Shown here one piece after another: positions 1 to 64,000 of a stretch of DNA of 64,000 nt (its first letter is position 1; every line of letters starts with the position of its first letter). The translations under genes were made by a program, and so were the position numbers. This stretch comes from an uncultured Clostridia bacterium (lineage in GTDB: Bacteria; Bacillota; Clostridia; TANB77; CAG-465), in assembly GCA_944388585.1 (NCBI GenBank), contig CALXJI010000007.1, positions 7,276 to 71,275 of the forward strand, given 5' to 3'. The notes below the pieces were generated by a model. The model did not search any database. It worked only from the letters and a program-made list of their open reading frames with translations, and was not told the origin of the DNA.

Positions 1-34
1 TTTGCTTTACAAATAATACTAATATGGTGATAGT

Positions 35-472
35 ATGAATGATGAAATTGATCTTTTAAAATATTTACTTAATAATTTAAAAATGCAACAAACATTGTTA
101 TATAAAATAATGAAAAAGAAAGAAGTAAAAGATGAAATATATAATATTATGCATTATGAAATAAATGGATATAGAAGATTTATTATTTCATTAAAAAGAA
201 TGCTACAAAATAGACTTAGAAAATATGATAAAGAGCTAAATGTTTTGTTAGGAGTTGCAAGTAGTATAAATGCTAATACAAATAGAATAGATAAAAATAG
301 TGATTATTATTTATTATTGAAGGAAAGTAGTAAAGTTAATTTAATGGATATAGAAAGGATAAAAAAAGAATATAATATAAAAAGTAAAACAATAATAAAA
401 TTAATAGATAGATTAGAAGAATTTGAAAAAGAAAATATTAATAAAATAAATACAATAATGAGTAAACAATAA
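35..472 (+). CDS. hypothetical protein (alpha-helical, K/E/N-rich)
   Basis: 145-aa ORF with no recognisable motif; it lies upstream of the rimP operon promoter. Confidence 0.4.
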   Translation: MNDEIDLLKYLLNNLKMQQTLLYKIMKKKEVKDEIYNIMHYEINGYRRFIISLKRMLQNRLRKYDKELNVLLGVASSINANTNRIDKNSDYYLLLKESSKVNLMDIERIKKEYNIKSKTIIKLIDRLEEFEKENINKINTIMSKQ

Positions 473-507
473 AATATAAGTTTACGATAAAAAAATCAAA
501 TAAAATG

Positions 508-536
508 TTGCATTTTATAAATAAATATAGTATAAT
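508..536 (+). promoter_or_regulatory. sigma-A type promoter for the rimP-nusA-infB operon
   Basis: TTGCAT at 508-513, a 17-nt spacer, then TATAAT at 531-536. Confidence 0.55.
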
Positions 537-553
537 AATATTACTGTGAACTA

Positions 554-584
554 AGGTGAGAGGGTGCTAGAGATCCTCTCACTT
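554..584 (+). promoter_or_regulatory. leader stem-loop in the rimP/nusA operon 5'UTR (possible attenuator)
   Basis: GTGAGAGG at 556-563 pairs with CCTCTCAC at 575-582 around an 11-nt loop, followed by a U-containing tract; it sits between the promoter and the rimP RBS. Confidence 0.4.
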
Positions 585-606
585 ATGTTTAGAAGCGAGG
601 TATTTA

Positions 607-1134
607 ATGAAAATTGAAAATAAAGTGGAAGAACTTATAAATCCAATTGTAAAAGATTTAGGATTTGAAATTGAATATGTGGAATTTGTAAAGGAAGGTA
701 CAAATAATGTTTTAAGAATTGTAATTGACAAGCATGGAGAAGCAATGTGGGTTGAAGACTGTGAAAAAGTAAGTAGATCGATAGAAGATGTTGTGGATAA
801 AAATATTAATCAAGAATATGTCTTAGAAGTTTCTTCGCCAGGTCTTGAAAGGCAACTGAAAAATATAAAATTATATAAAAAATATACAGGGCAAAATATA
901 CATGTTAAATTATTTACAAAAATTGAAGGAAAAAAAGAATTTGATGGCATAATAAATGATGTAGATGAAGAGCAAGAAAAAATAGTTTTAGAATTAGAAA
1001 ATAAAAATAAACTAGAATTATTATTAAAAGAAATATCTTCTGCATATACTACATATGATTTTGATACTGCTTTAAAAGGCAATACAGATAATGTAAATTT
1101 AAATAAATTAAATAAATTTAATAAGAATAATTAA
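607..1134 (+). CDS. rimP: ribosome maturation factor RimP
   Basis: Position immediately upstream of nusA; size and sequence are typical of RimP (EYVLEVSSPGLER motif); a GAGG RBS precedes the start. Confidence 0.85.
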   Translation: MKIENKVEELINPIVKDLGFEIEYVEFVKEGTNNVLRIVIDKHGEAMWVEDCEKVSRSIEDVVDKNINQEYVLEVSSPGLERQLKNIKLYKKYTGQNIHVKLFTKIEGKKEFDGIINDVDEEQEKIVLELENKNKLELLLKEISSAYTTYDFDTALKGNTDNVNLNKLNKFNKNN

Positions 1135-1147
1135 TGGGGGAAAAGAA

Positions 1148-2278
1148 ATGAAGAGTGAAAAAATTAGTTCAAAAGAATTGTTTAATGCAATTGATCAGAT
1201 CTATCAAGAAAAAGGTATAACAAAAGAATATTTAATTGATTCTTTAAAAACAGCATTAAAAGCGGCTTATAAAAAGGATTTTGAAAATACTCACAATAAT
1301 AATGGTGAAAATAGTGAAAATGAAACTAAAGTAAATGTTATAGTGCCAGAAGAAGTTGACGTAGATATAACTGAGCAAGCTATAAAGGTTTATGCAGTAA
1401 AAGAGGTTTGTGAAGAAATTTTACCAGAAGAAGTTGGTATAAAGATATCATTAGATGACGCTAAAAAAATTACAAAGAAAGCAAAAGTAGGAGACAAAAT
1501 AAAAGTAGAAGTTACTCCTAAAAATTTTGGAAGAATTGCTGCATCAACAGGTAAGCAAATATTAGTACAAAAAATTGTAGAAGCAGAAAAAGATTTAGTT
1601 TATACACAATATGCAGATAAAGTTGGACAAATAATAACTGGTACTGTTCAAAAAACCGAAAAATTTGGTGTAATTGTTGATTTAGGTAGAGTGGAAGCGT
1701 TAATACCAGCAAACGAGCAAATAAAAACTGAAAAATTACAACCTCATCAAAAGATAAAGGCATTAGTATTGAATGTTGTAAATGAATCAGGAAATTCTTT
1801 ACCAAAAATAACTTTATCAAGAAAAAGTCCAAATTTTGTAAGAAAACTATTTGAAAATGAAGTACCAGAAATAATGGATGGAATAGTTGAAATTAAAGAT
1901 ATAGCTAGAGAAGCTGGAAGTAGAACTAAAATATCAGTATGGTCAAATGATGAAAATGTAGATCCAGTTGGAAGTTTAGTAGGTAAAAAGGGAATGAGAA
2001 TTCAACCTATAATAGATGAACTAAATGGTGAAAAAATTGATGTTATACCATATAGTGATGATATACCAAGTTATATTATAAATGCTATATCACCAGCACC
2101 AATACTTGCAATAGATATTAATGATGAGGAAAAAATAGCAACAGTAGTTGTTCCAGATGATGCGTTAGTTTTTGCAATAGGAGCAGGTGGACAGAACGTT
2201 AGACTTGCAGCTATATTAACTGGATGGAAAATAGATATTAAAACTGAAACACAAATAAAAGAGAATGTCGTTGAATAG
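1148..2278 (+). CDS. nusA: transcription termination/antitermination factor NusA
   Basis: 376 aa with S1 and KH domains (GRIAASTGKQ..., GSLVGKKGMRIQ, ALVFAIGAGGQNVRLAA); conserved operon context. Confidence 0.93.
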   Translation: MKSEKISSKELFNAIDQIYQEKGITKEYLIDSLKTALKAAYKKDFENTHNNNGENSENETKVNVIVPEEVDVDITEQAIKVYAVKEVCEEILPEEVGIKISLDDAKKITKKAKVGDKIKVEVTPKNFGRIAASTGKQILVQKIVEAEKDLVYTQYADKVGQIITGTVQKTEKFGVIVDLGRVEALIPANEQIKTEKLQPHQKIKALVLNVVNESGNSLPKITLSRKSPNFVRKLFENEVPEIMDGIVEIKDIAREAGSRTKISVWSNDENVDPVGSLVGKKGMRIQPIIDELNGEKIDVIPYSDDIPSYIINAISPAPILAIDINDEEKIATVVVPDDALVFAIGAGGQNVRLAAILTGWKIDIKTETQIKENVVE

Positions 2279-2296
2279 AAAATGGTGATGGTATAA

Positions 2297-2566
2297 ATGA
2301 ATCCTATTAGATGCTGTATAGCATGTAAGAGTAGAAAGAATAAGTCTGAATTAACTAGAATAGTTATAAATGAGGATGGAAAACCAATAATAGATAGAGA
2401 ACAAAAGATAAATAGTAGAGGAATTTATATTTGCAAAGATAAAAAATGTATTGAAAATATAAAGAAAGCTATAAAAAAGAAAAAATTAAAATTAAAAATA
2501 AATATAGATGAAGATAGTTTGTTAAAATTATTAGAAGAATTGGGGGAAGAAATTTGGGAAAATTAA
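2297..2566 (+). CDS. ylxR: YlxR/DUF448 family RNA-binding protein
   Basis: 89 aa with RCCIACK...GRGIYIC motif; conserved position between nusA and infB. Confidence 0.85.
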
Positions 2567-5475
2567 AAGTTTATGAATTAGCGAAAGAATTAGGATTATC
2601 AAATACAGAAATGCTAGAAAAAATTAAAAGTATGGGAATAGATGTTAAATCACATTTATCAACACTTGACGAAAAAGATATAGAAAAAATAAGGGGAAAT
2701 AAAAAGAAAAATAATAAAGAAGAGAAAAAGGCAGAGCAAATACATATTATTAGAAGAAATGTCAGAGTAATTAATACTAATGAAGAAGGAAAAGAAATTA
2801 ATGAAATAACAACAAATATAGCAGGAGATATTAAGAAGATTCATAAAGAAACAGGAAATGCTAATAATAGAAATAATCGTGATAATAAAAACGATACACA
2901 GCCTAGAAGCAATTATTATGATAGAAAAAGTAGATTTGCAGGAAATCGAATTAAAAATATTGTTATAACAAGAAATGGAAAGCCAGTTGAGAAAAAAGTC
3001 GAAGATAAAAAAGAAGAAGCAAAAGTAGAAAAAGAAAGTGTAAAAAATATGGAAGAAAAAGTTATCGTTAATAATAAAGTTGATACAAATAAAGCAGAAA
3101 ATAATGTTACTGAAAATAAGAATAATATTAAGAATGTAATCAGTAATAATTCAAGTATTAATACAGCTAACAACGTAAAAGAAGAATTTAATAATAAGAA
3201 TGCAAAAAATAATAAGGAAAATTATAAAAAGAGTAATTATAATTCCCAAACATCTAACCCAAATTATAATAAGAATTCTAACAATAAAGATTATGGAAAA
3301 AGAAATAATTTTAATAAGCGTGATCAACAAAATGGTGATAGACCTCAAAGAAATAATTTTAGAAAAGATCAAAAAAGAACTGGAGATAATACTTCATATC
3401 AGGTTAATAAATTTATAAAACAAGCTGAAAAAGCTCCAATAGAACAAAAAGAAACAAGAGAGTATAGTTCTGCTAATATTGATAAAGACAAAAAGAAGTA
3501 TATAGAGAAAAATACAGCTAATCTTGAGAATAGAAAAGAAAAAATAGATAAAAATAAGTTAAGAGAAGAGCATTCTAGAGTAGCTACCTCAAGATTGAGA
3601 GGAATGGAAATAAGCTCAGAAGGACTTATGGATTTATATGAAAGAGAAAGTGATTTATCTAGAAAATCATATGGTAAAAAGAAAAATAAGACTCAAAAAA
3701 CAGAAATGAAGCAAACCAAGATAATACCAATGACTGAAGTTAAGTTACCTGAAACTATGACTGTAAAGGAATTTGCAGAAGCTATAAAAAAACAAGTATC
3801 TGAAGTAATCAAAAAATTATTTTCAATGGGAATAATGGCAACTGTAAATCAAGATATAGATTTTGATACAGCATATTTAATAGCATCAGAGTTTGGTATA
3901 ACAGCAGAAAAAGAAGTTGTCGTTACAGAAGAGGATATTCTTTTTGATGATAGTGAAGATAAAGAAGAAGATTTAGTACCAAGACCTCCAATAGTTGTTG
4001 TTATGGGACACGTAGATCATGGTAAAACTTCACTTTTAGATAGACTTAGAAAGACAAATGTTGTTGAGGGAGAAGCAGGTGGTATAACACAACATATAGG
4101 TGCTTATAAAGTAAAGGTAAAAGATAGAGAAGTGTGTTTCTTAGATACGCCAGGACATGAAGCATTTACAGCAATGAGAGCAAGAGGAGCACAAATTACA
4201 GATATAGCTATAATTATTGTGGCCGCAGATGATGGAATTAAACCTCAAACAATAGAAGCTATAGATCACGCTAAGGCTGCAGGAGTATCAATTCTTGTTG
4301 CTATAAATAAAATAGATAAGCCAGGAGCAAATGTTGAAAGAGTAAAACAAGAGTTATTAGAAGTTGGATTAGTTCCAGAAGAATGGGGTGGAGATACAAT
4401 ATGTGTACCTATTTCTGCAAGAACTGGTGAAGGTATCGATACGTTACTTGAAATGTTACTATTAATAGCAGATATGAAAGATTTAAAAGCTAATCCAAAT
4501 AAGCAAGCTAAAGGTACTGTAATTGAAGCGAGATTAGATCAAAAAAGAGGAACAGTTGTTTCTATGCTTGTTCAAAGGGGCCAATTGAATGTGGGAGATA
4601 CAATTGTTGTAGGAGATATGGTATCTAAAATTCGTGCTATGAAAGACGATAAAGGAAGATCAGTAAAAAGCGCAGGACCATCTACACCAGTTGAAATACT
4701 TGGATTATCTCATGTACCTGAAACAGGTGAAGTTTTCTATGAGGTAGAAAATGAAAAAGTTGCTAAACAATTAATTGAAAAAAGAATAGCAAAACATAGA
4801 ATGGAGCTTATAAAGCAAGGAAGTAAAATTACATTAGATGATCTTTTCGGTCAAATTAAAGAAGGAAAGATTAAAGAGCTAAATATCATTATAAAAGCAG
4901 ATGTTCAAGGATCAGTTGAAGCTTTAAAAGATTCACTTTTAAAACTATCAAATGATGAAGTTAGAGTAAGAATAATACACGCTTCTACAGGTGGAATTAA
5001 AGAGTCAGATGTTACACTTGCTTCTGTATCAAATGCTATAATAATTGGATTTAATGTAAGACCGGAAAGTGCTGCTGAAGCACAAGCTAAAAAAGAAAAA
5101 GTAGATATGAGACTTTATAGCGTTATATATGATGCAATAAATGATGTGGAAACAGCACTAAAAGGTCTGATGCCTAAAAAATATAAAGAAGTATTATATG
5201 GTAGAGCAGAAGTTAGAAAAATCTTTAAAATTACAGGTGTTGGAACTGTTGCAGGATGCTATGTAAAATCTGGAAAAATAGTAAGGGGAGCAATGGTTAG
5301 ACTTGTTAGAGATTCTATAGTGTTACTTGAGATTAAAATTGATTCTTTAAAAAGAGAAAAAGACGATGTAAAAGAAGTTGCAGAAGGATATGAGTGTGGA
5401 ATAAAACTTGAAAATTATAGTGATATTAAAGAAGGCGATATATTCGAATGCTTTGTTATGGAAGAAGAAAAGTAG
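2554..5475 (+). CDS. infB: translation initiation factor IF-2, with a long N/K-rich low-complexity N-terminal region
   Basis: TTG start with a GGGGGA RBS; G-domain motifs [17 protein letters not shown] and NKID; C-terminal beta-barrels; 973 aa. Confidence 0.95.
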
Positions 5476-5485
5476 GAGGAGTATT

Positions 5486-5833
5486 ATGCAAAGACATGAA
5501 AGACTACAGCAGGACGTAAAAATAGCACTTAGTGATATAATTAGAAATGATGTTAAAGAACCATCAGTTACAGGTCTTATATCTGTAACTGATGTAAAAA
5601 TAACACCAGATCAAAAATATGCTAAAGTATATGTTAGTATTTTTGGTAAGTGTAATAAAAATAAAGTATTAGAAGCTTTGAAAAAAGCTACTGGTTTTAT
5701 AAAAATGGAACTTGGAAAGAGAGTTAGAATGAAAAATATGCCTGATATTACATTTGAACTTGATGATTCAATGGAATATGGAGCTCATATGGATAAAGTT
5801 ATAAAAGAAGTCATGGAAAAAGATAATAAATAA
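5486..5833 (+). CDS. rbfA: ribosome-binding factor A
   Basis: The ATG at 5486 is preceded by AGGAGGAG; RbfA-like sequence; conserved position after infB. Confidence 0.88.
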   Translation: MQRHERLQQDVKIALSDIIRNDVKEPSVTGLISVTDVKITPDQKYAKVYVSIFGKCNKNKVLEALKKATGFIKMELGKRVRMKNMPDITFELDDSMEYGAHMDKVIKEVMEKDNK

Positions 5834-5851
5834 AGAAATGGAGGGATTGTA

Positions 5852-6799
5852 TTGTTTAACGAAGCAATTAAGATGGTAAAGGAAGCAAATTTAATATATA
5901 TATCAGCACATATAAATCCAGATGGAGATGCTATAGGATCTACTTTTGCTGTATATTTTGCATTAAAGCAATTAGGAAAAGATGTGCATGTAGTTATGCC
6001 TTCTTATTCGGAAGTATTTGAATTTTTACCTGGAGTAGAAGATAGAGTAGATAGTATTAAGGAAGATAGTTATGATTTACTTATTGCTTTAGACTCTAGT
6101 GATCATACAAGGCTTGTTATTAGTGATGACGAATATGAAAGAGCAAAAAAAGTAATTATGCTTGATCACCATCAAATCGCAAGACCGTATGGGGATTTTA
6201 GATATATAAATGATAATAAATCTTCAGCAAGTGAAATTGCATATCTATTTATTAAAGAACTAGGTGTTGAGTTTGATTCTAATATAGCTACTTTGCTATA
6301 TACTGGAATAATGACTGATACAGGAAGTTTTAATTATTCTAATACAAGCTCAGATACACTTAGAGTTACTGCACAGCTTGTAGATTATGGTGCAAAAACA
6401 GTTGAAGTCTGTAAAAGGTTAAATGATACAATTAAAGAGTCAAAATTAAAATTATTAGCTAAATCTATAGATAATATGGAAGTTTTTTATGATGGAAAGG
6501 TAAGATATACATATGTAGATTATCTTACTATTAATGGGCTTGGAATTCATGATGAAGATGCAGAGGGTATGACTAATTATTTAAGATCAGTTGAAGGTAC
6601 AGAAGTGGCGGTATATGTTAGAGGAAAAAGTGATGGAAGTATTAAAGTAAGTATGCGTTCTAATGGAAATGTAGACATTTCTAAAATAGCTATATCGTTT
6701 GGTGGAGGTGGACATCCTAGAGCAGCAGGTTATACAATGCAAGATAATATAGATGTTGGAAAAGAGAAACTAATAAAAGCAATAGGAGAGATGTTATAA
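5852..6799 (+). CDS. nrnA: DHH/DHHA1 family phosphoesterase (bifunctional oligoribonuclease / pAp phosphatase NrnA)
   Basis: DHH motifs DGDAIGS and LDHHQ plus a DHHA1 GGGGH motif; TTG start with a GGAGGG RBS; conserved position between rbfA and truB. Confidence 0.85.
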   Translation: MFNEAIKMVKEANLIYISAHINPDGDAIGSTFAVYFALKQLGKDVHVVMPSYSEVFEFLPGVEDRVDSIKEDSYDLLIALDSSDHTRLVISDDEYERAKKVIMLDHHQIARPYGDFRYINDNKSSASEIAYLFIKELGVEFDSNIATLLYTGIMTDTGSFNYSNTSSDTLRVTAQLVDYGAKTVEVCKRLNDTIKESKLKLLAKSIDNMEVFYDGKVRYTYVDYLTINGLGIHDEDAEGMTNYLRSVEGTEVAVYVRGKSDGSIKVSMRSNGNVDISKIAISFGGGGHPRAAGYTMQDNIDVGKEKLIKAIGEML

Positions 6800-7677
6800 T
6801 GATTGTACCTCAAACAAAAAATGGTATATTAAATATAGATAAGCCACAAGGAATTACATCACATGATGTAGTAGATGCAATAAGAAAAATTTTTCCAGAT
6901 CAAAAAGTAGGACATACTGGAACACTGGATCCTTTAGCGACAGGAGTATTACCAATTTGTATTGGTGAAGCTACAAAGTTAAGTGATAATTTAACTAGTG
7001 AAATAAAAAAGTATAGTGTAAAAATGCTACTTGGAGTAGAAACAGATACTTATGATATTACTGGAAGAATAGTATTTGCTAGTGTATTTAATAAAGATGA
7101 AATTTATATAAAAGAAAGAATAAAAAGATTTATTGGAAAACAACAGCAAATGCCTCCTAAATATAGCGCTATAAAAGTCGAAGGAAAAAAGCTCTATCAA
7201 TATGCTAGAGAAAATAAGGATGTAGAAATAAAACCTAGAGATATAGAAATATATAATATAGATAATATAAAAATAGATTTAGAATCAAAAGAGGTAGCTT
7301 TTGATGTAGAGTGTTCTAAGGGTACATATGTAAGAAGTTTAGTGAATGATATTGGTAAAAAAATAGGATGTGGAGCTACAATGACTGAGCTTAGAAGAAT
7401 ACGAACAGGTAATTTTAAAATTGAAGATAGTATTCCTTTGTATGACTTTTTAAAATTAGATTACATAGATATGCTTAATAAAGTAATAACAATAGAAGAT
7501 TATTATATTGAAAATAAAAAAATAACTTTATCAGATGATGAGCTTGGAAGATTTTTAAATGGAGTAAAATTTGAAGTTCAGTCTTCTGATCAAATTGTTA
7601 GAGTATATAATAAAGGAAAATATATAGGCCTTGGAATAGTAGAAAATAAAATATTAAAAAGATTTATTATTGAATAG
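6799..7677 (+). CDS. truB: tRNA pseudouridine(55) synthase TruB
   Basis: GHTGTLDP catalytic motif with a PUA-like C-terminus; operon context. Confidence 0.92.
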   Translation: MIVPQTKNGILNIDKPQGITSHDVVDAIRKIFPDQKVGHTGTLDPLATGVLPICIGEATKLSDNLTSEIKKYSVKMLLGVETDTYDITGRIVFASVFNKDEIYIKERIKRFIGKQQQMPPKYSAIKVEGKKLYQYARENKDVEIKPRDIEIYNIDNIKIDLESKEVAFDVECSKGTYVRSLVNDIGKKIGCGATMTELRRIRTGNFKIEDSIPLYDFLKLDYIDMLNKVITIEDYYIENKKITLSDDELGRFLNGVKFEVQSSDQIVRVYNKGKYIGLGIVENKILKRFIIE

Positions 7678-7712
7678 TACATTGTATATTTATTTGTGAA
7701 TAAAAAAATAAG

Positions 7713-7745
7713 CAATGCTCATATTATATAATATGAGCATTATTT
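7713..7745. terminator. bidirectional rho-independent terminator between truB and the convergent minus-strand gene
   Basis: AATGCTCATA at 7713-7722 pairs with TATGAGCATT at 7731-7740, with A/T runs on both sides. Confidence 0.6.
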
Positions 7746-8533
7746 TAATCTTTATTTTTCTTTTTTAACTTTTTTTGAATTTTTAAATCTTCTTTAAATT
7801 TATGAAGATCTAATTTAAATTCCTCTAATTGTTTTTTAAAATCTTTGAATTCAAAATTTGGAAATGCATCTAGTAATCTTTCTATTTGAATGTTTCTTTT
7901 AGAAATCAAATTTTTTCTAAATTCACTAAGTTCTTTATATAAATAAAAATCAGATAATTTGTGTTGTAAATGATTTTGACTTTTTATTTTTTCTGCTAAA
8001 TCATATAATAAAGATAATTTCTCTTTTAGATTTAATAAAGAAATTACAGTAGAGCATGTATCTATGGTCATTATAATAAGTAATACTGTAGAAATTAATT
8101 GTATTAAATCTGATGGTATTTTTGAGATTAATGTAGATATTATAGGATGAATTCCATATAGAATTACTAAACCTAAAATTCCAAATTCTAATGTATTTAA
8201 AAGGCATATTCTACCTTTAATATTAAATTTCATATTTGAATAATCCCACCATTTAGCATTAAATATTTTTTCTAAAATAAAACTTGTTATATATTCAAGA
8301 ATTGAAGTAGCTAGCATTCCGAGTACAAATACATATATTGGAGAATAAATGAAATATCCTAAAGTATATATTACAATTAGTGCTCCAAATCCATAGATTG
8401 GACAATATGGACCAAATAAAAATCCTCTATTTGTCCATCTGCCGTCTCCTATTCTACAATATAACGTTTCTACAATCCAACCTAATACACTATATATAAA
8501 AAAATATAAAAAAAGAATAAAAAAATTATTCAT
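7745..8533 (-). CDS. PF06541-type ('putative ABC-transporter type IV') polytopic membrane protein with a C-terminal K/E-rich coiled-coil tail
   Basis: GWIVETLY...GPYCPIYGFGAL signature shared with the paralog at 36432-37043; multiple TM helices. Confidence 0.7.
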   Translation of the reverse strand: MNNFFILFLYFFIYSVLGWIVETLYCRIGDGRWTNRGFLFGPYCPIYGFGALIVIYTLGYFIYSPIYVFVLGMLATSILEYITSFILEKIFNAKWWDYSNMKFNIKGRICLLNTLEFGILGLVILYGIHPIISTLISKIPSDLIQLISTVLLIIMTIDTCSTVISLLNLKEKLSLLYDLAEKIKSQNHLQHKLSDFYLYKELSEFRKNLISKRNIQIERLLDAFPNFEFKDFKKQLEEFKLDLHKFKEDLKIQKKLKKKNKD

Positions 8534-8662
8534 TTAATCACCTTAAAATTATTATATTAAATAGAATTATAAAAGTCAAATTTAAAATTGGATAAAAATT
8601 ACTGTATAAAAAAATATCTTGGTGAAAAAATAATAATGAAATAGAAAAATGGAGGAAAATGT

Positions 8663-11600
8663 ATGAAAACCAAGAAAAAGATTTTTTTATTAATTTTGAT
8701 TTTTTTATTTATATTAGCTCCTAAAAATATTATAGCACTTACTTCAGGAGCTTATATGTATGATAGAATATATGTTGGTGTACCAGAACATGATGAGGAA
8801 TTTGGATATCCCGCATTTTTTTGTTGTACATTAGATGGTGAAGAAGTATATTGTATTGAAATGGGAGTTAGCTTACATAAAGCTGAATACGCTGAATATG
8901 ATTATGATGATCCAAGCATAGGCTATGCATTAGTAGCTGATCATGGATATACAGATAATGATGCAGCAAATTATCAAATTAGGCAGGCAGTTATTTGGGC
9001 TTTGCTTGGTCAAATTGATATTGAAGGAATATATGCAGGTGATTCTGGGTGTGTTAGAGCTGCTAAAAAGTTGTATTATGATGCAAAAGAATATAAGGGG
9101 ACAGTTGAAAAGCCAAAAGTCTCAACAAGTTCTATAGAATTTGAAATAGATGGAAGTGAGTATGTATCAAATGCAATATCAGTTAGTAAATCAGAAGGAA
9201 ATGAATATTATGATATTAATTTAGGTGGATTCCCAGATGGAACCTATATTACAGATATGGATGGAGACAAAATGCAAACGGATGATATAACTTGGAATAG
9301 TGAATTCCAAATTAGGATTCCTCTTGAAGTTATAAAATATGATATAACAAATATAAACATGAAAGTAACAAGTACAGGAACTGTATATAATACCACTAAA
9401 GCATATCATGCACCAAAAGATGAAGCTTCACAAGAAGTACTATCTTCAAAGGCTGAATCTTCTAAAAAAACTAGTTCTGTATCATTTAAATTAGTTAAGC
9501 CAATAAAAGCGCAAGGAAGTTTAGAAGTTAAAAAATTAGATGAATATGGTAAAACAATAGCAGGAACTGTATTTAAAATAACTAATGGAACTGAAACTTT
9601 TACACAAAGTACAGGATCTGATGGTATTGCAAGATTTATAGATTTACCAGTTGGTAAGTATACTATAACTGAAACTAGTGCAACAGATGGTTATTTTAAT
9701 GATAAAGTAGATATAACAGCAAATGTAATAGCAGGACTTACAGTAAATGTAGAAAAAACGAACAAGGAAAGTAATGGAAATGTTAAAATTATAAAAAGAG
9801 ATGCTGAAACTGGAGAAATACCTCAAGGTGATGCAAAATTATCTGGAGCAGTATACAAAGTATATGCAAATGAGGATATATATGCAGCAAATAAAATAAA
9901 TAAATTATTTTCTAAAGGTGATGAGGTAGGAACATGTACTACTGGTGAAGATGGAACTACAAATTCTATACAATTACCTTTGGGAAAATATAAATATAGA
10001 GAAGTTTCAGCTTCTGAAGGATATATTTTAAATGATGAAGAAATTGAATTTACAATTGAATATGATAATCAATATGTTGAGCTCGTAGATAAGACTTTTA
10101 CTAGTAAAGAAAATGTTAAAAGAAATAGTATAGAAATTATAAAAAAATTACAAGCAACAGATTCGACTCCACAGCAAAATCTTGCTGGTGCAAAGTTTTC
10201 AGCAACTTTAAAAAGTGATAGAAGTAAAGTATACTATTCAACTGTAACAGACAATAATGGATATTGTATAATTGAAAATTTACCTTATGGAACATATGAA
10301 ATCGAAGAAGTTGAAGTACCTGTAAATGCTTTAAAAATAGAAAATTTTGATGTTTTTATAGAAGAAGATTCATCAGAAAGAGAACCATATAGATATACTA
10401 AAGAAGATGTAGCTAAAAAAATGCAAATAACAATATATAAAGAAGATAGAGAAACTGGAACAGAAACTCAAGGTGATGCAAGACTTGAAGAAGCAGAATA
10501 TACTATATATAGAGATGAGGCATTAACAGATGCTATTGAAACTGTAAAAATAAGTAAACAAGATGATGGAACATATAGTGCAAAAACTGGATATTATTTA
10601 ATAGGAAAATATTATATAAAGGAGACTAAAAGGCCTGAAGGATATTTAGCAGACGAAGAAATTCATATTATAGAACAATTAGGAGAAAATCAAACAGAGG
10701 AAATATCTTATCATGAAATTACATCTACAGAACCTGTAGAAAGGGGAAATATATATATAGTAAAATATCAAGAAAATAATACAAATGAAGGAGAAGGATC
10801 AACTACTAAACCACCTGCAACAGGAGTTGAACTTACATTGACATTAAATTCAGATCCTTCAGTTTCATATAAATCAGTAGTAAATGATATTGGATATGCA
10901 GAATTTATAGATATACCTTATGGATGGTATACGATAACTGAAACAAAAAGCTTAGAATTTGTAGACATCATGGATCCACAAGCAGTATATGTATCATATG
11001 AAGGTCAAACTCTACATTATATTGTAGAAGACCCAAGATATGAAAGAAAATTAAAAATAGTAAAAAAAGATTCTGAGACAGAAAATACAATACCGCTTGC
11101 TGGCGCAACTTTTAAAGTATGGGATGTAGCTACAAAGCAATATATTAGTCAAGTAGTAAACTATCCTACACAAACACAAATTGACGAATTTATAACATCA
11201 AATGATGGAACACTGACTTTACCAGAAGGATTAATACCTGGAGAGTATGAATTAGAAGAAGTATCAGCACCTTATGGATATGTTTTAAATACATCTAGAG
11301 TGCCGTTTACAATTGATGCGACAACTCCAGAAGAACCAGAATATATAGAACTTACAACAGTAGAATTTCCAGATACTCCTCAAAAAGCAAGGATCATAGT
11401 ATATAAAAAAGGTGAAGTTGTTACATCTTCTAAGAAAGAAGATGATATGATAAGACCTGTATATGAAGAAATGGGATTACAAGGTGTAGAATATACAATA
11501 AAAGCAGTAGAAAATATAACAACACCAGATGGATCTGTTAGAATGTATGAAGGAGATACAATCACTTTTGTAACAGATAAGGATGGAATAGGAAAATCAC

Positions 11601-13144
11601 CAGAATTATATTTGGGATCATATACAATAAGGGAAAGTAAAACAGTTAATGGATATTTAATTCAATCTGAAGAAATACCGTTTGTGTTAGACTATAAAGG
11701 CCAAGAATTAGCAATTTATGATAAAAATTTAGACTATGTAGACGTAAGGCAAAAAATGAAATTAAAGATTAAGAAAAATATGGAAGATTCTAGTTTCTTA
11801 GATTTATTACAAGATGCATATAAAGACGTAGTATTAGGAATATATACAAGAGAAGACATGATTAATTATAATGGAGAAAAAATTATAGATGCAGATACAT
11901 TAGTAGATAAACTTTATATAACTGCTGAGGGAGTAAATACATCAAATTATGATTTGCCACTTGGAAAATATTATATAAAAGAAATTGCTACTAATGAAAA
12001 TTATATTTTAAATGACAATGAATATGATTTTGAATTTGCAAGTAATGATGATATAACATCAGTAATAACTATAAATTTATCAGATACTATACAAAATGAT
12101 CTTACAGATTTAGGAAAATTTAAATTATATAAATATACAAAAGAGGAGAGAAATTTATTACAAAGAATAGGTGATTTATTTACAGGATATGATTCTGATG
12201 TAAAAACTCATGCATTAAGTAATGTAAAGTTTAAATTATATTATGATGATAATGGTGTAGCTAAAGAATTATATACAGAAAGTGGCCCAGCTGAATATGT
12301 AACAGATGAAAATGGAATAATAGAAGTTAATGATCTACCTTTTGGAAAATATTATTATCAGGAGATAGAAGCGCCATATGGCTATGAGATAGATAATAAA
12401 TTATATGAATTTAATATTACAGATCAAAATGTAGAAAAACCTTTTTATGTAGAAGTAAATAATAAGTTAAAAGAAATAAAAGTATTTACAAAAATTGATG
12501 CATTTAATTCAGAGAAGATACCAGATTGTACTTTTGAAATTAGAGATGAATCAGATAAGGTAATATTTACGGGTACAACTAATAATGATGGAGATTTTTA
12601 TATGCCGATTGATCTACTTGATGTTGGTAAAAAGTATTATTATGTAGAGATAAGTGCTCCAGATATTTATGAGTTAAATACAGATAAACATGAATTTAGC
12701 ATGAATGAAGATATGACATTTACAATTACAAATGTTGAAAATTTAAGAAAAACATCAAAAGTAAAGCTAAATAAAACAGATTTATTAGGAGGAAATAAAA
12801 TACCAAATTGTACATTTGAACTTAGAAGTGAGGAAACAGATTTTGTTGTTACAGCAACAACAGATGAAAATGGTGAATGCTACTTTGAAAATATACCATA
12901 TGGAACATATATATATACAGAAATAAGTGCACCAGATGGATATATAATAGATACAACACCACATAGATTTACTGTAGATAGTGAAGAAGAAGAGATAAAT
13001 GTAATAAATGAAAGTATTGTTAATACATCAGATATAAATCTAATATTATTTACTATGGTCTTAATAGCAAGTGTAATAGGAATAAGTTACGTTGTATATA
13101 AAAATAGAGAAATGATTTTAGAAAAAATAAGAAAAGATAAATAA
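8663..13144 (+). CDS. giant cell-surface adhesin: signal peptide, thioester-domain-like N-terminal region, about 10 Cna-B/SpaA-type repeats, C-terminal TM anchor
   Basis: 1493 aa with an N-terminal signal peptide. It carries YCIEMG and QAVIW motifs. Repeats of the form K..DAETGE..QGDA.L.GA.Y.VY...LP.GKY...E..AP.GY recur roughly 10 times. The C-terminus is a hydrophobic stretch followed by basic residues. Confidence 0.85.
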   Translation: MKTKKKIFLLILIFLFILAPKNIIALTSGAYMYDRIYVGVPEHDEEFGYPAFFCCTLDGEEVYCIEMGVSLHKAEYAEYDYDDPSIGYALVADHGYTDNDAANYQIRQAVIWALLGQIDIEGIYAGDSGCVRAAKKLYYDAKEYKGTVEKPKVSTSSIEFEIDGSEYVSNAISVSKSEGNEYYDINLGGFPDGTYITDMDGDKMQTDDITWNSEFQIRIPLEVIKYDITNINMKVTSTGTVYNTTKAYHAPKDEASQEVLSSKAESSKKTSSVSFKLVKPIKAQGSLEVKKLDEYGKTIAGTVFKITNGTETFTQSTGSDGIARFIDLPVGKYTITETSATDGYFNDKVDITANVIAGLTVNVEKTNKESNGNVKIIKRDAETGEIPQGDAKLSGAVYKVYANEDIYAANKINKLFSKGDEVGTCTTGEDGTTNSIQLPLGKYKYREVSASEGYILNDEEIEFTIEYDNQYVELVDKTFTSKENVKRNSIEIIKKLQATDSTPQQNLAGAKFSATLKSDRSKVYYSTVTDNNGYCIIENLPYGTYEIEEVEVPVNALKIENFDVFIEEDSSEREPYRYTKEDVAKKMQITIYKEDRETGTETQGDARLEEAEYTIYRDEALTDAIETVKISKQDDGTYSAKTGYYLIGKYYIKETKRPEGYLADEEIHIIEQLGENQTEEISYHEITSTEPVERGNIYIVKYQENNTNEGEGSTTKPPATGVELTLTLNSDPSVSYKSVVNDIGYAEFIDIPYGWYTITETKSLEFVDIMDPQAVYVSYEGQTLHYIVEDPRYERKLKIVKKDSETENTIPLAGATFKVWDVATKQYISQVVNYPTQTQIDEFITSNDGTLTLPEGLIPGEYELEEVSAPYGYVLNTSRVPFTIDATTPEEPEYIELTTVEFPDTPQKARIIVYKKGEVVTSSKKEDDMIRPVYEEMGLQGVEYTIKAVENITTPDGSVRMYEGDTITFVTDKDGIGKSPELYLGSYTIRESKTVNGYLIQSEEIPFVLDYKGQELAIYDKNLDYVDVRQKMKLKIKKNMEDSSFLDLLQDAYKDVVLGIYTREDMINYNGEKIIDADTLVDKLYITAEGVNTSNYDLPLGKYYIKEIATNENYILNDNEYDFEFASNDDITSVITINLSDTIQNDLTDLGKFKLYKYTKEERNLLQRIGDLFTGYDSDVKTHALSNVKFKLYYDDNGVAKELYTESGPAEYVTDENGIIEVNDLPFGKYYYQEIEAPYGYEIDNKLYEFNITDQNVEKPFYVEVNNKLKEIKVFTKIDAFNSEKIPDCTFEIRDESDKVIFTGTTNNDGDFYMPIDLLDVGKKYYYVEISAPDIYELNTDKHEFSMNEDMTFTITNVENLRKTSKVKLNKTDLLGGNKIPNCTFELRSEETDFVVTATTDENGECYFENIPYGTYIYTEISAPDGYIIDTTPHRFTVDSEEEEINVINESIVNTSDINLILFTMVLIASVIGISYVVYKNREMILEKIRKDK

Positions 13145-13146
13145 AC

Positions 13147-13178
13147 AAAATATCCCTAGATTTAGGGATATTTTGTTG
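13147..13178 (+). terminator. rho-independent terminator after adhesin gene 1
   Basis: AAAATATCCCTA-GATT-TAGGGATATTTT hairpin followed by a GTTGTG/T-rich tail. Confidence 0.6.
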
Positions 13179-13364
13179 TGTAGAAAAGTGTGTGAAATAA
13201 TAGTGAAATTTTTTTGTAATATTTAATAAAAAAATCTAGAAAAAAGTAAATTTTTATTTTTTTATTGTTGAAATTAAAATTTCTTAATGATATTATTTTA
13301 TTATCAGAAAATAAAATAAAATTTTATTTTTTTGAAAAAATAAAAGGAGAGAGGGAGAGGATAT

Positions 13365-16300
13365 ATGAAAATAAGTAAGCTTAAATATGTATTTGCTTTT
13401 ATATTAATGGTAGCTGTAGCTACTGTAACTAATAGTGCAAAAGCAGTTACAATGCCAAATAATGGTCAAATTACAATAAGTACTATTATTGCATCACAGC
13501 TTGCTGCAATAGAAGATGGCGATGAACCATCAGATAGTACATATCAAAATTTAGTTTACCTTTTCAATTCCGGTTATTCTACAAGTGGTAGTGCACTTGG
13601 ACCTGCTATGAATCCAGTTTATTCATATTCAGTAGAAGATACTACAACTGGAATATACTCTAAAGTTTATGGCTTAAATTATGGAAATTCTGCAATTAAC
13701 AGAGAGGGAGTAGAGTATACAGGAATCGGAAATGGCAGCTATGCAGATAATAAAATTGGTCTTGGTTTAGCTTTCGGTTTAAATTATTTAAGCTCAGAAC
13801 AAGCTTCTAATCAGGAAGTTGTAGGCGCAGATGTACAAGCTTCATCAATCGCTACACAAATGTATATATGGATAGTAAATGCAGGTTTATTAGGAACTCC
13901 TGCTGAAACAGAAGTTGTTAATGCAAACTTAACAGGAAATGCATTAGCAAGATATTATAATATTAGAAATTCAGTAGAACAAGCTTCTGCTAACCCATCA
14001 TATACATATTCTTCAGTAGAAGAAGCTAAACAACATCCAATTGAAATGAATTGGAATGATGCAATGGGTAGATACGAATATACAGTAACTGATTCAAATG
14101 GACTTGAAACAATGGCTTTAGTTGCTTTATATATTGATGAAAACCCAAATATTTCTTATAGTAAGAATGGAGATTCAGTAACATTCTTTACAACTGAACA
14201 AGTTGGAACAATAGATAATCCAGAATGTATAACAGTTCGTAAATCTATAAATAATGGTCGTTGGGTACCAGGATATGCAACAACTGTAGATAATGGTCAA
14301 CAACTAGTATATTTATCTGGTAGACAAAATGCTAATAGCGATACTTATGTTAGTTTCTATACTAATGCTTTAAGAGTTCAAGTAACAAAAACACTTGGAG
14401 ATATTGATGCAAATCATAATACAGGAGATGCTACAGTAGCAGGTGCTGTATATGGAATATATACTGATTATGATTGTACTCAATTAGTACAAGAAATAAC
14501 AACAGATGCTAATGGTATTGCAACATCTAGACCATTAGAAGATAGAGATTACTATGTAAAAGAAATATCTCAACCAGAAGGAACAAAAATAGATGGAACA
14601 ACATATACAGCTAGAGCAGCAGATGCTCAAGATGTAAATGGTCAAAAAATTGTAAACGTTAATTCTAAAAACCAAGTAATTTATGGTGGATTTAGAATGA
14701 TTGTTTCAATTAGTGATTTAACTGGTGATACTACTAAAGAACCAGCAGTTGGATCAGTAATGAAATTAACATTAAATTCAAATCCAGATGAATATTATAC
14801 AGAAACTGTTGATGAGCATGGATATGTTGATTTTACAGACATACCATATGGTCATTATACATGTACTGAAATAGAAAAAGTAAAACCAGAATTAGACTTT
14901 ATGGATCCATTACCAATATATATTAACTCTGAAGAAACATTTATTTATTCAAAATTAGTAAATACTGAAGTAGCACAAAGATATGTAAGAATAGAAAAAC
15001 AAGATGCTGAATCTGGAAAAATAATTCCAATGGCTAACACAGTATTCCAAGTTAGAGATTCAGAGGGAAATCTTGTAATTCAAAGTATTAAATATCCAGA
15101 AGTACAAGAATTATCTTATTATACAACAGATGAAAAAGGATATTTAGTAATGCCTGAAAAACTTCCATATGGAGAATATACTGTTTATGAAGTAACTGCT
15201 CCAGATGGGTATTATAATGAGCATGCAACAGATGGACAACCTTCTGCAACATTTAATGTTGAATCTAATACTGTTGAAAATCCAGATAAAGATGCTCAAG
15301 TTGTAACTATAGTTAAAAATATGCCACAAAAGGTTAATTTAACTATAAGAACAACAGGACAAGTATTAGTAAATCCTAATGAACAACAATCTAACGGATA
15401 TACAATACAAGCTCCAGCATATGGATCAGGTGCTATACCAGGAGCAAAATATGAATTAACTGCTAAAACAGATATAAAAACTGGTGACGGAGAAATCCAT
15501 ATGGCAGCTGGGGAAACAGTAACTCTTACTGCAAATGAAAATGGTGTAATAACAACAAAATTATATTTAGGTAGTTATACATTAAAACAAGTATCTGTTC
15601 CAGAAGGATATGTTTTAGATTCTACACCAAGAGATCTAACATATACTTATAAAGGACAAACTATTCTTGAACAAAATGATACAATAACATATTCTAATGT
15701 AAGACAGGAATATGAAGTACATCTTAAAAAAGAATTTGCAGATCTTAACTTCTATAGACAAAATGAAAATGAGCCATCTATAGAATCTGCAGAATTAGAA
15801 GAATATGCAGATGTAATAATTGGAATTTATGCTGCTGAAGATATCACAGATTTACAAGGTAATGTTAGAATTGAAGAAGGCGATTTAGTAGATATTGTAA
15901 CTGTAAATAATGATGGAACTGCAATGGTTAATGTAAGTTTACCAACAGGAAACTTCTATGCTAAAGAGCTTGAAACTAATGAAAATTATGTTGTAAGTGA
16001 AAAAGAGTATCCAATTGTTGCAAAACCACAAGATAATGTAAATCAACTATTTAGAATAGATGTTGAGACTATAGTAAATGAAGCTAAAAAGGTTACTAAA
16101 TTTACTTTAGTTAAAGTAGAAGATACAGGAATTGAAGCAAATCAAGAAAATGAGAGATCTTTACTTGAAGCTGTAGAAGAATTTGCTGAAGGCGTTTTAG
16201 AAGGCGTATTTGGTAATACAGATGAAACAGTAGATGTTACAAGACTTGAGGGTGCTAAATATGCTGTATACTATGTAGGTAATGGCGGAGATTATCCTTT

Positions 16301-17138
16301 ACTTGAAAAAGTAAATGGAGAATTAGTTGAAGTTGTTCGTACAACAGACGAAAACGGAGAAATTGTTCTTGAAGGTCTACCTTATGGTAAATATACAGTA
16401 AAAGAATTAGAAGCTCCTAAATACTATGATTTAGATGAAACTAAATATGGATTTGAAGTAACAACTGAAGAGCCAGAGGCAGGATTAGTACTTGAAAATA
16501 CACGTACTTTAGTAGACATTGCAATAACTGTAAAAGATGAAGATGGAAATCTATTAAAAGATGCTCAAGTAGATTTAGTAGATCCAGAAACAAATAAAGT
16601 TGTTTATACTCAAGTAACAGATGAAAATGGTGTTGCTCAATTTGATCAAATTAGAGCAGGAAGATACATAAGAAAAGTAAGTGCTTTAAGTGCACAATAT
16701 GTATTACCAGAAGATCAAGAACTTTATGCTGAAGAAGATTCAGAAGTTTCAGCTGAAGTTGAAGTTAAATTTGTAAAAGGTAATATCTTAGTATATAAAA
16801 CTGATGCAGAAACAGGAGAGCCTGTTGCAGGATGTAAATTTAAAGTTACTAATGAACTAGGTGAAGTAGTAGCTGAAGGTACAAGTGATGAAAATGGATA
16901 CTATCAAGTTAATGATTTAAGATATGGTGTTTACTATGTTGAAGAGACAGAAGCTGCTGAAGGATATGAAAAGGATGCAACTATCTTCCAAGTAACAATT
17001 GAAGAAGATGGTGTAACTTTAGAAGTTAACTTTACAAATGTTCCTACTGGAGATATTGCAGTAGCAGCATATGTTGTAATGGCTTTAGTATCTTTAGGAG
17101 TAATTGCTAAAACAGTTAAAAAACTAAGAATGAACTAA
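13365..17138 (+). CDS. giant cell-surface adhesin paralog: signal peptide, TQ-motif N-terminal domain, Cna-B/SpaA-type repeats, C-terminal VPTGD followed by a hydrophobic stretch and basic tail
   Basis: 1257 aa with strong AAGGAGAGAGGGAGAGG RBS; ATQMYIW motif; repeats such as ILVYKTDAETGEPVAGCKFKV...YGVYYVEETEAAEGY; codon usage looks like a highly expressed gene. Confidence 0.85.
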   Translation: MKISKLKYVFAFILMVAVATVTNSAKAVTMPNNGQITISTIIASQLAAIEDGDEPSDSTYQNLVYLFNSGYSTSGSALGPAMNPVYSYSVEDTTTGIYSKVYGLNYGNSAINREGVEYTGIGNGSYADNKIGLGLAFGLNYLSSEQASNQEVVGADVQASSIATQMYIWIVNAGLLGTPAETEVVNANLTGNALARYYNIRNSVEQASANPSYTYSSVEEAKQHPIEMNWNDAMGRYEYTVTDSNGLETMALVALYIDENPNISYSKNGDSVTFFTTEQVGTIDNPECITVRKSINNGRWVPGYATTVDNGQQLVYLSGRQNANSDTYVSFYTNALRVQVTKTLGDIDANHNTGDATVAGAVYGIYTDYDCTQLVQEITTDANGIATSRPLEDRDYYVKEISQPEGTKIDGTTYTARAADAQDVNGQKIVNVNSKNQVIYGGFRMIVSISDLTGDTTKEPAVGSVMKLTLNSNPDEYYTETVDEHGYVDFTDIPYGHYTCTEIEKVKPELDFMDPLPIYINSEETFIYSKLVNTEVAQRYVRIEKQDAESGKIIPMANTVFQVRDSEGNLVIQSIKYPEVQELSYYTTDEKGYLVMPEKLPYGEYTVYEVTAPDGYYNEHATDGQPSATFNVESNTVENPDKDAQVVTIVKNMPQKVNLTIRTTGQVLVNPNEQQSNGYTIQAPAYGSGAIPGAKYELTAKTDIKTGDGEIHMAAGETVTLTANENGVITTKLYLGSYTLKQVSVPEGYVLDSTPRDLTYTYKGQTILEQNDTITYSNVRQEYEVHLKKEFADLNFYRQNENEPSIESAELEEYADVIIGIYAAEDITDLQGNVRIEEGDLVDIVTVNNDGTAMVNVSLPTGNFYAKELETNENYVVSEKEYPIVAKPQDNVNQLFRIDVETIVNEAKKVTKFTLVKVEDTGIEANQENERSLLEAVEEFAEGVLEGVFGNTDETVDVTRLEGAKYAVYYVGNGGDYPLLEKVNGELVEVVRTTDENGEIVLEGLPYGKYTVKELEAPKYYDLDETKYGFEVTTEEPEAGLVLENTRTLVDIAITVKDEDGNLLKDAQVDLVDPETNKVVYTQVTDENGVAQFDQIRAGRYIRKVSALSAQYVLPEDQELYAEEDSEVSAEVEVKFVKGNILVYKTDAETGEPVAGCKFKVTNELGEVVAEGTSDENGYYQVNDLRYGVYYVEETEAAEGYEKDATIFQVTIEEDGVTLEVNFTNVPTGDIAVAAYVVMALVSLGVIAKTVKKLRMN

Positions 17139-17164
17139 TTATAAATATTAGATTATTTTAAATA

Positions 17165-17200
17165 AGTATAGTCATATAGAAATGTGGCTATACTTTTTTA
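17165..17200 (+). terminator. rho-independent terminator after adhesin gene 2
   Basis: AGTATAGTCA pairs with TGGCTATACT (one G-U pair), followed by TTTTTTA. Confidence 0.65.
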
Positions 17201-17263
17201 TTTATGTAATTATGTATATATTATTTACATATAAATATAATTATATTAGATTGGAGGAGTTTA

Positions 17264-18331
17264 ATGCTTAACATAGATATAAAAAGGACAAATAACTATA
17301 AGCCAAAACCTAATATTGATGACAGTTTAGAATTTGGTACTGTTTTTACAGATCATATGTTTATAATGGATTATACAAGTGAAGATGGATGGAAAAATCC
17401 AAGAATAGAAGAATTTAAAGATATTTCAATATCACCTGCAGCAATGGTATTTCATTATGGACAATCATTATTTGAAGGAATGAAAGCATATAAAACAGAA
17501 GAAGGAGATGTACAATTATTTAGACCTCTAAAGCATATTAAAAGAGCTAATAGCTCTGCAAAAAGACTTTGTATGCCACAAATTAATGAAGAAGATTTTT
17601 TGCAAGCTATAAAAACATTAGTGGATATAGATAGAGATTGGATACCTCGAAAAAGAGGAGCAGCATTATATATAAGACCATTTATGATTGCAACTGATCC
17701 ATCTGTAAATGTTAAACCTTCAACAAAGTTTAAGTTTATTATTATACTTTCTCCTGTATTTTCATATTATAAAGAGGGATTAAATCCGGTAAAAATTTGG
17801 ATAGAAGATGAATATGTAAGAGCAATAAGAGGTGGAATAGGAGAGGCAAAAACAGGAGGAAACTATGCGGCAGCTATGTTATCACAACAAAAGGCACATG
17901 AGGCAGGATTTTCTCAAGTATTATGGCTTGATGGAATTGAGCATAAATATGTAGAAGAAGTGGGTGCAATGAATATATTTTTTAAAATAGATAATAAAGT
18001 TATAACTCCTAGTTTAAGTGGAAGTATATTAGATGGTGTTACAAGAAGCTCTGTAATTGATTTATGTAGATATTTTGGATATGAGGTAGAAGAAAGAAGA
18101 ATATCTGTAGATGAACTGGAAAAAGCAGCTTGTGAAAAAAGATTACAAGAAGTATTTGGAACAGGAACAGCAGCAGTTATATCACCTATTGGTACTTTAA
18201 AATTTGGAGATAATATATACACTATAAACTCTTCAAAAATTGGTAATCTTACTCAGAAAATATATGATACTTTAACTGGTATACAATCTGGAAAAGAAAA
18301 GGATATATTTAATTGGACACAAAAAGTATAA
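17264..18331 (+). CDS. ilvE: branched-chain amino acid aminotransferase
   Basis: 355 aa; class IV aminotransferase features (FGTVFTDHM, YIRPF, GEAKTGGNY, QVLWLDG). Confidence 0.9.
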   Translation: MLNIDIKRTNNYKPKPNIDDSLEFGTVFTDHMFIMDYTSEDGWKNPRIEEFKDISISPAAMVFHYGQSLFEGMKAYKTEEGDVQLFRPLKHIKRANSSAKRLCMPQINEEDFLQAIKTLVDIDRDWIPRKRGAALYIRPFMIATDPSVNVKPSTKFKFIIILSPVFSYYKEGLNPVKIWIEDEYVRAIRGGIGEAKTGGNYAAAMLSQQKAHEAGFSQVLWLDGIEHKYVEEVGAMNIFFKIDNKVITPSLSGSILDGVTRSSVIDLCRYFGYEVEERRISVDELEKAACEKRLQEVFGTGTAAVISPIGTLKFGDNIYTINSSKIGNLTQKIYDTLTGIQSGKEKDIFNWTQKV

Positions 18332-18346
18332 AATAAAGAAGATAAT

Positions 18347-19087
18347 TTAATTATCTTCTATTTTTATACTTTTAAAAACATTTCCTATTGAGTCATTAAT
18401 AACCAGAGTTGCTCTACTATCAAAAGGAGTTTTTTCTTTATTGATTAATACAATATATTTTCCTTTAAAGTATTGTATAAGATAAGAGGCAGGATATACT
18501 ACAAGAGAGGTTCCACCAATAATTAGCATATCACATGATGAAATATCTTTTATCGCTTGCGAATATATATTCTCATCTAAAGGTTCTTCATAAAGTACAA
18601 CGTCTGGCTTTATTATTCCACCACAGTTGCATTTTGGTATATTGCCATTATAATTAAATACATATTCTGCACTATAAAATTTATTACATCTTGTACAAAA
18701 GTTCCTTAAAACGCTACCATGGAGCTCTAATACATGTTTTGATCCTGCTTTTTGATGTAGCCCATCTATATTTTGGGTAATTACAGATTTAAGTTTCCCT
18801 TTTTCTTCTAATTTAGCAAGTGTATAGTGAGTAATATTTGGCATATATTTTAAAGAATTTAATTTATCTTTATAAAATTTAAAAAATTCTTCTGTATTAT
18901 TTATAAAGAAAGTATGGTTTAAAATTTCTTCAGGTGGATATTTATATTTCATGTTATAAAGTCCATCTTTACTTCTAAAATCTGGTATCCCACTTTCTGT
19001 AGATACTCCTGCTCCACCAAAAAACACAATAGAATTAGATTCTTTTATCATTTGATTTAATTTTAATATTTTTTCTTTGTTATTCAT
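18347..19087 (-). CDS. cobB: NAD-dependent protein deacylase, Sir2 family
   Basis: GAGVSTESGIPDFR Rossmann motif with a CTRC...CNCGG zinc-binding pair; 246 aa. Confidence 0.88.
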   Translation of the reverse strand: MNNKEKILKLNQMIKESNSIVFFGGAGVSTESGIPDFRSKDGLYNMKYKYPPEEILNHTFFINNTEEFFKFYKDKLNSLKYMPNITHYTLAKLEEKGKLKSVITQNIDGLHQKAGSKHVLELHGSVLRNFCTRCNKFYSAEYVFNYNGNIPKCNCGGIIKPDVVLYEEPLDENIYSQAIKDISSCDMLIIGGTSLVVYPASYLIQYFKGKYIVLINKEKTPFDSRATLVINDSIGNVFKSIKIEDN

Positions 19088-19151
19088 ATTATCACCATAT
19101 AAATTATATCATAAAAAACACACCTTAATATAAATTAAGATGTGTCAAATT

Positions 19152-19808
19152 TTAGTATGATTGTATTTGTATATTTACGTCAAAATTTTTTGAGCAAGTA
19201 TTCAAAAAGTTTTCTAAATTAATTTTTGCTTGCAAAATGTTTTTTTCATTATTTGAATTTTCAAATATTCTATCTCTTGCTATCTGTTCAAGTGCAAGTG
19301 TTTGATCTGGTGTATAGGTACTACCAAATATACTTTTATTTTCAGATGAGTAAATATCTGTTATATCAACAAAAGATAATTTTATATCGTTTATATTGTA
19401 GTATATTAGTACATTTGCACTTTCATCTATTTTAGTAGTTATATTACTACATTCAATTGTAAATGCTGTAGTATAATTTGCATATACTTTTATATCTGAG
19501 TTAAATAACCATTCTGTCCATGCATTATTTTGTGGTGTTTTATCATGACTTAAAGTTATTTTCCCAGAAGTTCTAAGTAATGTTAATGCTACGTTATTAT
19601 TTATACTTTCAACAAAATTTTCTGCTTTTTCAATTTCTTTATTTAATATTTCTTTTTCTAAATTTATATTTGTTTGAGCTTGTACTTCTTCTTTTAGTTC
19701 ATCTGTTTGTTGGTTATTATATTGAATATATTGGCATATTAAAGACATTAATGCACCTAGCATTACAAAAATTAAAATAAAAAGTAATTTTTTTAAAAAA
19801 ACTTTCAT
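19152..19808 (-). CDS. hypothetical membrane-anchored (signal/TM) coiled-coil protein
   Basis: N-terminal hydrophobic segment; no catalytic motifs; 218 aa. Confidence 0.5.
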   Translation of the reverse strand: MKVFLKKLLFILIFVMLGALMSLICQYIQYNNQQTDELKEEVQAQTNINLEKEILNKEIEKAENFVESINNNVALTLLRTSGKITLSHDKTPQNNAWTEWLFNSDIKVYANYTTAFTIECSNITTKIDESANVLIYYNINDIKLSFVDITDIYSSENKSIFGSTYTPDQTLALEQIARDRIFENSNNEKNILQAKINLENFLNTCSKNFDVNIQIQSY

Positions 19809-20007
19809 AAAATAACCTCCTTTTAAATTTAAAAGAAATAAAAATATACAAGCGTATTTGTATTATATCACACTTTACATAAAAAGTAAATATGACAATA
19901 TCTAGTATTTTGTATAAAAGATGTGAAAAATTGAATAATAGATTGAATAATGTTTTTTTTATTGATACAATTAAAGTGTAAATATGTTTTACAAAGGAGG
20001 AATTTAT

Positions 20008-21174
20008 ATGTTAAAATCAAATGTTGGCTGGAGCATAGACAAGTCTAGTAAAAAAGCTGGTATGGAAGCAGCTCAAAAAGCTATGTCTAACCTAACAAAA
20101 GCTAAGGTTGCATTTGTATATACTTCTGTAGATAATAATGTTGAAGAAGTATTAGAAGGAGTAAAGGAAACTTTAGGTAATGTACCTGTAGTTGGCTGTA
20201 CTTCAAGTGGAGGAATAATTGTACCTGATGGATATATTAATTCAAATAATGGATTTGTTGGTGTAATGGTACTATCAGATAGTGCAATGGAAGTTGGAGT
20301 ATATGGTAGTGCTGCAACAGGTGATGCAAGAGAGACAGGTAGAAAAATTGCTCAAGAGGCAATGAAAAATGCTGGAAAAACTTGTGCCCCTGCTTACTTT
20401 TATATGGTTGCTTCTCCAAAAGAAGAAGAAGACTATTTAAAAGGAATTGAAGATATAGTGGGAAGAATACCTATGTTTGGTGGATCAGCTGCAGATAATA
20501 CTGTTGAAGGAAAATGGGAGATATATGCTAATGATATAGTATTTTCAGATGGTTGTGCTGTTGCATTTTTCTATACAGATAAACCTGTATCAAATGTATA
20601 TACTGGAGCATATCGTGAAACAGATAATGTAGGTATAATAACTAAGGTAGAAGATAAAAGAAGATTAGTTGAAATTAATGGGATTCCTGCTCTAGAGCAA
20701 TATGCAAAATGGACAGGTAAAAAAGTTGAAAACTTAAAGGGTGGCAATTTATTAACTGAAACTATACTTGCACCTTTGGGAGTAAAAGATAGATTAGGAG
20801 ATTTAGTAGCAATACGTCATCCAATGGCTGGAAATGATGATTTATCTATGAATATTGGAAACAACTTAGCTGAAAAAACTGCTGTTATTCAAATGGAAGG
20901 AACAGTAGATGAACTTATAAATTCTACAACAGAAGCATTAAAAGATGTAAAAAAATCACTACCTAATGGCGTTGGTGCATATCTTCTTGTACATTGTGGA
21001 GGAAGAAAATTAGGTATTGGTGATAGAATAGATGAAGTGGCAAAAAGAATAAAAGAAGAAGCTGGAGATACACCATTTATTACAATATTTACTTTTGGTG
21101 AATATGGTTCAAATAATAATGATAGAAATACATGTGGAGGACTTATGTTATCATTTACTGGTCTTGGTAAATGA
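20008..21174 (+). CDS. FIST N/C domain sensory protein
   Basis: AGGAGG RBS; FIST-like sequence with conserved VGCTSSGGII and FGEYG motifs. Confidence 0.75.
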   Translation: MLKSNVGWSIDKSSKKAGMEAAQKAMSNLTKAKVAFVYTSVDNNVEEVLEGVKETLGNVPVVGCTSSGGIIVPDGYINSNNGFVGVMVLSDSAMEVGVYGSAATGDARETGRKIAQEAMKNAGKTCAPAYFYMVASPKEEEDYLKGIEDIVGRIPMFGGSAADNTVEGKWEIYANDIVFSDGCAVAFFYTDKPVSNVYTGAYRETDNVGIITKVEDKRRLVEINGIPALEQYAKWTGKKVENLKGGNLLTETILAPLGVKDRLGDLVAIRHPMAGNDDLSMNIGNNLAEKTAVIQMEGTVDELINSTTEALKDVKKSLPNGVGAYLLVHCGGRKLGIGDRIDEVAKRIKEEAGDTPFITIFTFGEYGSNNNDRNTCGGLMLSFTGLGK

Positions 21175-21366
21175 AGAGCTCCACAGGGTAATCCTAAAAA
21201 TCTAATTGGATATGAATGGAAAGATGCATCAGATGGAAATTATATTGAGGTAGTTAACCCTGCTACTCAAGAAACTATTGCAAAAGTTCCTAATTGTTCA
21301 TTAGATGATGTTGATGAGGCTGTAAATGTTGCAAAAGTAGAGCAGAAAAAATGGGCTAAAATTCCT

Positions 21367-22626
21367 ATGCACGAAAGAGGAAGAATACTAGAAAAGTTTG
21401 TGGATTTAGTTGAAGAAAACGCAGATGATCTAGCATGGCTTTTATCTAGTGAGACAGGTAAACCTATTAAAGAAGCTATTGCAGAAATTGGAAATACAAG
21501 AAATTTTGTTTATGGTTATGTTGAAAAAGCAAAACATTTATATGGTGAAAGTTTAGTTGGAGAAGCAGAACCTGGACAAGAGAAACATATGCAAATTACA
21601 GTAAGAGAACCTCTTGGTGTTGTTGCATGTATAATACCATTTAACTTCCCTTGCGACTTATTTGGTCAAAAAGTACCATCAGCTTTAATAATGGGAAATT
21701 CTGTTATAGTAAAACCATCTAATTATAATCCATTAACACTTATAGAATATGTAAGATTAATGGTAAAAGCTGGTGTTCCTGCAGGTGCTATTCAAGTATT
21801 AACAGGAGATGGACCAATAGTTGGTCAGGCACTTGCAAGACATAAAGGAGTAAGTCTTGTATCTCTTACAGGAAGTACTGCTGTTGGAATGCAAACTATG
21901 GAGACATGTTCTAAAAACTTAACACATGTTATGTTAGAGCTTGGTGGAAATGATGCATTCATTATGCTTGAAGATGGAGATATGGATTTGGCAGTAAAAG
22001 AAGTTATATGGGGTAGACTATATAATGGTGGACAAGTATGTTGTGCAAGTAAAAGATTTTTAATACATAATTCTAGAAAAAAAGAATTTATCGATAGAAT
22101 GAAAGAAGTAATTTCTAAATTAAAAGTAGGAGATCCTTCAAGATTTGATACAGATATGGGACCACTTATTAATATTCCTGCAGCAAAAAGAGTAGAGGAA
22201 TATGTAAATAAAACTGTTGAACAAGGTGCAAAGATAGTATGTGGTGGAAAAAGATATTCAGCGTACTATGGACCAACTATACTAGATAATGTTACAAAAG
22301 ATATGGATGTAGCAAAAGATATGGAAATTTTTGGACCTGTAATTCCAGTTATAGGATTTGATACAATTGATGAAGCTATTGAGATTGCAAATCAATCATC
22401 ATATGGTTTATGTGGTTGTGTAATAACTAAAGACTATAAAGTTGGAATGCAAGTTGCAGCAAGACTTGAATGTGGTGGTGTTGTAATTAATGGAGCAAGT
22501 TTCTTTAGAAGTGCTGAAATGCCATTTGGTGGTTGGAAGCATAGTGGAATAGGAAATGAAGGAATTTCAACAACATTAGAAGAAATGTCTAGAATAAAAA
22601 CAATAGTTCTAAAAGATATATTATAA
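21367..22626 (+). CDS. NAD(P)-dependent aldehyde dehydrogenase; the reading frame is open back to 21175 without a start codon, so the N-terminus is probably frameshifted
   Basis: Catalytic Glu in ELGGNDA and catalytic Cys in GQVCCAS. The upstream in-frame region encodes the typical ALDH N-terminus NLIGYEWKDASDGNYIEVVNPAT but contains no ATG, GTG or TTG. Confidence 0.8.
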   Translation: MHERGRILEKFVDLVEENADDLAWLLSSETGKPIKEAIAEIGNTRNFVYGYVEKAKHLYGESLVGEAEPGQEKHMQITVREPLGVVACIIPFNFPCDLFGQKVPSALIMGNSVIVKPSNYNPLTLIEYVRLMVKAGVPAGAIQVLTGDGPIVGQALARHKGVSLVSLTGSTAVGMQTMETCSKNLTHVMLELGGNDAFIMLEDGDMDLAVKEVIWGRLYNGGQVCCASKRFLIHNSRKKEFIDRMKEVISKLKVGDPSRFDTDMGPLINIPAAKRVEEYVNKTVEQGAKIVCGGKRYSAYYGPTILDNVTKDMDVAKDMEIFGPVIPVIGFDTIDEAIEIANQSSYGLCGCVITKDYKVGMQVAARLECGGVVINGASFFRSAEMPFGGWKHSGIGNEGISTTLEEMSRIKTIVLKDIL

Positions 22627-22668
22627 AATTAAAATAAAAGTACAAAATAAAATTAGGAGGTTATTTAA

Positions 22669-23820
22669 GTGGTAGAAAAATTTGTATTGAATGAAACATC
22701 TTATTTTGGAAAAGGTGCAAGAGAAGTTCTTGTACAAGAATTGAAAAATAGAGGCTTTAAAAAAGCTTTAGTTGTTACAGATAAATCATTATATGATGCT
22801 CACGTAACAAAAAAAGTTACAGATGAATTAGATAAAGGAAATTTTAATTATTCTGTCTATTCAGATGTAAAGCCTAATCCAACAAAGAAAAATGTATGGG
22901 ATGGTTTAAGAGCTTGTAAAGAGGCAGAAGCTGACGTTTTAGTTGCAGTAGGTGGAGGCTCAAGTATTGATACAGCTAAAGCAATATCAATAATAATGAC
23001 AAATCCAGAAAATGAAGATATAGTATCCCTAGAAGGAGCAGCTACAACAAAAAATAAAGGACTACCAATTATTGCTTTACCTACAACTGCCGGAACTGCT
23101 GCAGAGGTTACAATAAATTACGTTATAACTGATGAAGATAGAGAAGTAAAAATGGTATGTGTTGATCCACATGATATACCAATTATTGCAATTATTGATA
23201 CAGAGCTTATGGCTTCAATGCCAAAATCTATTGCTTCATCAACAGGAATGGATGCATTAACACATGCTATTGAAGGATATATTACAAAAGCACATAATAC
23301 AATGTCAGATATGTTCCATATGGAAGCAATCAAGTTAATATTTAAATATTTACCAGCTGCTGTAAATGAGAAAGATGAGGAAGCAATAAATAAAATGGGG
23401 CTTGCTCAATATATAGCTGGTATGGGATTTTCAAATGTAGGACTTGGAATAGTACATTCTATGGCACATCAACTTGGTGCAGTTTATGATACACCTCATG
23501 GACTTGCAAATGCAATATTACTACCTACAGTTATGAGATTTAATGGTGAAGTATGTTATGAAAGATTTAGAGATATTCTTATAGCTTTAGGTGTAGATGC
23601 TAAAGATATGAATAAAGAGCAAGTTATAGATAAATTTGTAGAAATGATACAAGAATTATCTAAAAAGGTTGGAATAACACAAACAGTAAAAGATACTGGA
23701 TGTAAAGAAGAAGACTTTGAAATGCTAGCACAAAAAGCAATGAATGATGCATGTAGACCTGGAAATCCAAGAGAAACTACAAAAGAAGATTTTATAGAAT
23801 TATTTAAAAAAGCAATGTAA
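22669..23820 (+). CDS. iron-containing (group III) alcohol dehydrogenase
   Basis: GTG start with an AGGAGG RBS; GGGSSIDTAKAIS motif; conserved His residues (HAIEGY, HSMAHQLG). Confidence 0.88.
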   Translation: MVEKFVLNETSYFGKGAREVLVQELKNRGFKKALVVTDKSLYDAHVTKKVTDELDKGNFNYSVYSDVKPNPTKKNVWDGLRACKEAEADVLVAVGGGSSIDTAKAISIIMTNPENEDIVSLEGAATTKNKGLPIIALPTTAGTAAEVTINYVITDEDREVKMVCVDPHDIPIIAIIDTELMASMPKSIASSTGMDALTHAIEGYITKAHNTMSDMFHMEAIKLIFKYLPAAVNEKDEEAINKMGLAQYIAGMGFSNVGLGIVHSMAHQLGAVYDTPHGLANAILLPTVMRFNGEVCYERFRDILIALGVDAKDMNKEQVIDKFVEMIQELSKKVGITQTVKDTGCKEEDFEMLAQKAMNDACRPGNPRETTKEDFIELFKKAM

Positions 23821-23825
23821 AATGA

Positions 23826-23856
23826 AAAGACAGCTCAAGCAGAGCTGTCTTTTTAG
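23826..23856. terminator. bidirectional rho-independent terminator
   Basis: AAAGACAGCTC-AAGCA-GAGCTGTCTTT hairpin with a flanking T-run; convergent genes on either side. Confidence 0.7.
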
Positions 23857-24539
23857 CTATTGGATGGTTTTCTTCTTTTGTGTTTTGAAAGAGTATTGTC
23901 TATTAATATAAGAATGTAACAAGCCGCAATGAATAATAGACTTATAAGTATAAGGTATTTAATTACACCTCCAACACCTATTTTGTCTATATCCAAAAAG
24001 AAATATGCGTATTTTCTTGATCCACCAGATCCAAAGAATTTTCCACCATGAGAGGAATAAGTGTACACATATATCAAATATAGTGATGGAAATATATACC
24101 ATAGTAAAGGATATTTTAACTTAAAATGTCCCTTATCATCAAATATTAAGTAATCTACAAAAACCATAATTGGTGTTATAAAATGTACAAAGACATTTGA
24201 AATACTAAAAATATTTGATGATGTATTTACATTTGCATCCATTATAAATCCTGTAGGATATAAGGATATTAAATAGATGGTAAATGTAAGTAGGATTATC
24301 ATTATAGTAGCACCTTTTAGAAAATAGTATACATCACACTTTTTCCAATCAGATTTGAATTGGGAGATCACAATGCTTAACAGATAAAAAGTAAGCACAA
24401 ATAGATTGCTTTGCATGGTGTAAAAAGATAAAATACTTGTTACAGAGCTTGTGTTTAGAATATTAGACAAAATACCAATTAAACAGCAAATAATTACTGC
24501 CATTTCGAACACAAAAGAAAGTCTTCTTTTGATATTCAT
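23853..24539 (-). CDS. Pr6Pr-like polytopic membrane protein (hypothetical)
   Basis: The ATG at 24539 is preceded by AAAGGTGG; about 6 TM helices; FYTMQSN motif. Confidence 0.6.
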   Translation of the reverse strand: MNIKRRLSFVFEMAVIICCLIGILSNILNTSSVTSILSFYTMQSNLFVLTFYLLSIVISQFKSDWKKCDVYYFLKGATIMIILLTFTIYLISLYPTGFIMDANVNTSSNIFSISNVFVHFITPIMVFVDYLIFDDKGHFKLKYPLLWYIFPSLYLIYVYTYSSHGGKFFGSGGSRKYAYFFLDIDKIGVGGVIKYLILISLLFIAACYILILIDNTLSKHKRRKPSNS

Positions 24540-24735
24540 ATTGCACCACCTTTCTGTATCCCATATTATACTATATTTTATACTACTTTTCAACATTATA
24601 GTTTACTATAATATTAATTGACAAGGGATTAATATGACGATATAATATAAAAAATAAAAAAAGGTGTTGAAAAATAGTGTTAATATATAAAAATACATTT
24701 TTTAGTGTATAATTTATATATCTTAGGGGGAAAAT

Positions 24736-25491
24736 ATGAAAGCTTTAGTTACAGGTGCATCATCTGGAATAGGATATAGTATTGCTAGATGTTTGAGTAA
24801 TATTGGGTATGATTTAATAGTAGTGGCAAGAAGAAAAGATTGTCTTTTAAATTTGAAAAAAGAATGTAAAACAGATGTTGAAATAATTCCAATGGATTTA
24901 AGTATAATTTCAAATGTATATAAGCTATATGAGACTACTAAAAAACATGATATAGATATTTTGGTAAATAATGCAGGGGTAGGTCTATATGGTGAGTTTT
25001 ATGATATAGATTTGCAAAAGGAAATGGACATGTTAAGGCTAAATATAGGAGCAACAAACATTTTAACTAAATTATATCTTAAGGACATGGTTAAAAAAAA
25101 TAAAGGAAAAATACTTAATGTATCTTCTATATTTGGTTTTATGCCAGGCCCTTTGATGAGTTCATATTATGCAAGTAAAGCATATATTACAAGTATTAGT
25201 AGAGCTATAAATATGGAGCTTAAAATGAAAAATATAAATGTTAGTATTTCAACACTTTGTGCAGGAGCGGTAGATACCAATTTTAATAGTGACTTAGGAA
25301 TATCATTTTTTATTCCTCCAAGTAATTCTGAAAAGGTTGCAAAATATAGTATAAATAAATTGCTTAAAAATAAAGAAATTATAGTTCCTGGTGCAATCAA
25401 TAAATTTGTATATTTTTTAAATAAAATTCTACCTAATAGAATATTAAGATATGTTGTATATATGAGCCAAAACGGAAAAAGAAATTATTAA
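24736..25491 (+). CDS. short-chain dehydrogenase/reductase (SDR) family oxidoreductase
   Basis: TGASSGIG NAD(P)-binding motif, NNAG, and the S...YxxxK catalytic triad (YYASK). Confidence 0.85.
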   Translation: MKALVTGASSGIGYSIARCLSNIGYDLIVVARRKDCLLNLKKECKTDVEIIPMDLSIISNVYKLYETTKKHDIDILVNNAGVGLYGEFYDIDLQKEMDMLRLNIGATNILTKLYLKDMVKKNKGKILNVSSIFGFMPGPLMSSYYASKAYITSISRAINMELKMKNINVSISTLCAGAVDTNFNSDLGISFFIPPSNSEKVAKYSINKLLKNKEIIVPGAINKFVYFLNKILPNRILRYVVYMSQNGKRNY

Positions 25492-25567
25492 GCTTGTAGA
25501 TTTCAATCTATGAGCTTTTTTGTATAAATTTATAAAAAAAACTCATAACAATATTAGGAGAATAGCT

Positions 25568-27055
25568 ATGAAAAATTTATTAGAATATGTAAAAAGTAGG
25601 ATTAAAGATTTAGACGATATTTTTATTAGAAGATTAAATGTAGATGATAATGAAATTAATTTAGTATATAATGAAGCTTTAGTTGATTCTACTATGATAT
25701 CTAATTTTGTTGTTAGAAGTATTGTAGAGTGTATTAGAGAAGAAAAAGTATTAAATGAAATAGATGAAAAAAATAATAGTTTAGAAGATAAAATAAATAA
25801 AAGACTTGGAAATAAAAAAGATATAAATTTAGAAGATACTATAGCGATCAATAAGATAAAAAGAGTTGATCCTGAACAAGAGAATATATTTTATTATATA
25901 ATGTCAGGATTTGTATTAATTATATATAAAGATATAGCTTATGTGGTAGAGACAAGAGGAACACTTACTAGAAGTATAAGTGAACCTACTAGCGAAAATT
26001 CTATAAGAGGAGCAAAGGACTCTTTTGTAGAAAATATAATGAAGAATATAGGACTTATAAGAAATAGGATAAAAACAGAGAATCTAGCTTATAAAGAAAA
26101 AAGGCTTGGAAGAAAAAGTAAAACAAAAGTTGGTATCATGTATATTACAGATATTTCAAAAAAAGATTTGGTAAAATATGTAGAAGAAAAAATAGATAAA
26201 ATTGATATTGATGGTATACTTGATGTAAATTATATTCAAGAATTTATAGAAGAAAAAAATGATTCAGATTTTCCAATATCAATTAATACGCAAAGACCTG
26301 ATGTTGTATCATATTATTTACTTCAAGGAAGAATAGTAATACTTGTAGATAATAGCCCTTATGCATTAGTATTACCAGCATTTTTTGAAGATTTTATTAA
26401 TAATATAGATGATTTGTATCAAAAATCAAAAAATGTTACTTTTACAAAGATAATAAGATATATATCATTAATACTTACAATTTTAACACCAGCACTATAT
26501 TTATCTTTAATAACATTTGATCAAGAATCAATACCAAGTGAACTTTTAACTGCATTTGCTACTCAAAGAGAAGGAGTACCTTTTCCAGCATTTGTAGAGG
26601 CAATAATTATGATATTTTCTTTTGAAATTTTAAGAGAAAGTGATATGAGGTCTAATAAAGTATCTGGTAATACACTCTCTATTGTAGGTGCTCTAATACT
26701 TGGAGATGCAGCTGTTAGTGCAGGTATTGTATCTCCAATTATGATAATAGTAGTAGCAATTACTACAATTTCAGGACTTAATTTTTCAGATATTAATGTT
26801 ATAAATGTACTTAGAAAATGGAGAGCTATTTTTATGCTTTTTGCAAGTTTGTGTGGAATAATAGGAATTGGAATAGCTACTATATTATTTATAGCAAGTT
26901 TGGTATCTACTGTTAGTTATACTAAGCCTTTTACTTATCCAGTATCACCTTTAAATTTTACAGAAATGAGAAAAAATTTGTTTACTAGATTAAGTATATC
27001 AAAAGATAAAAAAAGACAAAAAATTCTTACAAATAATTTAACAAAGAGTAGGTGA
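25568..27055 (+). CDS. spore germination protein, GerA (A-subunit) family
   Basis: GerA-family sequence with C-terminal membrane helices; first gene of an A-C-B operon. Confidence 0.85.
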   Translation: MKNLLEYVKSRIKDLDDIFIRRLNVDDNEINLVYNEALVDSTMISNFVVRSIVECIREEKVLNEIDEKNNSLEDKINKRLGNKKDINLEDTIAINKIKRVDPEQENIFYYIMSGFVLIIYKDIAYVVETRGTLTRSISEPTSENSIRGAKDSFVENIMKNIGLIRNRIKTENLAYKEKRLGRKSKTKVGIMYITDISKKDLVKYVEEKIDKIDIDGILDVNYIQEFIEEKNDSDFPISINTQRPDVVSYYLLQGRIVILVDNSPYALVLPAFFEDFINNIDDLYQKSKNVTFTKIIRYISLILTILTPALYLSLITFDQESIPSELLTAFATQREGVPFPAFVEAIIMIFSFEILRESDMRSNKVSGNTLSIVGALILGDAAVSAGIVSPIMIIVVAITTISGLNFSDINVINVLRKWRAIFMLFASLCGIIGIGIATILFIASLVSTVSYTKPFTYPVSPLNFTEMRKNLFTRLSISKDKKRQKILTNNLTKSR

Positions 27056-27059
27056 TTAT

Positions 27060-28133
27060 ATGAGAAAATATATAATTGCACTTTTAATAATGGTAATTGT
27101 TTTTGATGGGCTAAATAATTTAAGGGAAGTTACAGATTTAGCTATAGTTAAAGCTATAGGGATAGATATGACAGAAGATGGACAGTATAAAACAACTGCT
27201 ATAGTAATAGATACATCAAATAAAGAGGCACAAAATGAAGGAATAATATATGAGTCTATAGGGGAGTCTGTTCATGATTCTGCAAGAAAAATTGTAAATG
27301 AATCTCCTAAAAAATTATATCTTGCACAAATGGAAACTTTAGTATTATCTGAAGATATTGCTAAAAATAATTTTGAGGATACACTAGGTTTTTTTATTAG
27401 AGATAATGAAGGAAGTAATGCATTTTACTTATTTGTTGCAAATGGTTGTGCAGCAGGAGATTTAGTAAAATCAATTAATGAAGAGCAAATAAATATAAAA
27501 TCACTACTTAACACATCTGCTAAATATAGGGGAAACTGTAACTTAAATTCATTAAATGATATTTTAAAAGATAAAATGAAACCAGGAATAGATATAACAA
27601 TAAATAGTGCTACAATAGATAATGAAAATATAAAAATAAGTGATATGGCATATTTTAAGGGATGGAGTATGAAGGGCTACTTAACAGATCAAGAAAGTAT
27701 TTTATATAATTTACTATGTAATAATTTGAATAATACTATTCTTGTCGCAGGGCAAAGTGATGATAGAATAGGAGCAGAAATTATATCCAGTAAAACAAGT
27801 ATGTCTTTAGACAAAGAAAATAATAATAAAATAAATTTTAATATAAAGATAAAAGCAAATATATCTGAGACTGGGAGTAATGTGAGAATTTTAAATAGTG
27901 AACAAATTGAAGACGCACAAAACTCTTTAGAAGAGAGAGTAAAAGCTGATGTAAATGATTTTTTATTAAAGATAAAAAATGAATATGATTCAGATATTAT
28001 TGGATTTGGAAATCTTATGTATAGAAAAAAAGATGATTTATATAAAGAAGAAAATTATTTATCTCAAATAGAAACAGATGTAAATGTAGAAGTAGATATA
28101 CAAAATCAAGGAGGAGTTACTAAAAAATGGTAG
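27060..28133 (+). CDS. spore germination protein, GerC (C-subunit) family
   Basis: N-terminal signal-like segment; GerC-like sequence; operon context. Confidence 0.75.
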   Translation: MRKYIIALLIMVIVFDGLNNLREVTDLAIVKAIGIDMTEDGQYKTTAIVIDTSNKEAQNEGIIYESIGESVHDSARKIVNESPKKLYLAQMETLVLSEDIAKNNFEDTLGFFIRDNEGSNAFYLFVANGCAAGDLVKSINEEQINIKSLLNTSAKYRGNCNLNSLNDILKDKMKPGIDITINSATIDNENIKISDMAYFKGWSMKGYLTDQESILYNLLCNNLNNTILVAGQSDDRIGAEIISSKTSMSLDKENNNKINFNIKIKANISETGSNVRILNSEQIEDAQNSLEERVKADVNDFLLKIKNEYDSDIIGFGNLMYRKKDDLYKEENYLSQIETDVNVEVDIQNQGGVTKKW

Positions 28134-29233
28134 AAAAAGACTGTGAAAAAATATATAGTTTAGGTTATAGTTTTATAATGTTATCATCTTTTTTTGCTGT
28201 TTTTTTAGGGATTGGTTCATACTTAATGTTTAAGTATACAAGAAATGATACTTATTTAATTTGTATAATAGGAGCTTTAATAAGTACAGCTATTTTTTAT
28301 ATAATACGTTATATTGTAAATAATAATGATTATGATGATATTTATGAACTTAATAAAGGCATTTTTGGAAAGTTTTTAGGAAGAATTTTAAATATAATTT
28401 TGCTTTTAGGATTTATATTAATAGCAAGTATAATATTATTTAATAATGCAAATTTTTTTAATGCAGAGTATTTGCCAGATACATCAATAAATTTTTTAAA
28501 AGCAATAATTTTATTACCACTTGTATATATATCTAGTAAAAGTTTAGCAAGTATTATAAAAATGAATCAAGTCTTGTGCATTATAAATATTTTTATGCTT
28601 TTTTTAAGTATAATTGGGGTTTTTGCAGAGTTTGATATAACTAATTTGGAACCAGTATTTAATGCCTCATATGGTGAAATTTTTAAAAGCATAGTTTTAT
28701 ATGTTGTAGTATCAATTGTACCGTTAAGTATGCTACTTGTATGTTCAAGAAAAAGGATAGCTGATAGTGAAAGATTAAATGGAAATTTGTTAAAGAGCTT
28801 TGTATTTACAAATATTTTACAGTTTTTAATTGTTTTAATTACTATACTTGTATTAGGAGAAAAATTTATTTCTTTATTTAGATTTCCAGAGCATATTGCA
28901 TTAAAACAGTTTAATTTGTTTAATATTTTCCAAAGAGTAGAAAATTTTTTAGCATTGCAATTTTATTTTTCTTCTTTTTCACTTATGAGTTTTTTATTTT
29001 ATTATATTATTAAAGCTATGCCTTCTACAAAGTTTAGAAATTATTATTCAATATTGATATCTATTTTTTTATACTTTTTTACAAATATAATATTTAATAA
29101 TACAGTTATATTTACTGAAATGATAGATAAATATATTATTTATGTAATTTTAATTACTATTTTTACTCCAATATTAGCTACTTTTGCAAAATTAATTATG
29201 CAAAACAAATTTGCAAAAATAGACAAAAAATAA
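28127..29233 (+). CDS. spore germination protein, GerB (B-subunit, APC-permease-like) family
   Basis: About 10 TM helices; 368 aa; overlaps the gerC stop. Confidence 0.8.
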   Translation: MVEKDCEKIYSLGYSFIMLSSFFAVFLGIGSYLMFKYTRNDTYLICIIGALISTAIFYIIRYIVNNNDYDDIYELNKGIFGKFLGRILNIILLLGFILIASIILFNNANFFNAEYLPDTSINFLKAIILLPLVYISSKSLASIIKMNQVLCIINIFMLFLSIIGVFAEFDITNLEPVFNASYGEIFKSIVLYVVVSIVPLSMLLVCSRKRIADSERLNGNLLKSFVFTNILQFLIVLITILVLGEKFISLFRFPEHIALKQFNLFNIFQRVENFLALQFYFSSFSLMSFLFYYIIKAMPSTKFRNYYSILISIFLYFFTNIIFNNTVIFTEMIDKYIIYVILITIFTPILATFAKLIMQNKFAKIDKK

Positions 29234-29331
29234 GCTAAAAATATTGCAAAGAACTACATAAAATGGTATAATTAATAATGTACGTTTTTTTATGTAGATT
29301 TTGTAATAAATATTGGGAGGATGTAGTTTAA

Positions 29332-29937
29332 ATGAAGAAAGAAAGAGTAATAGATGCACAAAAAGCATATGAATGTAGTGAACTATTAAAAATAATAAAA
29401 GAAACAGTTTCTGCTGATAGTCTAGCAAGAATATGTTTAAATAATTACACTTTAAATACAATTGCTGGATATACACCTGACTCTAATGATGAAAATTATA
29501 ATCCATATATAAAATCTTACATAGATAAGCTTATATATGATGAACACAATAAAAAAGTTGAAAAAGCGAAAGAAGCAGGAGATAAAGAAGAATTAAAAAG
29601 ACTTTCTAGTAAGGTTATGGATATGGCGGGATATTTAAAAAATGGTGAATATTCAAAGTTTGGAAAAATAAATGAATATGCTAAAAGTTTTGTTGATAGA
29701 ACATTACTTGATAGACAAGTAAATAGATTATATAAAGCATTAGAAAGTGGAGATAAGGAAGAGTTGGATAATGCATATAGAAAAATATATCAAATGAGTT
29801 CATATAGTAATGATAGACCATATGGTGTTGTAAATGAATATGCACAGACATTTGTAGATAATAGAATGGAAAAATATATACAAATGGGAATACATACATC
29901 TAAGGAACATATTGAACCTAAAAGTGTAGCTATATAA
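29332..29937 (+). CDS. hypothetical protein with an internal duplicated module
   Basis: NEYAKSFVDRTL and NEYAQTFVDNRM repeats; GDKEEL occurs twice; GGAGG RBS. Confidence 0.5.
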   Translation: MKKERVIDAQKAYECSELLKIIKETVSADSLARICLNNYTLNTIAGYTPDSNDENYNPYIKSYIDKLIYDEHNKKVEKAKEAGDKEELKRLSSKVMDMAGYLKNGEYSKFGKINEYAKSFVDRTLLDRQVNRLYKALESGDKEELDNAYRKIYQMSSYSNDRPYGVVNEYAQTFVDNRMEKYIQMGIHTSKEHIEPKSVAI

Positions 29938-30055
29938 AGGTATAACTTAAGTTATATCTTTATTTTTTTGTTATTATTGAGATAAATATAATAATGTGAT
30001 AGAATATAGTAAATGCAGATTCTTTGATCATAAAGAAAAAGATGGAGATGATAAT

Positions 30056-32452
30056 ATGTACAAGCTTGGAGATAAAATAATAGATAACTGTGGAAATAAA
30101 GCAATGTTTCTGTCTATGTTAAAGACTAAAGGATATAATGTACCGTTAGGGGTAGTAATTGACTTTGATGAATTTAAATATATGATTAAAGAACAAAAAC
30201 TTAATTTTGAAACGATAGATAAGATAGAAATACCAGATTCAATTTTAGATAAGATATTTAGTGTAGTTCCAAGTAATAAAAGATATGCAATAAGGAGTAG
30301 TGCAAATATAGAAGATAGTAGAAATTTTTCGCTTGCTGGACGATATACTACTTTTTTAAATGTTGAATTTGAAAGAGAATGTTTAAAAGATAAAATAAAG
30401 AATTGCTTTTTATCTTTATATAATGAAGAAAATTTACAATTTTATAGGAAGAATAAAATAGATATAAATAAAGTTGAAATGAGCGTTATTGTTCAAGAAA
30501 TGATCGAAAGTAATGTAAGTGGTATATTATTTACAGTAAATCCAACAAACGGAAAAGATACAGAAGTTATAATAGAGTTTTCTAAAGGATATGGAGATGT
30601 AGTTAAAGGCAAAACTGTTCCAGAAAGAATAGTATATGATTGGATGATAGAAAAGTATGTTGAAGAACCTAAAATAAATATATTAGGAGACTTAGCAATA
30701 AAAAGAATTATTAATATATCACTTTCACTTCAGCAGGAATTGGGTTTTCCTATAGATGTAGAGTTTGGTGTATATGATTCTAAACTTTATATTTTTCAAG
30801 TAAGACCAATAACTAAAATAGAGCATAAAGATATATATTATAGATTTACTAATTGTAATTTTGAAAATATAAGTGTACTTTCTACTGTTATGACATCTTT
30901 AAATATACCATTATACGCTAATACAACAATTAGTTTTATTAAAGCTTTGAAAGTTATAAATGAATCAGATATATTAAAGCCAATTTTATTTAATAAATTT
31001 TCAAGATTATATTGGAATTTAACATTACTAAAAAAAATATTAGAAAATATACCTGGATACATAGAAAGATATTTAGACGACTATATGGGTGTAAGAATAG
31101 ACTATTTAGATAATGGATTTGAAAATTTAAATGCTTCTAAAGGATTTTTTAAATCTTTTGCTAAAAAGAATATAATAGATAATTTAAAGAAGCAGTTAAT
31201 TAATGTTGAAGAATATAGAAAAAATAAAATAGAAGAAATACATAATATAAAAGAGATTGAAAATGATGTTGAAAGAATGAAAAAATCGTTTGAAATATTT
31301 TTAGACATTAAAAGTGTATATATATGGCAATGTTTTACAAATATAATTTATAAAATAAATTTAAATAAAGATCTTAGCAATGTATTAAATAAAACAGAGT
31401 TTAGAAATTTATTTTTAGCGGTGGATGATAAATATAAAAATGGTCCATATTTACATATGTGGGACTCTTCAAGAAAAATAAGAAAAGATAAGCAAAAGAT
31501 GAAATTTTTTGAAGAAAATTTAGATGCAGAGATATTTTACTTATATAGAAAAGATAGAAATAATCCTAATATTAAAGAATTTTTAACAGATTTTATTGAT
31601 TTATTTGGATATCATTCTTTTGATGAAACAGATATAATTTATAAAACGTATGATGAAGAAATACTTAAAGTTATAAAGATGTATAGGGATATATTAGAAC
31701 TTGACGATAAATATGATCCTTTAAAAGAATTTAAAAGGCAAAATAAGCTTTATGAGCAATCTATAGAAAAGATAAATGAAAATTTAAAGAAAAATCAAAT
31801 TAAAAATATTATGAAAGAAATTGAATTTGTACGTGAGTTAATAAAAAGAGAAAATTCCTTAAAAGATTTGGTATTGTTTTCGCAAAATCTATTAAGAAAA
31901 GAACTTTTAAAACTAGGGCTAAATTACAAAAATAAATTTTATTTAGAAAATGATGAGGATATTTTTTATCTAGACTATAAAGATATATTAAATAGTATGA
32001 TAGATAATAATTTAGATGCATTAAAACAAAGAGTTAATAAGAATAAAATGTATTATAATTCATTTAGAAATTATATACCACAAAGTGAAATTTTCCCGTG
32101 TCAAAAGCAAATAATACAAGTCGATTGCAATAAAAAATTTAAAGGAATTGGAGCAAGTTTTGGAAAAACGAAAGCAAGAGCATGTATTGTTGATAGTAAG
32201 GAAGATTTAAGAAATTTAAAAAAATCAGATATACTAGTTACTAAATATATAGATCAAGAAATTTTTAAAAAGATAAATATTATGGAGCTTTCTGGTATAG
32301 TTACTGAGTTTGGTGGAATGTTGTGTCATTTAGCTATAAATGCTAGAGAAAATAGAATACCATGTGTTGTGGGATTAAAAGACGCCACTCAAGTTATAAA
32401 AACTGGAGAAGAGATAATGATAAATGGAGATACTGGAGAAGTTATAATTTAG
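30056..32452 (+). CDS. PEP-utilizing-enzyme family kinase: PPDK-N ATP-grasp domain plus C-terminal phosphohistidine swivel domain (Rph/PEP-synthase-like; no PEP-binding TIM barrel)
   Basis: N-terminal GNKAMFLSMLKTKGYNVPLGVVI. C-terminal mobile domain GGMLCHLAINARENRIPCVVG with the His. About 800 aa, matching the rifampin-phosphotransferase-like architecture. Confidence 0.75.
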   Translation: MYKLGDKIIDNCGNKAMFLSMLKTKGYNVPLGVVIDFDEFKYMIKEQKLNFETIDKIEIPDSILDKIFSVVPSNKRYAIRSSANIEDSRNFSLAGRYTTFLNVEFERECLKDKIKNCFLSLYNEENLQFYRKNKIDINKVEMSVIVQEMIESNVSGILFTVNPTNGKDTEVIIEFSKGYGDVVKGKTVPERIVYDWMIEKYVEEPKINILGDLAIKRIINISLSLQQELGFPIDVEFGVYDSKLYIFQVRPITKIEHKDIYYRFTNCNFENISVLSTVMTSLNIPLYANTTISFIKALKVINESDILKPILFNKFSRLYWNLTLLKKILENIPGYIERYLDDYMGVRIDYLDNGFENLNASKGFFKSFAKKNIIDNLKKQLINVEEYRKNKIEEIHNIKEIENDVERMKKSFEIFLDIKSVYIWQCFTNIIYKINLNKDLSNVLNKTEFRNLFLAVDDKYKNGPYLHMWDSSRKIRKDKQKMKFFEENLDAEIFYLYRKDRNNPNIKEFLTDFIDLFGYHSFDETDIIYKTYDEEILKVIKMYRDILELDDKYDPLKEFKRQNKLYEQSIEKINENLKKNQIKNIMKEIEFVRELIKRENSLKDLVLFSQNLLRKELLKLGLNYKNKFYLENDEDIFYLDYKDILNSMIDNNLDALKQRVNKNKMYYNSFRNYIPQSEIFPCQKQIIQVDCNKKFKGIGASFGKTKARACIVDSKEDLRNLKKSDILVTKYIDQEIFKKINIMELSGIVTEFGGMLCHLAINARENRIPCVVGLKDATQVIKTGEEIMINGDTGEVII

Positions 32453-32496
32453 AAAAATTATTTATTATCATATATTTTTAATAAGGAGGTTTATAT

Positions 32497-34398
32497 ATGA
32501 AAAAGAAACTTAGGAGTGGTATTTTATTTGTATTTTTGTTTATTTCTATTTCTTTTTTTAGTGATAAAATATTAGCAGCAAATTTAAAATTGAATGACTT
32601 AAAATTTGAAATAACAGTAAACGAAGATGCTAGTATGAATGTTACTGAGATATGGGATATAAAAATAAAAGATACAAATACTTTATTTAAAACTTTTAAA
32701 AAAGATATAGATAAATATACTAGAATAACTGATGTTATTGTTACTAATATGGAAACAAATACTAAATTAAAAGAAATTGATGAATATATGTACCATGTTA
32801 CTAATAATAGCTATTATGGTTTAGATACTAATAATAATGAATTTGAAATAGCATGGGGTGTTGGACTTGAAAATTCATCAGATACTAGACAATATAAAAT
32901 AGAGTATAAAGTTGAAGATGCTATAGCACTTCATGGGGATTGTGCCGAATTATATTGGCAATTGATAGGTAATGATTTTGAAATTCCTATTAAAAATATT
33001 GAAGGAAAAATAACATTGCCAGGTAATATTAATAAAAGTGATATAAGAGTATGGGGACACACAGAAACTTTAAATGGGATTATTAATGCAACAGATGATG
33101 GAAATATTGAATTTAAACTTGAAAATATTCCACAAAATAATATGGTAGAAATAAGGTCTACTTTTCCAAAAGATGTAATAGTATCTTCTAAAAGAACAGA
33201 TGACATACCTAAAATAGAGAGTATAGTTAGAGAAGAAACAGCATGGGCAAATTCAGCTAATGAACGTAGAGAAGAAAGACAAAGCTATGAAAGAAAGGTA
33301 TTAATAGGTTCTTTAATAGGTGCTTGTATAATATTTGCTATTGAAATAAGATATATGATAAAAGTTATACGCCATGCAAAAGAAAATAAACTTTTACCTA
33401 CTTTAGATGTAGACTATTATAGAGATTTACCAAGAGAAGATGCAACACCAGCTCAAGCATATTCTTTAATAGATAGAAATTTGTATAAAAATTATATAGA
33501 CTTAGAAAATGTATTTCCAGCCACATTAATGGATTTAAATATAAAAAAATATTTAATTTTTGAAGTGTTAAAAGATGAAAAAAATAAAGAAGACATAATT
33601 ATAAGATTAACAGATAATACAAATATTGATGTGTTACAAGAAGATGAAAAAGCAATATATGAATTTATTAAAGAGGCAATAGATTCAACCGCCGAAAAAC
33701 AAATTAATATTAAAAAATTACAAAATTATATAGAAAGACATACAAGTAAAATATTTAATTTAAAAGAAAAGATCTTTAAAATACTAATAGAATTCTTTAA
33801 AAAGAATGATTATATTAAAGAGCAAGAATATAAAATGGCAAAAAGAATAAATAATATGACATTGTTTACTTTTTTAAGTATGGTATATTATCCGGTAATA
33901 GTGCTAAGTTTAGAAATTACATCTTTTTTGTCAGGTAGATATGTACTTGGTGGATATTTTATAATTCAAATAATAATTTTAATTATATATGGTAAAATAA
34001 ATAAAAGATTCAATATTTTTACACAAAAAGGTGTGGACGAAGTAAATAAATGGGAAGGCTTAAAAAAATTCATGGAAGATTTTTCTCAAATGGATAAAAA
34101 AGACTTACCATCTATAGTAATATGGGAAAAATATCTTGTATATGCAACAGCTTTTGGAATGGCAGATAAAGTAATTGAACAATTAAAAATAGTATATCCA
34201 GAAATAAATGATGATGCATATTTTGCAACAACATATTCAACAATGTATCTGGCAACACATACTAATTTTAGTAGTAGTTTTTCAAATGCAGTAAGTTCAT
34301 CAATCTCAAGTGCCACTTCATCTGGTTCAGGTGGAGGTGGAGGCTTCTCCGGCGGAGGCGGCGGAGGAGGCGGAGGCGGTGGTGGTGGAGGTAGATAA
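32497..34398 (+). CDS. DUF2207 family membrane protein with a C-terminal poly-glycine tail
   Basis: Signal peptide, extracellular domain and TM segments; ends in SGSGGGGGFSGGGGGGGGGGGGGGR. Confidence 0.7.
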   Translation: MKKKLRSGILFVFLFISISFFSDKILAANLKLNDLKFEITVNEDASMNVTEIWDIKIKDTNTLFKTFKKDIDKYTRITDVIVTNMETNTKLKEIDEYMYHVTNNSYYGLDTNNNEFEIAWGVGLENSSDTRQYKIEYKVEDAIALHGDCAELYWQLIGNDFEIPIKNIEGKITLPGNINKSDIRVWGHTETLNGIINATDDGNIEFKLENIPQNNMVEIRSTFPKDVIVSSKRTDDIPKIESIVREETAWANSANERREERQSYERKVLIGSLIGACIIFAIEIRYMIKVIRHAKENKLLPTLDVDYYRDLPREDATPAQAYSLIDRNLYKNYIDLENVFPATLMDLNIKKYLIFEVLKDEKNKEDIIIRLTDNTNIDVLQEDEKAIYEFIKEAIDSTAEKQINIKKLQNYIERHTSKIFNLKEKIFKILIEFFKKNDYIKEQEYKMAKRINNMTLFTFLSMVYYPVIVLSLEITSFLSGRYVLGGYFIIQIIILIIYGKINKRFNIFTQKGVDEVNKWEGLKKFMEDFSQMDKKDLPSIVIWEKYLVYATAFGMADKVIEQLKIVYPEINDDAYFATTYSTMYLATHTNFSSSFSNAVSSSISSATSSGSGGGGGFSGGGGGGGGGGGGGGR

Positions 34399-34426
34399 TC
34401 CATCACAAGTCTCAAAAATAGTGCAT

Positions 34427-35413
34427 TTAATATGCACTATTTTTTTTGATCAAATTTTCTAAAATTTCTACTGCATTAGTTGCAGCACCTCTTCTTAGAT
34501 TGTCTGCAACACACCACAAGTTAATACCATTTTCTACGCTAAAGTCTTTACGTATTCTTCCTATATATACTTCATCATTTCCAGATACAAAAGTATTAAT
34601 AGGATATATGTTTCTTTTTGGATCATCTAAGACAATAATACCATTTGTATTATTTAGTAATGTCTTTATATCTTCAATCTTAAAGTTATATTCTAGTTCA
34701 ACATTTATACTTTCACAATGGCAATTTAAAACAGGAACTCTTGCACAAGTGGCTGTTATAGGAAGTTTTGGCTTTCTTAGAATTTTTCTCGTCTCTTCTA
34801 TCATTTTCATTTCCTCTTTTGTATAATTATTATCTAAAAATATATCAATTTGTGGTAAGCAATTGTTAACTATTGGATAGTTGAATTTTGTTGTAGTATT
34901 ATTTTGTAAATCATCTATACCTTTTTTACCAGCTCCTGATACTGCTTGATATGTAGAAAATATAACTCTTTTTAATTTGTATTTATCATCTAATATTTTT
35001 AATGGTAAAACAGCTTGTATTGTAGAACAATTTGGATTTGAAATTATATTAAAATTTTCATATGCAGTATCCATATTTACTTGTGGAACAACAAGAGGGA
35101 CACTTTTATCCATTCTAAAGCAAGAGCTATTATCTATTACTACGCATCCATTTTTAGCAGCTATCTTTGCATATTTTTCAGCTGTGCTAGCACCAGCTGA
35201 AAATAATGCATAATTAAATTTATTATTATCAAAGCTATGTTCTGTAAGTTCTTCAACAATATAATCCTTATTCATAAATTTTATCTTTTTTCCTTTTGAT
35301 TTTTTTGAGGCAAATAATACATAGTTATCTATGTTTAAATTTTTTTCTTCCAGTACTTTTAAAAACATTTGCCCTACTACACCAGTTGCACCTACAATAG
35401 CAACATTAATCAT
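34427..35413 (-). CDS. asd: aspartate-semialdehyde dehydrogenase
   Basis: VAIVGATGVVG NAD(P)-binding motif; active-site Cys in NPNCST; 328 aa. Confidence 0.9.
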   Translation of the reverse strand: MINVAIVGATGVVGQMFLKVLEEKNLNIDNYVLFASKKSKGKKIKFMNKDYIVEELTEHSFDNNKFNYALFSAGASTAEKYAKIAAKNGCVVIDNSSCFRMDKSVPLVVPQVNMDTAYENFNIISNPNCSTIQAVLPLKILDDKYKLKRVIFSTYQAVSGAGKKGIDDLQNNTTTKFNYPIVNNCLPQIDIFLDNNYTKEEMKMIEETRKILRKPKLPITATCARVPVLNCHCESINVELEYNFKIEDIKTLLNNTNGIIVLDDPKRNIYPINTFVSGNDEVYIGRIRKDFSVENGINLWCVADNLRRGAATNAVEILENLIKKNSAY

Positions 35414-35572
35414 AAAATCACCTCAATAGAGTATATTAATTAAAATATATAAATATTACTAATGAAATATATATTAAATATATTCACTTTACATAATTTT
35501 AAATATGTGATATAATATATGCAGTTTTAAAAATACAAATGATATAAAAATTTATAGGAGGTGTAAATAACT

Positions 35573-36409
35573 ATGATTATTAGTTATGAAAAAGAAAATT
35601 TTCTTAAAAGGATATGGAAAGAGATATTTCATAAAAGAGAAGCTTTACCAGTAGCATTGGAATATACACAAAAAGAAGTAACATTAAGATTAGAAGGAAT
35701 ATTAGATTATTTAAAAAATGGTTTTGATTTTAGAAATAAAAGTATTGAAAAATTCGACAATAATATAAGAAATGTAAATATGTATTTTTTTGAAAAAAAT
35801 CAAAAAGATATAGAAAATACTTTAGAAACTTATATTAAAACTGTAGGAAAAAGAAAAGTTAGATTAAATGGTAATATGAAACTTGTATTTAATGATCCAA
35901 TTTTAATACATGATAATGTATTAGAAGTTTTTCCAAATTTAAATATTCCGAAACTTTCAAGAAAAGATTATATTATGCAGATATATTTTAATGCAGTAAA
36001 ATTATTTGCTAGAAAGATGTTAAAAACTAAAAGAATAACAAAGCATACCACTAAGACTATATATTCATATGGAATTAACAGAAGAAGTGTAATAGTCTAT
36101 TGTGGTAGAATATCAAATATAAGCAAAACAGAGTATAAAATATTAAATGATATTTTTGCATATATTATTGCTCAAATTTTGTATGAAGGAAGAGAAAACG
36201 AGCCTTTTACTTTTGAGCTAAGTAATGAGCAAAATAAGCAATTAAAGATGGTAAAATATTATATTTCTAGAAGTTATGTAGATTATGGTCAATTTATACT
36301 AGACTATATGTTATGTAGTGATAGACTTGAAGAGAAAATTGTTAAAAATAATGATATAAATAATTTTAGTGATTTAGAAGAAAAATTAAAAAACAGAATT
36401 AAAAAATGA
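35573..36409 (+). CDS. hypothetical protein
   Basis: 278-aa ORF with an AGGAGG RBS; no recognised motifs. Confidence 0.5.
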   Translation: MIISYEKENFLKRIWKEIFHKREALPVALEYTQKEVTLRLEGILDYLKNGFDFRNKSIEKFDNNIRNVNMYFFEKNQKDIENTLETYIKTVGKRKVRLNGNMKLVFNDPILIHDNVLEVFPNLNIPKLSRKDYIMQIYFNAVKLFARKMLKTKRITKHTTKTIYSYGINRRSVIVYCGRISNISKTEYKILNDIFAYIIAQILYEGRENEPFTFELSNEQNKQLKMVKYYISRSYVDYGQFILDYMLCSDRLEEKIVKNNDINNFSDLEEKLKNRIKK

Positions 36410-36429
36410 GCTTATTAAGCTCATTTTTT
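36405..36429. terminator. bidirectional rho-independent terminator
   Basis: ATGAGCTT-ATT-AAGCTCAT hairpin flanked by an A-run and a T-run, between convergent genes. Confidence 0.65.
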
Positions 36430-36431
36430 TG

Positions 36432-37043
36432 TTATGATATATTTTCTGGATTTACTAGATCAGTTAATATTTTAGGATTTAAATCTATTCTTTTATTGGA
36501 AATTAACCAATCCACTAAAAAAATACAAACAATTATTATTGCTAACTTATTTATAATTTTTTTAGGAAAAAGATTAACAAATTTTTGTATTAGTGGATGA
36601 ATAAAAAATACATAAATTGTTCCAAGTATTCCCCATCCTATTAATATTGGTACAGTAGTATAATTTAATATATTTAAAAATTTACCAGAGTAATTCCACA
36701 TTTCAATACCTAGTATATATTTAAATCCTAATCCACATATAAGCTCAAAAGATCCTAACAAAAGTGAAGCAATAATAAATATAGATGGTATGTTTTTTAC
36801 TGTTGGTTTTGCATCATAAAAACAATAATATAATATTAGAGCCCCAAATCCATAAATTGGACAATAAGGACCAAGCAACATACCTCTTTTTACAATCTTA
36901 CCTACGATTAAAAATACATATCCTGTTTCAATAAAATATCCAACTACAGCTGCAAAAGCAAAAACTAAAACCATTTCAGCAAAAGAAGCTTTATATTTTT
37001 TTTCTACCTTTACTAATTGAAAATTATTTGATGATTTATTCAT
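36432..37043 (-). CDS. PF06541-type polytopic membrane protein (paralog of 7745-8533)
   Basis: Shares YFIETGY...LGPYCPIYGFGALI with the first paralog. Confidence 0.7.
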   Translation of the reverse strand: MNKSSNNFQLVKVEKKYKASFAEMVLVFAFAAVVGYFIETGYVFLIVGKIVKRGMLLGPYCPIYGFGALILYYCFYDAKPTVKNIPSIFIIASLLLGSFELICGLGFKYILGIEMWNYSGKFLNILNYTTVPILIGWGILGTIYVFFIHPLIQKFVNLFPKKIINKLAIIIVCIFLVDWLISNKRIDLNPKILTDLVNPENIS

Positions 37044-37054
37044 AATGTTCCTTT

Positions 37055-37954
37055 CTATATTTTAGCATTAAAATATGATTCGTCTAAAGTTACGCAAATA
37101 TTATTTAAATAATATAGATAATCATTTTCTTTAAAATTAAATGAGTATTTCGTTGCAAATAATAATTGTCTATATTTTCTAAACTTTTTATTTATTTCAT
37201 TTTTTCCATATTTTGAATCTCCAATAATAGGATGGTTTATACTAGAGAGTAGAGCTCTAATTTGATGAGTTTTTCCAGTATGAATCTGTACTTTTAATAT
37301 GGCATAATTTTTTTTGATATACTTTTTTTGTACATAAATATCTGTAATTATTTTTTGTGAACCATTAACAAATTTATTATATATTTTTGAAAATCCTGTT
37401 TTTTCATCTTTTAAAATATAATTTTCATAGTGATAATAATCTTTTGAAAAGTTTGAGTCATAAACATAAGCTACATATTCTTTATTAATATACCCAGTTT
37501 TAAAGGCATTTAAAATAGCATTATATGTAATTTCATTTTTAGCAAATATTATTAATCCTGCTGTATTTGTATCTAATCTATGACATATAAAGATATTATT
37601 ACCTTTAATTTTCTTTATATATTCTTCAAAGCTAGGTTCAAATGTATTAGACTCTTTTTCATAGTTTGATATAACACCTTGAGGTTTATATACAATTAAT
37701 ATATTTTCATCTTCATATGGAATGTATAGTTGTTTAGGAAGCCCAAATAAAATTTCATCAGATAGATATATACATATGATATCATTATTTTTTATTAATG
37801 TGTTATAATCAGAGATTCTTTTATTATTTATCTTTATATCTTTATTTCTAAATATTTTATATATTATGGAAGATTGCAGGTTTGGAAATTTATTTTTTAT
37901 GTAATATATTACCTTTTCTTCCTTCTTTAAATTGTATACTTTAAATTCTCTCAT
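37055..37954 (-). CDS. RluA-family pseudouridine synthase
   Basis: Catalytic motif HRLDTNTAGLIIFAK; N-terminal S4-like region; 299 aa. Confidence 0.85.
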   Translation of the reverse strand: MREFKVYNLKKEEKVIYYIKNKFPNLQSSIIYKIFRNKDIKINNKRISDYNTLIKNNDIICIYLSDEILFGLPKQLYIPYEDENILIVYKPQGVISNYEKESNTFEPSFEEYIKKIKGNNIFICHRLDTNTAGLIIFAKNEITYNAILNAFKTGYINKEYVAYVYDSNFSKDYYHYENYILKDEKTGFSKIYNKFVNGSQKIITDIYVQKKYIKKNYAILKVQIHTGKTHQIRALLSSINHPIIGDSKYGKNEINKKFRKYRQLLFATKYSFNFKENDYLYYLNNICVTLDESYFNAKI

Positions 37955-38147
37955 AGCAAAATTATAGTATAATTTGACGAAAAAATCAATATTGTATAGA
38001 AAAAGTAAGAAATTAAGGATATAATATAACTATATTTTAAACTAGTTCTAGTTAAGAGATCATTTAAAAATGTTTTAAATGTTGAATTTCATAGATTTAT
38101 ATGGTAGAATATACGTTAACATTTTTTAGAAATGGAGTGTGAATATT

Positions 38148-39800
38148 GTGAAAAAGAAAATGATTAGGGTAGCTTTTGAAGATGGAACAGAAATCATGGT
38201 AGAGCCCGAGACTAGAGTAGTAGATGCAATAAAAATGGCAAATATTAAAACTGATGAAGAAATATTAGCTGTAAAAATAAATAATAAAGAAAGATCTATA
38301 TTATATCATTTAATAGAAGATAGTAAATGTGATTTTATAACTTTTAGTACAAGAGAAGGAGAAAGAATTTATAGTAGAAGTCTTAAATTTATATTTTTGA
38401 TGGCACTACATAGATTAAATATAAAATTGCATTTTAAATTTTTAAATAAAACTGGAAGAGATTATTTTGCTTTTGTAAAAGATGGAGAAGTAACAACAAA
38501 TTTAGTAAAAGATATAAAGGCAGAAATGAAACAAATAATTTCTGAAAATATACGTATAATGAAAGAAAAGGGAAGTAGTAGGAGAATCGCCAATTATTTA
38601 GAAAACAAAGATCAAGTACAAAATATTGTCGAATTAAATTTAAATGAAAATTATACTGTATATTATGCAGATGATTTTTATACATATTTATATGGGTCAG
38701 TTGTAATGTATACTGGATGCATAAAGGGATTTGATTTAAGAAAATATAAAAACGGCGTAATTTTAATGCTTCCTGAAAAAGATAATGTAGAAAAAGTAAA
38801 ATATGATATTGAAACTAATAGAATGTTTGAACTTTCTAATAAATTCTCTGAGATATGTAAGGTTACATCTGTTGAAACTGTTAATGATTTAAATAGAAAA
38901 ATAGTAGATGATGAAATTGATACAGTTATAAGAAGATCAGAATTATATCATACAAATGAATTTTTTGAAATAACTAAAAGAATAGTAAGAACTAAAAAAG
39001 TAAAAATAGTTATGCTTGCAGGACCGTCTTCTTCAGGAAAGACAACTTCTGCTCAAAGACTTGCAGATACATTAATGGTGAAAAAGAAAAATGCCATAGT
39101 TATTAGCATGGATAATTATTTTAAAGATGAAGGAAATATACCTATTGGAGAAGATGGAAAAGAGGACTATGAATGCTTTGAAAATATTGAAATTGAATTG
39201 TTTAAAAAGCAAATGTTAGATTTACTTAGAGGTAAAAAGGTAATACTTCCTACATTTAATTTTAAGTTACAGAAAAAGGAATTCATTAATGATCCAATTA
39301 GATTAAGAGAAAATGATATTTTAATAATTGAGGGAATACATGCACTAAATCCTAAAGCATCAGAATTTATTCCAAAAGATAAAGTATTTAAATTGTATGT
39401 AGCACCTATGGTAAGCATTAGATTTGATCCTTTTACAATGCTTTCATCTAATGATTTACGACTTATGAGAAGATTTGTAAGAGACAATTCTACAAGAGGT
39501 GTAAGTGTAGAAAAAACTATGGAATTGTGGGAAAAAATAAGAAAAGGCGATGAGAAAAATATATTTCCTTATGTTGAAAGAGCAGATTACATATTAAATA
39601 CCAGTCTAATATATGAATGGGCTGCTTTAAAACCGACTGTAGAAAAATTATTACTAAAAATAAATAATACAAGTATATATTATTCAGAAGCAAGAAGATT
39701 ATTAAATATATTAAAAAATTTTATAGGAATAGGAACAGAATTAATACCAAGTACATCAATACTTAGAGAATTTATTGGCGGAGGATGTTATTTAAGATAA
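38148..39800 (+). CDS. TGS-domain / uridine-kinase-like (PRK family) fusion protein
   Basis: N-terminal ThrRS/TGS-like region; Walker A GPSSSGKTT and PRK-fold motifs (ILIIEGIHALN) in the C-terminal half; GTG start 10 nt after GGAG. Confidence 0.75.
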   Translation: MKKKMIRVAFEDGTEIMVEPETRVVDAIKMANIKTDEEILAVKINNKERSILYHLIEDSKCDFITFSTREGERIYSRSLKFIFLMALHRLNIKLHFKFLNKTGRDYFAFVKDGEVTTNLVKDIKAEMKQIISENIRIMKEKGSSRRIANYLENKDQVQNIVELNLNENYTVYYADDFYTYLYGSVVMYTGCIKGFDLRKYKNGVILMLPEKDNVEKVKYDIETNRMFELSNKFSEICKVTSVETVNDLNRKIVDDEIDTVIRRSELYHTNEFFEITKRIVRTKKVKIVMLAGPSSSGKTTSAQRLADTLMVKKKNAIVISMDNYFKDEGNIPIGEDGKEDYECFENIEIELFKKQMLDLLRGKKVILPTFNFKLQKKEFINDPIRLRENDILIIEGIHALNPKASEFIPKDKVFKLYVAPMVSIRFDPFTMLSSNDLRLMRRFVRDNSTRGVSVEKTMELWEKIRKGDEKNIFPYVERADYILNTSLIYEWAALKPTVEKLLLKINNTSIYYSEARRLLNILKNFIGIGTELIPSTSILREFIGGGCYLR

Positions 39801-39819
39801 ACTAAAGGAGGAGAAAATT

Positions 39820-41409
39820 TTGGCTGTAAAAAAGCAAACCTTTATGAAGGGAGTCTTTGTTATAATGGGCTCTCAAATACTAATAAAAATATTAGGATTT
39901 ATATATCGAATAATTCAAACTAATTTTCCACAATTTGCAGATGTTGGAAATAGTTATTATGGATCGGGATATCAAGTATATACATTTATACTTGCTATTG
40001 CAACTATGGGAATACCCAATACTATATCAAAGCTTGTATCTGAAAAAAGAACTCTTGGAGATATAAGAGGAGCTCATAAAATTTTTAAAACAGCATTTTT
40101 AGTTTTTGTAAGTATTGCAACTGCATTTTCTTTGCTATTATTTTTTGGGGCCGGATTTATATCAAATAATATATTAAATAATCCAGGTGTAAAATATACA
40201 CTTATGTCTTTATCTCCAGCAATTATTTTTGTATCAATGTCTGCTGTTTTAAGAGGATATTTTATAGGAATGGAAAATGTAAGTGAATATAGCAAAGCAC
40301 AGATTATAGAGCAAATAGTAAATTGTATTTTTTCTATAATATTTGTAGTAATGCTACTTGGAACAACTCCTGAAATAATGGCAGCAGGATCAACTCTTGC
40401 AACTACTGTTGCAACATCTACGGCATTTTTCTATTTAGTAAGATATTATAGAAAAAATAGAGATGATATTTGGAAGGAAATAAAATCATCTCAAATATTT
40501 GCTTCGGAGTCAAGAGGAAAAATTGCTAAAAAGTTAATATCATATGCAGTTCCTATTTCTTTTGGAAGTGTCGTATCTGCTCTTGCGGGACTTATAGATG
40601 TTATTACTGTTGTAAATGGACTTCAAAATTATGGATATGATTTAATAACAGCTAATGAAAAATATGGTATACTTTCTGGAAAAGTAGACATATTATTAGC
40701 AGTACCATTATCAATAAATGTTGCATTTGCAGTAGCGCTTGTTCCATTTATATCTTCTGCTATAGCAAGACACAGAAAAGATGAAGCTATAAGTAAAATA
40801 AAATATTCTTTAAAAATATCATCTCTTATAGCACTTCCATGTACTATTGGCATGTTTGTACTTGCTACTCCTATATTTAATATGTTATTTCCTAATGCAC
40901 CAGAAGGAGCATACTTATTGAAAATAGAATGTTGGTTATTATTTTTTTCAGTAGTAAGTCAAACAATTACTGGAGCATTACAAGGTGTAGGAAAACTTGC
41001 AGTTCCTGGAATTGCTTTGTTAGTAGGTGCAGTAATTAAGTATATTTTAAATGTTATATTCATACCAATGTTTGGTGAAGTTGTACCAGCAGTTACAAGT
41101 ATTATTTATAGTGGTACAGCATGTATTATATCAGCAATTATATTATATAGAACATTAAAAGAAAAAATGCCACTTAAAGAGGTTATAGTAAAGCCTTTTA
41201 TAGCAAGTGTAATAATGGGTGTATTTGTATTTTTAGCATATAAATTGTTAATGATATTAAATCTAGGAAATACTATTAGTACAATATTATCTATTGCTAT
41301 AGGAGTGTTGATATATGGTGTTTGTGTTATAATATTGAAGATTTTAAGCAAAGATGAAATATTACAATTACCTTATGGTAACAAAATATGTAAAATGCTT
41401 AAAATATAG
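39820..41409 (+). CDS. spoVB: stage V sporulation protein B / MOP-superfamily oligosaccharide flippase
   Basis: TTG start with an AAAGGAGGAG RBS; 14-TM profile; GIPNTISKLVSE motif typical of SpoVB/MurJ-like flippases. Confidence 0.75.
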   Translation: MAVKKQTFMKGVFVIMGSQILIKILGFIYRIIQTNFPQFADVGNSYYGSGYQVYTFILAIATMGIPNTISKLVSEKRTLGDIRGAHKIFKTAFLVFVSIATAFSLLLFFGAGFISNNILNNPGVKYTLMSLSPAIIFVSMSAVLRGYFIGMENVSEYSKAQIIEQIVNCIFSIIFVVMLLGTTPEIMAAGSTLATTVATSTAFFYLVRYYRKNRDDIWKEIKSSQIFASESRGKIAKKLISYAVPISFGSVVSALAGLIDVITVVNGLQNYGYDLITANEKYGILSGKVDILLAVPLSINVAFAVALVPFISSAIARHRKDEAISKIKYSLKISSLIALPCTIGMFVLATPIFNMLFPNAPEGAYLLKIECWLLFFSVVSQTITGALQGVGKLAVPGIALLVGAVIKYILNVIFIPMFGEVVPAVTSIIYSGTACIISAIILYRTLKEKMPLKEVIVKPFIASVIMGVFVFLAYKLLMILNLGNTISTILSIAIGVLIYGVCVIILKILSKDEILQLPYGNKICKMLKI

Positions 41410-41513
41410 CTAAAAAACAATACTTTTTTATCAGAAAAAAGATGAAAACTGTTGACAAGAATATCGTTTTGTAGTATATTCTAAGTGTAAACATGAAATA
41501 GGAGGGATTTATA

Positions 41514-41792
41514 ATGAATAAAGCTGAATTAATTGCTAAAATTGCTGAAGAAAGCAAATTAACAAAAAAAGCTGCTGAAACTGCTCTAGATGCTTTCGTA
41601 ACTAGTGTTGAAGAAGCACTTAAAAAAGGCGAGAAAGTTCAATTAGTTGGTTTTGGTACTTTTGAAGTTAGAGAAAGAGCAGCTAGAAAAGGTAGAAACC
41701 CACAAACTAAAGCTGAAATCAAAATACCAGCTTCTAAAGCTCCAGTTTTCAAAGCTGGAAAAGCTTTAAAAGAATTAGTAAACAAAAAATAA
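41514..41792 (+). CDS. hup: DNA-binding protein HU
   Basis: 92 aa; MNKAELI...[20 protein letters not shown] arm motif; upstream TTGACA-17-TATATT promoter. Confidence 0.95.
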
Positions 41793-41817
41793 TTAATAAA
41801 ATAATTATTTCAAAAAT

Positions 41818-41885
41818 ATCACGGGAATTTAATAGAATTATGAAAAAAATAGTTTTATTAAATTCCCGTGATTATTTATTTTTAT
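41818..41885 (+). terminator. rho-independent terminator after hup (long loop)
   Basis: ATCACGGGAATTT pairs with AAATTCCCGTGAT, followed by a T-rich tract. Confidence 0.55.
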
Positions 41886-41941
41886 TGAATTGATATTGAA
41901 AATATATAATGCATAATATATAATTTTAATTAGGTGGTATT

Positions 41942-43270
41942 ATGGAAAACTTCGTTTTTTTTAAGCTTGTTTATGGAGGATATCTTGATAGAGTAGAAGT
42001 ATATTATAAAGATAATGTTTTAACATATAAAGTTGGAACTAAAGAGGGTGAATGTGAAGATAAAGATATTTTAGCAAAATTAGATAAAATTATTGCTGAA
42101 AATAAAAAAGATTTACAAGAATATTCGGATATATTACAGAATGATCCAAAGTATATGACTATAGAAAATAGTTCATCAGATTTTATAACATTATCCTATA
42201 TTGGAAAATATATTGATATAAATAATAATAGTAGAAATAGTTGCCCACAAGAACTAATTAATAAATATAAAAAAGTAAGAAATGATATAATAAATATGGT
42301 TAAAGAACTAATAGCAGAATATAGTGAAGAAAGTATGATAAAAGATATGATAAAGTTTTTTATATATTATATTCTTTCTGTATATCAGATTGAAGATGTA
42401 TGTTTACATATAGTATCTAATGAAATGAAAAGTGTAATAGAGAAATTTGATCTTGATAAATGGGATAAATATATAAAGAGTAAATTTAAATCAATTCATC
42501 CATGTTATAGTTTGCATTTAAAACTTATGAAAGTATCAAATGATAAATATAAAGATATATTATTAAAAGCATATTATTTAGTTATAGAATTTAATACTAA
42601 TAATTGTAGAGATTTTGATTTGTTGTATTTGATTAAGAGTGATAAAGAGGTGAGTCAATCTTCATATGCAATATATTATTTTTGTAAGGACTTTAATTAT
42701 TTAACTAATATTAATATGAAAGATCTTTCACTAGAGGAACAGGCAATTATAAAATTTGTAAGAGCTTGGTACTATTATTATGGAAGAGGAGTAGAAAAGA
42801 ATAAAAAAACTGCTTTTGAAATTTGGAAGTCAATCGAAGATGATGTAGATTATGCAAAACTTATGGTTGGTGAATGTTTGTTATGTGGAAGAGGAGTAGA
42901 AAAAGATGAAAAAAAAGCTAATGAATACTTCCATAGTCTTTATAAGTCTAATTATATAGCTGCATATTATATAGCTGATATTTATTATGAAGGAATAGGG
43001 GTTGAGCAGAGCTATAAGCAAGCATTTTATTGGTATGAGTATTTATCTAAATTAAAAGGAGATTTTGCAAGTATATTTGCTATTAGAAAATTAGGAAAGA
43101 TGTATTTTTATGGACAAGGTGTAAAAGAAGATAAGGAAAAAGGGCTTGAATTGCTAGAGAAATATTGGAAAAAAGATTTTATTAGAATACGATATGAAGA
43201 GGTAAAAGAAATTTTAAAAGATTATTATACCTCTAAAAAAGGAAAAAAATTAAAGATATTTAAAAAGTAG
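41942..43270 (+). CDS. Sel1-like repeat (TPR-like) protein
   Basis: Several Sel1 repeats of the form A..WY..A...G...A...LG..Y..G.GV..D; 442 aa. Confidence 0.65.
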   Translation: MENFVFFKLVYGGYLDRVEVYYKDNVLTYKVGTKEGECEDKDILAKLDKIIAENKKDLQEYSDILQNDPKYMTIENSSSDFITLSYIGKYIDINNNSRNSCPQELINKYKKVRNDIINMVKELIAEYSEESMIKDMIKFFIYYILSVYQIEDVCLHIVSNEMKSVIEKFDLDKWDKYIKSKFKSIHPCYSLHLKLMKVSNDKYKDILLKAYYLVIEFNTNNCRDFDLLYLIKSDKEVSQSSYAIYYFCKDFNYLTNINMKDLSLEEQAIIKFVRAWYYYYGRGVEKNKKTAFEIWKSIEDDVDYAKLMVGECLLCGRGVEKDEKKANEYFHSLYKSNYIAAYYIADIYYEGIGVEQSYKQAFYWYEYLSKLKGDFASIFAIRKLGKMYFYGQGVKEDKEKGLELLEKYWKKDFIRIRYEEVKEILKDYYTSKKGKKLKIFKK

Positions 43271-43297
43271 CTTATTATTTTTAAGCTACTTAAATTT

Positions 43298-43807
43298 TTA
43301 TTCATCTTTTTTATTTTCTTCTAAAACGCTTGTACAATTAGGGCATCTTGTTGCATTTATATTTATTGTACTCATACAGTAAGGACATGTTTTCGTTGTA
43401 ATTTTTACTTGAGTATTTTTCTTTTTATTTGCTTTAGCTAGAGTTTTAACTAAAATAAAAAGTATTATGGATACAATTAAGAAATTTAATATGGCATTAA
43501 TTAAAGATCCATAGTTTAAGGTTATAGCTCCAGCAGCTTTTGCAGCTTCAAGAGTATCAAAATGGCCTCCTTTTAAAGTAATAAACAATGTAGATAGATC
43601 TACATTACTAGTTAATAAACTAATTATTGGAGTGATTGTCGAAGATACTATTGTATTTACTATATTTGTAAAAGCACTACCTAAAACAACACCTATTGCT
43701 AAATCTAGTACATTTCCTTTTAAAGCAAATGCTTTATAATCTTCAAATGCTAATTTTACTTTTTCCTTAGATATCTCTTTAATTTCTTTATTATTTATTT
43801 TTTTCAT
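43298..43807 (-). CDS. mscL: large-conductance mechanosensitive channel MscL with a C-terminal CxxC...CxxC zinc-ribbon tail
   Basis: AFALKGNVLDLAIGVVLGSAF TM1 signature, then TM2, then a C-terminal CPYC...RCPNC motif. Confidence 0.85.
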   Translation of the reverse strand: MKKINNKEIKEISKEKVKLAFEDYKAFALKGNVLDLAIGVVLGSAFTNIVNTIVSSTITPIISLLTSNVDLSTLFITLKGGHFDTLEAAKAAGAITLNYGSLINAILNFLIVSIILFILVKTLAKANKKKNTQVKITTKTCPYCMSTININATRCPNCTSVLEENKKDE

Positions 43808-43903
43808 TATAATCACCAATTAAATATTACAATAGATGTCAAATAAAATCAATAGAAATATTTTATTGACAAATAACTTTAATAAGTGTATTATTTATCA
43901 TAG

Positions 43904-44899
43904 GTGAAATTAGTGAAAAACAAATATGAAAAAACAATTTTAGAAATATTTGGAAAAAATCATAGTGGAAAAAAATATTTCCTTGCGTTCTTTTTGGTTT
44001 CTATATTTTGTCTTTCATTAGGTATAATAATAGAAAGTAGAAGATTTCCAGATGCTATAAAAGTAGAAGAAATTAGTGATTCAAATCAATATGTAGAGTG
44101 TACAGTTATTGGGATAACTGATAGTATAGCTAATTATTCTGAAAATGGAATTATAAAAGATGAATATTATTTAGCAACTGATGGAATAAATGTATATATT
44201 TTAAATCTTAGTGCATCTCAATACAATTTAATATGCAATTATTTAAATGATGAAGCTGCAAGTTCATTAATATATGGAATGAGTGAAGAGATTCCTCAAG
44301 ATTTAAAAGAAGTTGCTGTAGATATATATAATCAGTTATATCAAACAGATGAAGTAACAATAGATAATTTTAATAATTATTTAGTACCTTATTTAATAAA
44401 TTTAAAAGCTAATCCTAATAGTAGTGCACAGATATTAAGAGGTATAGGCATTTTATCTGGAATAATTGCTATTATTTTTGGAATATATTGTATTTTTGCT
44501 ATGCTAAAAAATAGAAAGAATGTAAAGAAGTTTAACAATGAATATGGTCTTAATTTAATTATTGAACAATTAAATGATTCGACAAATATAGAGTTTAAAA
44601 AATCTAAAGTCCTTTTTTTAAAAGATTATATAATTAGTTATTCATCCATAATTAATATAATAAAATATGATGATATAGTATGGATGTATCCATACGATTT
44701 TAGAGTTTATGGAATAATAACAAATAAGAGAATAATAATTATAACTAGGGATAAAAAACAATATGTTTTAGCAAACATTTCAGCTTTTGGAAAAGACAAT
44801 AAAGACCAATTTAAAAAATGTATGGATGATATTGTAAAAAGAAATCCCAATATACTTATAGGATATACTCCCGAAAATATCGCAGCAATGAATAAATAG
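43904..44899 (+). CDS. hypothetical membrane protein
   Basis: Two hydrophobic segments; GTG start; no recognised motifs. Confidence 0.5.
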   Translation: MKLVKNKYEKTILEIFGKNHSGKKYFLAFFLVSIFCLSLGIIIESRRFPDAIKVEEISDSNQYVECTVIGITDSIANYSENGIIKDEYYLATDGINVYILNLSASQYNLICNYLNDEAASSLIYGMSEEIPQDLKEVAVDIYNQLYQTDEVTIDNFNNYLVPYLINLKANPNSSAQILRGIGILSGIIAIIFGIYCIFAMLKNRKNVKKFNNEYGLNLIIEQLNDSTNIEFKKSKVLFLKDYIISYSSIINIIKYDDIVWMYPYDFRVYGIITNKRIIIITRDKKQYVLANISAFGKDNKDQFKKCMDDIVKRNPNILIGYTPENIAAMNK

Positions 44900-45009
44900 A
44901 ATTAAAAAAATAATATTTTAAAGCAGGATTTAATAAAATTTAAGTCTTGCTTTTAGTTGCTTTTTATGTAGTTTTATAGTAAAATAGGTAAAGTGAAAAG
45001 GAGAAAAAT

Positions 45010-46620
45010 ATGATAGGAACAAACGGTGTTACAGTAAGATTTGGAAAAAGAGTTTTATATGAAGATGTAAATGTAAAATTTACACCAGGAAACTGTTATG
45101 GAGTAATAGGAGCAAATGGTGCAGGAAAATCTACTTTTTTAAAAGTTTTAACTGGTGAATTAGAGCCTAGTGAAGGCGAAGTCTACATGACTAAAAATGA
45201 GATATTAGGAATATTAAAGCAAGATCATTATATGTATGATGAAGTAAAAGTATTAGATACAGTTATTAGAGGAAATGAAAGACTTTATGAGATAATGAAA
45301 GAAAAAGATGCTTTGTATGCTAAACCAGATTTTAATGATGAGGATGGAATAAAAGCTGGAGAGCTAGAAGCAGAATTTGCAGAATTGAATGGATGGATGG
45401 CAGAAACTGATGCAGCACAACTTTTATCAGGACTTGGAATAGATCTAGAGCTTCATGAGTGCTTAATGAAAGAATTAACAGGACCTCAAAAAGTTAAAGT
45501 GTTACTTGCTCAAGCTTTATTTGGTAATCCAGATGTATTAATCTTAGACGAACCTACAAATAATTTAGATATCGCTGCAATAAATTGGTTAGAGGAATTT
45601 TTAATTAATTTTGAAAATACTGTTATTGTTGTATCTCATGATAGATATTTTTTAAATAAAGTATGTACTCATATATTGGATATAGACTATGGAAAAATTA
45701 ATTTATATGTTGGAAACTATGATTTCTGGTATGAATCAAGTCAATTAGCATTAAAACAAATGAAAGATGCTAATAAGAAAAAAGAAGAAAAGATAAAAGA
45801 ATTAGAAGACTTTATTAGAAGATTTAGTGCAAATGCTTCAAAATCTAAACAAGCAACATCAAGAAAGAAAACTTTAGAAAAAATACAACTTGATGAAATT
45901 AAACCTTCAACAAGAAGATATCCTTTTATAGATTTTAAACCAGAAAGAGAATCAGGAAAAGAAATATTATCTGTTGAAGATATAAGTGTAAATATTGATG
46001 GAGAACAAATATTAAATAATGTTTCATTTAAGGTATTAAAAGGAGATAAAATAGCGCTTGTAGGCTCAAATAGTATTGCAAAGACTACTTTATTTAAAGT
46101 TATAATGGGGCAAATTAAACCAAATACAGGAAAAATTACTTTTGGACAAACAATAAAACCTTCATATGTGCCACAAGATAATGATGAATTTTTTAAAGAA
46201 GATAAAAGTATAGTTGAGTGGATTGCAGATGATTATGGAATAACAGATGAAACAGTAGTAAGAAGTTTCTTGGGAAGAATGCTATTTTCGGGAGATGAAG
46301 CATTAAAAAAATTAAATGTACTTTCTGGTGGAGAAAAAGCAAGATGTATGTTTGCTAGAGCAATGCTTGAAGCACCTAATTTATTATTTTTAGATGAACC
46401 AACAAATCATTTAGATTTGGAGAGTATTACTGCATTAAATGAAGGACTAATTAGAACAAGTGCAGAGGTTATTTTTGTATCACATGATCATCAATTTGTA
46501 CAGACTATTGCTAACAGAATAATTCAAATAACAGATAATGGTATTATGGATAAAAGATGTACATACGACGAGTATTTAGAGCAAAATGAAGAGCTTATGA
46601 AAAAAGAAACTAGTTATTAG
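45010..46620 (+). CDS. ABC-F family ATPase (tandem ABC domains, no TMD; EttA/YdiF-like)
   Basis: Two Walker A motifs (GANGAGKST, GSNSIAKTT), two signature/Walker B sets, arm insertion in NBD1, and a K/E-rich inter-domain linker. Confidence 0.85.
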   Translation: MIGTNGVTVRFGKRVLYEDVNVKFTPGNCYGVIGANGAGKSTFLKVLTGELEPSEGEVYMTKNEILGILKQDHYMYDEVKVLDTVIRGNERLYEIMKEKDALYAKPDFNDEDGIKAGELEAEFAELNGWMAETDAAQLLSGLGIDLELHECLMKELTGPQKVKVLLAQALFGNPDVLILDEPTNNLDIAAINWLEEFLINFENTVIVVSHDRYFLNKVCTHILDIDYGKINLYVGNYDFWYESSQLALKQMKDANKKKEEKIKELEDFIRRFSANASKSKQATSRKKTLEKIQLDEIKPSTRRYPFIDFKPERESGKEILSVEDISVNIDGEQILNNVSFKVLKGDKIALVGSNSIAKTTLFKVIMGQIKPNTGKITFGQTIKPSYVPQDNDEFFKEDKSIVEWIADDYGITDETVVRSFLGRMLFSGDEALKKLNVLSGGEKARCMFARAMLEAPNLLFLDEPTNHLDLESITALNEGLIRTSAEVIFVSHDHQFVQTIANRIIQITDNGIMDKRCTYDEYLEQNEELMKKETSY

Positions 46621-46629
46621 GAGGGTATA

Positions 46630-47748
46630 ATGGCAAAGTATCCAGATTATGATAATAGTATATTATCAGTGATTTCTTCAATTTTAAAGTTTTATGGATA
46701 TGATAATGGGCATAAAACGTTAGAAATTTTGGATAAAAAACTAAAAAAAGGTTATGATAATGTACTTCTTATGCTTTTTGATGGAATGGGATATTATATA
46801 TTAAATAGATATTTAGATAAAGATAAATTTTTAATAAAAAATTTATATGGCCCTATATCATCAGTATGTCCTTCCACAACAGCTTGTGCTATTCCAACTA
46901 TTGAAAGTGGAATGGCCCCTATTGAACATGGGTGGCTTGGATGGTCTATGTATTTTAAAGATTATGATGCAAATATTTGTGTATTAAAAAATACGTATGA
47001 AGATACTGGAAAAAAAATAAAAGAAGAAAATATAGCTAAAAAATATATAGGCTATGAGAATATTTTTGAAAAAATAGAAGACGTAACTAATGGCGCTGTT
47101 AAAGCACATGATATTTCATTATATTCAGATACAAATGAATATGTATATAGCTATAATCAGTTATTAAGAAAAATAATTGAAATTTCTAATAATGGAAGGA
47201 AAAATTTTATTTATGCATATTCTGAGGAACCAGATATAATAATGCATTCTACTGGCGTAGATCATGAATATGTAAAAGAAAATATAAGATTTATAAATAG
47301 TATGATATATGAATTATCTAAAAAATTAGAAAATACATTAATTATTATTACAGCAGATCATGGACTTGTAAATTGTAATGCAAAGTATTTAGATAAATAC
47401 CCAAAATTAGAAAAAATGTTAAAACGTATACCAAGCTTTGAATCCAGAGCAGTTAATTTTTTTGTAAAGGAAGAATATGTTAAAGACTTTAAAACCGAGT
47501 TCGAAAAAGTATTTAAAGATAAATTTCTCTTATTGAGTAGAGAAGAAATTTTAAAAGGAAAATTATTTGGAGAAGGAAGTCAAAATTCACATATAAGAGA
47601 AACTTTAGGGGATTATATGGCTTTTGGAATTTCTGATGTAGCTTTAGAATGGGAAGATAAAAATAAAAAAATTATAGCAAGACACGCTGGACTTACAGAA
47701 GAGGAAATGACAGTTCCTTTAATTATAATAGATACAAAAAATGTATAA
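46630..47748 (+). CDS. alkaline-phosphatase-superfamily protein (type I phosphodiesterase / nucleotide pyrophosphatase-like)
   Basis: Metal-binding motifs LMLFDGMGY and ITADHG; 372 aa. Confidence 0.7.
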   Translation: MAKYPDYDNSILSVISSILKFYGYDNGHKTLEILDKKLKKGYDNVLLMLFDGMGYYILNRYLDKDKFLIKNLYGPISSVCPSTTACAIPTIESGMAPIEHGWLGWSMYFKDYDANICVLKNTYEDTGKKIKEENIAKKYIGYENIFEKIEDVTNGAVKAHDISLYSDTNEYVYSYNQLLRKIIEISNNGRKNFIYAYSEEPDIIMHSTGVDHEYVKENIRFINSMIYELSKKLENTLIIITADHGLVNCNAKYLDKYPKLEKMLKRIPSFESRAVNFFVKEEYVKDFKTEFEKVFKDKFLLLSREEILKGKLFGEGSQNSHIRETLGDYMAFGISDVALEWEDKNKKIIARHAGLTEEEMTVPLIIIDTKNV

Positions 47749-47830
47749 AAAAATCAAAAAAAATATAAAAAAACTTGATTTTTTATAATACATATGTTAT
47801 TATATTAGAGTACTAATTATTAGTACTATT

Positions 47831-47907
<77 letters not shown>

Positions 47908-47921
47908 AAGAAAATGTATTG

Positions 47922-47959
47922 ATATCAAGCTTTTTATAGAGAAAGCTTGATATTTTTTT
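47922..47959 (+). terminator. rho-independent terminator after tRNA-Arg
   Basis: TATCAAGCTT pairs with AAGCTTGATA, followed by TTTTTTT. Confidence 0.7.
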
Positions 47960-48123
47960 GACTTTAAAAACATTACTAATTAATACTATATATTACATAT
48001 GTTTGTATAAAACTTGACAAAAATTTTAATATAATTTTTATATAATATGTCTAAATGTTTCTATATAATATTGAAAAGAATGTTGACATATTAATGATTC
48101 TATGGTAACATATATTTATATGA

Positions 48124-48141
48124 TATAACTTATAAGTTATA
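48124..48141. promoter_or_regulatory. 18-bp perfect palindrome (candidate operator) in the toxin-antitoxin-chaperone module promoter
   Basis: TATAACTTA|TAAGTTATA is a perfect inverted repeat about 20 nt downstream of the TTGACA-17-TAACAT promoter at 48085-48113. Confidence 0.45.
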
Positions 48142-48198
48142 CAAATTTATATGTATAAAGAGAGGTTGTATATTATGAAAAATTAAGGAGAATGGATT

Positions 48199-48630
48199 AT
48201 GAAAGGTATAAATCAGTCATTAATAAATGTATTGATACAAAAAGATGTTTTGATAAAAAGAAGACATATAAAGCAAATTTCTAAATTATTCTTGAATGAA
48301 AATTCTTTGAGAAACTTTATTGAAGAATTTATTAAACAAAAAGAGTATTTTTTAGAAAATCCACAGTATTATATAGATAATAATAAAAAAATAGAGCGCT
48401 TAAAATATATTAAAATAGAAGATCCAATTTACAGTTATAAGTATAGAAAGAGTGGTTCTAGAAAGAATAATAAAAATATTCGCTGCATATTTTTTATATA
48501 TGAAGGTAGAATAATAGTATTAGATATTTTTGAAGAAAATGATGATAATGGCTCTGCATATAAAGATGCTATAAAAAGAGCTGTTTCTGAATATAAAATT
48601 ATAGTAGAAGGTGGTAAAGATGAAGATTAA
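48199..48630 (+). CDS. HigB/Gp49-like (RelE/ParE superfamily) toxin
   Basis: C-terminal IRCIFFIYEGRIIVLDIFEENDDNG...AIKRA matches the Gp49/HigB fold pattern; first gene of the module; AAGGAG RBS. Confidence 0.6.
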   Translation: MKGINQSLINVLIQKDVLIKRRHIKQISKLFLNENSLRNFIEEFIKQKEYFLENPQYYIDNNKKIERLKYIKIEDPIYSYKYRKSGSRKNNKNIRCIFFIYEGRIIVLDIFEENDDNGSAYKDAIKRAVSEYKIIVEGGKDED

Positions 48631-49075
48631 TTTAAAAGATTTTGTAAAACCTACACAAGAAATTGATGAGCAATTATTAGAAAATGTTGATTACAATGAT
48701 ATGCTATTTTGTGTTTCTAAAACATTAGTAGATTATAGAAATCATTTTAATTATACTCAAGAAGATATAGCAAAAGAATTGAATATGTCTCAAGTTATGG
48801 TTTCTAAAATAGAATCAGGAAAAAATAATTTGTCATTAAAAGTATTAGTAAAAATTTGGAATAAATTATCTAGAAAAGATTATAACTTTTCTGCAATATT
48901 ATTAAATAGAATGTTGAAAAAAGCTAAAGAAAACTATGATATAAAGTATAATGTTAATAAAGTTTTTTATACTGTTATAGAAGAGAAAAAGAATGATTAT
49001 GCCAAAAGTGATTTAAAAGAGGATACAAATTGTTATAAAATATATAACTATAAAAAGTTTTCAGAAGCTATATAG
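48611..49075 (+). CDS. XRE-family HTH antitoxin with about 70 aa C-terminal extension (candidate chaperone-addiction region)
   Basis: HTH motif YTQEDIAKELNMSQVMVSKIESGKNNLSLKVL; overlaps the toxin gene by 20 nt; aromatic-rich C-terminal tail. Confidence 0.65.
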   Translation: MVKMKINLKDFVKPTQEIDEQLLENVDYNDMLFCVSKTLVDYRNHFNYTQEDIAKELNMSQVMVSKIESGKNNLSLKVLVKIWNKLSRKDYNFSAILLNRMLKKAKENYDIKYNVNKVFYTVIEEKKNDYAKSDLKEDTNCYKIYNYKKFSEAI

Positions 49076-49090
49076 AATGGGGGGAAATAT

Positions 49091-49525
49091 ATGGAAAATA
49101 ATAGTGTAAAATCTGAATTTGAAATTGGAAAATCTTGTGTTAAAGAATTTAATATAGATATTATTAATAGAAATTTTCCAAATGAAAAAAAATACGATTT
49201 TGAATTGAAGGTAGGTATTTCAGATATACAGGTTAAAGAAGAATATCAATATGCTAATATTTTTTTAGCATGTAATATAATGTTAAAAAACGAAGAAAGA
49301 GAATTTTTAAAAATTTATATAAAATATATGGGAGAATTTAGAGCTTCAGTAAAATTAGAAAAAAATAAATTTTTAGATTATTGTAAATATAATGGTGCTC
49401 CGATAATATCTCAAAACTTAAGAGCATATTTAAAAGCTGTAACAGCTTTATCAGAAATAGAACCTATAGATTTTCCAACAATTAATTTTAATAACGTTTT
49501 TAAAGAAGAAAATAAAGAAAAATAA
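49091..49525 (+). CDS. SecB-like chaperone (third component of the toxin-antitoxin-chaperone module)
   Basis: Hand alignment to E. coli SecB: FEIGK..EFN ~ FQIQR..ISFE; NGAPIISQNLRAYLKAVTA...PIDFPTINFNNVF ~ GAYCPNILFPYARECITS...PQLNLAPVNFDALF; 144 aa. Confidence 0.55.
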   Translation: MENNSVKSEFEIGKSCVKEFNIDIINRNFPNEKKYDFELKVGISDIQVKEEYQYANIFLACNIMLKNEEREFLKIYIKYMGEFRASVKLEKNKFLDYCKYNGAPIISQNLRAYLKAVTALSEIEPIDFPTINFNNVFKEENKEK

Positions 49526-49532
49526 ATAAAAA

Positions 49533-49561
49533 ATCAAGCAAATTAATTGCTTGATTTTTTC
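49533..49561. terminator. bidirectional terminator between the SecB-like gene and the convergent crp-family gene
   Basis: ATCAAGCAA-ATTAA-TTGCTTGAT hairpin followed by TTTTTT. Confidence 0.7.
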
Positions 49562-49594
49562 ATTTAACTAAGTGCAAAATATTAAATTTAAATA

Positions 49595-50236
49595 TTATTT
49601 ATATAACAATGTAATTCTTCTATCTTTAATTTCAATTAATTTTTCTTCTTTTAAATGTTTTAATTCTCTAAACATTGCTGATCTATTAATACCTAAATAA
49701 TCTGCTAAATCTCTAAAAGAAGATTGCAAATATACATAATTAAAACGACTTCTTTTATTTTCTATTTCAAAATATTCTAATAATTTTTCACGTATTTGTT
49801 TTTTTTCTAAGATTTTAACTCTCTCATTAGTTTTTTTATATTTTGTATTTATAATATCAAATAAATTTCGTAAAAACGTATTGTAATAATTATGTTTTAA
49901 ATTATTTGGATTAATTAGTCTCTCATAATCTATTACTAATACTTGAGTATTTTCTTTTGCGATTATCTGACAACTTTCGCTATTTGTCGCAGAAATATTT
50001 GTACCAAATACACTGTCTTTAAAGAGTTCTTCTACAATTATTTCGTTACCATTATATTCTATATTAATTATTTGAGCGTATCCATCTAGTATAATAGCAA
50101 TAATATTTTCATTTTTTATGGTAGGAAGTATTTCTTGATTTTCACTAAATTTATATATATGTACACCTAATAATTCACATAATTTATTTATTTGCAATGT
50201 AGATAAATCTTCGAATGGGTTTGTCATTTTTATCAC
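49595..50236 (-). CDS. Crp/Fnr family transcriptional regulator
   Basis: N-terminal cNMP-binding-like beta-roll; C-terminal HTH (RFNYVYLQSSFRDLADYLGINRSAMFRELKHL). Confidence 0.8.
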   Translation of the reverse strand: MIKMTNPFEDLSTLQINKLCELLGVHIYKFSENQEILPTIKNENIIAIILDGYAQIINIEYNGNEIIVEELFKDSVFGTNISATNSESCQIIAKENTQVLVIDYERLINPNNLKHNYYNTFLRNLFDIINTKYKKTNERVKILEKKQIREKLLEYFEIENKRSRFNYVYLQSSFRDLADYLGINRSAMFRELKHLKEEKLIEIKDRRITLLYK

Positions 50237-50345
50237 CTAAAATAATTTTAACAAAAAACACAAAAAGTTGCAAGTGCAACTTTTTTATTTTTGATATTAT
50301 TGATATAAAATATATATATAGAAAAGTAAATGAGGGGGAGTAAAA

Positions 50346-52538
50346 ATGAAAATTGTTAAAAGAGATGGGCATATAGTAGACTATGATCCAGAAAAGATAA
50401 GAGTAGCTATAGGTAAAGCTAATAATGAAGTAAAAGGAAAAGAAAAAGCTTCTAAAGAAGAGATTGAGGAAATTATAAGATATATAGAAGATTTAAATAA
50501 AAAAAGAATATTAGTTGAAGATATCCAAGATATAATAGAAGAAAAACTAATGGAATTTGATAAATATCAATTAGCTAAAAAATATATTACATATAGATAT
50601 ACTAGGGCATTAGTAAGAAAAGCAAATACTACCGACAAATCTATTAAAGAATTAATAGAAGGGGAAAATGAGTATTGGAATAGTGAAAACTCAAACAAAA
50701 ATGCACAAGTTGTAACTACACAAAGAGATTATTTAGCAGGTATTACAAGCACAGATATAACAAGAAGATTCCTATTACCAGAGGATATAGTTGAAGCTCA
50801 TGATAAGGGAATTATACATTTTCATGATGCAGATTATTTTGCACAAAATGCTCTTCATAATTGTGAATTAATTAATCTTGATGATATGCTACAAAATGGA
50901 ACTGTTATAAACGGTGTAATGATAGAAAAACCTCATAGATTTATTACTGCTGCAACAATTGCAACACAAATAATTCTTGCTGTTACATCTTCTAGTTATG
51001 GTGGAGCTACAGTTTCACTTACACATCTTGCTCCATTTGTAAGATTGAGTTATGAAAAATATTTGAAAAAATATAAAGAGAGAAATTTAAGTGAAGAAGA
51101 ATGTAAAGAATTTGCTATGCAAGATACAAGAAAAGAAGTAGAAGACGGTGTTCAAACATTTAACTATCAAGTAAATTCTATGACAAATACTAATGGTCAA
51201 GCTCCATTTTTATCTGTTTGTATGTATTTAGGTGAGACAGATGAATATAAAGAAGAACTTGCTATGGTAATAGAAGAGTTTTTAAAACAGAGAATACTTG
51301 GGTTTAAAAATGAGAAAGGTGTATATATAACACCAGCATTTCCTAAACTTTTATATATACTTGAAGAGGATAATATTCACGAAGATAGCAAATATTGGTA
51401 TTTGACAAAACTTGCTGCAGAATGTACAGCAAAAAGAATGGTACCAGACTATATTTCAGAGAAAATGATGCTTGAATTAAAGAAAAATGAACTTGGAAAT
51501 GGTGAATGTTATCCATGTATGGGATGTAGATCATTCCTTACACCAGATAGAACTATGAGTTTAGGAAATATTGCTAAAGCTAAAAATTATGTTCAAGGAA
51601 AAGGAAAATATTATGGTAGATTTAATCAAGGTGTTGTAACTATTAATTTACCAGATGTCGCTCTTTCAGCTGATGGAGATATGGATAAATTCTGGAAGAT
51701 TTTTGATGAAAGACTAGAACTATGTCATAGAGCATTACAAATTAGACATAAAAGATTAAGTAATGCTACAAGTGATGTAGCACCAATCTTATGGCAATAT
51801 GGTGCATTAGCAAGACTTGACAAAGGAGAGTCAATACATGAGCTACTGCATCATGGATATTCTACTATTTCACTTGGATATGCAGGACTTTATGAGTGTG
51901 TAAAAGTAATGACTGGGCATTCACATACAGATAATGGAGAAGGTAAAGAATTTGGATTAAAAATAATGCAACATTTAAATGATATGACAGCAAAGTGGAA
52001 AAAAGAAGAGGATATAGATTATTCAGTATATGGATCTCCTATAGAATCAACAACATATAAGTTTGCTAAATGTCTAAAAGAAAGATTTGGAACAATAAAA
52101 GGAATAACAGATAGAGGATATATCACTAATTCATATCATGTTCCAGTATTTGAAGAAATAGATGCTTTCTCTAAATTAAAATTGGAAAGTGAATTTCAAA
52201 GATTAAGTCCTGGCGGAGCAATATCTTATATAGAAACACCAAATTTACAAAACAATTTAGATGCGATTATAGAGGTAATTAAATTTATTTACGATAATAT
52301 AATGTATGCAGAGCTTAATACAAAATCAGATTATTGTCAAAAATGTGGATATACAGGAGAAATATTAATTGATGATAATTTAGAGTGGTTTTGCCCAAAT
52401 TGTGGAAATAGAGACCATAATACATTAAATGTAGCAAGACGTACATGTGGATATATTGGTACTAATTTTTGGAATAAAGGAAGAACACAAGAAATAAAAG
52501 AAAGAGTATTACATATAGATAATAAGGCGGCTGATTAA
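50346..52538 (+). CDS. nrdD: anaerobic ribonucleoside-triphosphate reductase (class III, glycyl radical)
   Basis: N-terminal ATP-cone (VKRDGHIVDYDPEKI); C-terminal Zn ribbon CQKCGY...CPNCG; glycyl-radical motif RTCGYIG; 730 aa. Confidence 0.95.
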   Translation: MKIVKRDGHIVDYDPEKIRVAIGKANNEVKGKEKASKEEIEEIIRYIEDLNKKRILVEDIQDIIEEKLMEFDKYQLAKKYITYRYTRALVRKANTTDKSIKELIEGENEYWNSENSNKNAQVVTTQRDYLAGITSTDITRRFLLPEDIVEAHDKGIIHFHDADYFAQNALHNCELINLDDMLQNGTVINGVMIEKPHRFITAATIATQIILAVTSSSYGGATVSLTHLAPFVRLSYEKYLKKYKERNLSEEECKEFAMQDTRKEVEDGVQTFNYQVNSMTNTNGQAPFLSVCMYLGETDEYKEELAMVIEEFLKQRILGFKNEKGVYITPAFPKLLYILEEDNIHEDSKYWYLTKLAAECTAKRMVPDYISEKMMLELKKNELGNGECYPCMGCRSFLTPDRTMSLGNIAKAKNYVQGKGKYYGRFNQGVVTINLPDVALSADGDMDKFWKIFDERLELCHRALQIRHKRLSNATSDVAPILWQYGALARLDKGESIHELLHHGYSTISLGYAGLYECVKVMTGHSHTDNGEGKEFGLKIMQHLNDMTAKWKKEEDIDYSVYGSPIESTTYKFAKCLKERFGTIKGITDRGYITNSYHVPVFEEIDAFSKLKLESEFQRLSPGGAISYIETPNLQNNLDAIIEVIKFIYDNIMYAELNTKSDYCQKCGYTGEILIDDNLEWFCPNCGNRDHNTLNVARRTCGYIGTNFWNKGRTQEIKERVLHIDNKAAD

Positions 52539-52539
52539 T

Positions 52540-53028
52540 ATGAGATATAATTTAATAAGAAAAATGGATATATCAGATGGACCAGGAGTAAGAGTATCTG
52601 TTTTTATGCAAGGATGTCAATTTCACTGTAAAAATTGTTTTAATTCTGAAACTTGGGATTTTAACAGTGGAAATGAATTTAATGATGAAACAATATCAAA
52701 AATATTAGAATTGTGTAAAAAAGAATATATAAATGGATTGTCAATACTTGGAGGAGAGCCAATGAATCCAGTAAATGTGGAAGGAACTACTAAACTAGCT
52801 AAAAAATTTAAAGAGACATTTCCAAAAAAAGACTTGTGGATGTGGTCTGGATATAAATATGAAGATTTAAAAGATAAAGAAGTTTTTAATTATGTAGATG
52901 TTTTAGTTGATGGGCAATATGTAGACGAGTTGCATGATCCAACATTAAAATGGAGAGGATCTTCAAATCAAAGAGTTATTGATATAAAAAAGAGTAAGCA
53001 GAGTGAGCAAGTAGTATTAATAAGATAA
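52540..53028 (+). CDS. nrdG: anaerobic ribonucleotide reductase-activating protein (radical SAM)
   Basis: CxxxCxxC cluster CQFHCKNC; 162 aa; immediately downstream of nrdD. Confidence 0.92.
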   Translation: MRYNLIRKMDISDGPGVRVSVFMQGCQFHCKNCFNSETWDFNSGNEFNDETISKILELCKKEYINGLSILGGEPMNPVNVEGTTKLAKKFKETFPKKDLWMWSGYKYEDLKDKEVFNYVDVLVDGQYVDELHDPTLKWRGSSNQRVIDIKKSKQSEQVVLIR

Positions 53029-53270
53029 ATAAAAAGTAGATAGTCTAAAAAATGAAGTGAGTCTATAAAAGGTTGGACATTTCAAAAAAGATTATCTACT
53101 TTTTGTATTAAAATGGAAATTAAATTGTATTATAAATAATGCTATAATAAAAATTACTGACGAAATTCTCATCTTTTTGTTTTACCAATATAATTATATA
53201 ATAAAATTAATCTAATGTACACTTATTGGTACACTAAAATTGACAAAATTTTTAAATATAATAACAATAG

Positions 53271-53453
53271 GTGATAATATTGGAGAAGTTAAGAATAATA
53301 TCAAACAATAAAAATAGAGATACCATAACAAGAACTATTCGAATGAGTGGTCAAACTTATGATAAAATAAGCTTATTAGCTGAACAGAATAATACTTCAT
53401 TTAATAGTGTAGTAAATCAAATATTAGAATACGGTCTTAGAAATTTGGAGTAA
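53271..53453 (+). CDS. small ribbon-helix-helix (Arc/CopG-like) DNA-binding protein
   Basis: TRTIRMSGQTYDKISLLAEQNNTSFNSVVNQILEYGL fits the RHH beta-alpha-alpha fold; the start may instead be the TTG at 53280, 5 nt after AGGTGA. Confidence 0.45.
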   Translation: MIILEKLRIISNNKNRDTITRTIRMSGQTYDKISLLAEQNNTSFNSVVNQILEYGLRNLE

Positions 53454-53525
53454 TAGGGGCAAAGCTCCTTTTTTTCTTGATAAATTCTATAAAATAATAT
53501 ATAATTTTTACATATGAGGGAAAAT

Positions 53526-55508
53526 ATGATAAAAAAAGAAAATATTAAAAATGTATTAGAATATATTTTACTAGTACTTTTATTTTTTATAGGATTAAAA
53601 AAAGGTGGTTACTATAAACAAGATGAATTAATATTGGTATATTTTATACAAATAATATTAGGTATTTATTTTTCTTTATGCTTTAGAAATTTTAAGAACA
53701 TAAAAAATACAGATATTTTATTTTTTACATTTAGTTTGAGTTATTTTTTGGCATTATTTTTTATACCTGCAACTATGTCAGGTGCTTTAAATACATCGAT
53801 TAAAATATATACTATGTATTTGATATATTTAATAGTTAGCAGGAGTAGGAATAAAGAAAAATTTATAAATGCCATTGCTATTTTTACTGTTATTTTTTCT
53901 ATTATTGGAATTGATGAAATTGGAATTAGAATATTAGATAAACCATTAAGACTAATTGGTAGCGGTTATTTGGAATACGAAGGTAAAATATCCTCTATAT
54001 TGCAGTATTCTAATTTATTAGGATTACTATGTATAATAAGTATTATATATTTAAAAGATAAGCTTTTAAAGGAAAATAGTAATAATAGTAATGTAAAAAA
54101 AGTTTTAATAAATACAATTAATTTATTTTTAGGAATAACATTAATACTTACACAATCTAAAATGGCTTTTCTATTATATATATTAAGTAGTATTTTAATT
54201 TGTATATTAAAGAAAAATTATAAATATATAATTTATACATTTTTTGAAATATTATGTGCATTCATATTATCTGTTCTTATTTTAAAGTATAATGTTTATT
54301 TAGTAATTACTTTGGGATTAATATGCTATTTTGGAATAAATTATGTAATAAACAAAATTAGAATAAAAAATGCAGATATTTATATATTAGGACTATTTAT
54401 AATTTTAAATATAGTATTTCTTTTATGTAATACTTATATTTTAAACAAAAATGAGATTATATTAAGATTTAAAGAATACTTTATAAGTTTTGATAGTACC
54501 ATTTCACGATTTACATATTATATGGATGCTTTAAAACTTAGTACAAATTCAATAATAAATTTTTTAGTAGGTCAAGGTGGAAATGCTTTTAGAACTTTAT
54601 ATGAAACCGTACAGCAACAACAATATATTTCTATGGAAATACATAGTAGTTTAATTCAAATATTATTAGAATCAGGAATTCTTGGACTTGTAAATTTTCT
54701 AGCATTAATAATATTTGTTTTAGTAAAATCTAAAAATGATATATACAAATTCATTTTAGTGATTATTTTAGCATTTAGCTGTTTTGACGTTTTTTTTACA
54801 TATACATATATGTTATTTATTTTAGCTATAATTATTGGATTATGTAGTAAGAAAGAATGTAAAATTAAAATGAATAATGTGTATTTGGGAATTAATGTAG
54901 CAGTGTATGTTATCATTTTAGTAATTAATACATCTTTAATTATTGGATATATTGTTGAGCCTGTTAAGGTAGATAACTTAAATCTCTCTTTACAAGAGCA
55001 GCAAACTGTTATGAATAGATGTGAGACAGCATTAAAGTTCGATAGGTTTGATTTAAACTATATTTCAAATTATAATGTTGCATGTAAAACTTATCTTGAA
55101 ATTATGGACATTAAAAAAGAATTATATGGTCAAGATGATGAAGAAAAGAGAAAAGAAGTTGTAAATATTATACAAGATAATATAAATAAAGAGTTAGAAT
55201 ATGAAAAGAGTAATAAATATGTATATAAAGATTATATATATTATGTTTGCGAGTATTTAGACTATATGGTACAAAATGATTATTCATATGATTTAAAACT
55301 AGGATATGAAATATATTTAGAAAATTTAATGAACATTTTAAGGAAATTAAAGTTAGAACATGGATATAATGACTATGCTATGCAAATATATTATGATGGT
55401 ATAGAAATGGTATATTATGAATATAGTAGAGTAAATTTACTAATTAATAGTGATAAAATAAATAGCATATTAACGTCAATTGAAGAAAACATAAGTATAA
55501 GCTTGTAA
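53526..55508 (+). CDS. O-antigen ligase (Wzy_C) domain polytopic membrane protein with about 200 aa C-terminal soluble extension
   Basis: Wzy_C-like block VGQGGNAFRTLYE...MEIHSSLIQILLESGILGLVNF; more than 10 TM helices; hydrophilic C-terminal tail. Confidence 0.65.
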   Translation: MIKKENIKNVLEYILLVLLFFIGLKKGGYYKQDELILVYFIQIILGIYFSLCFRNFKNIKNTDILFFTFSLSYFLALFFIPATMSGALNTSIKIYTMYLIYLIVSRSRNKEKFINAIAIFTVIFSIIGIDEIGIRILDKPLRLIGSGYLEYEGKISSILQYSNLLGLLCIISIIYLKDKLLKENSNNSNVKKVLINTINLFLGITLILTQSKMAFLLYILSSILICILKKNYKYIIYTFFEILCAFILSVLILKYNVYLVITLGLICYFGINYVINKIRIKNADIYILGLFIILNIVFLLCNTYILNKNEIILRFKEYFISFDSTISRFTYYMDALKLSTNSIINFLVGQGGNAFRTLYETVQQQQYISMEIHSSLIQILLESGILGLVNFLALIIFVLVKSKNDIYKFILVIILAFSCFDVFFTYTYMLFILAIIIGLCSKKECKIKMNNVYLGINVAVYVIILVINTSLIIGYIVEPVKVDNLNLSLQEQQTVMNRCETALKFDRFDLNYISNYNVACKTYLEIMDIKKELYGQDDEEKRKEVVNIIQDNINKELEYEKSNKYVYKDYIYYVCEYLDYMVQNDYSYDLKLGYEIYLENLMNILRKLKLEHGYNDYAMQIYYDGIEMVYYEYSRVNLLINSDKINSILTSIEENISISL

Positions 55509-55569
55509 TTTAATATTTTTTGTGTTATAATAGTCAAGTAAATTACTTGTTTTATAGGAGGAATATAAT

Positions 55570-55806
55570 ATGGGTTGGATAGATTGGACTTTAGCAATAG
55601 CAACAATTATTGTTGGAATAGTACTTACAATTGTAGTAATGCTACAATCAAGTAAGCAGCAACAATCTGCAATAACAGGAAATAATACATTTTATGGCTC
55701 AAATAAATCAAAAACATTAGATGGTATATTATCAAAATATACTGTTGTATTAGCTATAATTTTTTGTATTTTATGCTTTGCTACAACTTTTTCAATAATA
55801 AAATAA
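55570..55806 (+). CDS. secG: preprotein translocase subunit SecG
   Basis: 78 aa with two TM helices; LQSSKQQQS...GNNTFYGS motif; extended -10 promoter TGTGTTATAAT upstream. Confidence 0.88.
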   Translation: MGWIDWTLAIATIIVGIVLTIVVMLQSSKQQQSAITGNNTFYGSNKSKTLDGILSKYTVVLAIIFCILCFATTFSIIK

Positions 55807-55819
55807 TGGTAGATAGGAT

Positions 55820-57976
55820 ATGAGTAAAAAGAATATAGTTAATAGATTTCAAAATGATAAATACACTAAAAGAAAGGAAGTATTAACTTCCTTTTTTTTA
55901 AATGATCAGTATAAACTTGTAACAAGAAAACAAATAATCTCTTTATTTTCTATACCTAAAAATGATTATGATATTTTAGATAGTATTTTGAAAGAATTAC
56001 AAGAAAATGGAACAGTATATTTAGATGACAGCAAAAGATTTGTACCTATTATAAATAAAAATCTTGTAAAATGTAAATATCAAGCAAAAAGTGATAAATA
56101 TGGTTTTGGTATAGTAGAAGATGGTGAAGATGTATATATTTCTGCTAAAAATCTAAACGGAGCTATGAGCAATGATGATGTTCTAGTTGAAATAGTACAG
56201 ACTCAAGGAAAAAGTAGAGAAGGAAAGGTAATAAGAATAATCAAAAGAAATACAAAACAAGTTGTAGGAAGATTTGTGAAATCTAAAAATTTTGGATTTG
56301 TTATTCCTTTAGATGATTCTTTAAATGATATATATATATCTAAAAAAAATTCAGCTAACATTAAAGACGGACAAGTTGTACAAGTTAATATTGAGAAATA
56401 TCCTACAGAATCTAGCAAAGCTGAAGGAAGAATTATTAGAATTATAGGAAACTCTAGTGATTCTAATATTGATGCTAAGTCATTATATGTATCATATGGT
56501 TTAGATAAATTAGAAAAATTTAATGAGTCAGTTCAAAATGAAGTTAATAAAATATCACAGAATGTGTTATTTGAGCAAAAAAGAGATAGAATAGATAGAA
56601 CAAAGGAAAGAGTATATACAATAGATGCTGCAGATGCTAAAGACTTAGATGATGCAGTATGTGTAAAAAAGCAAGATGATGGTAGTTATATTTTGTCAGT
56701 ATATATAGCAGATGTGAGTTATTATGTTAAAGAAGATAGCTTTTTGGATAAAGAGGCAATATCTAGGGGAACTAGTATATATATACCAGGAAAAGTTATT
56801 CCTATGCTTCCAAAAGAATTATCTAATGGAATATGTAGTCTTAATGAAGGAGTAGATAGGTTAACTCTTGGAGTAGATATTTTTATATCTAAAGAAGGAA
56901 AAGTAGTAGATTCACAAATTTTTAAATCAGTAATAAATGTTACTAAGAAAATGAGCTATGATAAGGTATATAAAGTTATAACTAACAAGGAAAGTAGTGA
57001 GTTAAAAGCTGAATATGGAAAATATAAAAATGACTTGATGATTATGAATGAGCTTGCACTATTATTAAATAATAATAGAATAAAAAATGGATGCATCAAT
57101 TTTGATATTCCTGAAACACATATTATATTAGATGTTAATGGAAATGTAGAAAAAATAGAACCTTATTCTAAAACATTTGCAAATCAAATTATAGAGGAAT
57201 TTATGTTAATAACAAATATGGTAGTGGCAGAAAAATATTATTTTTTACAGTTACCATTTATATATCGTGTTCATGAAAAGCCAGATGAAGAAAAATTGAG
57301 AGATTTAAATTTAATATTATCTAGTTATAAACTTAGAATAAAGGGAATAAGGGATGTACATCCTAAAGCGATATCTGATATTTTAAATAATATAGATAGT
57401 CAAGATGTAAAAGATATTATATCAACTTATGTATTAAGAGCTATGAAACTTGCAAAATATAGTAATGAATGCTTAGGACATTTTGGACTTAATGCAAAAT
57501 ATTACTGTCATTTTACTTCTCCGATAAGAAGATATCCAGATTTATTTATCCATAGGATTATTTCTAAATCGATGGAAAAAAATTACTTGTTTTCAAATAA
57601 AGAACTAAGTAAATATGAAAATGAAGCTGAGCAATATTCTAAAATATCATCAGAAATGGAGAAGAATGCAACAAAAATAGAAAGAGATTTTGATGAATTA
57701 TATTCCGTTTTATATATGCAAAATTTCATAGGAGATCAATTTGAAGCTAAAATTTCATCTGTAACATCTTTTGGTGTTTTTATAAAATTAGAAAATACTA
57801 TTGAAGGATTTATTTCTTTTAGTGACATGCCAGGAGATTATTATATTTATGATGAAAAAACTAGAATGGTTGTCGGGAAAAATACATCTAAACAGTTAAA
57901 AATTGGTGATAGTATAAAAGTAAAATTAATTAAAGCAGATATATTGACAAAACAAATAGATTTTGAGATGATTTAG
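55820..57976 (+). CDS. rnr: ribonuclease R
   Basis: RNB catalytic domain (HFGL...YCHFTSPIRRYPDLFIHR), cold-shock and S1 domains; follows secG as in many Firmicutes. Confidence 0.93.
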   Translation: MSKKNIVNRFQNDKYTKRKEVLTSFFLNDQYKLVTRKQIISLFSIPKNDYDILDSILKELQENGTVYLDDSKRFVPIINKNLVKCKYQAKSDKYGFGIVEDGEDVYISAKNLNGAMSNDDVLVEIVQTQGKSREGKVIRIIKRNTKQVVGRFVKSKNFGFVIPLDDSLNDIYISKKNSANIKDGQVVQVNIEKYPTESSKAEGRIIRIIGNSSDSNIDAKSLYVSYGLDKLEKFNESVQNEVNKISQNVLFEQKRDRIDRTKERVYTIDAADAKDLDDAVCVKKQDDGSYILSVYIADVSYYVKEDSFLDKEAISRGTSIYIPGKVIPMLPKELSNGICSLNEGVDRLTLGVDIFISKEGKVVDSQIFKSVINVTKKMSYDKVYKVITNKESSELKAEYGKYKNDLMIMNELALLLNNNRIKNGCINFDIPETHIILDVNGNVEKIEPYSKTFANQIIEEFMLITNMVVAEKYYFLQLPFIYRVHEKPDEEKLRDLNLILSSYKLRIKGIRDVHPKAISDILNNIDSQDVKDIISTYVLRAMKLAKYSNECLGHFGLNAKYYCHFTSPIRRYPDLFIHRIISKSMEKNYLFSNKELSKYENEAEQYSKISSEMEKNATKIERDFDELYSVLYMQNFIGDQFEAKISSVTSFGVFIKLENTIEGFISFSDMPGDYYIYDEKTRMVVGKNTSKQLKIGDSIKVKLIKADILTKQIDFEMI

Positions 57977-57990
57977 TTAGAGGTGTTGAT

Positions 57991-58701
57991 ATGGAAAAAA
58001 AGGTAAATAAAGCTAATTTAAAAGACATTAAAAACATAAATATCAAAATGAATAATGATGGGAATATTATTGAACAATTAAAAAATATTTATAAAAAAAA
58101 CTTAGTAAAAAAACATATTATTTTATTTTTTATTATGACTATTATATTTGTATCATATTTTATATATAATATTAACTTGTATAAATCAGGAAATATTAGT
58201 ATTCCAGATGGAATTGTTACAAATAGCTTTTGGAATATGGTAAAAGAAAATTTCTTCATTTGTGCAGTTATAATATTTGCTGGAATTACGCCATATGCTT
58301 GTATATCTATAATTGGAATAATTCAGGCAGCTTTACTTGTATATGATATGATTTTAAGGTATGTATATGGAAGTAGTACTTTACCTACTTTATTTGTTGG
58401 AGGAATAATTGAAATAATTGGATTTTCTTTATGTATAGCGGTAGGATTATATTATTGTAAATTATCTACAATGAAGAGTAAATATAATAACTTTTCAAGT
58501 TTTTCTTTTAATGACATAAAAAAACAATTATATGAGTTAAGACAAAATAAAAAGAAAGTCGATGAAATTGAAAGAAAAAAAGAAAAAAAATATAAAAAAA
58601 TACAAGAATATAATGTCAAAGTACCATATGGTAAATTTGTGCTTTTTGGGTTAATTAGCTTTATTATTAGCTTCGTTGGATTGTTAATAACTAGAATTTA
58701 A
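57991..58701 (+). CDS. hypothetical polytopic membrane protein (SpoIIM/DUF95-like?)
   Basis: 4-5 TM helices with a K-rich cytoplasmic loop; family assignment uncertain. Confidence 0.5.
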   Translation: MEKKVNKANLKDIKNINIKMNNDGNIIEQLKNIYKKNLVKKHIILFFIMTIIFVSYFIYNINLYKSGNISIPDGIVTNSFWNMVKENFFICAVIIFAGITPYACISIIGIIQAALLVYDMILRYVYGSSTLPTLFVGGIIEIIGFSLCIAVGLYYCKLSTMKSKYNNFSSFSFNDIKKQLYELRQNKKKVDEIERKKEKKYKKIQEYNVKVPYGKFVLFGLISFIISFVGLLITRI

Positions 58702-58710
58702 GGAGGAAAA

Positions 58711-59349
58711 ATGAGAACAAGATACAATGCCAAAGCAATAGATGAACTAAATAGGTTTGAAAGATATATAAAAACAAAAGAAGATATACAAGAAATAATA
58801 AATAAAAAAAATAATATGAAAATATATCTTGAAATAGGAATGGGAAAAGGTGATTTTATAACAAAGCTTTCTCAATTAGACAAAGATAATATTTATATAG
58901 GAGTAGAAGTATCTCCACCAGTACTTGCTTTAGCTGTAAAAAAATTAAAAAGATACAAAAAAGAAAATAATGTTATATTAGATAATCTATATTTTATGTC
59001 TTTTGATGCAATAGATATAGCTAGCTTTTTTCAAGAGCATCAAATAGAAAAAATATATTTAAATTTTAGTGATCCATGGCCAAAGAAAAAACATGCTAAA
59101 AGAAGACTTACTAATGAAAGATTTTTAGAAGAATATAAAAAAGTTTTAAAAAAGAATGGAAGAATAGAATTTAAAACAGATAACAGAGGATTGTTTGAGT
59201 ACAGTTTAGTGAGTATGCAAAATTTCGGATTAAAATTTATAGAGGTGTATTTAGATTTACACAAAACTGATGTGTTTAATATTGAAACAGAATATGAAAA
59301 GAAGTTTTCTCCTTTTGGACCAATCTATAAAATAATAGTAGAGTATTAG
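58711..59349 (+). CDS. trmB: tRNA (guanine46-N7)-methyltransferase
   Basis: LEIGMGKGDF SAM-binding motif and FSDPWPKKKHAKRRL. Confidence 0.92.
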   Translation: MRTRYNAKAIDELNRFERYIKTKEDIQEIINKKNNMKIYLEIGMGKGDFITKLSQLDKDNIYIGVEVSPPVLALAVKKLKRYKKENNVILDNLYFMSFDAIDIASFFQEHQIEKIYLNFSDPWPKKKHAKRRLTNERFLEEYKKVLKKNGRIEFKTDNRGLFEYSLVSMQNFGLKFIEVYLDLHKTDVFNIETEYEKKFSPFGPIYKIIVEY

Positions 59350-59424
59350 GTATTTTTTGCTAAAATTTTGCACAATATATTGACAAATGATAAAAAAAAG
59401 TTTATAATGATAAAGTACTTGAAT

Positions 59425-59501
59425 GGTGGATATAGTTCAGTTGGTAGAGCGCCAGTTTGTGGCACTGGATGTCGTGGGTTCAAGTCCCACTATTCACCCC
59501 A
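59425..59501 (+). tRNA. tRNA-His (anticodon GTG) with genome-encoded G-1
   Basis: Hand fold: G-1 plus acceptor GTGGATA/TATTCAC, D-arm GTTC-AGTTGGTA-GAGC, anticodon loop TTGTGGC, T-loop TTCAAGT, discriminator C, CCA. Confidence 0.85.
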
Positions 59502-59513
59502 GTACTTATATAT

Positions 59514-59588
59514 TGGGCTGTCGCCAAGCGGTAAGGCACTAGACTTTGACTCTAGCATGCGCTGGTTCGAATCCAGCCAGCCCAGCCA
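59514..59588 (+). tRNA. tRNA-Gln (anticodon TTG)
   Basis: Hand fold: acceptor TGGGCTG/CAGCCCA, 3-bp D-stem GCC/GGC, anticodon loop CTTTGAC, T-loop TTCGAAT, CCA. Confidence 0.85.
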
Positions 59589-59593
59589 AATTT

Positions 59594-59630
59594 AAAATCA
59601 CTAGGATATTAAATATTCTAGTGATTTTTT
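59594..59630 (+). terminator. rho-independent terminator after the tRNA-His/tRNA-Gln pair
   Basis: AAAATCACTAG-GATATTAAATATT-CTAGTGATTTTTT. Confidence 0.7.
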
Positions 59631-59686
59631 ATAGACAAATTTAAATGCTATTTTTATATGAAGTATAAATAATAGGAGGATTTAAT

Positions 59687-60445
59687 GTGAGTAAATTAAA
59701 AAGAATTATTGTAAATGAAATAGAAGATTATAAAATTCTTTTAAAAAATGTTCCAATATTAACCATGATATTTTTTGTGTTATCAGTTATATATATGAAT
59801 ATTTTTGCAAGTAAAGAATTATTAAATGTAAAATATCTTGCTCTTGATTGTGGATTTCTTCTTTCTTGGATAAGTTTTTTATGCATGGATATGATTACAA
59901 AAAGATTTGGCGCTAAAGCTGCAATAAAGCTTTCATTACTAGCATTATTAATTAATCTAATATCGTGTACAACTTTTTATATTATTTCAATAGTTGGTAA
60001 TAATTGGTCAGCATTTTATACATATAATAATGATATTGCGAATTTATCTTTAAATGATACTTTTGGTGGTACATGGTACGTACTCTTAGGCTCTACAATT
60101 GCAATGGCAGTATCTTCTATTGTGAATGCTATTATTAATCAAGGAATAGGAAAAAGATTGAGAAAAAATAATTTTTTTTCATATGCAGTAAGATCATATG
60201 TTTCAACAGCATTAGGACAATTTGTAGATAATTTTGTCTTTGCACTAATTGTATCAGTAACGTTTTTTGATTGGAATATAATACAAGTTATTACTTGTTC
60301 AATTACAGGAGCTATAGCGGAATTATTAGTAGAAGTTATTTTTTCATACGTAGGTTTTAGAGTTTGTATATATTGGGAAAAAAATGAAATAGGTCAACAG
60401 TATATTGATTATATTAATGATAAAAAAAAGTATAAAATTAAATAG
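59687..60445 (+). CDS. YhhQ/DUF165 (VUT) family queuosine-precursor transporter-like membrane protein
   Basis: GTG start 7 nt after AGGAGG; 6-TM profile; ALDCGFLLSWISFLCMDMITKRFG block typical of the YhhQ family. Confidence 0.65.
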   Translation: MSKLKRIIVNEIEDYKILLKNVPILTMIFFVLSVIYMNIFASKELLNVKYLALDCGFLLSWISFLCMDMITKRFGAKAAIKLSLLALLINLISCTTFYIISIVGNNWSAFYTYNNDIANLSLNDTFGGTWYVLLGSTIAMAVSSIVNAIINQGIGKRLRKNNFFSYAVRSYVSTALGQFVDNFVFALIVSVTFFDWNIIQVITCSITGAIAELLVEVIFSYVGFRVCIYWEKNEIGQQYIDYINDKKKYKIK

Positions 60446-60458
60446 GATGGTGATAGAA

Positions 60459-61106
60459 ATGAAAGTATTAGTAACAGGAACATCAAGTGGAATAGGTAAA
60501 GCTATAGCTATTAAATTTTTATCTGAGGGGCATAATGTAGTAGGAATAGATATAAAAGATTCAACAATAAATAGTAAATTATATTCACATATAAAAAAAG
60601 ATATATGTTCTAAAGATTTACCAGAAATATTAAATGTAGATATATTAATAAATAATGCAGGAGTTCAAAATACTCAAAATGATATAGATGTTAATTTAAA
60701 AGGGACTATTAATATTACAGAAAAGTATGGAATACAGCCTAATATAAAATCTATTGTATTTATAGCTTCTGCAAGTGCTTCTACTGGAGCGGAATTTCCA
60801 GAGTATGCTGCAAGTAAAGGAGGAATAGTTACTTATATGAAAAATGTAGCTTTAAGAGTAGCTAAATATAATGCTACATCTAATAGTATATCTGCAGGAG
60901 GTGTTATAACACCTTTAAATGATCATATAATTAATGACCCAAAATTATGGCAAGAGGTTTTAAATGAAACTTTACTTAACAAATGGGCAAGTGCAGAAGA
61001 AATAGCGAATTTTACTTATTTTATTTCAGTAAATAATAAGAGTATGACAGGGCAAGATTTATTAATAGATAATGGAGAAGCATTAAAATCTAATTTTATT
61101 TGGTAA
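60459..61106 (+). CDS. SDR family oxidoreductase
   Basis: TGTSSGIGKAIA motif, NNAG, and an S...YxxxK triad (YAASK). Confidence 0.85.
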   Translation: MKVLVTGTSSGIGKAIAIKFLSEGHNVVGIDIKDSTINSKLYSHIKKDICSKDLPEILNVDILINNAGVQNTQNDIDVNLKGTINITEKYGIQPNIKSIVFIASASASTGAEFPEYAASKGGIVTYMKNVALRVAKYNATSNSISAGGVITPLNDHIINDPKLWQEVLNETLLNKWASAEEIANFTYFISVNNKSMTGQDLLIDNGEALKSNFIW

Positions 61107-61182
61107 AATAAAGATAATTATGTTAAATCATTTTTATGTGTTTTTAATAAAATTAAATATAAATTTATATGTATAAAATTTA

Positions 61183-61211
61183 TTGACTTGAAAAAAATAA
61201 TATGCTAAAAT
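61183..61211 (+). promoter_or_regulatory. sigma-A type promoter for the small RNA upstream of cas9
   Basis: TTGACT at 61183-61188, a 17-nt spacer, then TAAAAT at 61206-61211. Confidence 0.45.
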
Positions 61212-61217
61212 ATAAGT

Positions 61218-61344
61218 GTACTGTAAAGGTACAAATTATATCATAAATAAGATTAGTAGGTTAGTATAATAAGACTAATTTACGTCGTAAAGCACTGACT
61301 ATATAAGTAGTCATCTAGGACTAGCAATGCTAGTCCATTTTTTT
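61218..61344 (+). ncRNA. candidate tracrRNA (about 125 nt: promoter to hairpins to intrinsic terminator) directly upstream of cas9 on the same strand
   Basis: Hairpin TGACTA-TATAAG-TAGTCA at 61296-61313. Terminator GGACTAGC-AAT-GCTAGTCC with a 7-T run at 61318-61344. Two ATAAG motifs. The GCTAGTCC element resembles the SpCas9 tracrRNA nexus. Confidence 0.4.
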
Positions 61345-61439
61345 ATTTTTATATAAGTTTACATAAAACTAAACATTTTTATTGACTTTTGATTAAAAAA
61401 TATAGTAAAATTGCTATATAATTTCTAGGAGGATAAAAT

Positions 61440-64000
61440 ATGGATTATAAAATAGGGTTAGATTTAGGAATAAGTTCAGTAGGATGGGCAGTTATCCAAA
61501 CAGATTGTGATGGAAATCCAGTAAAAATTGAAAATCTTGGATCAAGAATTTTTGATAAAGCTGAAAATCCTAAAGATGGATCTTCTTTAGCTTTAAAAAG
61601 GCGAGAAGCAAGAGGAGTAAGGAGAAGATTAAGAAGGAGAAGACATAGAAGAGACAGAGTTTTATCTCTTCTTGAAGAATATAATATTATTTCAAAAAAA
61701 GAAGTACAAGCAATGTTTAGTAATAGTGAATATAGATTTGAAAAAAATGTATATGAACTTAGAGTTGAAGGGCTTGATACATTATTGACTGCTAAAGAAT
61801 TAGCAAGAGTTTTAATAAATTTTGTAAAAAGAAGAGGATATAAATCTAATAGTATTTCCGAGGAAAAATCAGATAAGGATATAGGTAAATTATTAACTGC
61901 TACTGTTGAAAATGATAAAATTATGAAAGAGAATGATTACAAAACAGTAGCTCAAATGTATTTAAATGATGAAAGATTTACTACAAATAAAAATTTTAAT
62001 GATGGAAGAAAAATTTTAAAAATAAGAAATACAACAGATAGTTATACTTCTACAGTAAGAAGAAGTGATCTTGTAAATGAAATAAAGTTAATATTACAAA
62101 AGCAAAAAGAGCTAAATTCTAAAATAACAGATAAATTTATAGAAAAATATTTAAATATATTTGAATCTCAAAGAAGTTTCGAAGAAGGACCTGGTGGAGA
62201 TAGCCCATATGGTGGAAATCAAATAGAAAAAATGATCGGAAGATGTACATTAGAACCTAGAGAGCCACGAGCAGTAAAAGCATCATATACTTTTGAATAT
62301 TTTAAATTATTACAAGACATTAATCATATCAAACTCGAATGTAAAGAAAATATTGACGGAAAAGTAAAAAATATATCTAAGTCGCTTTCAAATGAACAAA
62401 GAAAAGAACTGATAAATCTTGCTAAAAAAAGTGATACAATATCTTTTGATAAAATAAGAAAAGTGTTAAATTTAGATTATAATGTTACTTTTAATATGGT
62501 AAATTATAACTTGAAAAAAGTTTCAAATATAGAAGATTTATTTAGCTTATCAGAAAAAGAGACTAAACTTAGGGAGTTTCAAAGTTATCATAAAATAAGA
62601 AAAATATTAGATAAAATAGAAAAAGGTATAGTAGATAAACTTTCTATAGATACTTTAAATAAATTAGCATATGCATTGTCCGTATTTAAAAATGATAAAA
62701 GTATAAAAAAATATTTAAAAGAAAACTGTAGAGAGTTAACAGATGAACTTATAGAAAATTTATTGGAGATTAGTTTTTCAAAAGTAGGAAACTTATCTAT
62801 TAAAGCTATGGAAAAGTTAATACCATTTTTAGAACAGGGTCTAACTTATGACAAAGCTGTTGAAAAAGTGTATGGAAAAGATGTAAATATAAATGTAAAG
62901 AGAAAGAATAAACTTTCATTTAATACTATTAAAGATGATATAACAAATCCAGTAGTAAAAAGAGCTGTATCTCAAACAATAAAAGTTGTAAATGCAATTG
63001 TAAACAAATATGGTGAACCTTTATGCATAAATATTGAGCTTGCAAGGGAACTTTCTAAAACATTTGAAGAGAGAAATAGAATAAGTAAAAAAAATGAAGA
63101 GAGAAAATCAGAAAATGAGAAAGCAAAACTAGAAATTCAAGAGATGGGAAAATTCAATGTCACAGGACAAGATATTATAAAATATAGACTTTGGAAAGAA
63201 CAAGATGAAATATGTATATATTCTGGACATAAAATAACACCAGATGAATTATTTACAGAGCTTGTAGATATTGATCATATAATTCCATACAGTATTTCTT
63301 TTGATGATACGTTTAATAATAAAGTATTGGTTTTATCTTCTGAAAATAGAAAAAAAGGCAATAGAGTTCCAATTGAATATTTAAGAAAAAATGGAATGCA
63401 TGTTGATGAATACAAATTAAGAATAGAGACTACATATATAAAGAAAAACAATTATAAAAAGTTAAAAAAATTGTTGGTTGAAGGAATAACAAGAGAAGAT
63501 ATAGATAATTTTAAAGAAAGAAATATAAAAGATACTCAGTATTTAAGTAGGCTTATGTATAATTTGCTTAGAAATAATTTAAAGTTTAAGAAAAATGATG
63601 GTATAAAAATAAAAGTACAAGCTGTAAACGGAGCAATAACATCTCATATTAGAAAAAGGCTTGGTATAGAAAAAATAAGAGCTAATGGAGATAAACATCA
63701 TGCAATAGATGCAGTTATAATAGCTATAATAACTCCTAAATTAATTCAAAGTATAACTAATTTTTATAAGTATAACGAATTAAAAAATTGTAATATTAAG
63801 GAAAATAAAATAATAAATGAAGAAACAGGAGAATATGTAGATTTAAGTAAATTTCCTCAACCTTATCAAGGATTTAGAGAAGAGCTTGAAATTAGAAGCT
63901 TACAAAATGAAAATTTAATGCATGAAGCTTTAAAAAATTCTAAATTAGTAAGATATACAGATATTGAAAATGTAAAACCGATTTTTGTTTCAAGAATGCC
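61440..64000 (+). CDS. cas9: Cas9 (type II CRISPR endonuclease), 5' portion; the ORF runs off the window end
   Basis: AGGAGG RBS. MDYKIGLDLGISSVGWAV is the RuvC-I motif with the catalytic Asp. RREARGVRRRLRRRRHRR is the Arg-rich bridge helix. HNH motifs DIDHIIPYS and NKVL..ENRKKGNRVP are present, as is the RuvC-III motif HHAIDAVIIA. More than 850 aa with no stop before 64000. Confidence 0.9.
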   Translation, partial: MDYKIGLDLGISSVGWAVIQTDCDGNPVKIENLGSRIFDKAENPKDGSSLALKRREARGVRRRLRRRRHRRDRVLSLLEEYNIISKKEVQAMFSNSEYRFEKNVYELRVEGLDTLLTAKELARVLINFVKRRGYKSNSISEEKSDKDIGKLLTATVENDKIMKENDYKTVAQMYLNDERFTTNKNFNDGRKILKIRNTTDSYTSTVRRSDLVNEIKLILQKQKELNSKITDKFIEKYLNIFESQRSFEEGPGGDSPYGGNQIEKMIGRCTLEPREPRAVKASYTFEYFKLLQDINHIKLECKENIDGKVKNISKSLSNEQRKELINLAKKSDTISFDKIRKVLNLDYNVTFNMVNYNLKKVSNIEDLFSLSEKETKLREFQSYHKIRKILDKIEKGIVDKLSIDTLNKLAYALSVFKNDKSIKKYLKENCRELTDELIENLLEISFSKVGNLSIKAMEKLIPFLEQGLTYDKAVEKVYGKDVNINVKRKNKLSFNTIKDDITNPVVKRAVSQTIKVVNAIVNKYGEPLCINIELARELSKTFEERNRISKKNEERKSENEKAKLEIQEMGKFNVTGQDIIKYRLWKEQDEICIYSGHKITPDELFTELVDIDHIIPYSISFDDTFNNKVLVLSSENRKKGNRVPIEYLRKNGMHVDEYKLRIETTYIKKNNYKKLKKLLVEGITREDIDNFKERNIKDTQYLSRLMYNLLRNNLKFKKNDGIKIKVQAVNGAITSHIRKRLGIEKIRANGDKHHAIDAVIIAIITPKLIQSITNFYKYNELKNCNIKENKIINEETGEYVDLSKFPQPYQGFREELEIRSLQNENLMHEALKNSKLVRYTDIENVKPIFVSRM

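Follow-up and report, generated by a model that had tools for sequence, protein, structure and literature searches.

The 64,000-nucleotide stretch of DNA analysed here (the window) ends inside what looks like a Cas9 gene, which raises the question of whether its last few kilobases hold the beginning of a working CRISPR-Cas system and, if so, of which subtype and with which guide RNAs. Taken together, the evidence makes it very likely that positions 61183-64000 form the 5′ portion of a CRISPR-Cas9 locus of type II-C that is complete and probably active. Everything said here about DNA past base 64000 comes from further assemblies of this species, not from the letters of the window.

The cas9 gene

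Frame 1 is free of stops from the ATG at 61440 for 853 codons, up to the last base of the window; the two other forward frames contain many. The initial annotation had a Cas9 gene starting here and running off the window, and explained its absence from the ORF lists by that run-off alone; both statements hold. An in-frame TAA directly 5′ of the ATG (61434-61436) and the AGGAGG just before it fix the start codon at 61440. The following features were assigned.

61382-61411, + strand: candidate cas9 promoter (TTGACT, 18-nt spacer, TAAAAT), 10 of 12 matches in a promoter scan, a match to consensus only
61427-61432, + strand: ribosome-binding site AGGAGG, 7 nt 5′ of the ATG, read from the sequence
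61440-64000, + strand: cas9 coding sequence, truncated by the end of the window after codon 853 of 1128 (open frame, profile matches, identical contigs)
61455-61490, + strand: RuvC-I motif GLDLGISSVGWA, residues 6-17, with catalytic Asp8 (GLDLG)
61599-61658, + strand: Arg-rich bridge helix RREARGVRRRLRRRRHRRDR, residues 54-73, after RuvC-I
63033-63050, + strand: RuvC-II motif IELARE, residues 532-537, aligned with the same motif in AtCas9 and the 9ar4 chains
63213-63371, + strand: HNH nuclease domain, residues 592-644 (Pfam HNH_4, 82.5 bits)
63696-63713, + strand: RuvC-III motif HHAIDA, residues 753-758 (Pfam RuvC_III at 689-817)

The TTGACT of the candidate promoter is also seen upstream of cas9 in three other loci (L011, L012 and L016). 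Against NCBIfam TIGR01865 the window fragment scores 689.6 bits (cutoff 100) over model positions 1-805 of 1070, and the full-length protein of identical sequence, P0001, scores 784.2 bits over positions 1-1070 of 1070; in Pfam the fragment also matches Cas9_a, at residues 264-414, and Cas9_RuvC. The split RuvC domain is complete, with motifs I, II and III, as defines a Cas9. Between RuvC-II and RuvC-III sits the HNH domain with its catalytic His and Asn motifs, namely DIDHIIP at residues 610-616 (DIDH 610-613), NNKVL at 626-630 and NRKKGN at 636-641. The gene and its motifs are thus established, and the RuvC-I, Arg-rich helix, HNH and RuvC-III motifs quoted earlier are all present. The HNH domain, however, begins near residue 590-610 and not at about 560 as had been estimated. 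We infer an active nuclease, whose HNH and RuvC sites would cleave matching DNA.

How the gene continues can be read from two same-species contigs, L003 and L008, which show 0 mismatches to the window across 333 nt upstream and 2561 nt of cas9. Past base 64000 they complete an 1128-residue Cas9 with a stop codon, followed by cas1, cas2 and a CRISPR array. A contig scan returned just one contig of the same species, L001 (6.7 kb), and a single distant match at 25%; the relatives surveyed comprise same-species contigs L003-L010 and eight diverged related loci. The WED/PAM-interacting part lies outside the window and could be inspected at full length in P0001, where residues 854-1128 align to AtCas9 and 9ar4 up to 1116-1119 and match Pfam CjCas9_PI_CTD (26.6 bits, cutoff 21.9).

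The tracrRNA gene and the origin of crRNAs

The window also contains a predicted tracrRNA gene, which sits just 5′ of the region covered by the initial annotation and had been overlooked there. Its parts, and one further conserved element, are listed below.

61183-61211, + strand: tracrRNA promoter, with -35 TTGACT (61183-61188), 17-nt spacer and TG-extended -10 TGcTAAAAT (61203-61211)
about 61217-61344, + strand: predicted tracrRNA, a primary transcript of about 128 nt with predicted ends
61217-61233, + strand: 5′ hairpin
61235-61270, + strand: anti-repeat ATTATATCATAAATAAGATTAGTAGGTTAGTATAAT, from repeat identity, pairing and co-variation
61273-61286, + strand: invariant GAC/GTC stem
61296-61313, + strand: hairpin
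61318-61336, + strand: terminator stem, with a T-run at 61338-61344
61357-61367, + strand: conserved motif GTTTACATAAA, lying past the tracrRNA terminator and ahead of the cas9 promoter

The repeat found downstream of cas2 is ATTATATCATAAATAAAATTAATAGAGAAGTATAAC, and 61235-61270 is the sole repeat-like site in the window, with 30/36 same-sense identity where the next best site has 24-25. It pairs with the minus-sense repeat at 34 of 36 positions, four G:U pairs included, forming a duplex of -33.9 kcal/mol compared with -8.4 ± 2.2 for shuffled sequences. The pairing is established, as is co-variation of anti-repeat and repeat in the eight related loci (46-82% Cas9 identity). The tail hairpins are conserved too, with compensatory changes among related loci. 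In the promoter, which scores 10 of 12 matches and has a TG preceding the -10, the columns TTGAC, TG and TA..AT are invariant among six related loci, and the terminator is the only terminator-like site in 61000-61500, shuffles yielding none. Rfam returned three tRNAs only and no tracrRNA when the whole window was searched at gathering thresholds, and nothing credible for a tracrRNA in an E-value search of 61100-61445.

Because the strand of the repeat that pairs with the anti-repeat at 34/36 positions is the minus strand, the crRNAs are read antisense to cas9. In that sense the repeat part of the crRNA starts GUUAUACUUCUCUAUUAAUUUUAU... and each 36-nt repeat in the window's lineage ends in TGATATAAT. 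Repeat variants of all the relatives end in TGG, TGT or TGA followed by TATAAT, that is in TGnTATAAT. In Neisseria meningitidis and Campylobacter jejuni each repeat carries a promoter, which frees the crRNA 5′ ends from dependence on RNase III (PMC5965381); in Clostridium cellulolyticum the last nine nucleotides of the CcCas9 repeat resemble an extended -10 element (PMC7038990). TGATATAAT stands at the equivalent repeat end here and, by sequence inference only, TGnTATAAT is probably an extended -10 promoter that starts each crRNA inside the next spacer.

There is perhaps something under one chance in three that the array is instead read from the minus strand as a single long precursor, which RNase III then cuts, the TGnTATAAT ends not being promoters. 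A generic sigma-70 -35/-10 scan of the array found no full promoter in the repeats and no -35 element, and the motif turns up often in this AT-rich genome, TGNTATAAT giving 20 matches where 14.4 are expected. Equally, the near-palindromic repeat termini (GTTATA...TATAAT) could be kept for spacer integration; more generally, the TATAAT end might be conserved owing to demands of the integrase or of Cas9 and not because it is a promoter. Yet a generic scan misses repeat promoters because these are without a -35 element. Furthermore, six repeat variants that otherwise differ greatly all have TGnTATAAT at one and the same terminal position, with only the ‘n’ varying, and identical motifs there have been tied to repeat promoters in the N. 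meningitidis, C. jejuni and C. cellulolyticum systems (PMC5965381, PMC7038990).

The locus of this very AT-rich uncultured bacterium runs in the order tracrRNA, cas9, cas1, cas2, array. The tracrRNA would be made from the + strand by its own extended -10 promoter and end at an intrinsic terminator ahead of the cas9 promoter, and minus-strand transcription of the array would run against the direction of the cas genes. Each repeat end TGATATAAT would serve as an extended -10 promoter from which a crRNA starts inside the next spacer and, if the repeats do carry promoters, crRNA 5′ ends would be independent of RNase III. The repeat part of the crRNA would then pair with the anti-repeat, Cas9 would bind the duplex, and HNH and RuvC would cut matching DNA.

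The array in different strains

Neither Tandem Repeats Finder nor a repeat-match scan detected a CRISPR array inside the 64-kb window. In the related contigs the array, built of 36-nt repeats and 30-nt spacers, starts about 100 nt past cas2, and the main array in the window's own lineage has between 3 and 13 repeats. Sister strains have 8-13 repeats there, with strain-specific cas2-proximal spacers; a degenerate repeat marks the array end far from cas2, and new spacers are at the cas2-proximal end. Spacer acquisition appears to be ongoing because the cas2-proximal spacers vary between strains and the distal ones are common to them.

In L005 and L006, independently assembled strains, a detached array copy lies about 1.5 kb beyond the main array, and the 1495-nt block between CRISPR repeats encodes PcfM-like, DUF3848 and DUF1287 genes; a gap of about 550 nt divides the array of L014. 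In L003 and L008 the array abuts GC-richer, plasmid-like and unrelated DNA, in which an ORF resembling the omega repressor and AATCACA heptad repeats are seen. In a different part of the locus, GTTTACATAA within the motif GTTTACATAAA is invariant across six aligned loci (63-100% Cas9 identity), the 11th base being A in five of the six (L012 lacks it), and GTTTACATAAA is not present in relatives at 46-55% Cas9 identity. It is a speculative and rather doubtful proposal that conjugative or plasmid DNA may recombine at the array in this lineage and, separately, that GTTTACATAAA could be an undescribed cas9 control site.

As to targets, a 30/30 match links one spacer to a conjugative TraG/VirD4 gene, and at least one target is a conjugative element. 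A search of 18 concatenated spacers against 50,697 phage records gave sub-significant matches of 22-27 nt only. Five exact scans of viral contigs picked up one 20-mer spacer match, in L020, which was set aside as chance since it does not continue into the spacer's remaining 10 nt. The single protospacer is present as a spacer in both orientations; no PAM was derived from it, its 3′ flanks AGGATGTT and GCACCTGA being without a clear common motif.

These strain comparisons bear on whether cas9 in the window's strain is decaying or orphaned, its first 853 codons intact in a system made non-functional by loss or disruption of the array or adaptation genes. In L003/L008, whose sequence is that of the window over this stretch, the array has just three repeats and two spacers and abuts the omega-repressor-like and heptad DNA, so the array of the window's strain may be short or disrupted. 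Decay is nevertheless improbable. The initial annotation had named a premature stop, degenerate motifs or an orphan cas9 as signs against its reading; all were looked for, and none was found. Every catalytic motif is intact, all 15 listed proteins from a cluster of 79 members are 1128 residues long, and cas9, cas1 and cas2 are full length in L003/L008 with the array behind them. Moreover, the long arrays and strain-specific cas2-proximal spacers of the sister strains speak against decay.

A slightly poorer prospect still is that the array is read from the + strand, via a leader after cas2, with the tracrRNA coming from the minus strand of 61235-61270. Such an arrangement would suit the cas2-proximal addition of spacers and the distal degenerate repeat, which in many systems mark a leader on the cas2 side. 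Under it, four positions that form G:U pairs in the favoured orientation turn into A-C mismatches, which weakens the pairing from -33.9 to -23.4 kcal/mol. In addition, the minus-strand transcript would be without a terminator and folds weakly, at -9.0, while the conserved promoter, the tail hairpins and the terminator are all on the + strand. The crRNA-sense repeat, GTT...AAT, is like that of CcCas9, which is read opposite to the cas genes (PMC7038990).

Subtype and known relatives

Behind cas9, the contigs identical to the window encode a Cas1 of 299 residues (TIGR03639 cas1_NMENI, 284 bits) and then a Cas2 of 106 residues (TIGR01573, 88.8 bits), called Cas1_II and Cas2_II by PADLOC. The operon consists of cas9, cas1 and cas2 only in the same-species contigs L003-L010 and the eight diverged relatives, and neither csn2 nor cas4 is present at any of these loci. 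Thus, of what had been expected past 64000, cas1, cas2 and the array were found, but csn2 and cas4 were in none of the loci. In the absence of csn2 and cas4, the layout is that of type II-C. Sequence matches against solved Cas9 structures go down to E = 1e-236, and II-C enzymes come first in the PDB ranking, which is a ranking of sequence matches and not a tree.

Other subtypes were rejected: II-A for want of csn2 and of any ORF between cas2 and the array, II-B for want of cas4 in any locus, and II-D (Cas9d, NCBIfam NF049971) for a score of 123 bits against a cutoff of 375. The initial alternatives of ‘II-C-like or small II-A’ are thereby narrowed to the former: a small II-A locus like those of SaCas9 or St1Cas9, with csn2 downstream, is hardly credible, since the St1Cas9 and SaCas9 chains match at 254 and 235 bits but II-C structures at 570-791, some three times higher, and no gene occupies the gap of about 100 nt between cas2 and array in the same-species contigs or the eight relatives.

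The enzyme had also been described as compact, which is fair beside the 1368-residue SpCas9 chains but not beside chains of SaCas9, NmeCas9 or CjCas9 length, all shorter than its 1128 residues. Its top match among solved structures is the II-C enzyme AtCas9 of Alicyclobacillus tengchongensis (PDB 9WAC/9WAD/21DZ/21EA; 791 bits over residues 1-1119), with the same domain order of RuvC-I, bridge helix, small REC lobe, RuvC-II, HNH, RuvC-III and WED/PI. AtCas9 differs in its thermophilic source and its chain of 1154 residues, and the two sequences are far from identical; the AtCas9 PAM (N4CNNN or N4RNNA) is not transferable to the window enzyme. Full-length alignments were also obtained to the II-C chains 8uza, 8uzb, 9ar4 and 8jtj, of GeoCas9/ThermoCas9 length (705-720 bits), and to 6jdq and others, of NmeCas9 length (about 570 bits); these names go with the PDB codes, the database label being just ‘Cas9’ in each case. 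These chains have 1082-1095 residues; additional residues in the window protein fall in the REC lobe and between RuvC-III and PI.

This is, then, an ordinary, textbook II-C locus holding one more uncharacterised, mid-size Cas9 from an uncultured gut lineage. Standard annotation would call the cas9 gene, and no long-standing question is opened by it. Since the crRNA and tracrRNA sequences can be derived directly from the analysis, the enzyme could be tried for editing. The position of the tracrRNA in N. meningitidis and C. jejuni differs from that seen here. The same locus logic is found in the II-C system of C. cellulolyticum H10, where a tracrRNA upstream, the order cas9-cas1-cas2 and an array opposite to the cas genes have been shown experimentally (PMC7038990). 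The likeness is one of layout and repeat end, and the NNNNGNA PAM is a feature of CcCas9 itself.

The Cas9 locus and its subtype

The window ends within a gene for Cas9, as the initial annotation had claimed. From the ATG at 61440 (+) the translated frame is open for 853 codons to base 64000, while in the remaining two forward frames a stop appears every few codons, as expected at about 25% G+C. The fragment scores 689.6 bits against the NCBIfam model TIGR01865 (cutoff 100). Its alignment takes in model positions 1-805 of 1070, so that roughly one quarter of the protein should lie beyond the window. Pfam matches HNH_4 at residues 592-644 (82.5 bits), along with RuvC_III, Cas9_RuvC and the Cas9 alpha-helical lobe. 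All the Cas9 motifs first quoted can be placed on the protein, the only numerical slip being the start of the HNH domain, put at about 560 residues and actually at about 590-610.

Start signals and motifs of cas9 in the window
61427-61432 (+), AGGAGG preceding the ATG
61434-61436 (+), in-frame TAA preceding the ATG
Residues 6-17, GLDLGISSVGWA
Residues 54-73, arginine-rich helix
Residues 532-537, IELARE
Residues 610-616, DIDHIIP
Residues 626-630, NNKVL
Residues 636-641, NRKKGN
Residues 753-758, HHAIDA

The remainder of the locus can be read from eight contigs of the same species in other assemblies. Two of these (L003 and L008) match the window base for base across the 2561 nt of cas9 and the 333 nt ahead of it, and L003 also has the window's upstream genes (NrdD, RNase R, TrmB, Vut_1 transporter and SDR). 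The database protein P0001 (1128 aa) is 100% identical to the window Cas9 over 853 residues, and the 15 listed among the 79 members of its cluster are all of 1128 aa. In all eight, cas1 (299 aa; TIGR03639 cas1_NMENI, 284 bits) and then cas2 (106 aa; TIGR01573, 88.8 bits) come after cas9; about 100 nt past cas2 in the same-species contigs begins a CRISPR array, whose repeat of 36 nt is ATTATATCATAAATAAAATTAATAGAGAAGTATAAC and whose spacers measure 30 nt. The cas1, cas2 and array foreseen beyond 64000 are thus present in these contigs. The csn2 or cas4 also allowed for there are found neither in the same-species contigs nor in eight relatives of 46-78% Cas9 identity, which keep the cas9-cas1-cas2 layout in unrelated genomic neighbourhoods.

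Both this layout and the similarity to solved structures point to type II-C.

Similarity to solved Cas9 structures
AtCas9, type II-C, aligned over residues 1-1119: 791 bits
Chains of 1082-1095 aa (GeoCas9/ThermoCas9 length): 705-720 bits
Chains of NmeCas9 length: about 570 bits
St1Cas9: 254 bits
SaCas9: 235 bits
CjCas9: 210 bits
SpCas9: 75 bits

Of the original suggestion of a II-C-like or small II-A enzyme, the first half holds and the second falls, given a locus without csn2 and scores for St1Cas9 and SaCas9 of 254 and 235 bits against 791 for AtCas9. The model for Cas9d scored far under its cutoff. The system, an intact type II-C Cas9 locus from a gut lineage not yet cultured, is of a well-known kind and of low surprise; the subtype, a tracrRNA gene inside the window, the orientation of the array and probable promoters in its repeats are what is added here.

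A predicted tracrRNA gene upstream of cas9

One site of the window resembles the repeat, and it lies in the 333-nt gap before cas9, at 61235-61270. It matches the plus-strand repeat in the same sense at 30 of 36 positions; the runner-up anywhere in the window reaches 24-25. The site is therefore complementary to the minus-strand repeat reading, GTTATACTTCTCTATTAATTTTATTTATGATATAAT, and can form 34 of the 36 pairs with it, the six differences becoming four G:U wobbles and two positions in a small internal loop. The duplex is predicted at -33.9 kcal/mol, compared with -8.4 ± 2.2 when the anti-repeat is shuffled and -23.4 when the strands are assigned the other way round.

Predicted signals around the anti-repeat
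61183-61211, promoter upstream of the anti-repeat (TTGACT, 17 nt, TGcTAAAAT)
61318-61336, terminator stem, with seven T, downstream of the anti-repeat; the region's only terminator-like site

Comparison of related loci confirms this predicted gene, which the initial annotation had overlooked. In five of them (L011, L012, L014, L016 and L018) an anti-repeat lies on the plus strand 196-217 nt upstream of the cas9 ATG and pairs at 33-34 of 36 positions with the repeat of its own locus, with matched changes in the two across loci (for example T to C at repeat position 7). Three more distant relatives (L021, L022 and L023) have strongly divergent repeats, and the upstream anti-repeat is altered along with them. 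The promoter hexamers are invariant in an alignment of six related loci (columns TTGAC, TG and TA..AT), as is a GAC/GTC stem in the tail among aligned loci. Inner pairs of the tail hairpin vary in compensatory fashion, the terminator hairpin varies in sequence with its pairing kept, and double changes are seen in 7 of the 18 predicted tracrRNA pairs. No Rfam family recognises the predicted RNA.

The 5' leader contains a small GTAC...GTAC hairpin (61217-61233). Its loop in the same five loci, upstream of their anti-repeats, is ATAGAGAAG, a same-sense repeat fragment, and in the window has decayed to TGTAAAG. Given this fragment, the tracrRNA gene looks like the remnant of a partial repeat adjoining a full one. 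The minus strand of 61235-61243 carries TGATATAAT, a promoter-like site inside the gene and directed away from cas9, probably a by-product of repeat-derived sequence.

Between this gene and cas9 lies a conserved motif (61357-61367) made up of GTTTACATAA, invariant in the window and the five loci (63-100% Cas9 identity), and a final A that L012 alone of the six aligned loci lacks. The motif lies 18-21 nt past the tracrRNA terminator and a variable 15-29 nt ahead of the cas9 -35 element. The motif was not found in relatives of 46-55% Cas9 identity, where cas9 comes directly after the tracrRNA gene and has no promoter of its own.

Array orientation and candidate repeat promoters

Since the predicted tracrRNA is on the plus strand, the crRNAs would have to be minus-strand transcripts, antisense to cas9-cas1-cas2. 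The crRNA-sense end of every repeat is TGATATAAT, a perfect extended -10 element, and all six repeat variants in relatives end in TGnTATAAT, variation being confined to the free position. The repeat termini are near-palindromic, and their ends could be conserved for integration, not transcription. A generic -35/-10 scan of the repeats gave no match, and the extended -10 motif is no rarity here, the genome having 20 matches where 14.4 would be expected. The strand logic, the TGnTATAAT ends and the precedents of Clostridium cellulolyticum, Neisseria meningitidis and Campylobacter jejuni nevertheless make it fairly probable that each repeat initiates a crRNA a few nt inside the neighbouring spacer. 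RNA sequencing of the C. cellulolyticum system placed the tracrRNA upstream of the cas genes and the array in the opposite direction to them, and the final nine nucleotides of its repeat resemble an extended -10 element (PMC7038990); in N. meningitidis and C. jejuni the 5' ends of crRNAs arise from repeat-embedded promoters and need no RNase III (PMC5965381). The architecture is thus already described.

Spacers, targets and array surroundings

The arrays of L005 and L006 have four cas2-distal spacers in common and differ in the cas2-proximal ones; together with the degenerate distal repeat, this indicates that new spacers are inserted next to cas2. No true protospacer was found in the phage records or viral contigs searched. 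A metagenome scan gave a 30/30 spacer match, without flanking repeats, in two contigs (L024, 2093-2122, and L025), inside a TraG/VirD4-type coupling-protein gene neighboured by TrbL and a pilin-like gene, so that the predicted target of this spacer is a conjugative element. The same 30-bp protospacer occurs as a spacer in one orientation in L005 and L007 and in the other in L006, all of one species, which would reflect either an acceptable PAM on both flanks or one flipped integration. The candidate 3' flanks AGGATGTT and GCACCTGA have no clear common motif, and therefore no PAM is stated.

In L005 (about 7186-8780) and L006 (about 7506-9036), assemblies differing by SNPs, 1495 nt carrying minus-strand PcfM-like, DUF3848 and DUF1287 genes come after the degenerate last repeat. 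Past this block stand one more perfect repeat, roughly 30 nt of spacer and a degenerate sequence resembling the repeat. Inserted DNA, possibly plasmid-derived, appears to split the array. In L003 (14933-15207) the array has only three repeats and gives way to DNA richer in GC, where an omega-repressor-like ORF is found together with tandem AATCACA/TGTGATT heptads (15094-15157) similar to the omega operator repeats of Inc18-type plasmids; the contig ends about 275 nt further on. In L014 (68% Cas9 identity) the array forms two blocks, 8778-9210 and 9726-10550, separated by about 550 nt with small minus-strand ORFs.

The window has three plus-strand tRNA genes (59426-59585 and 47831-47904), two of which form a tandem pair some 1.9 kb ahead of cas9, flanked by trmB and the gene for the Vut_1 transporter. 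Its genes are nearly all on the plus strand, and its GC skew is strongly positive.
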